From positions 496,001 to 560,000 of the forward strand of contig NC_045708.1 of NCBI RefSeq assembly GCF_009834535.1: a DNA stretch of 64,000 nucleotides, written 5' to 3'. The number at the start of each line of letters is the position of its first letter. Within the stretch, counting starts at the first letter, position 1. The notes under the pieces were generated by a model. It saw only the letters and a program-made list of their open reading frames with translations, did no database searches and was not told the origin of the DNA. Position numbers and translations under genes: made by a program. This DNA comes from Camelus ferus. Lineage: Eukaryota. Shown piece by piece: positions 1 to 64,000 of this stretch.

Positions 1-3000
1 TCCTCAGAAGGCTGAGGTGGGGGGCACTGAGGTCAAAGCTCAGGGCCCAGCTCATTCCAGGCCGCTTGACGTCAGCCTGAAGGAACAGACGAGGATCTGC
101 GGCAACACTGCCTAACCGGAGTCAGCTTCGGCAGACTTTACTAATAAAAACGGAGACTAGCTGTCCAAACAGGGTAAAACACGACAGTTATTTACATTTG
201 AGAGAAAGCTCAAGACGAAAAATTTTTAGTAAGTTGGCTGGATAAATAAAGCAAAAAAATGCAACGGGAAAAATATCTTCAGTCTGAGTGTCTGTTCCAA
301 GCAGCACACACCTGACTCTCCACCTGCTCAACAGCATAAAAAACTTAAAACTCAAAACGGGACAAAGCAAGCTGAACCCTAGGCTGGAGCGTTTTAGGGA
401 AAATTAACCTCTTAAAACTTTGAGAAAAAGTCCTCAAATTATGAATTAGTCTGCAAATACCAAATCATTTCTACTTAAATGATTCAAAAACAACTAAATC
501 CCACACATCACCCAGGGGTGGAGGTGGGTGGTGACGCCCTGGCCTTGTTCTCTCGCTGCCCACTGCCCCACCTCCCCGAAGTGCCTGAGACCCACCTGAA
601 ACACTCAGTTCAGTGAAAAATAAAACCACCCTCTTTCTCCCTGAAATTTCAGCTATTGAGCGATTAAAGAAAAATGTTTGTTTTGCCATGAGATATAAGG
701 CAATCTCGGAAAAAAAAAAAAAGTTGACCAAAAGCAGTAAAGGGACAAAGCCCAGGGTGGCCGCCGACCCAGATGTCCCTGGCTGACCCCACGCTCCCTC
801 TGAGCAGTTGGTTTGGGCCCTCTCATGGTGACGCAGTCTGCACCAGAAACCAAACCATCTGGCTAAGAGGGAGGATGGGGGGCTCGTCCAGGTCAGCGGT
901 CACTGCAACCCGCCCACCTGTGCCCAGCAAGGCTCCTGTGGGGACCCGAGAATACCCAGGGTCCAGAGGCCTCTGAGCAACATGCTAGCAGAGGAAAGGC
1001 ATGCGTGAGCCTCGCTGGCAGGAGAGGGGCCAGGAGGACGGGCACTGCTGGCCGTCCCGGGGTGACAGAAGCACCGAGGGCTGCCCACCACACCAGGCAG
1101 AGCTAGTCCTCACAGACTGTCCATGTGTCCTGAGGGTAACGGTGACGCCCTGCGTAGGGTGGGATGGGGTGGCTGCATCCCCACACACGCCAGGGAAAGG
1201 CCAACAGCAGAATTTGAAAGCTTACAGGTGACACCCCAACCCAGGGAGACACTCCCACTAAATGTTGACAGAGACAGTGCTCCGGGGCCAGACTCCTCGA
1301 AGTGGAAACCACCCCGGGAAGGGCCCTGCACCCACAGCCGTGAGGCTCAGACCTGCTCCAGGGAAGAGCCACATCCCGCCTGAAGGTGCCCAGTGATTTT
1401 CATTTTCAGGTGTGTCCCCCAAAGGCACCCCGGTGAAGTCCCTCATTTAAAAGGACAGCAGTGTAAGGGTGAAGGTTCACGCGTGGACCGGAGCCCCTCG
1501 TGGGCCAGAGGCCCAGGGTGCAGACTCAATCCTCCAGTCCCCGCTCAGAGGAGCTGTTGGGGCCAGGGAGGAGGTGGCTGGACCAGCGTCCCTGTGCAGG
1601 ACTCCCTCAGAACGCACTCAGTCCCCACCAAGGCCGGTGGGAAAGCTGTACCCACTGTGTCCACCGGGTGCTGGGACCCCCGACCCACCTCTGCCCATGG
1701 CAGGGCCTGCCCACCCCACTCCCAACACATGAATGCCCACCCAGGCCCCACCTCAGAGCTGCCACAGCTCCCCAGATGCCCACCACCCCATCCTCCAATG
1801 CTGGCCACGGCCACCTTGGAGTTCAGATTCCAGGCACACACCAAGGGACCAGAGCCTTCTGCCCCTCCTTGAGGGAACCCTGACTACCCCCGTTATAGAT
1901 GCAGGAGACACCCCAGCTGAGGCACCCAGTCTGTGTCTTCGTGCAAAGTGCCAGAGCAACACAGGGGCAGCTTTCCCACAACCGCTCCGGGAGCTGCCAA
2001 CGAGCCCGGAGGCTGGCATGGCACGGGGTGCCCAGCTGCGGCCCCAGTGGCTGAGTCAGGCCCCCTTCCCGAAAGGAAGAACCTGGAGCTGGGGCACAGG
2101 AGGGGGGAGACAGTGCTTTGGGGGCAGGCAGAGGGCTCGGGGCCGCCCCGCCACTGCTGTCTGTCATCCCAAGAATACACAGCTCACTAGCCCCCAGAGG
2201 GGTGCCCTTGGCACACCTGGGGGCACATGCAAGGAAGACAGCAGACAGCTTTAAGCTCGGGGGGCTCTGCAGGGTGGTGGGGAGGGCTAGGAGCCCTGAA
2301 CACACCACTCCGGAAGCTGTCACGCTAGGATCTGTTCATTCTAAAAAATGGACTCATTCTGATGATAATCAAAGCAGCAGTTACTGCAAAGCGCACAGGC
2401 TGTACGAATGAGAACTTGGGAACCCCTGGGAGAGCCCCTCGCCACCTCGTAGAGCCCAGCCTCACTGCTGCCCGCCACGCCTGCGTCTGCCAGGGCCTCA
2501 CCACCGGTCTTCAGGCTAAGTGAAACCACCCGCCTGGTCCACTGTGTGTCACCCACTTTCAACACACCTGGCGTCTGCACCTCACCTGTCGCGGCTGCAG
2601 GGACTAGGCCTGGCCCCCGCCCCCAGCCCTGGGCAAGCCCTTCAGGCAGGGGTTGCAGTCAGTGCAGCCCGTGTCCAGACTGGGGAGGGACCCCTGCAGC
2701 TGCCTCGGGCAACGGGCTGCCCAGTGCAGGGCAGCATCTCTCGAATGCACGCTGCTCTGGCCTCATCTGAAATATCTCAAGGCTGCAATTTTTATTGTGG
2801 GCATGAGTGCTTTCCTAAACCCCAAAACCTCACGTATCAGCAAAATGAATCAGAGCTTCCTTGGGAATCGGTGTCCAGCTCAGGAACACGCATCTGTTAA
2901 AGAGTTTTCAAAAACGGTTTGAAGCCACAGCTGCAACCAGGGTGAATGGGACGGGGTCAGACAGGCACGCTCGGTGTCCGGATGGGCACGGGGCGAGGGA

Positions 3001-6000
3001 GGGCAACCAGGGCCATCAGTGAGGTGGGCAGGCAGGTCACACTGAAGGGACCCTCTCGGGGGCGGGAGCGGGGGCGGGGGGAGGTTGAGCCTGGGGGACC
3101 TGGGAAGGAAAGGCTGGGGCTCAGGGCTGGGAGACAGGCAGCCACCCCACAACCGAGCACAGCCTGCGAAGGTAGGCTGGGCTTGAGACAAGCCTGACGA
3201 GGCCCCAAGAACGAGGTTCTGGGGAAGCCCAGGGGCCTCAGAGAAACGGGGCTGCCGCATCCACTGACCTTGCACCCAGGATGGAGGTCAGGGGCCTGTG
3301 GGCTTACACTCTCAGAAATCACTTTTATTTTTACCTTTTACTCCAAGACAGCAAAAAGTACACAGTGAAGAACTGGCTATACACATCAATTAATCTAAAG
3401 CCTGAAAGACAATGAAACTGAGAAGATGGAAATGAACAAATAGTTAAAAACACAGCCCCGCAGGTAATTAATGACACAAGACCCTGAAGAGAAACAATGC
3501 TGGACACAGGCCCAGGGCCCAGCCTCCAACCATGTGGACAGTCAGCGCCTGGGACGGGGTCAGTCACACCTGCACTGCAAGGCGCTGTTCGGGCAGGACC
3601 ACGTAATTGTACTTATAGCCACACATTCACTTGCTCTTTAAGACAAGTAGTTTACAACTCACATCAATTCTCTATTGGAAAGATTCACGTGGACACCTGA
3701 ACACTTGCAAAAGAGGACTCCCTGGAGTCCCGTGAAGACACTGCCAGCCCCTCCTTTCCCGGGCCCCCCACCCTGACCCTCCACTCCCGTATCCACTGGG
3801 CCCAGGGACACTGTTCATGAGGCCACAGGCTGGCCACTCTTACATTTAGAAGAAAACGACTTATCTTTCCCCAAAGGTGCTCCAAGTAGGCTGCGGGTTC
3901 AGCCACAGATTCCTCTCAATCGAAGATGGAAGCTCAGGTGTAGAAACTGGCTCTGGCAGAAAATGAAAAAAATCTGGAAGCTTCCACCACCATGACCTAG
4001 GAGCTACGCTAAAGCCCCACACGAAACACCAAGTTTGAAGCTGCTCTGTATTCAAAGGGCACTGAGGCAAAGGGAAGACAAAAATTAAGGTCAAGGGGGT
4101 AAAATTTACACCTAAAAACGGACAGCTCGGTATCTGCTACAACCGGAGGAACCAGCCACCACAGAAAGGCCCCTGCGGTACAATGCACGGACATAAATCG
4201 TCCAGGAGAGGCAGGGCCACAGGGACAGCAGGCCAGGGAGGCCGGGGGCTTCGCAGGGTGGGAACGGCCTATAGCCTGCTGTGTGAGGGGCGTGTGGCCC
4301 CGGGTCCCGCATGCTTGACGCGGGTGGGCCACCTCAGAGTCGGACTGCTCCCTCATCAGGGAAGAAGACACTCCCTATCTGTCTGCGGAGGGGCGGGGGA
4401 ACGGACTCCCCGAGCAGCCTGCCCACCTCACTCACCGCGGCTGGGACCCCATGGGCAGCTGCTCCCTGCCACACCCATCACCCTGCTGCTGCTTATGGGT
4501 AGAACCAAAAGCACCTATTTGTGGCCAGACGGTTAAGGAATAAAGAGCTTCCGTACCAACAGGCTGCACGTCACTCACTGAGGGCTCAGTGACCATGGGG
4601 CCACACGTCCTCGGGGACACAGGGGTGTGTGCACAGGGACCTCAGGCCACCGACAGCAGGTGGGTGGCGGGGCCCCCAGCGCCTGACCCTCACCACCAGC
4701 TCCTGGCTCTGACCAACAAGGAGCATTCCCCCGACTTGTCACTCTCTCCCCTGAAAATCAAACACTTTTGAACGTAGTGGTTTACCCCTGAATCACACCT
4801 TAGAGAACTCTTCTAGTTTTGCACTGCAGGTTATGAAAACCGTCCCTCTGCAGAAGCCCAGGTACCCCCCACACACAGACATGGGGTTTTAGCTGTTGTG
4901 CACCTGTCACCAGCAGATGGGGAGACGGGCCAGGCCCCACCCCACTACTCATCAGCAGCCCCCACCCCCTAAGCATCTTAGTGTGGCCTATTCCCAAAAA
5001 GCGGGAGATCACAGCTCAGACGTGAAAGGGCCGGCCTCGTAACACGCAGGGGAATGAGGGCACGTGTGTTAGTGTCTGCTTTCATTCCTTACACTGAGCA
5101 TAAGAGTTTTCTTCAAAAGGAACAGTGCTAACTGAAGAACCATCTTCAGAACTAGACGGAGTCTGCAGTGCAGCTGACAAAAGGCTGGAGTTACGGTCTC
5201 AGCTCGCTCAGGGAAGGGACCGTAGTGACCGCCTCCCGCAGGGCCCGGCCACTCTCATTACACGCCCAGGGGAGGGGCCTCTCCGCGGAGCTGAACCTGA
5301 GTCAGAGCCTGGACCCAGGCCATCAGCAGAGCACAGCACTGCGACGCGGAGGCCAGGACACAGCTGGCGGCTGAATACTCGCAGATTCTCCTAACGCAGG
5401 TCCTGGGGCCTGGGAGATGGGGGCGTGCAAGGGGCGCCCTGCAAGATCTCTGGGGACTTCGCTCCGGCCCACACGCGCCCTGGACTCCTGGGATCGGTGA
5501 GCCTCAGGCGCCCGCGCCTACATGAGCCAGAACGCCCCCCTGTGCCCCCAGCAGGGATGGCTGTGCTCCTCCCAGAAGCCCCCACTGACGATCTACTTGC
5601 AGCTGGGGAGGAGAGGGGGCGGCAATGGGGGGGGGGGCAGGGGCCCTCCTAGCTGACTAATCAATCTACAGATGTACAGAGAACATTCGTAGTTTATTAA
5701 AAATTTCGAGTGCCAACATGAAGACAAGGCTTTCCAGTTGGTGTCTATACCCCTCTCACTCAGAGAGTCTGGTCTGCTTCCTACAAACTAGAGTCACTCA
5801 CCGTGACAGTGGAGGCCAAGGCGCCGAGAGCAGCCGCGGTGCGCGGTGATCACGAACGCCTGGTCAAAGCTCAGGCAGGGAAGGCCTTACCCGTCACAGC
5901 CCGGTGTCGCCATCACATCAATTATTTACAAATAACCTCTTCTTTCACGTGAGTCTGGGAAGCAGCCCCAGTCTGTCTGGTCTCTTCCTGAAACAAAGTC

Positions 6001-6440
6001 AAGTCCTCTCAAAGTACCTGCTTCTACCATGCTTCTTTTGTGGGTACTTTGGCCAGCTCATCACCCAACCCTCCAGAAACGTCACCAGAGTGCTGCGCCA
6101 CCCCACGTGTGTACCAAAGCACACCTACCTGCAGAGGAAGGAGGGGCGCCTCGCGGTGGGAGAAGCCAGGTGCCGTGGCTCCCACATGCCTTACCTAAGC
6201 TGCTCTGTGTCGTGTCAGAACCCTTCCCCGACCGTGTGGGTGTGGACGTCATTCACGCCTGCGCCCTGCACGCCCGAGGCCCCGAGTGGCTCCAACCCTC
6301 AGACCATCCCGTGAGCACCAGAACAGAAACCCAGTGACCCAGCACCCTGCGCACAGACGCCCCTGAGGAGGAGGTCAGAGAGGTGCCTGTGGTGACACCT
6401 GGCAGAGACAAGCAGGGGGGGCAAAGCCACCCCGGGATAC

Positions 6441-6584
6441 AGTTCTTTGTCTTTCCTAAGGAGGTCGTTGTACATCTGGTCGTAAGTGGTTTTGAAATCA
6501 TAAACGTTCGGCTTGTCAGGTGCTGGCCCTGGAAGCTTCACATGAGTTCCCGTTCCGAAGGACCGGACGCTGAATCCTCGTTTG
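6441..6584 (-). CDS. SSU72: SSU72 coding exon 2; later exons lie beyond the left window edge
   Basis: Acceptor TTTCAG|C at 6584. 144 nt encoding (S)KRGFSVRSFGTGTHVKLPGPAPDKPNVYDFKTTYDQMYNDLLRKDKEL. Donor ACT|GTATCC at 6440. Phase 2 matches exon 1. No exon-3-like sequence seen in 1-6440. Confidence 0.96.
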
Positions 6585-7339
6585 CTGAAAGACACAAAAG
6601 GAGAGAGAGGATTAGATTAAATAAGACACAAAATGCTAAAAAGGAATATGAAATGAACTAGATGAGTAATTTTGTTGATACCAAGAACAAGCTTTTCAAT
6701 TCTTAAGTATTTCACTTGCAAATTTAAAAAAATCCCGCAGCACATTACACAAGCTAGGCGAAGCCAATCCAAATGGGAGACAAAGGATCCTTCATGGAAG
6801 GGGAGGAGAGGCTGTCAAAGTGTCACTCAAACCTCTGAGGCCTGGGACGGACCGACACAGGGACCCAGGGGACGTGTCATCCAGACACCGTGTCACCTGA
6901 CCACTGTCCTGGTCTGTGTGGGGTGCAGGTTCACAGGACCCGTGTTCTGACGTCTAAGAGCGGAACTGCTCACCCAGGCTCCCAGCTGCCTGTGGTGCCA
7001 GCCTGAGGGGCACGCAGGGACGCCCCCAGCTCCCAGGCCGGGCATTCCTGTAACCTAGGTCAATGATAAGGAAACTGACCAAACGTGCATCCTGCGAAAC
7101 TGGGGGAGTGTGCGTCAGTGACCTGCAGCGCCCACAGGCGACGAGAGTCACACTCTGAGAAAGAACGTCACCTCAACGCCCTGAGGCCCTGGGTGCTGTC
7201 CTCCTGAGGACCACACTTGGGTCAAAACTCCTGTTCTTTCAAACTCAGTCAATAAAAATAAACGTTTTAAGGGTTCCAAGCGTCTACAGGAGATGGGCTT
7301 CCTGTCCCAGCTTTGCACTTGGACATCACGTGCTGTCTG

Positions 7340-7383
7340 CCCTGGCCACAGGCTCGTGCAAGGACTCCCTGGCCACAGGCTCG
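7340..7383. repeat. local 27-bp-period duplication
   Basis: CCCTGGCCACAGGCTCG at 7340-7356 and 7367-7383. Confidence 0.85.
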
Positions 7384-10300
7384 CAGAGGACACACTGGTC
7401 CCCCCATGCTCACACTCCCCTTGTGGGCCACAGCTGGGAGACACCACAGGTCTTCTGAGGCCCAGAGGAGCAGCAAACGTGCTCCCAAACCAAGGACACG
7501 GCAGGAAGCACTACAGGTGAAGAGAGTTCAAAAGGCCGCGGGGCCACCCTCTCCCACTGCGGGTCTGCACTGCAGTGGGCACAGGGTCAGCTGTTCAGAT
7601 CACAGCTCAGGAGCTGGTGCTGCAGGAAGTAGCTGGGAATCTGGGGAGGAGCTGAGGCCGACATCCACGCGTGAGACCGTGGTTGCCTCCCGCCGGACAC
7701 CTCCCCACCGAGAAGCCCAGCCTACGGGACACACACTCAGGGCAGCCCCAGAGTCCCTTGCACAGAAGGCATGGAGAGCCAGCAAGACCCCTGTTGTCAC
7801 CATGGAAGGTGGAGGGGCCCCTATGTGGACACCAGCGCTGCGGCCAGCGGCAGAGCCACCACACCTGTACCTCCAGGCACCGGGCATTTTCTGAAGCTCT
7901 TCTCATCCAGTTTTGGTTCAACACCTCACCCAGGTCCTCTCAAGCTGGGAAAAGCTGGGTCCCATCCCTCTGTCCCTACAAGTCCCGAGCTCTGCAGCCA
8001 GTAGGGCCCCCCACCACCACCCAGGAAGGAGGACACGGTGACAACAGAGCCGAACAAGGAGCAAATCCAGGCCACACCCAGCTGAGCCATGAACAAAAAC
8101 CCAGACAACCTTTGCCACGCTCACTGCAATTGCTGACCCTGAGGTGGGGTACCTGGGGGTGCAGGGACACCGACCATGCCCAGACCCGGGGCCACGAGGG
8201 CCCGACCACGCAGCACACCCCCACCCGTAGGCCCTCCAAGAAGGTGCACTAGTCCAGGAACAGACAGTAAAAAGTTTCCTGCCGAAGCACCATTAAGAGG
8301 GGGATGAAGGTCCCCTGGACACCAGCCAAGGGAGGTCAGGGGGCGCCTGCTCCCGTGGGGGCCACACCCTCCCAGGACGGGGACAAGGGGACAGGTCACA
8401 ACCACGAAAGCCATGCTTGTCTTGCTGGCTTCACCATTTGTTACTATCCCACAAGAACTGCCCCCAAACAAGCAGGCTGTCCTCTGAGTGCCACCTCCTC
8501 CCCAAAAAACACCCCTGAGGTACCGTCAACCTGGAGTGTAAACACACATCACTGAAGGAAAAGGGATTTGCTCTCGAGACCAACCTGGGGTTCCCCTGGG
8601 TTTGGCGTCTGACTCACGGAGAGGAGAGTGCCACACGAGGCACCCTGGATGCTGGTGACCAGCCCGGGATGGAGGTGGGGAACAGATGACCGGAAAACAG
8701 GTCCTCAAGGGAAGGAGGGGTGCTATGAAGAGACACGACCCCTTGAAACAAGACCCCTGAGGGCTCGGAGCAGAGGTCCAGCCACCATAGAGGGAGCCTG
8801 GGTGTGACTTCGCAGGGGACGTGGGGGCTGCATGGACGCGGCTGCTGGACACATACCTGAAACCCCTTGGGTCTGTCTCCAGAGGCCGCGCGCTCCTCAT
8901 GGGAGCCAGGGTGAAAGTCCTGTCTTTGGTGGTGGCGCGGATGCTTTAAAGCACATCGTTTGCAGTAGAGATAGCGCCTTTGGGGGTCAGAACAAGAAAC
9001 TGCAGTCGAGACCACCTTTCTCAGCTAGTGACCTAAAAAGCATGTTCCAAAAGGGGTCCCCAAATCATCTGGGGAACAATGCAAAAAAACAAAATGTTTC
9101 TCAAAAAGATGTGGAAGATTCATTTAGATACAGTTCCTCCCTCACTCTAAAAAAAAAAAGACATTATTTCTGCATAACTCAGTCATTTCCTTCTGGTCAC
9201 TCCTTTGAGGGACTTAGTCATAATTAAATTTATTTAAATGAGCTCAACTCTTAAAACTCAATTAAAATATATTAAAACGAGCCCATGCACAACTGCTCTT
9301 GTAACACGTTAACGCAGCACACAGTGAATAAGCCTTCATCTAGCCAAGCAGCAGCAAAGGAAGTTACTCAATCCCTGACGGCTAAAGCTTCAAGACTGAA
9401 AAACCACCTCTACTGGTGGTGGGTTTACCATGGATTCAACAGGACTTCCCGGAGCTCCCCACGTGCCGTGGGTAGAGAGGTCACCAAAACAGACCCAAGT
9501 CCCTCCCCCAGATACCCTGGAGTGCGGGACAGGGTGAGTGAAGCCTCCGGGACACAGGAACATCAGGAGTCTGGTGACGGCGAAGCCGGGGCTGACAGGG
9601 TGGGGTCCTGCAGACAGGGCACCTAGGAGCAGTTCTCAGCCCCAGCGGCCCACGATGCACATGACACCCTGTGACCCAGAGACTCAGACACAACCCCAGA
9701 GCGTTTTAGAGGTGCCCCTAAAAGCTGCCCACAGGGTTCCCAAGAAGCCCCAGCACAAGGTCTCACACCCCCTTCCCAGTGGAGCAGCAGGTCTGAACTG
9801 CCTGTGTGGCGCCTCCGCAAGGCACACCCCCTTTCCTCATCTCCTGTCACGAGGAGTCTGAGGCATGAGTCAGGTGTCCAGCGAAACACTGTCCGTATGC
9901 CTGCAAGTAACCACCCCAAAGACAACCAGGGCTGACCATCCACCCAGCTGAGCCCTAACAAGGCTCCCAGGAGGATGGCGCTGGGGAAAGGCCAGGCAGC
10001 AGTGGAGCTGGCAGAGTCTCCCGGCTGGAAACTCCCTCAACTTCCCGAAATGGGACTCAAGCACATTTTAACATAAAATAAGCCCAGCTGGTTCTTCCCC
10101 CAGCAAAAAGGCTAACTAGCAACAGAAGTGCTGTTTCTTGTAAGCTCGTGCAACTGACAAAACAGCCCAATCCGTGTGTGCCTGCAAGGTGACAGCGTGT
10201 TTCTTACATAAAAGGACTGAGCGCTATAAAAAAGTTCCTGAGAACCGAAAGGCTCTGTCTGAAGGGTCAGCTATTTAGTACGTTAAACAAACCTGCTAGA

Positions 10301-13171
10301 CAAGTATTTATCAAACTTGTCTTTACTGGTGTCAAGAATGTATCATAAAAATAAATTATAGTATCAGAGAAAATGCTAAATTATAGAAAGATACAGAAAT
10401 TGTATGTTAAGATACAGAAATGTTAAATTATAGAAAAGATAGATAACAGTATGATAGAAAATTAAATTACATTAAATTAAATTTTGGGAAACAAAATTGC
10501 TTCAATTGTTATCCCAATATCTAAAGGTAAAATAATGAAGTTAAAATGAACACCAAAAAGGATCAAGAAAACACCCAAATTAACAGCATGGGTTATGGTA
10601 TTTATTCTGTTTTCTGCAGTGTTTTCTGGTTATTAATCTAATTCAGAGCATTATTTTGGCTAAGACTGAAATCCTAGACCACTACTAACTTTCTGAAAGC
10701 ATGACCTGACCCGTCTGTAAGCAGGACACAGTGCATTTATGGTCATAAGTCACCTTTACTACAAGTAGAGTCACTCACTGTCTAATCATCCTGATTTGCA
10801 GCGACATGACGACCTCATGTTCACGGAACACAAGTCAGCCACTCACAAGCAAGCCATCACACTTAAACGCCCGCCTGCCAGCTCACTGCAGTACAGCTAA
10901 AAGGCTGGGAAGATCAAGCCTTCTGAAACGTTAACATTCCAGTAAAGTTTACGCCACCACTAGCAACATGTGGGCCTTTAGCACACTTCAATACTTGTTT
11001 TCCAGGACTTATTCTACCCTTCTCTCCCACAAGGTCAACAACGAAACCGAGGCTTCTAAGCACAATCACTGTGTGCAGAGCTTGTGTCAGATGCACCCCA
11101 CGTGCGACCCCCACAAGCGCTCGGCTTAGCTGTGCTTCCTCCAGGCCTGCCCTGCCGGTCACTGTTGGCCTCCCCAGGGGCTCCCCTCTGCGCAAAACTG
11201 GCATTTCAGACGGCCCAGCAGCACCATGATCACAGTGGTCCTCGGGCTACAAATCACACTGAACCTGCCCAGCCATCTCCCCTGCTGGGCTCCACCTGTT
11301 CTCACCTACAGAAGAAGGCTGGAGAAGCTGATCCTGGATGCAGGGAAAGTTCCAGCTGCTGGGGCTGAAGGCGTGCTTGGCCCACCCAGCTTCATCTCAG
11401 TATTCGCATCTGAACAGAAATCTACCTCCTTCCAACCGTCCTTCTGGTCTTAGTTCTGCCTCCTGAAGACAAAAAGTGAAACGATGCAGTCCCTTAAACC
11501 TACGAAGGCAAGTGTGTTGCGTCCCCCGCAGGCACGTCTTCTGCACCCTCTGCGATTCTTAAAAGACATGATTTCAAATCCTCTCACCTTCCCAGATGGT
11601 TTCCAGTCTGTTCTGTCAAGTGTACCCAGAACCACAATATCAAAAATGCAGCCAAAGGGGCCCCAGAACAGGGCTATCCCTTCCTGGTAAAGGACAAAAG
11701 GCTTCAGGCACTGTGTCTGGGTCATCCCAGCTATGGGGCCACACAGCCTCAGGCCACCCTAAGACTTGGTCCCCTCTAGGGGAAGAGGTCTGAGCACCTC
11801 TACCCCAGTGTGGCTAGGGGCCCACAGGGTCAGGTCTTGACATTATGACTTAAGAGCCCTGCCCCAAACTGGAGACTCACAGGACCTCAGCTGACCGCTG
11901 AGCTCCCTGCACCCTGGCTCCCTCTCCAGTTCGTGTCTTCCCCATCCTGTCTCAGTTGCTACTCGTCCATCTATCACGGTGGGAGCGCTGATCCTTTCTG
12001 TCATTCCTAAGCTAGGACTTCTTGCTCCGGGTGTTACCCCCTCGCCTGTGTACGTGTGGGCATCCTAGGGCTGTGAGGATGAACTCAGCGCTGGGGAAGC
12101 ACCTGACACAGAGGGGCTCGAGGCCCTGATTCTTGATTTGTTGCTTCCACGTCTGCAACTTCTCTGCTCATCTTTCCAAAATCACACTACCCAAGAAGCT
12201 GTGGCTGAAAACAGGCTGAGAATTCACTTCAGCAATTTAGAGAAGTCTTTCTTTAAAATTTGTTTTGAATTGCCAGAACTAAAACTACAGCTTCCAAAAA
12301 TCAACATGCCCCTTAACATCTACGAGATCATTTAGAACTGAAAAATAAATTAATTGGCTCCAAAGGGACATCTTAATCCAGAGTACAAAGAACAGGAGGC
12401 TCTGTGGAAACATACAAGTCTTCAAACTCCTCTTAAAAATCTAACGGACTCCCAGTACTGGCATTTCAAACAATTTAGCCTCAAAAGATCAGAAATAATC
12501 ACCCCAGGGAACATTATGACTAGCTCCAGAAAATGCCAACATTTATTAACACCTGTATTCGACTAGTCAGAAAAATATAGTCAAACTGATTTTCAACAGG
12601 GTAAAATTCATCACATCTTAGAGATGCTTTTAACCCTTATAAATTATCCAAAGATAAAGCCATAATTTTCAAAAGTCAAAATAACATGAAAAGTTGTTCA
12701 ACCTCAAAAGCAATTTTAAAACTAAAGGAAGGGCGAGACCCTTTTTTTGCCCTAGCAGCACGAAAAGATGTAAACAAACACAGAATGTGAAGAAATGGGA
12801 ATTGTGTAAATACTTTCCTGGAAGGCTGTCTGGCAAAATGTATTAAACTGTAAAGTATGCCTACCTTTTGACTCAGCAATTCCACCTCTAGCAATTTATG
12901 ACAAGGAAACAGCTAGAAAAGTGTGCAGATACCTAAGGGGTACATTATGAGACTGAGAAACACCTGAATGTCTGTCAATGGGGAACAGTTAAAAAACTGA
13001 CTGCTGGAAAGGACTCCTCAGGGTAACTGGGCCATGGTTTTATAACCACTGCCTCTGCTCAAACTGAACAGATAGGTTCAAATCCAATACATCGAATGGA
13101 AAGCAGAAATGAATGTTGAAATCAAACTATGTTCACATTCTGTGGAGCGAGATTACAGAACAGCATCTTGA

Positions 13172-13175
<4 letters not shown>

Positions 13176-13208
<33 letters not shown>
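13176..13208. repeat. (GT)n microsatellite, ~16 units
   Basis: Perfect GT run in SSU72 intron 1. Confidence 0.97.
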
Positions 13209-13209
<1 letters not shown>

Positions 13210-14839
13210 AAAAGACATCCAGAAAAAAGGACTTTGATCATTAACTTCATCTTCTACAGAGAGAATTTTTTGTGAACAAGCAAATGCTATTTTAATGGAA
13301 AAAAAAAAAACCCAAAAAGCACTTTAGAAATTAAAAACTGGTGTCTAAAGTAACTTCACATTCATGATATAAGTGACGTATGTTACCCTACACTTACCTC
13401 CTTTTGCCCTCATTCGGAGTCTACTCTTTTCACGGGTCAATGTGAAAGACAATAAAATGGGAAGAAGCACACATAAACACTCCTACTTGGTGACTGTTTG
13501 TAGGCACTCCTCCACACCTTCCTTTCCACAGGAGCCCCAATGCTGTCCCAGTTACTGTGAACTAAGCAAGGGCTTCTCTCTTGCAGTGACTGTCTCAGGA
13601 GTATCAGATAGGCCAGACTTTGATACATTGACAAAGCTGCTACACGGATTTAAGAAACATCTCCTTTTGTAAGATTCCACCCCAACTCTGTTATGCAGAT
13701 ACAAAGGAGCTAAGCCAGAACTAGCAGAATGAGGTGGTCTCCAGATCACTTGTTATTCTTGAAGATACTGAATCTCATTTTCCTTGAATAATTTTCCAGG
13801 AGTGTGAACCTTGCATTCTTCTGCTTAAATTTACCACTTCTAATGGCTTTGAACAAATAAATGCAGTTTGGAAATCAGATTCAGCACAATGTAATTCTAG
13901 CACTTTTCCAGTTTTAAAACAACTTTATAGTTTAAAAGCGTCTAGTTTAAAAACAAACTCCACATTGATTTGTTAGGTTTAAAGCATACCACACTCTACC
14001 AAAAAAATGACTGACTGAACGCTGTGGGCAGTGTGGTAGATGTTAGGGAAGAATTAAACTCGTAATTAGCAGGTCATGGACACCTGGCACTTCCAGCTTC
14101 ATGCAAAACGAGAAGGATTCGGGAGAATTCTGATTTCCCCAAGTTACTCGGGAGACTCAAAGCTGACCGCCGTCATTAAGAGCAGCGAGACACAGTTGTC
14201 CTTGAACGTGCTCGAAACTTCGGGAGGAAAGGTAGTTCCAATTTTGGCTTACTATCAAAGTCGACGTGTATACCAAACTTCAACTGTAAAGCAAGAAGTC
14301 CATTTCACATAGTGTGAATTGATTTTGAACAAAAAACTTTACCAAACGGGAATAAACTTTTATTACACACACACTACACCAGAGTCACCAAAGGGGAGTT
14401 AGTACTGAAATGTAAATTAGGAACATGAAACCAAACTCACATGTAGTTCAAAACTACCAGCTGGAGATTTTATAAGGGAGCAGGGAGAATTTTTTGCAGG
14501 ACACTTGAAAATGTAGACAGGAGCAAATACGCAAAAACGTGAAATAAACAAAATAGGCCATTTCCGTTTTTTTACAACTTGAGGTTCTGTTGTGCAAGTT
14601 TTCCAGATTTAACAAAAAGCGACACACCCTGCAGACGGCGGACACTATCCTTGCGTGGGCCCTAACCTTTGGTCTTGGCACTTACCGCCTCACTGGTGAG
14701 CATATTTAGGGAGGGCATTATTTTCAGATGCACAGACACGCGTGCAAAGTAGACGCGAACAGCATCAACCTCTCAGGTTTACTTGGAGCTCTGAGGTTTC
14801 CGCGACCCGGAAACATTTTGGCTCAGAATCTGAATTTTC

Positions 14840-15900
14840 CGCGAAGCTAATCACACGTGGGGGGACCGCGCGGCGGACAGAGCCCTGTGGATTACTTGCT
14901 GCGCTCGGCCCAGAAGCCAAGGAGCCCGGACGCGGCGCGGCATCTCCGGCGTCCTTCGGGGGCCGCCGCGCACCGCCCGCCTGGGAACCCGGGCCACCTA
15001 GCACGGGCCGGGGGAGACCAAGGCCGGGAAACGAGGCCGGCCGGGAGCCGGGCCTGCCCAGCACGGGCCGAGGAGGTCCGGAGCCGCCGCCCAGCACGGG
15101 CCGGGGCCGGAGGGACGGCCGGTCGGCCGGCGTCCGCGGGGCGCGCTGGGCCAGGGCGGAGGCCCCCACTACCTGAGGATGTTGTGCGCCTCCATGCTCC
15201 GGTTCTGGTTGCTCGAGCACACCACCGCCACCCGCAGTGGCGACGACGGCATGGCGGAGGCCGCACCGTCCGCGACTCCCGCTTCGGGACTCCCACCCAG
15301 CTGCGCCGCTTCCGCGCGAGCAAGATGGCTACCGCGGCGCCCGGAAGTCATGACGCGAAGCGGCGGCGCCGGCGACGTAGCGCGTCGGGACGCGCGGCGC
15401 GGGCGTGAGCACTGCCTCCACGCGGCCGCTCAGACCACTGGGCCGCGGACGGAGGGAGGCCCCGCCCTGCGGGCGCCGCGGCTTCGAGCGTGAGTGGCGG
15501 AGGCCCTCGCTCTGCACAGGAGCCGAACGCCGGCCGGGCTCCCGGCTCCGGCGTCCTGACGTCGCACGCCCCCGCTGCCGTCGCCGGGCGTGACGCTAAG
15601 ACGTCGCGCGGGCGCGGTGACGTCACGAGCGCCAGCCGCCGTCGCCGGGAGTGACGCGCGAGGCGCTGCGCCCGCTAAGACGGGCACTGGAGGTGGCTGG
15701 TCGCGGCCGGCGTCTGCCGGGAGGGCTCTGTGCGCTCGGTTCTCCCGGGAGGCTCGTTGTTCTCGCTCCTGCCGCCCAGGCCGCCGCGCCTCCCTAGACC
15801 CTTTCTCCGCTTGTCCTCTAGCCAGTCCCCAGGATCCTCATGTCGCGCCTTGCGCGCCCCCACCGCTTGTCCGAGCCCCGGCACCCCCCGCGGGATGATG
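14840..15900. promoter_or_regulatory. SSU72 CpG-island promoter
   Basis: CpG-dense stretch around exon 1. YY1-type CAAGATGGC 15321-15329, ETS CCGGAAGT 15341-15348, full CRE TGACGTCA 15618-15625 and several TGACG half-sites. Confidence 0.85.
15173..15252 (-). CDS. SSU72: SSU72 RNA polymerase II CTD phosphatase, coding exon 1
   Basis: Kozak CCTCCGCC-ATG at 15252. Encodes MPSSPLRVAVVCSSNQNRSMEAHNIL with the CX5R catalytic motif. 80 nt, donor AG|GTAGTG at 15172. Confidence 0.97.
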
Positions 15901-17799
15901 ACCACAGCCTCTTACCGGCCTTCAGTCCCCAGGCTCGCGCTGACGCCGGCACGTGGCTGTTCTCTGAAAACCCTGCAAAGCTTGACACTTAAATGAAGTT
16001 GTGAAAGTATTTGGAGAGAGTATTAGAAAGTGATGTAAGGAGACCTCCCGGTTGGGAGAGCAAATTGACAAGTCCTTGAGTTTGTTTGGAGGCACTGCGG
16101 GCTTGAGATTTGGGGTCCTGATATGACTGAAACTAGTCAACCCTGTTGTGTTTTTCTCCAGCCACGTCCAGCCGCTTGGAGCGGGCAGTGAGTTGGTGTT
16201 CTGTGGGAGCGCAACAAAGGGTAGAGGCAAGGGAATGGCGATGCTCCACCACGGATTCAGAACTGGATGAGATGAGAAATGAGTACACGAGAGGTACTGC
16301 GGAAAGGTACTGTGTGCGCTGAATTGGAGGTGCCAGTGCAGTGGAAGAAATGTCACCAGAGCCAAACGCTGGTAGAGCAGGGTCCCAGAAATAGGGCATG
16401 GAGGTGGCCACTTCGTCTATATCTGTAGGCTAGGTGGAACTATAGTCACGGGTAGAAGACAGTCTCCCTGTTGGAGAAGGAGAAACTCAGAAGCCAGGGC
16501 GGTAGGGGACCACTGTCACTGATACCGAACTGTCCTATCATTGCTCCTGATGTTTTTCATGGAGAAAAAGGCTGAGAACCAGGTACTCAGTATTTAAGGA
16601 CCTTTCACCCCGATGTGTTGGAGGGAGAATGCATGACTGCAACAAGGAAGCACTTACTTGGAAGAACTTACGGGTTTGAGGGATGAATGAGGAGGAATGA
16701 GGATATCCTCCCCTTCTGCTCTGTGTTTTTGAATATATGCGTAACGAAAGTTCTGGAGGACATGCACTAGAATGTTGCAGTGGGACAGGGGGCATTTATG
16801 GGTGGTAGGGTTAGGGGTGCTTCTAATGCCCTTTATACTTTTTAAAAATTCCTTGACTTTGTATCTTATGACGCACATAAATTTAACCTTCCACACAATA
16901 AATTATAGAACTCTACATTTCGAAAAAAAGACCCTGCTGTGGCTTCCCCAGTGGGCTCACACATTAGCCTGAATTAAAAGACATTGTAGTCTGACCATAC
17001 CAATACTATATGAAGCTCTCCTCCTCAACTCTCCACACTCCCTGTTTAGAACTTAATGGCCCACCAACTGAAAGCTGTTTGTCCCATGCCTTTTTAAACT
17101 CTAAGTATGCGGCCCCCATGCTTCAAGTCTTAGCCCAGTCACTGAGACTCAGATAGATGTCACAAACTTCGGGAAAGCTTACTCACTGTCCTCCCCTCCC
17201 ACGGGCCTTCTGTGCTCCCAGTACCACACCCAACTTGCTCTCATGGCTCTGAGCATTATTTCTAGCCCTCTGTGCACCTCTGCCCCACTGATTCACAGAC
17301 TGAGCTCTAAAGGGCTAGGGCCCCCATTGCCCCCCTCCTGGCCTTCTGTCTAATGCATTTAGAAATGTCCCTGTGGAAGCACTCACTGAGTGCACATCAG
17401 GCAGAGACATGAGCAAGAAGGTGCGAAGGCGGAGGCAGGGCTCTCTGCACAGTCCATGCTCGTGCTGCCAAGACCTGGGGTACTGAAGCTCTCTGGCCAC
17501 CATCTGTTTGAGGTCCAACTTTATACTTCCGTCATGGTGTGGGAACCCCAAGCTAAAATAACAAAAAAAATGTAACTAGTCTCGGACCATTGGGATCCCC
17601 AGGGACCCCTATAAATAAGACCCAGTATTCCCCTCAGGAACTTCCATCATCTGGGGCACATGCCTTCCAACAGAAACAACAACCCTCTGTCAACAAGTAT
17701 TCCCAGTAAAAGATTGAAAACCCAATGAGCTGCCATGAGGGTAACATGCAGATTCAACAAGCAGGATAATTAGTTCTTCAAGATCTGGAGATGATAGAA

Positions 17800-19120
17800 C
17801 AACCTGAGATGGAGAGGTCAAACAATTTTTAACAGCTTTGGTGAGATATGATAACCATCCAATAAACCACATGTTGAAAGTGTGCAGTTCAACAAGTTTT
17901 GACATCTGTGTATATGCATGAAACAACAGAAACAGTCAGGATAACATCACCCTCAGAACTTCCTTCATGCTCCTTTGTAATTCCTCCCTGTGCTCCCCTC
18001 CACCTGCCCACCCTCATCTGACCAGGTGACCACTGATCTGCTTCCTGCTGTTATAGATGAGTTTAGATTTTCTAGAATTTTATATAAATGGATGTGGAGA
18101 AACTGTAACACTGCTCCTGGAAATGTAAAACAGTACATCTGCTTTGAAAGTAATTTGGCTGTTTCTTAAAATTTAAACATATGCCTAAACATGATCCAGT
18201 CATCCTACTCCCAGGCATTAACCCAAGAGAAAAGAATATGTCCCTACGGAGACTCATATGCAAAGGCTCACAACAGCCTGTTTGTAATAGCTAAAAACTG
18301 AGAACAACCCAAACGTCCATGAACAGGGGAATGAATAAACAAAATGGGGAATACCCATACAATGGAATAGTATTCAGCAACAAAAATGAACCAACAGTTG
18401 ACACATGCAACATTATGGCTGAATCTCAAATTATGCTGAGTGACGGGAGCCAGGTTAGGATTAGCAGTTTCCAGCACTTGATATGATTAGTCTTTTTAGT
18501 TTTAGACACTTTTAAGAGATGGTATCTCAATGTGTTTTTAATGTTTATTTACCTAACAGATAACGAAACTGAACATAGTTTCATGTGCTTATGTGCCTTT
18601 GCTGCATGTTCTTTGATGAAGTATCTGAATCATTTGTGCATTTATTGCTGTGTTGTTATTAAGTCTCTATTTTTTTCCCCATACTTGTGATTTATAAATG
18701 TTTTCTCCCTGCAGCTTTTCTTATTCTCTTGTCACTGCCCTTTGAAAGGCAGAAGTTCTTAAGTTTGAAAAAGTACAATTTATCAGTCTGTTCTTTTATA
18801 GATTGCGCTAAGAAATCTGGTATGAAAAGTACATTGGATGGGATTAATGGTAGACTAGACTTTGAAGAAAAGTTTAGTGAAACTGAAGACGTACAAATAG
18901 AAAGCATAAATAAAACAAAAGTGAAACAAAATGAAACAGAAAAAAAGGGATAGGAAAAATAAACAGCATCAGTGAGCTGTGGGCCAGCCTCCAGGGGCTA
19001 CTGTATGTGTGATCAGAGTCCCCAGAGAGTGGGTTTGCACTCTGGCTGGTTGTTGAGTCCCTGCTCCTGGCCCTGCTTGAACCCTGGGGAGTTTTGCCTC
19101 TAATCCTTTTTGTTGGTGCT
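17800..19120. mobile_element. cluster of old L1M-type LINE fragments in mixed orientation
   Basis: Recognisable degenerate L1 3'-end and ORF1-like segments (e.g. cagtcatcctactcccaggcatt, aatggaatagtattcagcaacaaaaatg, gggattaatggtagactagac). Boundaries approximate. Confidence 0.65.
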
Positions 19121-20199
19121 TTTCNNNNNNNNNNNNNNNNNNNNNNNNNNNNNNNNNNNNNNNNNNNNNNNNNNNNNNNNNNNNNNNNNNNNNNNNNNNN
19201 NNNNNNNNNNNNNNNNNNNNNNNNNNNNNNNNNNNNNNNNNNNNNNNNNNNNNNNNNNNNNNCAGATCATCATGCCCTCTTCCTTCTTCAGTTCTGCCCC
19301 ACAAACTCCAGCCACCTTGGCCTCCCTGTCCTCCCAGATCCTTCCACTCAAGTCAGGAGATTACAGGGCTCTGCTGAGTCCCTCCACCTTGCTCTGCATC
19401 CTGAAAACAATCCAGACAGTCAGCTGGAGCAGTCACAGAGCTCAGCTCATTTCTCTCCTTCCTTTCAGGGTCATGGCCCTTCATTACCTTCTGGCCAAAG
19501 TATTTAGAACTGTTTCACACATTTTGTAGTTTTTTTTTTAGTTGTTTCCGGTGAGAGGGTAATTCTGGTCCCTGTTACTTCATCTTGACTGGAACTAGAT
19601 GTCCCACTAAGTCAATTTTAAAGAGAGTGAGCTATGGAAACTCACTCTACAGATATTAAGATATTAAGAGGTTATAATAATAAAGATAATATAGTACCAT
19701 TGTAGGAGAAGACAAACAGACCTATGGAAGACAACAGCCCCTAAACAGACCCATGTACACATGAAAATGTGGTATATTATGTAGGGGCACTGTGTACTGG
19801 AAAAGGGTTAATTGTCTCTGCAGACTGTTGGGAAAGTTAGCTCAGTGTGTTGATGTAGAGTTGGATCCCTGCCTCACACCATATACAAAGGTGATCTCTA
19901 GATAGATTAAAGACGTAAATATGAAATATAAAATCATAAAGCCAATCAAAAAATTTAGTGGGGAATATTTGTGTATTCTCTGGGTGTGCAAGGATTGCTT
20001 AAGCCCAAAAAAATGCATACAGCATAGAGAAAAATAGATAGGTCTGATGTTATCAAGATCAAGGTTTTCTTTTCAACAAAGGACACTATTGACAATCTTA
20101 ACAGTATATGAGGAAATATTTGCAACATCTGCGCAGTCAAAGGTATGTATCCAGAACTGTGCTGTTCAATACAGTACCCTCCAAACATATGTGACTATG

Positions 20200-21362
20200 T
20201 AAACTTGTTTTTACACCACATTAACAAATTGAAGAATAAAAACCATATGATCATCTCAAAAGATACAGAAAAAGCTNNNNNNNNNNNNNNNNNNNNNNNN
20301 NNNNNNNNNNNNNNNNNNNNNNNNNNNNNNNNNNNNNNNNNNNNNNNNNNNNNNNNNNNNNNNNNNNNNNNNNNNNNNNNNNNNNNNNNNNNNNNNNNNN
20401 NNNNNNNNNNNNNNNNNNNTCCAAGATGAGGAACAAGACAATGATGCCCACTCTCGCCACTTAGATTCAGCATAGTTTTGGAAGTCCTAGCCACAGCAAT
20501 CAGAGAAGAAAAGTAAATAAAAGGAAACCAAATTGGGAAAGAAGTGAAACTATAACTGTTTGCAGATGACATGATACTCACTATACACAGAAAACCTGCA
20601 GATGCTCCCAGAAAACTACTAGAGCTCATCAGTGAATTTGGTAAAGTTGCAGGGTACAAAATTAATACACAGATCAGTTGCATTTCTATACACTAACAAC
20701 AAAATATCAGGAAAAAATTAAGGAAACAACCCTATTTGCCATCACATCCAAAAGAATAAAATGCCTAGGAATAAACCCCCCTAAGGGGGCAAAAGCCCTG
20801 TACTCCAAAAACTACAAGACACTGGTGAAAGAAACTGAAGATGACACAAACAGATGGAAAGATACACTGTGTTCTTGGATTGGAAGAATCAACACCGTTA
20901 AAATGANNNNNNNNNNNNNNNNNNNNNNNNNNNNNNNNNNNNNNNNNNNNNNNNNNNNNNNNNNNNNNNNNNNNNNNNNNNNNNNNNNNNNNNNNNNNNN
21001 NNNNNNNNNNNNNNNNNNNNNNNNNNNNNNNNNNNNNNNNNNNNNNNNNNNNNNNNNNNNNNGNNNNNNNNNNNNNNNNNNNNNNNNNNNNNNNNNNNNN
21101 NNNNNNNNNNNNNNNNNNNNNNNNNNNNNNNNNNNNNNNNNNNNNNNNNNNNNNNNNNNNNNNNNNNNNNNNNNNNNNNNNNNNNNNNNNNNNNNTCAAT
21201 TAATCTATGACAAAGGAGGCAAGAATATACAGTAGAGGAAAGACAGTCTCTTCAACAAGTGGTGCTGGGACAACTGGACAGCTACCTGTAAAAGAATGAC
21301 ATTAGAGTATTCTCTAACACCATATACAAAAATAAACTCAAAATGAATTAAAGACTTAAGTA
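20200..21362 (+). mobile_element. LINE-1 ORF2 reverse-transcriptase fragment (decayed, two N gaps)
   Basis: Translates to NKLKNKNHMIISKDTEKA..., ...LFADDM (RT motif, ~20551-20575), ...NRWKDTLCSWIGRINTVKM, QLIYDKGGKNIQ. Contains stops and frameshifts. Confidence 0.93.
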
Positions 21363-24300
21363 AAAGAGAGGAGAAGGCCACATGACAGAGGTGTACTTGG
21401 AGACTGGAGTGACGCATCCACGAGGCAACGAACCCCGAATATCAAGGTGAGTTACTGCCACACAGTCAGCAGATTGGCAAAGCCTAGAAAACTGAATGAT
21501 AACACCATATCTGTAAGAAGTTGGGGAGATAAAAAGCTACCTGCATTGCTGGTAGGAGTGTTAACTGATTTAGCCACTAAGAACAAATTGATAATATTGG
21601 CGAAATGAGGTATGCACACCCCTAAGATCCATCACCTCTCACCTAGAGAAATTCTCACTCAGAAATTCTCACACTCTGAGGAGTGTGTATGAGGGTTTCC
21701 ATGGAAACATTGTGATTAGTGTTGCAGCTACCTGTGCTCTTCCAGGGGTGAGGACAGGTCAGCATACAGCATGCATGCACTAGAAATCTCATGCAAATGA
21801 CTAAGTATTTGTACATGCTGCAACGTGGGTAAATCTCAAAGACACAGTGCTGAGCAAAACTAAAAAAGATCAACAGCGCACCATTGGAGTGGCTGCCAGT
21901 GAGGGAAGAAGGGAACAGGCGTTGGGAGAGTTTGTCACATGGAATCCATACTGAGCAGGACAGAGACACGTGGGGCAAAGGAAGAGAGAGTCCAGATAAA
22001 AGTTGGGAAGGGGGAGGGAAAGCAGGTTGCAGACGTGTGAGGCCACGTGATTAACAGTGGTTAACAGCAGAACTGGGAAGTTCAGGACGCCAGATCAGCC
22101 CAGCCACTCCCTACCTAGGAGTGAGGGAAACCCAGCAATTGACTCCCACCCACACTTACCAAAAGGGGAAGAAGAGAATACGAAACATCCTTGCAGATAA
22201 GAAGACGTGCCAGAAAGACATGCCCAGAAACAAACACCTTGAGTATCTCATCGTAAGCTAGAGTTAGGAAAGTGTTAAAAGTTATGAGAGACCACCCTGC
22301 ATCAGAAATGGGGAAGTTTTTTCCTGAGATCTTGGGAGAAAAATTAAGATTTGAAAAGACAGCTGATACAACTTAGAAGTTAAATAACAGGTTTCTAAAA
22401 GAGGGGGAATCGGGGACTTTGGAAGAAAGAGGAGCTCGTGTGGCCCTTATGTTCCTGCCTTCACAAGTCCCAGCCTGATCCTCTCCCTGGTGTGGGCACT
22501 GCCTCCTGTCGGCCAGTGCTAATGGAGGGCACCGTCCAGTCCCCGGAGAGATGTGGTAAGGATGGCGGAGGCTCTGGGTCCCAGGGACCCAGGACTCACT
22601 TCACTCAGCCTCAAGTGGCCAACTGCTCACCCCCCGGGCCGGGGTCTGCAGCAGCAGCCTGGCTGTCCTCAAAGACCAGATCCAAGAGCCTGGTCCCCCA
22701 AACCTTAGATCACCGGGGAAATGCCAGCCCCACAAACCTGCCCCCAGTGGAGAAATGTTTCCTCCATCACCCTTGTCCCTGCCTGCATTTCTGAGTGACC
22801 CCCCCACCCCCACCCAGCGTAGCAGCCCCAGGAGTGTGAGGTCCTCACAGGCTAGCACTGATGAACAAGGCTTCACCTAAGGGGCCTGATGTCTGGCAGA
22901 CCAGGGGAGCGAGAGCTGCCCAGGAGAGGGCCGCGGGGAGGGGCCTGGGTGGGCAGGTCTGCACTCTGCCTCCTGGTGTCACTGCTCAGTGCAGAGCCAG
23001 CCACACAGGGCATTGGACACATGTTCTCAGAGGGACTGTGGATCCCTCCTGTTGGCTGAGTGAAGAGTGTTGGACCAGGTCTGGGGGGGCGAGGAGGGAG
23101 TGCGTTTTGCTCACAGAAGCCCCAGAAGTGGGATTTCAATGAGGACTACAGGACTTGGAGCAGGGTCAGGCCAGGGATGCAGCCCCGGGGGTCTTGGCCT
23201 GGCGTGGCTTGGACGGTCCACTTACTCTTCTTTGCGTCCTGGTCTCACTAGAGTCTCAAAACAAGCCTGCAAGTTAGGTCACCTCACAGATGGGAAACTG
23301 GCACGGAAAGGCTGGCCAGCTCTCAGAAGGCAGAGTCAGGACTGCAGAATCGGGGCAGGTCTTTCTGCTCCATGTCAGAAGGTCATAAGCTTAAGTAAGT
23401 TACTTTCAGGCACCAGTAAGAAAGGAGAAGTCCTGACCGAGGAATGAGGCATCTCAACCCCACCGTGTCCAGGGCACAGGGAAGCCGTGCACGTCCACCC
23501 ACCAGTCACAAGTCAGAAGGAGCAAGAGTGGGGAGAGGTGGTGGGATGGGGAGGCGGTCTGGGTGCGCTGGGCAGGGGAGGAGCCTGGGTGTGTTCTGCG
23601 CCACTGGGAGGATGGTGGGGTGACCTGGGGAAGGAGCAGTTTGCAGGGATTATGAGTTCAGAAGCAGAAGTGGACAGCAGCTGCAGGCCACCCTGCAGGC
23701 CAAGGCTCACGCACTGGATTGTGTGGGCTGGACACTGGGCCTCCAAGAATCCCTTGAACAGAGCCCTAAAAACGCAACTCTGGAGCAGAGGGCTTCAGGT
23801 CAGTGCTGACCAGCCTGGTTCGGCTGATAGGACAGGCCCGTGGCTCTAGCTGGCATGAGCTCAAGCCCATGAACAGGGACCCAAATTAGGTGGAGTGTGG
23901 GGCGGAGGGCCCAGGGCAGTCCTCAAGGAACCACACAGTGGCTCCTGTTCTGAACCCAATGGCACCCAGGAGCTAAAGGACCCCCAGGGTGCCTCAGACT
24001 GGGGCTGCTTAGTTCCCGAGGTGTCAGAGGTGGCTTGGGCTGCAGGGAAGGAAAGGGTCCCCAGGGAACTGGGCTGCAGGAAAAGGAACCCCTCCCACTC
24101 CCGCCTGCGGTCTAGACACTTCACTCACCCCCACCCTGGCGGGGGGTGAGTCACTCCTCAGAGCCTGGCCCGCCCCCAGCTGTGCTTGCTCCTCAGGGTC
24201 ACAGCCGGCTGGGTCTCAAGGACACCTTCAGTGGAGGAGGGCTCAGCCGTGTGGGCAGGGGTGACACAGCACGTGCCACACACCAAGGTTCCTTGGCCCC

Positions 24301-25949
24301 CCACTCCCAGTTCTAGCACTGCAATGGGAGGCCCAGGCCAGGGAGGGGGCCCTCCTGGAGCTGCTTAACTGCTGCTCCTCACAGCTCAAGTGGGTCATCC
24401 CCGAGCCTGGGCTATTTCTAACTGCAGCAGATGCCGCCCCCCACCCCCGCCCCACAGGAGAGCACCAGGGGATGCTTTCCCAAGCTGAGGGTAAACAGAC
24501 CAGCAGTGAGGCACTCTGCTGGTCCCTCTGCCGTGAACTGGAAGGGCAGGAGGCCTGTGCACCCAGCCTGGGGCTGACCCCACATGACCAGCAAAGTGTC
24601 CCAGGCCAGCCACTGGGCTGATGCTGGAGGGGCTGGGAGTAAAGGGTTCAACTCCTCCCCCCAACCTTCTCTCCCAACTCCCAAAGAAGCACACAAGACA
24701 GTGGTTTTGGTCTAAGAATAGTGGACATTTAGACACTGGTGCCAGGCCACACCTGACCAGTGCCACGCCAGGGGCGGGCAGAGCAGACAGAGGTAGGGAG
24801 TGGGCGCTGCGGGGGCACTAGCCAGGGCTTGGGGTCGCTGGTGGCTACTAGGGGGAGGGGAGGGGTAGCCACAGTGACTCCAGACATGCCAGGTCCAGCA
24901 TGGTCACAGTCAGGGGCTTGCGGAGAGCCAGGTGTGCCATGCTGCACCCCTCCCAGTGCCCGGCACCATCAGGTGGTTGGTGTAGGAAGCAGCCTTGGCC
25001 AGGACACTCAGGTCTCTCTGGAGAGGGGCAAGGCCAGCCTTCAGTCCATAGTGAGTGGGTGAGCAGGCAGGTGGGCAGCAGCATCTCTAGCCAGATCCCG
25101 GGCCCCTGGCCGCCAGCTCCAGGAGGGGATGGGGTGGTGATGTCCATCGTGCTATGGTTGAGACTTGGGGTCCAGACCACAGTGGAAGGTCCAGCTGGGC
25201 AAGGCTGGCATCTAATCTTCTGCCCTCTGGACGCAATACTGTTCTTTCAGACCCCACCTTCCTGGCCACCTGCCCCCATTCACCAGACACACAAAAGGGG
25301 AAGGAGCCCAGCCCTGATGAACTGCCCCAAATCAGAGGACACTCACCCTGGACACAACAGCTAGATTCTCAGTTGCCTGCTGAGCTAAGTGGTGGCTCCC
25401 AGCTTGTCAGATACCCACATGGGGAAACCACAGGACGCTTGGCTGCTGCTTACCCAAACCGGATGCTCCTGCAAGGCTGGAAGGGAGGGTCCCCAGGGGG
25501 CTCTGGCCAGAAGCCCGCACAAGCCTCCAGTATCAGGGCCATAGACCTCCTGTGGACAGCACTGGACGGGTGGGTGGCTCCCGCACTGGACCCAAGATAC
25601 TAAGGCACAAAGCTACCTAAGCCCACTGGGGTGGGGCGGGAAGTGGACAGGCTCCAAGGGGCCCCCTCGAGTCGGCAAAGCACACAGTGACCAAGTCATG
25701 ACGACAGCCTGGTTTTTCCAGCTCAGCACAGGCTGGAGATACAAGGTGACGTCCCGGGGGGTGCCAATGGCTCTTACTAGAAGAGGCCTTAGGCTCTGAC
25801 GGCCCCCATAAAGGCTGCTGGAGAGGGGCCTGCCCAGGCCACAGGACTAAGTCTCGAGCTGGAGTCTGGGAAGCGGCTGCTCAGCTGGGAAGGTCGTGCG
25901 ACGACTCCAGGGCCCTGGCCTGGGCCGGTCGGTGCCCCATCCGTCTCCA

Positions 25950-27330
<1,381 letters not shown>

Positions 27331-30184
27331 GAAACTCCTTCGCCTCCAGGGCTTCGACTCCTTTGGAGATGGATTGCGCCAACTTGGGAAGGGCGCCAGA
27401 GAGAAGAGGCTTTCTTTGTTGAAAACTATTCACTCTGCTCACAAAAGGGGCAGCTGTACGGCGGACCACTCTCTGCTTTAATTAATCCTTCCCCTACTTC
27501 CTCGCAGATGTGGCCCTGGGGTAGCCCCACCAAATGCCCAGGAAGAGGGCTAGGGCTGGACAAAGGGAACAGCCCCTGCACAAGCCCACCTGGTGCAGTG
27601 GGTGGGCATCACCACCTGGGAGAAGGAGGAGCACACACCGTCCTGAACTCTTGTCTTCAGGACAGGAGCCCACACCCACTGTAGCCCCTGAATCCCCATC
27701 CTGCTAAACCGGCCAGCGCTCAGGACACTTCTCAGGGCCAGGCGACACCTAGCCACGCCTGCCTGACCTGACTGGGCATGCAGGAGGAGCACGTCACGGG
27801 CAGGGAGCAGACCTCTGGCTGAAGGGCCAGTCTTTGCCCTGGGTGGGGACATGAGGAGGGGTCCCGGCAACTGTCCTGTGGCCTCCTGGCAGCACCTTCC
27901 AGGTGCTGTCCTCACCTAGGGGGGAGAGAGGAGGGACCGGGTGGACTGCAATGCTTACTGAGTCCTTGGTCCCCGCACACCCACCCATGGAGCACCCCAT
28001 CTCCACCCCCAGCCTCGCTGATTCCACTCCTCCCCAGTGATCCCAGTCAGCATCACATCTCAAGGCTTCCACCAGAGCCTGAGGCCCAGCACACCTGGCT
28101 TGGAACACCCTGCCCCCAACACCAGGCCTCTCCAGCTCCTTGGGACCCTAAGCAGAGTCTTCTCAGGCCTCTGCACCTAGTAGGGGAGGGCTGGGGATCA
28201 AGGTTTGGAGAAGGGCACTCCTGGCCCTACCCCTGACTTCTACCCTCTTCCTCAGGCAGGGAGGGCCCTGAGCTCAGACTCTGTCTGAGGAGGGCTCTGG
28301 AGCTCCCTCATGTCAGTGGTCAGGGACCCCCATGTCCTCACCTGGAGCTCCCTGGGGCCACCGAGTTTCCAGTGGAAACCTGAGGCAGCTGCTCTGCCTG
28401 AGGGGTGGGGACACGGGCCCCAATAGCATGCTCTCCAGTGGTCCAGATCTCCACTACCAGATCCTATGGGCCAGAGGATGGCTGGGTGACGACCCAACCA
28501 GCCCACTCCTGAGAGGAGCCAGGCAGAAACAGGACTGCTCAGAGCTTTGCGTAGCTGGGGTGGGGGTGGGGGCAGGGTCCAGTGAGATCCAGCCTGAGGA
28601 CTCCCTGAACGTCTGATGCTCACGCCCTGTACCTGTTCAGGGGCTTGGGGAAACCAGTGCTGAGCTTTTCCTGATCTGGCAGCTCTGGGCTGGGTGGGAG
28701 GGCCAGCCTGGGGGTTGTGGGCTCTGCTGTTCCCCGACCTGGGCATTTACTCTGTCCGGGGCATCTGTGGCAAAAAGCAGACAAGGGTGGGGGGAGGGCT
28801 GTGCCCTGCAGGTCCCTGTGCAGGTCCCTGTGCTGCAGCAGGGCTGGGAGGGCAGGTGTGAGAAAGCCCTGCTTCCCTGCTGAGGGTTCTGTGCTGAAGA
28901 AGCAGCGGAACTGTCCCCAGAGACCATGGACTGTCCCCGTCATCCTTCACTCCACATCAGCCCCCAGCCCACCTCTGCTGCCACCCCTGCTAATGGCCAA
29001 CAGGGTTGCCCTCTCTAGTCTTATGAAAAGCTCAGTCCCAGGCTTAGCTCTCTGGGAGTGGTGGGGAGCTCTCTGGAACCCCCTCTGCCCCAGCCACAGC
29101 CTAAGAGGAAAGTGGGTGGATTCTGGGCCCCTTCCCCTGGCCCCACAGAGACAGCCTATCTCTGGTCCTTGATCCACCAGCCCTGAGAGCCCCCAGCAGA
29201 GCCCCACAACAGTTCCCTGCCCATAACTGTGAGGGCTAATTGGGTTTGCAGGGCATCTGGGGGTGCTGTCATTCCTGCCCCGTTAATGGCCATGCACCCA
29301 AAGGACTGGGGAGGGACAGTGCTCCTGGCACAGTGAGGCATGGAGACCTGATGTCAGGGGAAGGTGGCCTTTGAGGGGAGCAGGGCTCCACTGTCACCCA
29401 GTCTGGGCTCTGAGAACCAGGAGTTCATCTCTGTGGGGCTGCGTTTCTCAAAGTGCCATCTGCCTCCTCTCCACGTGCAGGACCCCAAAGGTGCCTCGGC
29501 CAGACTCTGACCAGATGGCCTGGGCCTCTGTGTGGTCGGGACAGGGAGGAGGTGGCCCTCAGGGCTCCCCAGTGCCCCATCCCCAGTGGATGACTCTGAG
29601 GGGAGATGACCCAGGGACCCCAGGCCCCAGGCCTGGTCGCTGTGATGCCCAAGAGAGGACACTGTCTGGTGGCTACCTGGATGTCTGGATGGTGTCCCAA
29701 GCCTACCCATCACAATGACAGGCATCCCTGGTGCTTGGTGACAGTGACACTGCTGAGGTTGTGCATTAAGAACCTTCACACAGCTCATGTCTCCTTTGCT
29801 TTTGCAGGTGAGGCAGCCGGTCACGGAGGAGACTGGTCTCCCCTCGAGCCAGGCAGAGGGGGCAGGTGCTCCAGCCCCGGCTGTTTTCCTGCTGAGACGT
29901 CCCTGCTTCCCTGCTCCCTGTGGACAGAGACATGCTGGGCGTTCGGAAGCATGTTTCCAGGGCAGCACGGGCAGTGGGCTGGCATCTGTTTTCTCACCTG
30001 TAGAGCACGGAGGGGTGGGTGGGGCCTGGCTGCCCGGATCCTGCCGAAAGGAGATGATATTACTCTGCTCCAAAGTGTCTCCAGTTAGAAATTATCAAAG
30101 AAGTGAGAAATTGTTGAGAAGGCAGCACAGTTTGTCTTTTCAGGTGTCCGTTGTTGTGACTGTAGTTCTAAAACATTTATTTAT

Positions 30185-30625
30185 ATTGTTTTTAAAATTG
30201 AAGTATATAGTTGATTTACAATATTATATTAGATTCAAGTGTAACATAGAGATTCAGTATTTTTATACGTGATAATTTAAAGTTATTACCAGATAACGGC
30301 TGTATTCCCTGGCTGTGCAATATATCCTTGTTGCTTATCTATTGTACATGTCCCAGTTTGTCTCTTAATCTCATACCACTGTCTTACCAACCACCTTCCT
30401 TCTCCCCACTGGTAACCACGGGTTTGTTCTCATATATGTGAGTTTGACTCTATTTTGTTATATGTACTAGTTTATTTTTTAGATTCCATATGTAAGTAAT
30501 AACATACAGTATTTGTCTTTGACTTATTTCACTAATCATAACACACTCTAGGTCCATCCACATTGTTGCAAATGGCAGAATTTCATTCTTTTCTATCACT
30601 AAGTAATATTCCATTGTGTTTTGTT
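30185..30625 (-). mobile_element. LINE-1 3'-end fragment
   Basis: Minus-strand translation MEYYLVIEKNEILPFATMWMDLECVMISEISQ matches the L1 ORF2 C-terminus, followed by an L1 3' UTR and T-rich tail. Confidence 0.85.
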
Positions 30626-30964
30626 CACTCTGTAACCCCAGCTCCTTCCTCTGCAAAGCTGCAGTCTGCAGGGCAAAATCCACTCACTTGTCATTTAGTT
30701 ATTTTAAAATCTTGGGCCCCTCTGCGCTGGGAGAAATGGGAAACAATACAGAATCCTCGCCCCTATGCTGAGCCCAGTGGTGTTCTCAGCCTCACCACCC
30801 CCACCTGCAGCTGACCAGGGCCCACGGCCCCTTCTCACCTGGTCTCCCCACCCGCCGGCCCCTCCTCTCTGTGTGGCCGGCCCTGAGGCTCAGCCACCTC
30901 GATGGGCCCAGTTTTACTGCATTTGGAGTGGCTGTCTCCCTACTTACCTTTCCTGCAGCTCAGT

Positions 30965-31230
30965 CATACATTTATTTATCTACTTTTACTGAAGTATAAT
31001 CTGTTTACAATGTTGTGTTAGTTTCCAGTATACAGCACATTCAGTTATATGTATATATTCCTTTTCATATTATGTTTCACTGTAAGCTATTACAAGGTAT
31101 TGAATATAGTTCCGTGTGCTGTACAGTAGGACCTTGTTGTCTATTTTACAGATAGTAGTTAACTGTCTGCAAATCCTGAACTCCTAATGTATCCCTCCAC
31201 CCCCTCGTTATACATTTTAAACCATGCTTT
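30965..31230 (-). mobile_element. LINE-1 3' UTR fragment
   Basis: Same 3' UTR motifs as the 30185 and 42135 copies (gaagtata...tttacaatgttgtg..., aaggtattgaatatagttccgtgtgctgtacagtagg). Confidence 0.75.
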
Positions 31231-32649
31231 CTATATGTCATACAGATTTGGCATCTGTTCACGGAGGTCTTTCAAAGATGGAATCCACCTTGTTGCTCAG
31301 AATCGGACGCTTGTTTCCTAACCGGTGATTAATTTTTTGCAGGGGCAAACCTGGCTTACAAGTAAAAGTGTATTGGGTGAACTGGCTCTGTCCTCCCGTG
31401 AGCCCCAGGCACCGCCGGGGTCAGCAGCGCGGTTCCCTCCCACCCCCACCCCCGCCCTGGCATCTGCGCGCCCCGGGGGCCGAGGGTGCAGGCCACTTTT
31501 AGCACACTAATGCTCTCCCACCCGCCTGGGACGTGAACGCTGAGGCTGTGGCAGCACCTGTGGATGCACGACTGGCTTTGCTTTCGTCCTCTGGCGTCAT
31601 CAGCAACGCTGCAGGGGTCGCCCTGCTGGGACCTTTGTGCACCTGCTGGAAGACGCGCCTGGAGGAGCCCCGCGTCCCTCGCCGCGAGCGTCTCCGAGCG
31701 CGACCGGCAGGGGGCGCACGTCTTCGGCGCGGCGGGCACCGCCACCTGCTGGCCGCGCGGCGAATAGCGGCCGCGTGGGGTCCGGGCCCTGCTCTCCCCG
31801 CACCGCCCCCCTCCCCACCCCGCGAAGGGTCGAAGGGTCGGGGTTCCTGCCTTCAGAGAGCGCGGACGTTCAGTTGTTTAAGCTCTTCTTTTCCTGTTCC
31901 TTTTGTGTCCTGGGCTCGGGTTCTGTCCTTCGTACCAACCTGTATTGCTCAGCCTTAGTCTGTTACGTAAGTTGCAAGTAGCTCTCCCACTTTTTGGCCT
32001 TTTGACTTTGCTTGTAATGATTTGCCCAGCAAGAATGGTTAACTTTTACGCGGAAAACGTAGCATCCTTTGTCACTTCCGGATCTGGGGTCTTGTTTACA
32101 AGAGCCTCGCCAGGCCTGAGGTTAAGAAGGGATTCTCCTTTGGTCCCGCACTACTTCCATGGTTTCTGTCGAGTCTGGATCAGCCTGGGACTGGTTCTGT
32201 AAGGCACAAACTCCAGGTTCAACCTCCTTTATTAAGTGCCCCCCCCCCCCCCCCGCTACCCAGGGGTTTATGAGCCGCCCTTATGCACGTGAGGTCCACA
32301 GGATGTTCTGCTCTGTTCTGCTCTCCTGGCTCTACCCTGTCTAATTATTCAGGTCTCAATACGCTTTACCGTCTGGTAAGGCTGGTACCCCTTCAGTACT
32401 TCTGTTTCAGAAGTGTTGTGGATATTCTTCCTTTTTTATTTTTATTTTTATTTATTTATTCTTTTCCTTTTTTAAAAACACTTTTATTGTGATATGATTC
32501 CTGTACAGTTAACTGCACATATTTCAGATGTACAATTTGATGAATTTTGATAGATGTATATACACCAATGAAACCACTACCACAATCAAGATAGCTGACA
32601 TTTCCATCACTCCCCAAGAGATGCAAATTTCAGATTCCTAATTTATCCC

Positions 32650-33540
32650 TTCCCACCTCCTTTACTACCTGATAACCATCAGTTTGTGCTCTATGTCTGA
32701 GTCTGTTTCTGTCGTGTAAGTAAGTTCATTTGTGTCCTTTTTTTTTTAGATTCCACATATAAGCGATATCATATGGCATTTTTCTTTCTCTTTCTGGCTC
32801 ACTTCACTTAGAATGACAGTCTCCAGGTCCAGCCATGTTGCTGCAAATAGCATTATTTTATTCTTTTTTATGGCTGAGTAGTATTCCATTGTATAACTAT
32901 ACCACAACTTATTTATCCAGTCATCTGTCAATGGACATTTGGGGCGCTTCCATGTCTTGGCTAATGTAAATAGTGCTGCTGTGAACATTGGGCTGCACAT
33001 GTCTTTTCTTTTTTTGGTGGGGGAGGAAATTAGGTTTATTTATTAATTTTTTTAATAGAGGTACTGGGGATTGAACCCAGGACCTTGTGCATGCTAAGCA
33101 CATGCTCTACCACTGAGCTATATACTCCCCCTACTGTGTGTTTTTTCCGAATTATTTTTTCCTCCGGATATATGCCCAGGAGGGGGATTGCTGGATCACA
33201 TGGTAAGTCTATTTTTAGTCTTTTAAGGAATCTCCATACTGCCCTCCATAGTGGCTGCACCAGTTTACATTCCCACCAGCAGCGTAGGAGGGTTCCCTTT
33301 TCTCCACACCCTCTGCAGCATTTATTGTTTGTGGACTTTTGAATGATGGCCCTCCTGACTGGTGTGACGTGATACCTCACTGCAGTTTTGGTTTGCATTT
33401 CTCTGACAATTAGTGGTGTTGAGCATCTTTCCATGTGCCTGTTGGCCATCTGTATGTCTTCATTGGAGAGATGTCTGTTTAGGTTTTCTGCTCATTTTTT
33501 AATTGGGTTGCTTGGGTTTTTTTATATAAAACTGTATCAG
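32650..33540 (-). mobile_element. LINE-1 ORF2 C-terminal fragment interrupted by a SINE
   Basis: [22 protein letters not shown]...[11 protein letters not shown]...[11 protein letters not shown] and MFTAALFTLAKTWKRPKCP...MEYYSAIKKNKI. Confidence 0.93.
33009..33131 (-). mobile_element. tRNA-Ala(AGC)-derived SINE (camelid Vic-1-like)
   Basis: GGGGGAGTATATAGCTCAGTGGTAGAGCATGTGCTTAGCATGCACAAGGTCCTGGGTTCAATCCCCAGTACCTC with A and B boxes, then an AT-rich tail and poly(A). Inserted inside L1 ORF2. Confidence 0.88.
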
Positions 33541-33552
33541 CTGATATTCACT

Positions 33553-33637
33553 TATTTTTAATGGAGGTACTGGGAATGGAACCCAGGACCCCCTGCATGC
33601 TTAGCACACCCTCTGCCCCTGAGCTACCCCATCCCCC
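33553..33637 (-). mobile_element. second, more diverged tRNA-Ala-derived SINE
   Basis: atggaggtactgggaatggaacccaggacc...gcatgcttagcac...gagctacccc, homologous to 33009-33131. Confidence 0.78.
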
Positions 33638-34699
33638 TTCTTGCTTTGTTCATATATGCATCTTATCTGTGCATTTATCTGATTGTATCCAATGTATTTA
33701 TTTTTTTTAATCTGTTGAGGTATAATTTTTTAAGTAAAATGCATCCATTTTAGAGTACAGTTCGGTGAATTTTTGGCAGATGTGGACATCTGTGTAGTCA
33801 CACTCAATCCAGACACAAACATTCCTGCTCCATTCTTCCTGGGCTTCTCTGCCCTGCTCTCAGTGATCCTGCCTGTTCTGGAAGGTCATGGAAATGGAGT
33901 CGTTCTGTCATTTCTCTCCTGCACCTGGCTTCTTCCACGCCGCTGCACGCCTCAGCAGTTCGCTTCTTTCCTGCCGTGTGGTGCTCATTACACAGCTTGC
34001 TTATCCATCGCCTGTTGGTGGACGTTTGGCAGGCCTGGCAATCATGGAGAAGCAGCTACAAACATCCATATAGGAGTCTTGCGTGGCTCTATGTTTTCAG
34101 TGATCTCCAGTGAATATGTAGGTGTGGTGGCACTTAGGGGACACAGGGCAGGTGTGTGACTGACACTAACAATCTGCCAGACCACTTTCCTCAGTGGCCG
34201 TACCGTTTTATATTTCTACCAGCAAGAGGTGGGACTTCCCGTTGCTCCACATCCTGGCCAACACTTGGCAATTTCAGTCTTTTCCTAGTGGATGTGGGTG
34301 TGTAGTGATAGCCGATTATGTGTGTGTAACTTTTTATTTTTAAATAATTTAGAATTTCAGAGAAGTTGAAAAATCAGTACAGCGAGTTCCCATAGTCCGT
34401 CTCACCCAGGTTCTCCTAATGTTCTCAACTAACACGGACGAAGTACTGAAAGGAAGCAGGACCTTGTCCGCCTCCAGCCCCATCCCCTGCCTCTTGTGTA
34501 TAGAAAAGCTACCATCTCCCAGGCTCCCTGAGTCACAGAAGAGCAGGCTCCAGCAGTGGAGGAGGACAAGCCTGCGGGCACTGGGGGATGGCAAAGACCC
34601 TGAGCACCTGTCTCAACCATTGGCTAAGATTACCCCCCCATTCTCCTGTAAAACTTTCATGGCTGAGCAGAATCTTTGGAGATGGCTTCTGGGGGGATG

Positions 34700-35330
34700 C
34701 TGAGTCCACTGGACTGCAGGCATTCTAGTTAAAAGCAACTTTCCTTTTTGTTACCAAGACTGTCGCCCCCAGGATCATCCCCCCACCCCTCCCTCAGATA
34801 GAAACCAATTACTCTTTATCCTAGTCTCAGGAGGCAGCGGCAGAGAAGCAACAAGAACCGGTTAGAACCCAGCATGTCTGAGACGGCAGAGGACCTGGCT
34901 TCCAGTGGACCTGGAGCCTCATTACATGCTCGTTGTAAGATATTAGCTCCTAGTGACACCCCAACCAGCGCCATGGCAGCTGACGACTGCCATGACAACC
35001 ACCGGAAAAGCCCATGGAAGGACTGAAAACAAGGACTGATTGGCTCTGTCACACCTGGAAGAGGGACATGATGGCAGAAGCCTCCCATAAAGTCCACGTA
35101 GCCGGACCTGGGCCGGAGCCGTCCCCATCGTCCAGCTTGGCTGACCGCTCCCCCCCTCCCCCGGAGCCCTCTTCCTTGCGCGAGCACTTCTGTCCTTCTC
35201 CCTGCTCGAGCACTTTCCTTCCTTTTCCTCTTTTGAGAAATAAAAGCAGCTTTTGCTCTGTCCCTCTGCCTCAGCTGTGAATCCATTCTAGCCCGTGACA
35301 AGGACCCACACGTTGGCGGGCCTTCTGATT
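34700..35330 (+). mobile_element. probable solo LTR (ERV class)
   Basis: LTR-like composition with ccatgacaaccaccggaa, AATAAA at 35239-35244 and a U5-like tail. Family not identified; boundaries approximate. Confidence 0.55.
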
Positions 35331-36189
35331 TAGAGCCCTCACTCTTGGCTGACAGTACGATTCTCAAAAGCAGGCGGCGAACTTTGATACCACACCAGCA
35401 ACCAAGAACCGACTCAGATGCTCCCGCCTTCCCACAGCGCCCTCTGCAGTCGTCTGCAGTCCATGAGGGGCCTTCAGCGCCTGCCTGCTGCGCGTGACCT
35501 TGCCGCCTGCGAAGGGCGCTGCTCAGTGTGGTGCTGGCGCTCCTACAGCCTGGACGTGCCTGCTGTTCTCTCCAGGCTGGAATGACGTCAAACATTTTTG
35601 GCAAAAGTTATGTGTCCACATGCATCCTAACAGGGCATCCACATGTCTCATGGCCGGTGACATTAACCTTGATCACTGGGATGCGGTGGGGTCTGCTGGA
35701 CTTGTCCACTGTAAAGGCAACCAACAGCTAATGGAGAGACACTCAGAGACCATGGAAATGTCCTTTCTCATCATATACTCTCACCACGAATTTCAGCATC
35801 CACCCATGGTCCCTGCCAACAGTCAGCACTGTGCTGTTTGTCTAATGGTGTGTCCTATTTCTCTCATTCTTCCTGTATTAACAAGAGTTTTTCAGTTAAC
35901 GGAGAGCTGTGCCTTCACCCCCGTTTATTTATTTATTCAATTATTCATTTCAGGGTAGAATCCTAGATACTTAATTTATTCTATGAGGTATAGTCTTACG
36001 TTATCATTTTTTACTTTGTTGCTCAAACTGTCTGTGCTTTGGCCTTTGGGAACTACTTAAATTGGCCCCCGTGTCCTCCCCGCGTCCCTCCACGGTTACC
36101 CTGTGGTTGAGGGGAGACACTGCGTGGGCAGGACCGCCACCTTGCTCGTGCGAAGCCTTTCATCCAGGAACACAGCCGCATGCTTTCCA

Positions 36190-36510
36190 CTTACTCCGGG
36201 CTCTTTAGCTTCTTTCCGCAGCAGTTTGTCGTTTTTGCTGTGCAAGTCTTTCACCCTTTTGGTCAAATTTGTCTCTAGTTATTTTATTCTTTTGGGTGCT
36301 GTTGTAAACGGAATTGTTTTCTTAGTTTACTTCCCCGATTGTTCATCGCTACTGTGTAGAAATACAACAGCTGTGTATCAACCTTGTATCCCGCAGTTTT
36401 GTTTTGCTTATTAGCCATAGTGGTTGTGGGAGAAGTACTTAGGGTTTCCTGTGCATCAGGTCACATCACCTGTGAATGGGGGTAGTTTTACGTCTGCCCT
36501 TCCAATTTGA
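36190..36510 (-). mobile_element. old L1 ORF2 fragment
   Basis: ttttattcttttgggtgctgttgtaaacggaattgttttc...tgtgtagaaatacaac is a typical antisense L1 RT segment. Confidence 0.7.
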
Positions 36511-36516
36511 CTGCTC

Positions 36517-36621
36517 TTTGTTTCTCTTTCTTTCTCTCTCCCTTCCTCCCTTCCTTTTTCTTCCTCCCTCTCTCTCCCTCTCTCTCCCTCCCTCCCTCTC
36601 TCCCTCTCTCTCTCTCTCCTT
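36517..36621. repeat. (CT)n/(CCCT)n low-complexity microsatellite
   Basis: Pure pyrimidine run. Confidence 0.92.
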
Positions 36622-38929
36622 CAGCCAGAATTTCCAGGACAGTGCCGAGCAGAAGTAGTGACAAGGCAGTTTACCTGTTTGTATTCATGTATGCAGTTTT
36701 ACTACAGGGAAGGAGGGAAAGATGTCCAGGAGGCCACAGGCTGTTCAGAAAAGCTGGCAAATTACTGGAAAAGGACACAGAAAAAGCAAAAACACACTAT
36801 TGTGTCGTAGGACAGAGAGAAACATATGGTGATTTTTGATAAATACAGACATCTATGTAATTAACCCTATTGTATTTACGTCCTGTTATAAAAGCCTTAC
36901 ATTTATGTGTATTGAAAATACACACTATTATGGTCCACAACATTTTGATATAAAGAGTTAAAATAAGAGACAAGCTAAAGCACTGTATCACAGAAAAAGG
37001 AACGCCATGAAAACACTGTTGTGTGTTTGGCGCACGTGGTTAATTGGTCCTGTTAATTAACTGTTACTGCTAATGCCGTGCTGATTAGTCACTGATATTT
37101 TCTTTAAAAATAGTATTTATGTAACAGAAAACTGAATACCACAGAAGTATATATTGTTTCAAAAAAACTCCTGTTTTTCATATTTTTTATGTTGAAAGTA
37201 ACAGGTGTTATATTACATATAACTTTACTATTTGAGGTGTTTGTTCCACGTGTTGTTTTATGACCGGGGTCTCCCCACCCAGGGCGCACGCCCCTGCCTG
37301 GGATGAGGGCTTCCGGGGCCCTGTGCTCTCAGCTGTGTCCCAGGGTGACCTCCCCCAGCCCCCCCAGGCTGGGACCCTACACCTAAAAATGTGTCTGCTT
37401 CCTCTCCTTCTCCAAGGCCTTGAGACCCAAGAGCAGACTTGGAAAGGTGGATCCCACAAGAGCCAAGAGAACAGAACCGCCCACAGAGGTCAAGTCCTTC
37501 CGCGAGTTTTCAGAAAAGGACCTTAGGGGTGGTGGACGACGGGCGGGGCAGAGGCGAAGGAGGGAGCTTGCTGGCCCAGCTGGAGGGGCCCCGGGGCCAG
37601 GCCCGAGCCCACACCAGGGACTGCTGTGCGGGACTGAGCTCACCTGCGCCACAGACGCCTAGCAAGCTCAGGTCCCGGAGACACACGTTTCCAGGAAGGG
37701 CGGGTGCGCTCAGGCCGGAACAGAGGTCTGGCTGGAAGGCTGACCTCACCCCTCCGTCGGGACCATGCGGCCGTGGTCGGGCTCTGGACCCGGCCGGCCC
37801 GGGCCTCGCGCTTGTGACTGGTGGAAGCGTGGGTTTCCCTGGGCTGGCTGGGCAGCACGTGCGGGGAGCGCGGGCGGCCCTGGGGACCGTGCCCGGCGCG
37901 TAGTGACCACGGCAAAGTGACGGGGACACTGGTGACTTCACGTGAGGGAACCGCCAGGGGAAAGGAGGTTGGAGGGCGGGCCGCGTCCGCGGGGCGGGAC
38001 CCAGGGCGGGACCCAGCCCCCGACCCGGGCCTGCGTCCGGAGGGAGCGGGCAGCTGCGCGCCGGGGCAGAGGCTGAGCGGCCCCGGAGGCGCCAGGCAAG
38101 GGGCCCGGAGAGCAGGCAGGGCTGCCCCCGGCTTCTGGGCGCGGAGACGCCGTCCCCTCACCGTCCGTCCGTGCTGATTCTTGGGACCCCCGCCCCCGCC
38201 CCCCGGTCCCCGTGGCCCTCGCGGCCTGGCCGGGCGCGCTCGGCCGGGGGGACGTCGCTGGCCTCCCGCGGGCGCACGGGGGGCCCGGGGCTGGGCGGCC
38301 CTGCGGCTGCGGGATGGGAGCCCCGGCGAGGGAGCCGCCGCCGCCGCCAACGAGGGTCCGACGGGGTCGGAGGCCTGGAGACTCGGCACCCAGCCCCCCG
38401 CCACCTCTACTAAGGGGCGGGACCATCCCCTGTCCTTTCCAGCTACTTTTATCTGGAGGTTTTCCGACACTCGGTGGAGCTGGAGCTCCTCCGATATAGT
38501 GCCCCCCCGTGGACGTTTGAGCAGAGGACGAAGGCTCCCCAGATCCCAAGCAGACAGAGAAGGGGAACCTGGAGGAAAGAGAATCAGAGACCAGAAGGAC
38601 GGCTTTTAGAAATCTGTAATTGAACTGAAATGGGGGGGGGGGGGGGAAGCTTCGCCTTGTGGAAGAACATTATCTCTGAGAAAAAAATCAGAAAAAAGCA
38701 GACACGAACTCTCCGAGGCACACTGTGAGACCTTCCGCCTGGGTCTTCCTCGCCACCCAGCAGTTCTCCGGACACTGACCCATGTGCTACAGTTTAACTC
38801 GATATTTTAAAAACCAAAGGAACTGAAGAGCTTTACTGACATGATAGTATATTCAAGAATAATTTTAAGATTAAGAACACTACAGCTGAAACAGAATGGC
38901 ATGTTTATGGTCTCATGCACTTTTGAGGG

Positions 38930-39810
38930 GGGGAGTAATACAGAGAATTCCTATTAAGTACGTGGGAAAGTAGCATTTGGGGAAAGTACACCTACTTATA
39001 GATTTTTTTAAAGTTGTGGTTTCACCTGCACTGTCACAATGTGCCTCTGTCATGAGAAAGCCCTTAAAACCATGGGATTTTTGAACATCCCGGCCCCTTG
39101 CCACATTGTTCCTCCATGTTGGATGGCGGTTGACCTTCACGCACATGACTGCTTCCACTAAGATTTCCCGTGGGTCATCAGCCGTGCACCCATCTGGACT
39201 CCTAGTGCGCCTGGACCATTGGTCTATCTGTCTCGGGGAAGCCTGGAATTTCCTCCTTTTCCTCTTTCAAGGCTGTTCCTGTTAAACCTCCTCCCAGCTC
39301 TCCCCCTCCCTCCAGCCAGTTGGCTCTGTGTTAATTCTGAAAGAGTAGGAGACTAGCCAGATGGCTACTGAGTGGTTCAGGCCCGCGCTCTTAGCTGAAC
39401 TGATCGTATGACTAACACACTCCCCTCCCTGTACCTACTTTTCTTAGAATAACTTATCCTTTTCCCCTGGAGGTCTTGAAAGAAGGTCATGGACTAAACC
39501 CCAAGAAAACGGGCAGGCCCTCCTCAATTCCCCCACAACCACAGCAAGTTCTTATCTGGATGAAAGGAATGTCGCTCCTGCTCACACCCTGATTGTCATC
39601 ACCTCTTCTGTTCCACCCAGAACAGAGAAGGTTTCTATAAAACCTGAAGACCCCCAGCCCCAAGATGGGCTTGCAGTCTGTAAGGCACGAGCCTGCTTTG
39701 ACTCCCTTTGCCAGGCAAAGCAACAAAGCTGTTCTTTTCTCTCTGCCCCAAACTCTGCCTGCGACTCTCAGCTCGGCTGTGGGCGCACAGGGGCAGGTTT
39801 TCAGCAGCAC
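38930..39810 (+). mobile_element. probable ERV LTR
   Basis: Polypurine-tract-like gagggggggag at ~38925, TATA-like ctataaaa at ~39634, decayed poly(A) signal caacaaagct at 39721, terminal ...ttttcagcagca. Boundaries approximate. Confidence 0.5.
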
Positions 39811-41409
39811 TGCTGTGCCCAGCTTTAGTTGCGGGGGTCTACCCCGCCTCTTCTTTTCAGGTGGGGAGGACAAGGAGCGTGCGGTCCCCAGAGTCAGAAC
39901 CGCATGCAGAGTTGCAGCTTGCTTTGTTTGCTCTAAAACTGACTGTGGTTTCATTTGGAGCTCTTTTCTTTAACCTCTTCTTTCTCTTGCTTCCCATAGT
40001 GACACGTGAGTTTGCTCTTTACGGATCCATTCACGCATCTCCTCTGGAACCTGCTCCGCTAGCGCCATCCGTTTGTCCTGTAACTGCAGCTCTTCTTTCT
40101 CTCTTCTCCAAAAAGCTGCCTGCTTTTGCTGATTCGATCCCGTAATTCCTCCTCATCGGTCCGATGACTCAGAGCCGCAGTCTCTCCCTTTGTCTCCTGG
40201 GCGGAAAGCACCCAGACCCCCCGGCTGCACGCACTCTTCTGCAGGGGCGTCACTGCTTCCCGGTGTGTGTCCTTGGCTGCGGGGCACACTTCATCATCAT
40301 CATCACCCAGAAGCCTGTGAGTCTTTTGATGCCCTTTCTCTTCCCGAGTCACCTGGACCACTTCGTTCCTGTTGAGGAAGCGGAGGTAGGGCCGCTGGTG
40401 ACTCTGCTGCCACTTGCAGCCTCTATGCTCTGTCACCATCTCCACCTTCTCCGAGATAAAGGAAGATGCTCCTCCTTCAGCATCTTCTGTGCCCTTTTTT
40501 GAACAATTGTGAATGTTGCTGTTCTGTTCTTTCTCTCTCCAACTTCTGCTTTGGACATTCCATGTTTTAAAAACCCTTATCGGATCCAAGATGGAAGAGT
40601 CCTGGGTTTTACTGCATCAACACGTGGAGACTCTGGCATCACGGGAGGTTGGATATGTGAGCACTGCGGATCTCCAGATGAGGATGGCCTTTCTGCTCCA
40701 CCCTGGGAGGTGCTGGAGGTCCTGGATGTGCTGGTTGCCAATAAGGAGGATGCAGTACACCTTGGGGTAGGCCAAATGCAGTCCCACTGGCCCCACTGGC
40801 CCCACTGCAGAATTATCCAGTGATCTGTCAAAGCCGTGATTGTGCTGGTTAAACATATGCCTGTTGGCAGGGGCAGGGTGCCCCTTCCTGAGAGTTGCTG
40901 TCTTCGGTAGCAGGAACACCATCTGTTGGGCCTGTGTTTGGCGTGTCCAGAGCTGATGGGGAGCGGGGCTGATGCCTGCCCCATTCTGCTAAAGTCTGAA
41001 TCCCTGTGAACATTCCTGTGGCCGCCTGGACCAGATGCCACTGTAGACATGCCTTGTCCACGTGGCATCTCTCCTAGTGGTTGTTCTGCTGTGCTTTCCC
41101 ATCCTGAAGCTTCTCTCTCGTCATTCCGAGCTTGAGCTAGTGCGGCCCCATCCATCTGGGTCCTGCTGGTGCTGGAACGACCGCACCCAGGGTCACTGGC
41201 CTGACGGCACCCTCCTTGATCGCACATTCTGACTTTTACCATTGATTTGATTTCCTGTCTCAGAGCTGCACCTTCTGCATAAAATGTAGATTGACTCAGA
41301 CTACATCTTGGAAACATAGCAGCAAGATTATTTACGTCCCACCCTGGTTCCAGAACGTCACTGTAACCACCTTCCCTTTAATACTTCTCTAACCCTTTCG
41401 ATGCACCTG

Positions 41410-42125
41410 TTTCTTCATGTACAAAACAAGATCCAGCTGAACTCTGTTCTGACATGCTCTGCCTGGAATAGCGTCAGGTCTCACAGGTTAAGGGCTCAGC
41501 CCTACAAGAAGGCCCCCCCCCCTTTAGATGCCAACTGCAATCCCAGTTGTTACCTGTTTTCTGACCAATTGACTGTATGTTGGTTTGATGAAATGCCTCC
41601 TCAGGTTTGATGAATTTGCTAGAACAGCTCAGAGAACATAGGAAAGCAGTTTATTTAGTAGACCACCAGTTTGTTATAAAAGGATTTAACTCAGGGATGG
41701 CCAGATGGAAGAGGTGCAGAGGGCAGGTGTGTTCCATACAGCCTCTGGGAACCACTCTCTCCCTGAACCTCTGCGTGTTCACCGACCCAGAAAATCTCCC
41801 AACCCTGACCTTTTGAGTTTTCATGGAAGTGTCATTACATGGACGTGATTAGTTAAATTATCGGCCACGGGAGATTCCTCTCCCCTCCGCAGATGTCAGA
41901 GGGCGAGGCTGAGGGTCCTAACCCTCTAATCACTTGGTTGGCTCCCCTGGCATCCTTACAGGCTTTCCAAAAATCACCTTGTTAACATAAATTCAGGGGT
42001 GATGGGAAAAGGCTTATTATGAATATCAAAATGCACCTTTACGACTCTTTTCACTTAGAAAATTCAAGGGTTTTAGGAGCTCTGTGGCAGAAACTGAGGA
42101 CAAAGACCAAGTGTACATTTCTTTC
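41410..42125. mobile_element. MER21-like LTR
   Basis: gcctggaatagcgtcaggtctcacaggttaagggctcagccctacaaga...gatgaatttgctagaacagctcagagaac...cagatggaagaggtgcagagggc matches the recalled MER21 consensus. Confidence 0.8.
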
Positions 42126-42134
42126 CTAGTATGT

Positions 42135-43030
42135 GTATATATATTAATTTATTGAAGTACAGTCAGTTTACAACGTTGTGTCAATTTCTGGTGCACAGTG
42201 CACTGCTTCAGTCATACATGTACATACTTATATTCATTTTCATATTCTTTTTCACCATAAATTACTATAAGATATTGAATATAGGTCCCTGTGCTATACA
42301 GTATGAGCTTGTTTATGTATCTTATATATATTAGTTAATATCCACAAATCTCAAACTCTCGATTTATCCCTTCCCCACCTCCCCTCATAACCATAAGTTT
42401 GCTTTCTGTCTATGAGTCTGTTTCTGTTTTGTAAATAAGTTCGTTTGTCTTTTTTTTTTTTTTAAGATTCCACATATAAGTAATATCATGTGGTATTTTT
42501 GTTTCTTTTTCTGGCTTACTTCACTTAGAATGAGTCTCCAGGTCCACCCATATTGCTGCAAATGGCATTTTNNNNNNNNNNNNNNNNNNNNNNNNNNNNN
42601 NNNNNNNNNNNNNNNNNNNNNNNNNNNNNNNNNNNNNNNNNNNNNNNNNNNNNNNNNNNNNNNNNNNNNNNNNNNNNNNNNNNNNNNNNNNNNNNNNNNN
42701 NNNNNNNNNNNNNNNNNNNNNNNNNNNNNNTTGAATTCAGGTTCCCTCTGGANNNNNNNNNNNNNNNNNNNNNNNNNNNNNNNNNNNNNNNNNNNNNNNN
42801 NNNNNNNNNNNNNNNNNNNNNNNNNNNNNNNNNNNNNNNNNNNNNNNNNNNNNNNNNNNNNNNNNNNNNNNNNNNNNNNNNNNNNNNNNNNNNNNNNNNN
42901 NNNNNNNNNNNNNNNNNNNCTTTTGAATGACGGCCATTCTGACTGCTGTGAGGTGATACCTCATTATAGTTTTGATTTGCATTTTTTCTGATAATTAGCC
43001 ATATTGAGCATTTTTTCATGTGCCATTGGC
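42135..43030 (-). mobile_element. LINE-1 3' fragment with two N gaps
   Basis: MKKCSIWLIIR..., MQIKTIMRYHLTAVRMAVIQK, plus L1 3' UTR. Confidence 0.9.
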
Positions 43031-43069
43031 CTATATTTTTTATTATAAGTAACAATATCACGGAGCTTA

Positions 43070-43640
43070 ACTAATGAGCTAAACGGTTAAAAGGTAAATT
43101 TAAGAATATATGCCAGAAAAAGAGGTAAACTCTACGTGAAAAAGAAAATTTGAGGGTTAGTCCAAGAAGTTCCATCAGAATCTGAGTCATAGGAATTCCA
43201 TCGAGAAAGAACACAGGAAATGGGAGGGGGTGTTCTTCCAAAAGCTCCATAACTAATGACACCAGCCCACAGGATGGAGAGAACCACTGTGTGCAGAGCA
43301 CCATGAGCAAGAGGCCCCCATCAAGGTGTATCCCTGTGACACTGAGGGCACCAAGCATAAAGGAAAGGTCCTAAAAGCTTTCAGAGAGCAAACGGATCAC
43401 ACACAAATGGGCAGGGATCAGAATGACTTTGGACTTTTTAAAAGCAGCCCTGGAAGCTGAAAGCAAAAAACTGACTTCAAAAATTTTGAAGGAAAAGAAT
43501 TTCCAACGTAGAATTCTATACCACACCAAACTTGTCAATTAGAGATGAGAGCAAACACATTTCAGACATGTCCCCTTTCCAGGAAGCTACTAGTGGACTG
43601 ACTTCAGCAAAATAAGAGTAAACCAAAAAGGAAGACAGTA
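43070..43640 (+). mobile_element. old L1M ORF1-region fragment
   Basis: aagaatttccaacgtagaattctataccacaccaaacttgtcaatt...catttcagacatg resembles the L1 ORF1 3' portion. Confidence 0.6.
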
Positions 43641-44329
43641 CAGATTCCAGGAAACAAGGAATCCAACACAGGAAAAAGGCAGAGAAAGTCACAAGGATGA
43701 CAGCGGAGGAAAGCTCAAGGTGGCAGAGCTGTGCAATGGGTTTAGAAAGCCATCGGCCTAGCTTGGAACAGGAGATCGGGGGCTCTGGGAGAGGAGGCTC
43801 CAGGAAGTAAACATCACTAGTGTGTCTGAGCCTTTGGAAAATGTTGATAGGCAAATGGCAAAGAAAATTATCCGTGGAAAAGTCTGGGTATAAGGAAAAT
43901 ACTGGGTAAGTATTGAGAGAAAAAAGAAGAGGTAGTACAGGAATGGGGGTATGCTTTTGTACAGTAACCGCGAACAAGCAAAACAGAGTCACGAAAATGC
44001 TCCCTTGGCGGTGAGTTCTTTGGAGAGCCAAGTTCTCATTGACCTTATCGGGAAGTCCACAGAAATGTCTAAAATGAATCTATCCAAAACTAGCAGTCTA
44101 GGTTTTGAAACTCGGAGGTTTCGGTCGGAGGAAAGTTTTCAAGGGTTGGAAGTATTTGCCTCTGGGAAGACGGGCACGGGGCCGCTGTTTTTCACTAGGT
44201 CTTCAGTTCTTCGTGAATTAAAAGCATGCACTGGCGTTACTTCCATTTTAAAGCAAAAAAAGTCAAGAGCCGGCTGTGACGACACCACGTCTCTGAGCCC
44301 CGGAGGCCCGGCCAATCCAGGACACGCCA

Positions 44330-45480
44330 CCACCCATGGCCCGGCTGGCTGTCTCCATGGCAACTGAACGCGTCCCCGAATCCAACCGCGCCACACAGGG
44401 CGGGGCAAGGGCGACGCACGTCCGGCATAGGCCCCGCCCCTCCGCGGCAGAGGCGTGGCCGCCTGGTCCCAGAGTCCCAGGCACGCGCGTGCGTCCTCTT
44501 CGGCAGCCCGGGAGGCTCGGGACGAGTGTCCCCGCTCCCCCCGGGCCGCGGCTGAGAGGCCCAAGAGACGTCACAGCCCACAGTCCGCATCCCTCTGACA
44601 ACGTGTGCGCACGCTGTCGGACGCCTCTTCTGTCCGTCGTGGCGCAGAGCCGACACAAGCCCTTGCCGGGGAAGCTGGGCCGGAGACCAGCCTTCTCTGT
44701 CGGGGCGGGGCCAGGGACGGGACCCACGCCCTCACGCCCATACGTCACGCCGCCGCGGGGCCTTCTGGGAGTTGTGGTTGGGGCCCGCCCCTTGACCCCG
44801 GACCCAGCGGGCTGCGGACTACAGTTCCCGGCAGGCCCCGCGGCGGCCCCAGAGCCCGGAGCGCTAGGGGCTTCGGGCGGTCTCGGCTGGTGGGCTCGGG
44901 CGCAGCGCGGCGTGCCGCTGCAGGGCTGTCTGGGTGGCAGGCGCTGAGCAGGCGAGGTCCGCGGACCGGCCGCCGTACTTACCGAGGCCTCAGCCAACCG
45001 GCTGACAGACTCGGCGCTCCTCCGGCCCCCAGAGCTGCGGCGCCGAGCAGGCGGGACGCAAACTTCCGGGCAAGTAGAGGGGTCGACTCGGGCACTTGGG
45101 CCGGGGCCGCGGTCTGGCAGCGGCGGGGCCCCGGGGCGGCTTGCGATTGAAAGGAGGACGGAATGACAGGGGCGGGGCCGAGCTGAGCGAGTGAGGAGGG
45201 CTCGGGTTAGCGGTGGGCCCCCGACCCGGCTTGTCCAGCCCTGGCTCTCCCGCCCCCCTGCCCCTCACCCCCGCCCCTGACTCCTCTGCCCCTCCCCGCC
45301 TTCCCCCGCGCGGGCAGATCACTCCAGTCCAGGGCGCAGCGCGGGGCCCTGACGTCAGCAGAGCCGGGTCCGCCAGCCCTCCGATCCCACTCCAGGCGTC
45401 CCCAGACCCCAGGGAGCGCTGCAGGGCAGGAGGCAGGCCTCCCGGGCGGCTCTGGGGGTCGTGCGTGTAGGCCTGGGAAT
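44330..45480. promoter_or_regulatory. MIB2 CpG-island promoter (likely bidirectional)
   Basis: CpG island ~5.5 kb upstream of the MIB2 ATG. Two ZNF143/THAP11-type motifs (44760-44778 minus, 44818-44836 plus), CRE TGACGTCA 45350-45357 and GC boxes. Confidence 0.8.
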
Positions 45481-45538
45481 GGCTAACGTAGACAGCGGGG
45501 CGCTGATAGTGCGTCTTGGTATCTCCGTGCCGCCACAG

Positions 45539-45640
45539 GTCGGATGGCCCAGGGCTTGCGCTGAAGCTCGAGCCTCAGGCATCAGGGTCGCAGCCCACCA
45601 GTCTCAAGGCGAGCGAGGAGGCGACTGGCTAGCCAGACAG
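45539..45640 (+). other. MIB2: putative MIB2 5' exon
   Basis: Acceptor gccacAG|G, donor CAG|GTGAAC. caggcatcagggtcgcagccc...ctcaaggc...gcgactgg...gacag resembles the recalled human MIB2 exon 2. Confidence 0.65.
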
Positions 45641-48600
45641 GTGAACTTTTCACTTGGATTCTGTCTGATGCTATGGCAGAGGGCTTTTGCTTGTTTTTGA
45701 GTGTGTGTGGGGGTGGGTGACGTGGTAAATAATCCTGCCTCTTTCACTCTGAGCTCAGAACCAATTGAGGAAATAAGCAAAGGTGCCAGACAGGCTCCTG
45801 TTGGGCACCAGCTGGACTGGGCATGAGGCCACGTAAGAAGGGCAGCCCTGGCGAACCCTGGCGAACCCGGTCCTTCCTGGTGGGTCCCCTCCTCTCGCCA
45901 TGTCACTCCAGCCTGTTGCTTCAGGTGCAACAAGTATCTGACTGTCATGCTCCGGCAGAGATCGGCCCTGTGCAGTGGTTGGGTCGGGACACCCAGTCTG
46001 CGGGGTGCCTGAGGGCTTCCCTCTGGGTGGCCAAGATTGCAGTGACGACCACCTTTTACTTCCTTTGGGTCTTCTACCACCAGGTGTGTTCATGCGGGGC
46101 CAGACTGGGTCTTGGGGTTTCACCGGCCCCGAATGGGCCAGATTCCCCAGGCACCCAGGATGTCCCCGTCTGCCGTAGCCAGAGCTGCTGTGCCCTGAGA
46201 TGTGCCAGGTTTGCCAGTTGATTGTGCCACACATGGTGTCAATTTAAACAGCGTTTTGAGTTCAGCTGGAGGTACAGGGGAGGGAGTGGCCGCCTCTTGT
46301 CACAAGCAGTGTCAGGCCCATGTAACTTTATTTTCAGTGAAGGCAATTTGCCAACTTCTTAGCTAAACGTGGTTTAATCTTTGCAGCTTTTTGAAGTTTT
46401 TCTGATAAAATATTCACAAATAGGGCAATCACCTTGTTTCTATACTGTTCCGACATGTACTTTAGAAATAGTTCTGCCTTCCAAGAGCTGGATGTTTCTT
46501 GTGAAAAGAGAAACTAGTAAGCCAACAGAATAGCCTAGATGTCCATTTGTTTGGTTGAGACAGTAAATGCTTAAAGTGTAAAATTATCTTGTAAAAACCA
46601 TTTTTTCCCCAGACTCGCTGGCCGGTTACCTGTTTGCTTTGTAGTGTTCTGTGTCGGCAATGGCTGCTGGTTTCCAACAGGAGAGCTTGATGGCTGAGCA
46701 AATTTGTGCCCCACAGAACAACAGCTAAGTGTCTGGGACACTGACGGGAGGTTGCTGTGTGCTCTGAGGTAGGTTCCTATTTTGCTAAAGCAAACATCTA
46801 AATGCTTCCTGCCTGTTGCCTGCTGCCTGCTGCTTGCACCCTGAGTGCCTCAGGGTCATTTTAAATCTTCATAGCATCAGCCTCTGGGGGCTTCCAGGGC
46901 CTGGCCTGGGAGCTCCAAGGAAGGCGTCAGGGTATGGTGTTTCTGACAAAGGAAGAAAAAGGAAGAACTCTCTGGGTGAATTTCCCTCTGAAATGGGGGT
47001 CCCCTTCCTCCCTAGCCCTCAGGGTTTTGCTTCTGCTTCCCTGCTCCTGTCCCTGGTCCGTTCCCCCCTCTTACCACTCCCTCTTCGTACACCCGGTGGG
47101 ACCTTCTGAGGGGCGGTAATGAGCCCTGATGCTGGGAGGGCTGGGCACCTGAGGTCACACGGAGCATGACCCGCCATCTGCTGGGTCCCAGTGACAACAG
47201 TGAGAAAGACCAGGCAGGGAGGTGGGTGAAGGAAGTGGCAGAAAGGCCTGGAAAGCCACCTGGCCTTCTTCACAAGGATCCTCCAGTACTGAGCCCGGGT
47301 GCTGACACCCTGGAGCCAGGTACCACGTCCTTGTGGTGCGTACGCAGGAGGGCACAGCAGGGAGGCGTTGCTGGGGTGACACCATGCTGGGCAAGATGCT
47401 GCCCGAGACCTCCAGGATGGAGTGTGGCAGTGGGGAAGGAGGCCCCAGACTGGGGTGGCGTGAGGGCAAGACAGTCCTCTGTTGTCCTCAAGGGGTGCCG
47501 GTCTGGGCAGGAGGAAGCTCAAGGCTCAGCGTGTCCCACCCAGCTCTGTCCCCTTTGGACTAGTGGGCTCCTGGGGTGGGCAGCCTTAGGGAGGGTGGCA
47601 GGTCACTGGCCAGGGCTGGAGGAGAACTGTCTGGCCAGGCTAAAAATACCAGTGCAAATGCAACAGGTGCTGGTCAGAGGCGCTTCTCGTGACAGGCTGG
47701 GCTTCCCTGATGACCTTACCTTATTCCCCACAGGGAGCCCTTGCTGGCTGAGACTTGGCCCTGATTTCCCATAACCCTGCTGGGCACCATCCTCCCCTCC
47801 TGTCTGTTCTCTGCCCAATCCCCTGAGGGCAGAGCCAGGTAGTGGCCGTGCTTGCTCTCCTGCTTACGGTGCCCCCGCCCCCCGCCCCCACCCCCACCCC
47901 CCACCCCGTGTCTTGTTGGAGATGGTCCCGCAGCACGTGGCCAGTGGATCAGAAGGCCAGCAGGAGGGCAGGTGTGGCAGCTGGCCAGGCAGGCTGAGAA
48001 GCTGGGGCACAGACAGAAGACCTGCCACCCTGGCCGCAGGTTGACTGCAGGGTTGGTTCATGGGACTGGGGTCCTTTCCTGCCCGTTTATGTTGGTGCAG
48101 GGCCAGTTTCTGCGCCCTGCAGATGGGGAGCCCCCTGCTACCAGGGCTCTCTCATTGGGCTTGTCTGCCCACACTTGTTCGGGTTTCTGGTTGCCTGGAC
48201 TAGATCAGCAGGGACACGTGGGAAGGAATGGTGAGGGCAGCTCAGTTCTACCCACGCGCCACAACTGGTTCCAGGTGGGCTCCCACAGGGCAGAGGGCGT
48301 GCGGGTCTGGCTGAGGTCAGCGGCTTGGCGGGGTGGGGGATGGGGCCTGTGCCCTCAGGGTGGTGCTGCCCCTAGGTCACCAGGCCACTGGCTCAGGCCA
48401 CGCTGCTCTGCCTGAGTCAGGCTTTTGTGGCAGCTGCTGATGGAGAGGCTCCAGGCAGGAGGCCGAGGCCATGTGTGGACGGCCCACCACACCTGACTGC
48501 CAGGGTGGCAGCCCTCAGGACCCTCTCTTGTCTGGGGCTTGCTGGCACTGAAGAGCGGCAGGCCTTGTGCGGCCTTCTGCCATGGCCATTCTTGCTGCGG

Positions 48601-50706
48601 CAGGAAGGACAAAGAGGCCCTTGGGGCTGGAGCTGCGGTGTCCTCAGGCCGCGGCGCCCGATCTTCCCAGGGTCCAGAGACCAGGAGGGCAGCTGAGAGG
48701 TGGCAGTGGAGGGAGGCCGTGCAGGCGAACGAGCAGTGAGGAGTGTCTCCGAGGAGACCCGCCATCCAGTTGGGAAAGCTTGTCCTTCGTGAGCATCCGT
48801 GCCTGTCTGGAACCCCTGGAGGTCCTGGGCAGGCGAGGAAGTAGTCGCAGGCACCTGCCCGGGAGGGAAGGGATTTGCACGAGTGGTTCGCAGCGCTGAG
48901 GGTGTGAAGGCTCATGTGGACGCTCAGGCTGGTCCCGGACCAAGAGCTGAGCCCTGTGGGCACTGCCCCACCTCCGCCCATCCTGTGCTGGGCTTGGGCC
49001 TCTTGGTGGGGGTGGGCAGAGGGTGGACGACAGATGACCTGTGGGCTCAGGCTCTTGCCGCTGTTTGGTGGGTGAGTTGGGGGCAAAGCCCCGCTGCTGC
49101 TCACCTGCAGTCTCTGCTGCACCCGTGTATGTGCTGAGCTGGCCTGGCCTGGGCTGAGTGTCGGGGTTGGGGTGGGGCAGGGCCCAGGTGGACGAGTGAC
49201 ATGTGGTTTTCCTCCCTTGTTGCTGGCCAAGCCCTGGGCCTCACAGGGCCACTGGGCATTAACAGGGTCTGGCTGTACCCCGGCCGGTCTCAGGGTCTCC
49301 CTCTCGCCCACAGCTCTGTAGCCAGACTGTGGGTTCACCCCAGCCATGCCCCAGGCAGGTTGCTTCCCTAGCGCCAGGGTCCAGATGCACCTGCAGAGCC
49401 TGCGTCCCTGTGCAGGCTCAGTCTCCGAAGCTGGAGCAGGACTGCTCTCATGCCCCAGAGCCAGGGAGCCTCTTCAGTTTCTGTGGATTTTCCCTCTTAG
49501 CTGTTTCTGATCTATTCACGTTGTTAAAAACCTTCACTGAGGAACCACATGATACAGAGAGGTATGGGTTGTAAGTGATCCAAGTTTGCAAAGGGAACCT
49601 GTGTGTCACCAGTACCCAGATCAGGAAATGGCACGTTTCCCGTCGAAGCCCACCATGGCTGCCTCTGCTGCCGTCCCCCGACTCCGGAGCCCTGGGCTCA
49701 CCTGTGCTGTGTGAGCTTTTCTGTAAATGGAGTAGATAGTTGCTTTCCTTCAACATCCTCTGTGAGCTTCACCACATGTGGGACTGTGGTTTGGATTCCC
49801 TTGGAGGTAAATCACTTGTCACAACCCAGATCACCTCTGAGCAAAGCCGGCGCAGGCACTGCTGTGCACAGTGCACACCTGGAGCCGCTGAGCCACGGTT
49901 CTCCAGGGCGGGCCCAGCAGTGGGGCCCAGAGTGACCGCGCAGCACTGGCCACTGGCCTGCAGCCGTGGGCAGCGTCAGGCCCCACATGTTAGCTGTTGG
50001 CGGCATCTGTTCCAGCCTTTGTCTGCTCTCTGTTGGGCTGTCAGCCTTATGTGTGGGATCTGCGGCGCCCTCTACAAACTCTGGGCACAGGGCCTTTGTG
50101 GGGCATCCTCCCAGGCATTGCTGCCTTTCCAGTCTTAAATTCAGTGCATCCCAGTTTATCAATTGTCTGCAGAAAGAAAGCGCTTTTTCTGGAAAGTTTT
50201 ATTGTCTTACCTTTCGCATTGCTCTCTGCAACCCAAATCCACTCATTTCTATGCAGCTACATATTGGTGGCTTACTGCACGCCAACCACCCAGACCCAGA
50301 TCTGCTAGCACCAGCCCAGCCTCCGCCTAGCCCAACCTTCCCACCAGGGCTTATCCCCTGGTTCCCTGGGGGCCCAGTGTCCTCTCACCAGGATCACCCA
50401 ACACCTCTGTTCCAGTTCACCACAGGGCAGGGGCTCCTAGCCATGGGAGGGGCCTTTCCAAAGAGGTGTCCCATCCTTCCTCCAGGATGGACTGCCTCTG
50501 TCTTTGCAGCTGGTCTCCCTCGCTGCTGGCCGTGGCCATGTGGGCCCCCTCCTGTCTCTAGCACAACGTGCTCTCCTCCCCACCTCCCTCCCCCCTCATC
50601 CTGTCCCATTCGGCTCTCCCTGGCAGCCCTCTTGGAACCGGTGCAAACCTGTGTTGCCTTCTTGATGTGGCCTGAGGGTGCCCTCTGCCTGCAGGTCCTG
50701 GCCGCC

Positions 50707-53700
50707 ATGGAACCAGACCCCCAGGCCGGCGTGCAGGTGGGCATGCGTGTGGTGCGTGGCATGGACTGGAAGTGGGGCCAGCAGGACGGCGGCGAGGGCG
50801 GTGTGGGCACGGTGGTGGAGCTCGGCCGCCACGGAAGCCCTTCCACCCCGGATCGCACGGTGGTCGTGCAGTGGGACCACGGGACCCGCACCAACTACCG
50901 CGCAGGCTACCAGGGCGCGCACGACCTGCTGCTCTATGACAACGCCCAGATCGGTGCGGTGTGCGGGCCGGGGGGCGGGGCCCGGGCGGGGGCGGGGCCG
51001 CGCCGGCACCCCCTGATCCTGCCCACCCCCAGGCGTCCGCCACCCCAACATCATCTGTGACTGCTGCAAGAAGCACGGGCTGCGGGGCATGCGCTGGAAG
51101 TGCCGCGTCTGCTTCGACTACGACCTGTGCACGCAGTGCTACATGCACAACAAGCACGACCTGGCCCACGCCTTCGAGCGCTACGAGACGGCGCACTCGC
51201 GCCCGTGAGTCCCCCCGTCTCCACGAGTGGGCGGGGCCTGCCTGCGGGCTCACGTCCCGGCCACACCGGCCAGACCACTCCCCAGGGTACAGGTTAAGTC
51301 CTTCCTGAGCCATTTCCTCTAAGAGTGGCCAGGGGCACGGTCACGCCAGTGGCCTGGGTGCTGACACCAGCCCCCACCCCTTGCAGCAGAGGCCACCTTG
51401 TCCACGGAGCAGACATGCAGGGGTTGGTGCTGTGGATGGGTTGTCTGTCTGGCCCGCTTGTAGAGCCAGGCTCTGCAGTGGCGCCCCAGTGCCGCCGTGG
51501 CCAGGGCGCTGAGGGCCGCCTGTGTGGGGTGTGCAGCCAGCAGCTGCTGTGGGGGTGCTTTTGGCCTGGCTGAGGGGCTCCTTTGCTGTGGTCGGTGGAG
51601 GGGAGTCAGACTGGGGAAGAATCCACTGGGCCAGGATGGGCACCCAGAGGCACACACCTGCCCTCGCCTCCTTGACACTCCCTGTGTGCTCCACATCCCA
51701 GCTGCCCACTGGCCGGGGTGGGAGCTGGTCTCAGCTGTCTGGGTGCCTCTGACCAAGTCTGCATTCTTCCTCCCACCCCACGTGCTGAGCCCTGCACCGA
51801 GCTTGCAGAGACAGCTCCCACAGGGCCCTCAGCTCACCAGGAGGCAACAGATGTGGTGTGACCGCACCAGAGGCCGTGCTGTGACGGGGGCCTGGGGTCC
51901 CGCTCCAGCCTGGTGTCAGAGAAGGTCCCTGGGAGGGATGCAGTCAGCAGAGTCAGTCTGGGCCCAGAGGGTGAGGGGCATCGACCTGCTGTGCCAGCTG
52001 TCCCAGGGGAGAGCTGGGAGCTGGGGCCCCGGCTGCAGCCTCCGGGAGCGGGAGCAAGAGTAGAGGAGCATGGAGGGCCTGCACCATCGCACCACCCTCA
52101 TGGCCCGGGACTCACTCTCTTTTGCAGGGTCACACTGAGTCCCCGCCAGGGCCTCCCAAGGATCCCATTAAGGGGCATCTTCCAGGGGGCGAAGGTGGTT
52201 CGGGGCCCCGACTGGGAATGGGGTTCCCAGGACGGTGAGTGGGAGGCCCGGGTCGGGGGTGGGGCATGGCTGCCGCCAGGGGTGGCTCACCCTCGAGCAT
52301 GGGCTGAGCCTGCTGGCGGGGCCCTGTCTCCCAGGAGGGGAAGGGAAGTCAGGACGAGTGGTGGACATCCGTGGCTGGGATGTTGAGACGGGCCGGAGCG
52401 TGGCCAGCGTGACGTGGGCCGACGGCACCACCAATGTGTACCGCGTGGGCCACAAGGGCAAGGTGGACCTCAAGTGTGTGGGTGAGGCGGCCGGCGGCTT
52501 CTACTACAGGGAGCATCTCCCGAGGCTCGGTACGGGTGGGCCCCACCAACACCCCCCAGCTGCCCTCTGCTGTGGCTGAGCCTCGGGGGCACCACTGGGT
52601 AGACAGGGGCATGGAGGGGTAGCCCCTGAGCTGGGCCCACCGCCTTGCCCCCAGGCAAGCCCGCAGAGCTGCAGCGCCGGGTGAGTGCTGATGGCCAGCC
52701 CTTCCAGCCTGGGGACAAGGTTAAGTGTCTGCTGGACACAGACATTCTGAGGGACATGCAGGAAGGCCACGGCGGCTGGAACCCCAGGATGGCAGAGGTG
52801 AGCCCCCTCACCCGCTGAGCCCCCTGTGCCCTCCCTCCCCGCCTTCTCTGGACCCCCAGCCCTCCTGCTCCACCAGCCACAGCCTCCACGACCCGCCACA
52901 GTTTATCGGACAGACGGGCACCGTGCACCGCATCACGGACCGCGGGGACGTGCGTGTGCAGTTCCGCCACAAGACCCGCTGGACCTTCCACCCTGGGGCT
53001 CTCACCAAGGTGCATGGGGGCTGGGCTGAGTCCCTCCGCCCACTTCTGTGCCCCCTGCCCAGCCTTGAAGGAAGAAGGGAGGGCCTAACGGGGTCCAGAG
53101 ACGATTAGTTCTATGGGGAGGGGACCCAGGTGTCAGAACGTGCAAGGCGTGACACGGGAAGCTGTTGGAAGCTGGGCAAGCAGAGGAAGCCACTGCAGCC
53201 TCAAAGGCAGGAGGTGGTGTGGTTGGGCTGATTTTCTAGAATACTCCCTGTGGGTGCACCAAGAAAGGTGGGAAGGCCGCTTAGGACGGGGTGGACACTG
53301 GGCTCAGGGCAGTGGGGATGGGGTGGGTGTGGGGAGACGGTTTCTTGGACGGGCAATGCAGGAGAGGGGAGGCAGGCAGGCGGCAGAGCATCCACTGATG
53401 GGCCCTGGGTCAGAGAACAGGCCCCTCGAGGGGGTGTGCCCGGCTCAGCTCTGGAACTGGGACACCTGCGGGCCTTCAGGAAAGGGGTATGGTAGGGTCA
53501 CAGGACAGGGTTTGTACAGTGAGTTCTGTGCAGGTGAGGGCAAGCTGTGGAGGAAGTTGCTTGGAAAGGCTTGGTGGGAGGAGGAACAGGCTCAATCCTG
53601 GGCACTGCCCTTCCCGAACCAGGCTAGTCTGGTCCTGGCCATGCCCCTCCCCCATCAGTGTGCGGGGAAAGGGCACCCTGGCTTCCTGTCGGGCGGATGC

Positions 53701-56700
53701 TGCCCAGGTCCCCGTTGCCTCATCCAGCCCACTCCTCTGATCACGCTTTCCAGCAGGGGTGGGGTCCTGTTCAGGCCTGTCCTGTGGAGCTGGATGGGGG
53801 CACCCTTACCTGCCAGAGCCCCTCACGTGCCTTTCTCTCACTCAGCACAACTCCTTCTGGGTGGGCGACGTGGTGCGGGTCATTGACGACCTTGACACAG
53901 TGAAGCGGCTGCAGGCCGGGCATGGCGAGTGGACAGATGATATGGCCCCAGTGAGTCCCCCACCCCCACGTTTGCCTCCCTCTCCCACCCTAGACCTGCC
54001 TGTGACCCCGCCCTCTTACCCCCCTCAGGCTCTGGGCCAGCATCGGGAAGGTGGTGAAGGTTTTCGGAGATGGAAACCTGCGTGTGGCAGTCAGCGGTCA
54101 GCTGTGGACCTTCAGCCCCTGCTGTCTGGTGGCCTACCGGCCCGAGGAGGATGCCAACCTAGATGTGGCTGAGCGCGCCAGGGAGAACAAAAGTGAGGGT
54201 GGCTGGCTGTGTGGCTGGTGGGAGGCGGGGCTGCCCCGCCACCTCTTAATCTCAGCCCCGCCTCCCCAGGCTCCCTGAGCCTCGTTCTGGACAAGCTTCG
54301 AGCCCAGAAGAGTGACCTGGAGCACCCAGGGAGGCTGGTGGTGGAGGTGGCCCTGGGCAATGTGGCCCGGGCTCTGGACCTGCTGCGGAGGCACCCAGAG
54401 CAGGCGAGCTCCTGAGGCCCTGCTTCTTCTCAGGCCCGGCCAGCCCCTGGGAGGGGTGGGGGCCCAGGGGCTAACCTGCTGCTGCCTCTCCCGGCAGGTG
54501 GACACCAAGAACCAGGGCAGGACTGCCCTGCAGGTGGCGGCCTACCTCGGCCAGGTAGAGCTGGTACGACTGCTGCTGCAGGCGCGGGCAGGCGTGGACC
54601 TGGCAGATGATGAAGGCAACACGGCACTGCACTATGCAGCCCTGGGGTGAGGCCCGGGGCAGAGCACAGTAGGCTGGGCCTGCAGGTCTAGAGGGTGGAC
54701 ACAGCTCCTCTCCCGCTTCCTCTTTCTCCAGGAACCAGCCAGAGGCCACTCTGGTGCTCCTGAGCTCAGGTTGCGGGGCTAACGCCCTTAATGGCACCCG
54801 GAGCTCAGCACTGCACGTGGCCGTGCAGAGGGGCTTCCTGGAGGTGGTGAGGGTCCTGTGTGAGCGTGGCTGTGACGTCAACTTGCCTGTGAGTGCTGGG
54901 TCCCCTGGTCCCTGTCCCTGGGGTCAAGGAGACAGTGACCTTCCCGCCAAGTGACTGCTGGTCCACCACCGACAGGATGCTCACGCCAACACTCCCCTGC
55001 ACTGCGCCATCTCGGCGGGCAGTGCCGCCAGTGGCATCGTGGAGGTCCTCACTGAGGTGCCAGGCATTGACATCACTGCCACTAACAGCCAAGGCTTCAC
55101 TCTCTTGCACCACGCGTCCCTCAAAGGCCACACGCTGTGAGTGTAGGGTGGGCACGGGCTCCTGCCGTGCTGCCAGGCCACTCCAGGGTCGCCCCTGACC
55201 CGACGTGTCTCGCTGCTCCCGCAGAGCTGTCAAGAGGATCCTGGCACGGGCCCGGCAGCTGGTGGATGCCCAGAAAGAGGACGGATTCACGGCACTGCAC
55301 CTGGCTGCCCTCAACAACCACTGGGAGGTGGCCCAGGTTCTCATCAGAGAGGTGCAGGCACGGGGTCCTGGGCCAGCCCAGGGACTGGGGAGTCAGGGCC
55401 CACTGGGGTCCCGGGGCTGAGCCTGTGCCCACCGCCCTCCCCAGGGCCGCTGTGATGTGAATGTTCGCAACCGGAAGCTCCAGTCCCCACTGCACCTGGC
55501 CGTGCAGCAGGCCCATGTAGGGCTGGTGCCGCTGCTGGTGGACGCGGGCTGCAGTGTCAATGCCGAAGATGAGGAGGGGGATACGGCGCTGCACGTGGCA
55601 CTGCAGCGTCATCAGCTGCTGCCCCTGGTGGCTGATGGGGCCGGGGGGGACCCGGGGCCCTTGCAGCTGCTGTCCAGGGTGAGGAAGTGTGACTCTGGGT
55701 GCTGGAGAGGGTATGGCGTCTGGCTGCAGGCTTGGGTAGGGTCTGACTTCTGTCCACCTGCACCTTCAGGGATGGTCCAGGGAGCCAGGCCCTCTCAGGG
55801 TGGTGCAGCCTGGGCCACGGTGGTTTGCTGGAGGCATCTTCTCATATCTTGGTCACCACGGTGTGGCCAGTGTTCCTGAGTGTGTGGTCCTGTCTGGCCT
55901 GGGGAAGGAGGTGGGGCCCAATGGGGTTGGGCCGCGGTATGTGCAGAGATAGTGTCAGGACTCAGTCCCTACCCCCGGAGCTGCCTGGCCAGGGCCTTTT
56001 ATCTCCCTGTCTATGGTCAGCGGCCTGGACAGGGAGGGGTGCCCAGGCCTGTGCAGCCCAGTGCCAACCGGGGCTCCTTTCAGGCCAGCGTTTCTGCCGT
56101 GCCCACCCTCACCAGCGTCTGTCCTACCACCCAGCTGCAGGCCTCAGGCCTTCCTGGCAACGTGGAGCTGACGGCAGGTGCGGCAGTCGCCTGCTTCCTG
56201 GCGCTGGAAGGCGCTGACTTGAGCTACGCTAACCACCGCGGCCGGAGCCCGCTGGACTTCGCCACCGAGGGCCGGGTGCTCAAAGCCCTGCAGGGATGTG
56301 CCCAGCGCTTCCGGTGAGCCCGGTGGGCGGGTGGGCGGGGCGGGGCGGGGCCGGGCCAGGCCGGCGTCCCAGGGCCCTTTTAAGCTCCTCCTCCCACCGC
56401 AGTGAGCGGCAGGCAGGCGGCGGCGGGGTTGCGGCCCAGGGCCCAAGGCTGGTGATCAGCGCCCCCAACACCGTGACCAACCTGCACGTGCCGGCGCCGT
56501 CGGGCCCCGAGGCCGCCGAGTGCTTGGTGTGCTCGGAGCTGGCACTGCTGGTGCTGTTCTCGCCGTGCCAGCACCGCACGGTGTGCGAGGGTGAGTGCCA
56601 AAGCTTGGCAGGCGGGGCCTGGGTGCGGGCGGGGCAGCCCTGCTCAACTGCGCTCCCCCGCAGAGTGCTCGCGGAGGATGAAGAAGTGCATCAGGTGCCA

Positions 56701-57110
56701 GGTGGTCATCATCAAGAAGCTGCGTCCAGGTGGGGCTCCGCTCCAGTCCCGGCCCGCCCCGCCCCCAGGCGCCCGCCCCGCCCGCGGCTCACGGCTCCGC
56801 CCCCTACTAGTGTCTCTCACCCCTACTCGCGGCTCTACGCTGCGGCCACGGCCCGTCACCCCTTCCCGCAGATGGCACGGAGGTGGTCAGCGCGGCCCCC
56901 GCACCCGGCCCGCCGAGGCAGCTGGTGGAGGAGCTGCAGAGCCGCTACCGGCAGATGGAGGAGCGCATCACCTGCCCCATCTGTATCGACAGCCACATCC
57001 GCCTCGTGTTCCAGTGCGGCCACGGCGCGTGCGCGCCCTGTGGCGCTGCGCTTAGCGCCTGCCCCATTTGCCGCCAGCCCATCCGCGACCGCATCCAGAT
57101 CTTCGTGTAG
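50707..57110 (+). CDS. MIB2: E3 ubiquitin-protein ligase MIB2 (Mib/HERC2-ZZ-Mib/HERC2, Mib repeats, ankyrin repeats, two RINGs); apparent 1-nt insertion in coding exon 8
   Basis: Coding exons 50707-50953, 51033-51204, 52128-52234, 52335-52529, 52655-52797, 52902-53009, 53846-53950, 54029-54192, 54270-54403, 54498-54646, 54732-54888, 54976-55136, 55225-55351, 55445-55678, 56135-56313, 56403-56590, 56664-56729, 56872-57110. Begins [18 protein letters not shown] and ends [19 protein letters not shown]. The sum is 2875 nt, one base more than a 957-aa ORF. All other phases are consistent. Confidence 0.95.
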
Positions 57111-57186
57111 CCCCCGCCCCCGCCGGGTCCGCCTCGTCCCGGGGCCACGCCCTGCGGCCGCCTTTGCACACCCGTATCCAGTGTTT

Positions 57187-57192
57187 TATAAA
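57187..57192 (+). terminator. MIB2 probable variant poly(A) signal TATAAA
   Basis: Best hexamer in the AT-rich patch 77 nt after the stop. No plus-strand AATAAA seen nearby. Confidence 0.5.
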
Positions 57193-58599
57193 AAGATCCA
57201 CTGACTTTGCGCCTGGTTGCCTGCCTGGGGTGGGGCCGCGCGGGTCCCCTACCCGGGGCTGTCTTGACCCACCCCTTAACTCGGCTTGCCCAGCTCTGGG
57301 CTCTGCGCTTTGGCTGAAGGTTCTGCTCTTTTTCCCAGGGCTCATGGATCCAGAGTCCTGCCCGGACCCCGGCCTCAGAGCCAGAAAGAATGGGGTCCAG
57401 GCTCGCGTGTCTGTCTTCCTGAAGGTCTGGGTGGGCCGAAAGTCTAACAGCGCCTCCTCCTTGCTCTTGGAGGTGGCTGTGGAGACAGGCTTTGGCCAAA
57501 GCAGGACCTGGTCTCGTGGCAGGCTGTGAGGTCCTGGCTAAGTGGAGAGTGAGGCCAAGCAGCTGTTTCAGGCCAGGCGCCCCCTCCAGGGTCTCCGGAC
57601 TGCTGAGCGCGGGGAGGCAGAGCAGGGACCTGGGAAGAGGGCAGGGCACAGGGCGGAGAGGATCGGTTTATTGGCACAAATGTTTGGCCACGAAGTGGGG
57701 CGCAGTTCTCGTCTTGGTCCAGTGGCCGGGCGCTTTCCAAGAACCACCCGAAATGCTCTCCCGGAGCCTCCTGGCTGTCTGCCAGACACTTGGCGCTGAC
57801 CCTGCTGGCCTGGCGCACCACTGTCACTCTGGGCTCAAGGCCTGGATGGAGAGCGGGGAGGGCCAGCATCCCGGCCTCGTCTGTCCTGGCGCCTCCCTCT
57901 CGGCTCAATACCCCGGCCCCCACCCCGTCTCCCCTGCCCCGAGTCCGCTCTGCCCTGGTGGGCCTCTCAGTGCTCACAGCCCAGAGGCACCCTTGCCAAC
58001 ATCCCACCTGGCTTGGCTTCTCTGCCCCGTGGAGCCTGAGGGCCGTCCCGTCGAGTCATCCGCCTCAAGACACCAGTTCCCCCAGCCCCCACCAGGACCG
58101 TTCAGACTTCGGCACCCCCTCCGCAGGGATAGCCGAGTGGGGATTCCTGGCTCTGACAGCTGTCGCGCCCCGCACTTAGAGCCCTTCCCACTCGCCCCCC
58201 CACGGGGTCCCTCCGCTGGCACTTGCAGGCCCCCCTCCCCCCTGGTGCTTCAAGCCTTGCCTCTGCTGGCGTCAGCCCCTCGCCTCCCTCTTCCTCAGCC
58301 GGGTACTCTCTTGCCACGTCCCCTCCCGCCGCGTCCCTCCCCTCTCGCAGGGTCCCTGTCAGGCCAGTGCCTGCCAGGGAACGTGTCCTGAGCTGGCCAG
58401 GATGGAGGTGCCACTCCCTGGTCTCCTCCTATGTCCGGTGGTTGAGGGGGTTCCATTTGGGGGAAAAGCCGCCAAGTCATTCAGCCCCCAGCGAGTTTGG
58501 GGACCCCAGCTAATTACCCCTTCATAAGCCTGTGCCCTTGGCTTCTGTCCGTTCCCTGGCGTCCGGGGGCCCTCATCACCCCCCCCAAGTGACCCCGCC

Positions 58600-59100
58600 C
58601 AGCAGGCCCTGCCCAGGCCACTGCCACCGACCCACAGGCCCAGGTCCCCGCGCGCGCCCGCGGCTGGAGGGGGCGGGTGCTCCCAACAGCGGGCAGCCAG
58701 CTGGTTCTCTTCAGGGCCGGGCGTGTCCCCCTCCCCCCAGAGCTGTAACCCGAGCCTCCATAGCGCCTCCCCGCTGCCCCGAGCCCCGACAGCGAGTCCG
58801 CAGGCGCCATGGGCCGCGGGGCCTGCGTCCCCTCGGAGGCGTCGGGGACCGGCGACCGGCCCCGCCGGCTCGGAGCCGTGCTGGGCGCGCTGTGCCTCCT
58901 CCCCGCGCTCGTGCTGCTGACCCGGCAGGGGGTCCCGGCGGCCCGGCCCGCGGCGAGCGCAGCGCAGGTGAGAGTGGGCTCGGGAAACGGGCGGGTCCAG
59001 CCCGGCTCCGCGGCCCAGGTGTTGGCGAGGTCGTGTGTCCGCCGGTGGGGCGGGGGGAGCGGGCAGCATCTGCCTCCAACCCCGCCCACTCTGACCTGGC
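58600..59100. promoter_or_regulatory. MMP23 CpG island / promoter
   Basis: CpG-rich region spanning the ATG and exon 1, with GC boxes at ~58665-58680. Confidence 0.7.
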
Positions 59101-61063
59101 CTGTTTTTAGTAACCTTTTTTTCCTGGTTAAAGTAACCCCGCTCCGGGTATTACACCAGAAAATGTCAGCGCTGCCGGGAGCGTGCGGCCCCCACCCCAT
59201 TTCCTTCCAGTCCCTTTTCCTGGCATCTTCGGGCTTGGGGCCAGCCCCTGCTGCCTCCCCAATGGGCACTTGCTTCCCTTGAAGGGAGATGCTGCGCCCC
59301 ACCCCGCGGGTGTCCCAGCCCCCGCGAGCCTTGGTCCACTGCACCCCCAGGCGCCTCGCAGACGCCGCTACACCCTGACCCCCGCCAGGCTGCGTTGGGA
59401 CCACTTTAACCTCACGTACAGGTGCGACCCTGGCCCTGGGGGGATGGGGTGCGATGCAGCCTAGCCACAACCCCTGACCTGGACTCCCCTCCCTCCCCTC
59501 CAGGATCCTCTCCTTCCCAAGGAACCTGCTGAGCCCCAGCGAGACCCGGCGGGGCCTGGCCGCCGCCTTCCGCATGTGGAGTGACGTGTCCCCCTTCAGC
59601 TTCCGCGAGGTGGCCCCCGAGCAGCCCAGCGACCTACGCATAGGTGGGCACCGTGCCCCTGCCCCCGCCCAGCCACGAGGCCCCCTCTCAGCCCCATGCT
59701 CCCCCANNNNNNNNNNNNNNNNNNNNNNNNNNNNNNNNNNNNNNNNNNNNNNNNNNNNNNNNNNNNNNNNNNNNNNNNNNNNNNNNNNNNNNNNNNNNNN
59801 NNNNNNNNNNNNNNNNNNNNNNNNNNNNNNNNNNNNNNNNNNNNNNNNNNNNNNNNNNNNNNNNNNNNNNNNNNNNNNNNNNNNNNNNNNNNNNCCTGTG
59901 GGGGCCCTCACACCACGATGGGCATGGGGGTGGGTCTTGGGGGTCGTGGCTGCAGTGGGGCTCAAGCATGCAGGGAGGGGAAGGCTGTGAGGAGGCCTGG
60001 AGGCCTGGGTTCCCGGAGCCTGAAGCCCCCCCACCCCCACACCGCCGGAGCTGGAGCTGCATTCCTGGGGGCCAGCTCACCGCCTCGCTGGCCTGGAACA
60101 TTCTTATCTTCCCATGGCTGCGCCGAGGGAGGCTCCCTGCCCTGCCGCAGATGTGCGGGCCGCGGGGAGTAAGGCCGGCGGGCGGAGGGAGGAGGGCTGG
60201 GCCGGGGTCCGAGGCGCTGACCGGCAGGGCCTGCAGGCGTGTGGCTCACCGACCTGGTGCACGTGGCGGCCCACGAGATCGGCCACGCGCTGGGCCTGAT
60301 GCACTCTCAGCACGGCCGGGCGCTCATGCACCTCAACGCCACGCTGCGCGGCTGGAAGGCTCTGTCACAGGACGAGCTGTGGGGGCTGCACCGGCTCTAC
60401 GGTCAGTGCCCCGGCCCAGGGTGCGGGCGGGCGGGCGGGCTGGGGGCCGGGCAGGCCCTGACTCGGCCGCCGTCCTGCAGGCTGCCTGGACCGGCTGTTC
60501 GTGTGCGCGTCCTGGGCGCGGAGGGGCTTCTGCGACGCCCGCCAGCGGCTCATGAAGAGGCTGTGCCCCAGCAGCTGTGACTTCTGCTACGGTGAGGGCA
60601 GTCGGGTGCCTGCCCCGACCCGGTCTGCGCCGTGGGCCAGGCACTGAGGCGGCCTCTCCCCCCGCCCAAGCAGAGTTCCCCTTCCCCACGGTGGCCGCCA
60701 CCGCCCCGCCCCCCAGGACCAAAACCCGGCTGGTGCCGGAGGGTAGGAACGTGACCTTCCGCTGTGGCCAGAAGATCCTCCATAAGAAAGGCAAAGTGTA
60801 GTGAGTGACCCCCCCCCCAACCGGGGCGCCCAAGGGTGGGCGGCGCGGGCGGGGACGGGACCCTGCCCAGCGCTCNNNNNNNNNNNNNNNNNNNNNNNNN
60901 NNNNNNNNNNNNNNNNNNNNNNNNNNNNNNNNNNNNNNNNNNNNNNNNNNNNNNNNNNNNNNNNNNNNNNNNNNNNNNNNNNNNNNNNNNNNNNNNNNNN
61001 NNNNNNNNNNNNNNNNNNNNNNNGCTCAGCACCTACTCCTGGCGAGTCCGCGTGCGGAGCTGA
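58809..61063 (+). CDS. MMP23B: matrix metallopeptidase 23 (type II TM, furin site, zincin domain, ShKT domain, Ig-like domain)
   Basis: Exons 58809-58967, 59285-59421 (PRRRR|YTLTP), 59504-59643, [exon 4 inferred inside N gap 59707-59894], 60237-60401 (HEIGHALGLMH zinc motif), 60481-60591 (CLDRLFVC...CPSSCDFC), 60674-60800, and a last exon mostly in gap 60876-61023 ending LSTYSWRVRVRS-TGA. Confidence 0.95.
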
Positions 61064-61089
61064 GGCCCCTCCGGCAGGCTGAGGCTGCT

Positions 61090-61095
61090 GATAAA
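61090..61095 (+). terminator. MMP23 probable variant poly(A) signal GATAAA
   Basis: ctGATAAAgccctttctct, 27 nt after the stop. Confidence 0.55.
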
Positions 61096-61941
61096 GCCCT
61101 TTCTCTCTGACGTCTCCGCGCCCTTTCTTGGGAGGGTGGGTGGCCGGTCTTGCGCCCACGGAGCAGGGAGCCTGAGGCCAGGACACCCCGACTTCCCTGC
61201 ATAGTTCCTTGCGGGGAGAACACAGGCCCCGGAGACAGGCCAGGAAGGGCTTCTGCAGACGGAGCCTGCAAGCGGGTCCGCTGAGGCCCAGAATGAGGCA
61301 GGAAGCTGAGCCAGGGTGGGGGCTGCTATGGCTGCCTGGCCTCCCCGAGCACAGCAGGTCAGGGGTTGGGGGACGCCCTCAGCAGGAGGAGGGGACCAGG
61401 CTGGGGACCCCAACAGAAGGGACTAGCTTGGTGTGGGCAGTGGCAAGGGTCCCCTCTGTAGAAGCGACACCCTGTCCCGCCAGACCAGGAGCTGAAGGAC
61501 TTGCTGGTGGCAGGAGCCGGGCCCACGTGGGATCAGAGGCCCCCCTTGCTCCCACCTCCCCTCCCAGGCAGCACTAGCCCAGCACCCGGTGCAGGGCCAG
61601 TGGCTGAAAGAAGGACATTCCAGATCTTTCCTCCAAGAGTATTTTACTACATCTTAAAACGTGTAACCACCTTGTACAAAAAACCCACTGTGGCTGAGCA
61701 CGCCACGCCCAGCTCCGGGGGCCTGGGGGAGGGAAGGAGGCCTGGCAACTGCAGCCTGAACAGTACAGAGTAAAACCCCCACAGTTCAGTCCCTAGTCGC
61801 GGCCAGCACCGGACCGGCCTGGCCCCCAGCAGTCACCGTGGTTGTGTGCGAGGGAGGACGGACGCCCGCCCTCTCCTTGCAGGGAAGGTCCAATACCTCT
61901 GAAAAAATACAGCCTTTCCTCCCACAACAAGGAAAATGTGA

Positions 61942-61947
61942 TTTAAT
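61942..61947 (-). terminator. CDK11 poly(A) signal ATTAAA
   Basis: Minus strand TGTAGA-ATTAAA-TCACATTTTCCTTGTTGTGG, ~205 nt after the stop, followed by U/GU-rich sequence. Confidence 0.75.
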
Positions 61948-62151
61948 TCTACAAATTTACAAGCCTAGATGAAATAAAAACAAAATGCGGAGACCCAACA
62001 GGACCAGCAGTCTGACTTGAGGCTGGCAGCCGCCGCGTCCAGTCAGGGCAGGACCTAGGTGGACCCAGATGCCGCCTCCAACGTCTGCCCTGGTCCCAGC
62101 TGGGCCGTCGGTCGGCATTCCCCAGGGTGGGTCTGGGGTCCACTCTGAAGC

Positions 62152-64000
62152 TCAGAACTTCAGGCTGAACCCTGGGCCGGCGGCTGAGGCACCCTGGTTG
62201 GTGGTGGTGAGGTGGAAACCCGTCTCCTTCAGGTCGTCGTCACCCTGCAGAGACAGCGGCAGCGTGGGGCCCTGGCTGGGCCAGCCCCACCTCAGGGACC
62301 CCCCGAGCCTTCCCGCCCCGGCCAGCCTGCCCCTCACCAGCTGGCTGTAGCCCAGGCCTCCCTCCGGGGGCCGCGGGCTGGTGCCTCGCTTCACCCTCTG
62401 CTGTTCACTCTTGGCCGGCCACGTGGGGAACATGGAGGGGTCGATGGGGAGGGGGGTCTCTCGGAAATATTCGTGCTTGAGGCCGTCCTCTGCGTTGACC
62501 CTCCGCCCAGGGAAGTAGGTCAGGAACCTGGGAGAACAAGGGCGGTTGGGGCCACCGCGGGGTGGGGCTGGGGGAGGGCCCAGGGACAGGCGACCCCCGC
62601 CCACACGCACTTGTTCATGAGGTCGAAGCCCTGGTCTGAGAGCAGGGCCCCGAAACGCTTGCGGAGATTGTTATATGGGTACTCAGTGAAGGTCATCTTC
62701 TTGACGGCAGGGAGGTCATTGTAGCCAGGCCAGATTTTCTCACTGGGGGTCCCCAGGTCCTAAAAGAGGGGGATGTCTCAAACAGCCAGGCCCGGCAGGG
62801 AGGGGTAGTGGCCTGCAGCGCCCCCACACGGCCTAGTGGGCACCTGCAGGCGGTGCCCCAGACCCACCTTGAACACTTTGTTGATCTGATCGATTTCCGA
62901 CTTCCCAGGAAACAGTGGCTTCTGAGTCAGCAGCTCCCCAAAGATGCAGCCCACCGACCACATGTCCACGGCCGTGGAGTACTCCTGAGAGACCAGGGTG
63001 CACTCAGGGGGCTGGCAGGTCGCCCGGGCCCAGGGCTGGTTCCTGCTCACCCACACTCACCTTGGCGCCCAGCAGCAGCTCTGGGGCGCGGTACCACAGG
63101 GTCACAACAACTGGGGTGTAGGCCTTCAGAGGAGACCCGTACTCCCGTGCCAGCCCGAAGTCCCCCACCTTCAGGGATAAACGGTGGGCTGCAGCTGGGA
63201 GCTGGGCCCTCTGAGCTGGCCTGGGGGCGCTGGCCGAGGATGGGGGCCAGGCAGGGGGCGGGCTCACCTTGAGGGCGGGGGCCGGGCGGGGGCGTGGGCT
63301 CATCTCGAGGACGGGGGCCGGGCGGGGGCGTGGGCTCACCTCGAGGGCGGGGGCCGGGCGGGGGCGTGGGCTCACCTTGAGGATGCCTGCATGGCTCAGC
63401 AGCAGGTTGGATGTCTTGAGGTCGCGGTGCAGGATCCAGTTGTCGTGCAGGTGCTTCACGCCGCGCAGCAGCTGGATCATCAGGGTCTTCACCTCCCCTG
63501 CACGGAGACAGGTCAGCAAGGGCCGGCCCCGTGGGTCACCCAACACCCCAGCAGCCACCAGGCGTCCCAGCCCAGGGCACGGGTACTCTCGCCCACATGG
63601 TACAAAGGGTCAGAGTCGGAGGTCACGCTCCTTCTGCCCCAGGGACGTCACCAGTGGCCCGGGGGAGGGACACCCCTTGGGGTCGGGGTCAGGGCCACAC
63701 TGTAGGACTAAGGCCTGCAGGAGGCCCACCTGGCAGAAACGGCTGCTTCATGGTCTCCATGAGGCTCTTGAGGTCGTGTTCCACGTAGTTCATCACGATG
63801 TAGATCTTGTCCATGTTGCTGCCCACGACTATTTCCTGGGAAACAACCACGGGCCCGGTGACACCGGCGCCCAGGCCAGCCTGCTGCCTGGCTCCCCGGC
63901 TCCCCCTGACACCCGGAGCCCAGCCCTCACCCTGACAGTGACGATGTTGGGGTGCTGTGCCTTGAGGATCGTGTTGATCTCCCGCAGTGACGTGATGGGG
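62152..64000 (-). CDS. CDK11B: cyclin-dependent kinase 11 (CDK11/PITSLRE), last 8 coding exons; 5' part is outside the window
   Basis: Exons >64000-63931 ([23 protein letters not shown]), 63835-63730, 63497-63376 ([10 protein letters not shown]), 63168-63061 (VGDFGLARE...TLWYRAPE), 62984-62868, 62759-62611, 62527-62338, 62244-62152 ([11 protein letters not shown]). All GT-AG with consistent phases. Confidence 0.97.
63260..63382. repeat. 36-bp minisatellite (3 full copies plus a partial) spanning a CDK11 exon/intron junction
   Basis: Unit gggctcacc(t/c)tgagg(g/a)cgggggccgggcgggggcgt starting at 63260, 63296, 63332, with a partial copy at 63368. Confidence 0.95.

What the first reader, a model, noticed from the sequence alone, without database searches (positions are those of the whole stretch)
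63260..63382. 36-bp tandem repeat duplicates a CDK11 5' splice site in frame, just before the DFG motif
Seen on the sense strand: CCTCAAG|GTGAGCCC (true donor, 63376), then CCTCGAG|GTGAGCCC (+36, 63340), CCTCGAG-ATGAGCCC (+72, GT destroyed) and CCTCAAG|GTGAGCCC (+108, 63268, identical to the true donor core). Using the copies inserts 12 aa ([12 protein letters not shown]) or 36 aa in frame, with no stop, between [18 protein letters not shown] and VGDFG. Known: this is the catalytic-loop-to-DFG segment of an essential kinase that itself controls spliceosome activation via SF3B1. The unit is also G4-prone on the plus strand (GGGG/GGG runs). Inference: a probably polymorphic VNTR that creates competing equal-strength donors and lineage-specific kinase-insert isoforms. 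The mutated third GT may reflect selection against extra donors.
Basis: partly seen in the sequence, partly recalled or inferred. Interest (0 to 1): 0.72.

Follow-up and report, generated by a model that had tools for sequence, protein, structure and literature searches.

The report
Repeated splice donor in CDK11 intron
A 36-base stretch covering the end of a CDK11 kinase exon and its splice signal is repeated four times in this animal; this kind of repeat is already known from human genes such as F7, where normally only the first splice signal is used.

Summary
A 36-bp tandem repeat (4.1 copies, window 63235-63382) sits on the sense (minus) strand of CDK11. Its first unit is the last 7 nt of the HRDLKTSN exon plus the first 29 nt of the intron. 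The real donor (exon end 63376) is followed by two equally strong copies (63340, 63268) and one dead copy (63304, GT changed to AT). All are in frame, and the whole 207-nt intron has no stop codon.

Four other mammals have a 72-81 nt intron here with a single donor, so the array is lineage-restricted. Units 1-3 differ at 2 of 36 positions. Unit 4 differs at 10-12, so the array is old rather than an assembly stutter.

This is a new member of a known kind: minisatellites whose first unit spans an exon-intron boundary (human F7 IVS7, CBS, IFI6, LMNB2, PDGFA). In those genes the first donor is used alone or predominantly.

Not tested here: whether copy number varies, whether insert isoforms exist, and whether other camelids carry the array. 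No database protein carries the insert, which is weak evidence. The open frame and the single lost GT are both within chance.

Interest is modest. It is a natural test of two competing rules for choosing between donors.

The parts
63376..63497 (-). CDK11 coding exon ([40 protein letters not shown]), catalytic loop through most of strand beta-8. It ends in phase 0.
   Evidence: Translation. Pfam Pkinase positions 99-138. PDB 7ukz CDK11B residues 115-154, E 7e-21.
63235..63382 (-). 36-bp minisatellite, 4.1 copies. The first unit is the last 7 exon nt plus the first 29 intron nt.
   Evidence: TRF score 226. The unit is unique in the window. Units 1-3 differ pairwise at 2 of 36 positions; unit 4 differs at 10-12 of 36.
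63374..63375 (-). Authentic donor GT (AAG|GTGAGC), exon end at 63376.
   Evidence: It is the only donor that keeps the Pkinase profile continuous. U1 duplex energy -9.6 kcal/mol. The same junction sequence is the sole donor in four other mammals.
63338..63339 (-). Pseudo-donor 2 (GAG|GTGAGC). Its use would add 12 aa in frame and leave a 171-nt intron.
   Evidence: -9.7 kcal/mol. The minimum-free-energy fold pairs it with unit 3 through CCUCGAGG, but the fold is not significant (z -0.9).
63302..63303 (-). Dead pseudo-donor 3 (GAG|ATGAGC), with GT changed to AT.
   Evidence: -3.0 kcal/mol.
63266..63267 (-). Pseudo-donor 4 (AAG|GTGAGC), identical to the authentic site from -3 to +8. Its use would add 36 aa in frame and leave a 99-nt intron.
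   Evidence: -9.6 kcal/mol.
63169..63375 (-). Whole intron: 207 nt, 69 codons, stop-free in the coding frame. The acceptor is the weaker form AAG|G.
   Evidence: The orthologous introns are 72, 75, 78 and 81 nt, each with a CAG acceptor.
63061..63168 (-). Next CDK11 exon ([36 protein letters not shown]), carrying the DFG motif and activation segment.
   Evidence: Translation. Pfam Pkinase positions 140-169. tblastn with P0043.

Best explanation
This is a real, lineage-restricted, GC-rich minisatellite made by tandem duplication of the CDK11 exon-intron junction. It has one old, diverged unit (unit 4) and three young, near-identical units (units 1-3).

A 7-nt microhomology, CATCCTC, lies at the exon end and again just past the array. 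That fits an origin by replication slippage or unequal exchange (inferred).

The array lengthened an intron that is 72-81 nt in other mammals to 207 nt. It repeats the donor twice in working form and once in dead form.

The most likely behaviour (inferred by analogy, not shown here) is that the whole array is spliced out with the intron through the most upstream, authentic donor at 63376. This is what happens at the human F7 IVS7 37-bp minisatellite. The copies at 63340 and 63268 would then be silent or give only minor in-frame products of +12 and +36 aa. The array would be neutral or nearly neutral for CDK11 function.
For: - The repeat is real and unique in the window.
- The units carry substitutions, and unit 4 has diverged strongly. 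An assembly stutter would give identical copies, so this points to age.
- The kinase exons in the window are intact and conserved: the CDK11 part of frog protein P0123 matches them almost residue for residue. The locus is therefore a working, constrained gene that has lived with the array.
- Only the 63376-to-63168 junction gives a continuous kinase profile.
- Orthologous introns in four other mammals have one donor of the same sequence.
- Precedent: in F7, LMNB2 and PDGFA only the first donor of such arrays is used. In CBS and IFI6 the first donor is used plus two neighbouring pseudo-sites. In F7 minigenes, pseudo-sites work only when the sites upstream of them are inactivated.
- No protein in the searched databases carries the insert. 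This is weak evidence.
Against: - No RNA data were available, so donor use is entirely inferred.
- A contrary experimental rule exists. Two strong 5' splice sites 45 nt or more apart are spliced almost wholly from the intron-proximal (downstream) site in globin and adenovirus constructs. That rule would favour 63268.
- The donors here are stronger than the F7 ones, with seven contiguous pairs to U1. The intron is also short, so splicing probably works by intron definition.
- The database negatives are weak. Annotated camelid CDK11B proteins were never reached, and a +12 aa isoform would not have stood out.
Confidence: 0.75

Rival explanations
1. The pseudo-donors are used at appreciable levels as alternative 5' splice sites. 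This would give in-frame CDK11 isoforms with 12 or 36 extra Pro/Arg-rich residues just before VGDFG, specific to this lineage.
For: - The donors at 63340 and 63268 pair with U1 as well as the authentic one.
- All are in frame and stop-free, so the products would escape nonsense-mediated decay.
- The remaining introns of 171 and 99 nt are long enough; orthologous introns are only 72-81 nt.
- IFI6 and CBS do use the first two pseudo-sites of their arrays.
- Each unit ends in Leu-Lys or Leu-Glu. The residues just before VGDFG would be ALK or ALE instead of ILK, so the extra residues could act as a longer loop between beta-7 and beta-8 (inference).
Against: - In F7, identical pseudo-sites at almost the same spacing (37 bp) are completely silent.
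- This segment of CDK11 is almost invariant from frog to mammal.
- No insert-bearing protein was found.
Confidence: 0.2
2. The intron-proximal rule applies: the most downstream strong donor (63268) is the main one. Most CDK11 in this animal would then carry the 36-aa insert.
For: Hodson et al. [quoted passage not shown] Donor 63268 is identical to the authentic donor from -3 to +8.
Against: - It would put 36 residues into a near-invariant core strand of an essential kinase.
- The array is old enough to have gathered substitutions, so it is compatible with fitness.
- Natural arrays of this type behave the opposite way.
- The profile search would have ranked an insert of 36 aa or more at the top, and none appeared.
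Confidence: 0.04
3. The array is an assembly artefact: a single junction sequence was wrongly expanded, or the copy number is wrong.
For: - GC-rich minisatellites are hard to assemble.
- Other first-stage notes on this genome list several duplicated splice donors and an apparent frameshift in the neighbouring MIB2 gene. These notes are unchecked.
- No independent assembly of the locus was found.
Against: - The units differ by point substitutions and unit 4 carries many changes, which is unlike stutter.
- There is no gap nearby; the nearest N block is 2.2 kb away.
- The array is bounded by a microhomology, as expected for a true duplication.
Confidence: 0.05
4. The array acts at the DNA level, as an intragenic cluster of GC boxes and G4 motifs that affects transcription, polymerase pausing or replication. 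Its effect on splice-site choice would be secondary.
For: The array holds 6 GGGCGG motifs in 148 bp, against 1.7 per kb in the window. It also has 17 G-runs and 3 canonical G4 motifs on the template strand.
Against: - The whole region is 66% G+C and G4 motifs are common across the window (41 on the plus strand, 29 on the minus strand).
- The motifs follow from repeating one GC-rich unit.
- There is no conservation: other mammals lack the array.
Confidence: 0.05

Closest known systems
Human F7 intron 7 37-bp VNTR (Borensztajn et al. 2006, PLoS Genet, PMC1557585)
   Same: A minisatellite whose first unit spans the exon-intron boundary (4 exon nt plus 33 intron nt there; 7 plus 29 here). The unit length is almost the same (37 against 36 bp). 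The authentic donor is followed by copies of itself.
   Different: F7 has 5-9 units, a proven copy-number polymorphism, weak donors (UGG/gugggu) and a unit that is not a multiple of 3. Here there are 4 units, strong donors and an in-frame unit. Polymorphism and donor use are untested here.
Human CBS exon 13/intron 13 31-bp VNTR (Yang et al. 2000; Lievers et al. 2001, as cited in PMC1557585)
   Same: A boundary-spanning VNTR with repeated donors. The cited title says that a single substitution in one repeat prevents multiple alternative splicing, which parallels the GT-to-AT change in unit 3.
   Different: CBS has 15-20 units and documented use of two pseudo-sites. I know those papers only through the citing paper.
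Human IFI6 (6-16) intron 2 minisatellite (Turri et al. 1995, as cited in PMC1557585)
   Same: The repeated donors are actually used (the authentic one plus the two nearest pseudo-sites). This is the precedent for the insert-isoform reading.
   Different: IFI6 is described there as having 25 pseudo-sites, in a small interferon-induced protein rather than in the catalytic core of an essential kinase. The paper itself could not be fetched.
Engineered duplicated strong 5' splice sites (Hodson et al. 2012, NAR, PMC3413131)
   Same: Two or more donors with high U1 complementarity compete for one acceptor.
   Different: Those artificial constructs splice almost wholly from the intron-proximal site once the sites are 45 nt or more apart. 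Natural minisatellite arrays do the opposite.

Membership tests
Minisatellite whose first unit spans an exon-intron boundary (F7 IVS7 type) | Head-to-tail array of a 10-100 bp unit with at least two copies | tested here: met
   TRF: period 36, 4.1 copies, 88% matches, score 226.
Minisatellite whose first unit spans an exon-intron boundary (F7 IVS7 type) | The first unit contains the end of the exon and the authentic 5' splice site | tested here: met
   Unit 1 is 63382-63347, made of 7 exon nt plus 29 intron nt. The exon end at 63376 is fixed by the Pkinase profile and the CDK11B structure match.
Minisatellite whose first unit spans an exon-intron boundary (F7 IVS7 type) | Downstream units repeat a potentially working donor | tested here: met
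   Two of the three copies keep GT and have the same U1 duplex energy as the authentic site (-9.7 and -9.6 against -9.6 kcal/mol). One copy is dead.
Minisatellite whose first unit spans an exon-intron boundary (F7 IVS7 type) | Copy number varies between individuals (VNTR in the strict sense) | not testable with these tools
   No second assembly or reads of this species or another camelid could be reached.
Minisatellite whose first unit spans an exon-intron boundary (F7 IVS7 type) | Splicing uses the most upstream donor only or predominantly | not testable with these tools
   No transcript data. There is only indirect support: the gene is conserved, and no insert-bearing protein is in the databases.
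CDK11 (PITSLRE) kinase gene | PITSLRE motif, HRDLKTSN catalytic loop and DFG motif, with best similarity to CDK11 rather than other CDKs | tested here: met
   PITSLRE is encoded at 64000-63980. HRDLKTSN and VGDFG are present. CDK11B scores E 7e-21 against 5e-9 for CDK7. The downstream kinase exons are intact.
Alternative tandem 5' splice sites giving in-frame insert isoforms (IFI6 type) | mRNAs joined from the downstream donors are actually made | not testable with these tools
   Sequence prerequisites are met: in frame, no stop, and remaining introns of 171 and 99 nt. No transcript evidence exists, and database searches found no such protein.
G-quadruplex-forming minisatellite | Four or more runs of at least three G separated by short loops on one strand | tested here: met
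   17 G-runs and 3 canonical motifs on the plus strand within 63235-63382. This is a motif match only. Folding was not tested, and the G-rich strand is the template strand, so the RNA is C-rich.

The most novel reading that the evidence does not exclude
In this lineage the repeated donors are really used. CDK11 would then exist as a family of isoforms with 12 or 36 extra Pro/Arg-rich residues between the catalytic loop and the DFG motif. Each unit adds a Ser-Pro site, the minimal CDK target motif. Because each unit ends in Leu-Lys or Leu-Glu, strand beta-8 could re-form and the insert would loop out between beta-7 and beta-8. That could give altered or dominant-negative kinases in an enzyme that itself activates the spliceosome. 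The isoform ratio could depend on VNTR length.
Probability: 0.12. Interest if true: 0.65.

Novelty: new member of a known kind. Interest (0 to 1): 0.3.

Why it matters
Taken alone this is another example of a described oddity, a minisatellite that copies a splice donor. It is most likely harmless.

Its value is as a natural experiment. The donors are strong, two are equal to the authentic one, they lie 36 and 108 nt downstream in a very short intron, and every outcome is in frame. The relative use of each junction can therefore be read from mRNA without distortion by nonsense-mediated decay.

Two published rules make opposite predictions here. Oriented scanning predicts the first donor (F7). 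Intron-proximal preference predicts the last strong donor (globin constructs). A few RNA-seq junction counts from camel or alpaca tissue would decide between them for a natural gene.

If the downstream donors are used, an essential and almost invariant kinase would carry a lineage-specific insert next to its active site.

Tried and rejected
1. Independent copies of the array. A protein search with the 184-aa genomic ORF that reads through both exons and the intron found no protein with the repeat. Two exact-pattern scans of JGI metagenome contigs, one for two adjacent units and one for the exon end plus unit 1, found nothing.

2. Annotated camelid CDK11B and its possible insert isoforms.
- The representatives search gave only non-mammalian full-length CDK11.
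- A profile of frog CDK11 plus the window ORF returned frogs and birds in its best 120.
- The length filter (0.55-1.75 times the query), 90% clustering and the 120-row list kept camelid entries out of reach.
- Spliced proteins cannot be passed by reference, so this line was dropped and the third protein search was not spent.

3. Reaching the locus through neighbouring genes. MMP23B exons lie at about 59.1-60.8 kb and the MIB2 RING exon at about 56.5 kb. Neither gives a stop-free reference long enough to find the full-length proteins.

4. RNA structure as an explanation for silent pseudo-donors. The fold of 63150-63420 is no more stable than shuffles (z -0.9). The CCUCGAGG pairing between units 2 and 3 is only suggestive.

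5. Selection against the third GT, and the open frame as a special feature. Both are within chance.

6. Deciding which unit is ancestral. Alignments with outgroup introns were ambiguous in this low-complexity GC-rich sequence.

7. Structure prediction of the insert isoforms was not done, because the spliced sequence has no reference.

Full report
**Observation**

Reading the minus (sense) strand of 62900-64000 shows a CDK11 exon ending ...CAT GCA GGC ATC CTC AAG, followed by GTGAGCCC.

Tandem Repeats Finder reports one array at 63235-63382: period 36, 4.1 copies, 88% matches, no indels, score 226. It is the only tandem repeat scoring 100 or more in the window. The unit occurs nowhere else in the window, with 3 matches at up to 3 mismatches against 0 expected.

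In register, the four units are:

| Unit | Coordinates | Junction sequence |
|---|---|---|
| 1 | 63382-63347 | CCTCAAG\|GTGAGC |
| 2 | 63346-63311 | CCTCGAG\|GTGAGC |
| 3 | 63310-63275 | CCTCGAG\|ATGAGC |
| 4 | 63274-63239 | CCTCAAG\|GTGAGC |

The exon ends in phase 0 at 63376, and the next exon ([11 protein letters not shown]...) starts at 63168 after an AAG acceptor. The intron is 207 nt, which is 69 codons with no stop in frame. Splicing from 63340 would add [12 protein letters not shown], and splicing from 63268 would add 36 residues. Every coordinate and sequence in the finding is correct.

**Gene identity**

The exon matches Pfam Pkinase positions 99-138 and the next exon matches positions 140-169. 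The canonical junction therefore leaves no unexplained gap in the profile.

The best solved structure is CDK11B (7ukz, E 7e-21). The next family, CDK7, scores 5e-9. PITSLRE is encoded at the window's end, and the following kinase exons are intact.

MMP23B exons and a MIB2 RING exon lie downstream. From my own knowledge of the human 1p36 gene order, this fits MIB2-MMP23B-CDK11B. Other notes of this scan call the genome camelid. I did not verify that.

**Donor strength**

Predicted duplexes with the U1 5' end are:

| Donor (exon end) | Energy (kcal/mol) |
|---|---|
| 63376 (authentic) | -9.6 |
| 63340 | -9.7 |
| 63304 (AT copy) | -3.0 |
| 63268 | -9.6 |

No other GT in the intron is usable. The claim of equal-strength donors therefore holds at the sequence level. 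The introns that would remain, 171 and 99 nt, are longer than the whole orthologous intron of other mammals.

**Comparison with other species**

The genomic ORF 63004-63558 reads through both exons and the intron. I used it as a query. It found equivalent read-through ORFs from other mammal-like genomes, mostly host DNA in metagenome and Logan assemblies.

I fetched DNA for four of them. Their introns are 72, 75, 78 and 81 nt, each starting AAG|GTGAGCCC, with one donor and a CAG acceptor. Five further mammal-like ORFs also show no second donor in their intron-encoded peptide.

The array is therefore restricted to the window's lineage, and it has roughly tripled the intron's length. The species of the outgroups are unknown. 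No other camelid could be reached, so I cannot say whether the array is shared among camelids or varies between them.

**Age and origin**

Units 1-3 differ pairwise at 2 of 36 positions. Unit 4 differs from them at 10-12 positions, partly through compensating small indels seen by eye. This is the pattern of an old duplication followed by a younger expansion or by homogenisation of the upstream units. It argues against an assembly stutter.

CATCCTC occurs at the exon end and again immediately after unit 4. That is the sort of microhomology that seeds a tandem duplication (inference).

**What is not special**

- The open frame is expected: 59% of shuffles of this C-rich intron stay stop-free.
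- A unit length divisible by three has a prior of one in three.
- One substitution hitting a GT among 3-5 substitutions has a 16-25% chance. No selection against extra donors can be claimed.
- The predicted RNA fold is no more stable than shuffles (z -0.9). Its pairing of the palindromic CCUCGAGG of unit 2 with unit 3 would mask pseudo-donor 2, but this is only suggestive.
- The G4 claim is correct for the plus strand, with 17 G-runs and 3 canonical motifs. However, this is the template strand, the RNA is C-rich, and G4 motifs are common throughout this GC-rich window.

**What is known**

The literature search found Borensztajn et al. 2006 (PMC1557585), which describes exactly this class: minisatellites whose first monomer spans an exon-intron boundary.

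- In human F7 intron 7, a 37-bp VNTR (4 exon nt plus 33 intron nt, 5-9 units) repeats the donor. Only the most upstream site is used. Pseudo-sites become active one by one only when the sites upstream of them are destroyed. Even improved pseudo-sites do not compete.
- The same paper lists LMNB2 and PDGFA, where only the first donor is used.
- It also lists CBS and IFI6, where the first donor plus two pseudo-sites are used.
- It cites a CBS paper whose title says that a single substitution in one repeat prevents multiple alternative splicing.

Against this stands the rule from engineered substrates. Two strong sites 45 nt or more apart splice almost wholly from the intron-proximal site (Hodson et al. 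2012, PMC3413131).

CDK11's role in phosphorylating SF3B1 during spliceosome activation is well documented. Nothing links that role to this repeat.

**Most likely mechanism**

Shown:
- A real boundary-spanning minisatellite with two intact, equal-strength, in-frame pseudo-donors.
- An otherwise intact and highly conserved CDK11.
- Absence of the array in other mammals.

Inferred:
- The authentic upstream donor is used predominantly, and the array leaves with the intron, as in F7.
- The array is old and sits in an essential, nearly invariant kinase core, so it must be compatible with function. This favours silent or minor pseudo-donors over a major 36-aa insert.

My estimates are:

| Reading | Probability |
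|---|---|
| Upstream donor dominates | about 0.75 |
| Appreciable insert isoforms | 0.2 |
| Downstream donor dominates | 0.04 |
| Assembly artefact | 0.05 |
| Mainly a DNA-level role | 0.05 |

These were judged separately and overlap in part, so they do not sum to 1.

**Search for insert isoforms**

Three searches returned no protein carrying the insert:
- the word-indexed search;
- the exhaustive representatives search;
- a profile that contained the intron-encoded segment as match columns.

An insert of 36 aa or more should have topped. A 12-aa insert would not have stood out. Annotated camelid proteins were never seen, so this negative is weak.

**Verdict**

This is a new member of a known kind.

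Interest is modest (0.3). The case is unusually clean for testing the two competing donor-choice rules in a natural gene, and a lineage-specific insert next to the DFG motif of CDK11 would be notable if it were expressed. The default expectation from every natural precedent is that little or nothing comes of the extra donors.

Noticed in passing
window 63169-63171 (minus strand); L001, L004, L008, L010 intron ends: The acceptor of this intron is AAG|G with a short pyrimidine tract. All four other mammals sampled have CAG|G. The lengthened intron therefore also has a weaker 3' splice site.
   Followed up: partly
L001 1508-1579, L004 1606-1686, L008 175-252, L010 1606-1680: The orthologous CDK11 intron is very short (72-81 nt), a multiple of three and stop-free in each sampled mammal. 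Intron retention would give in-frame proteins there too. These loci were found through read-through ORFs, so the sample is biased toward that property.
   Followed up: partly
protein P0008 (Logan contig, unnamed mammal): Another mammal's copy of the same intron encodes GLTCESW twice in a row. This suggests a separate 21-nt internal tandem duplication that does not include the donor, so this intron may be prone to small duplications.
   Followed up: no
protein P0121 (468 aa, representatives library): A predicted invertebrate-like CDK11 protein contains the DFG exon segment ([37 protein letters not shown]) twice in tandem. This is either a duplicated exon or a mis-assembly.
   Followed up: no
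protein P0123 (Ranitomeya imitator, 507 aa): An annotated frog protein fuses a retroelement-like N-terminus carrying a chromo domain to the CDK11 kinase domain. It is probably a gene-model chimera.
   Followed up: no
window 19125-19262, 20277-20419, 20907-21195, 26545-26700, 42572-42919, 59707-59894, 60876-61023: There are nine N blocks of 132-188 bases. Block 59707-59894 falls inside the MMP23B coding region, just after the exon segment that encodes WSDVSPFSFREV. The blocks were left as they are.
   Followed up: no
window 59132-60798 (+) and about 56500 (+): MMP23B exons (RRRRYTL, HEIGHALGL and RCGQKILHKKGKV segments) and a MIB2 RING-finger exon lie just downstream of the CDK11 3' end. This gives the gene order MIB2-MMP23B-CDK11.
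   Followed up: partly
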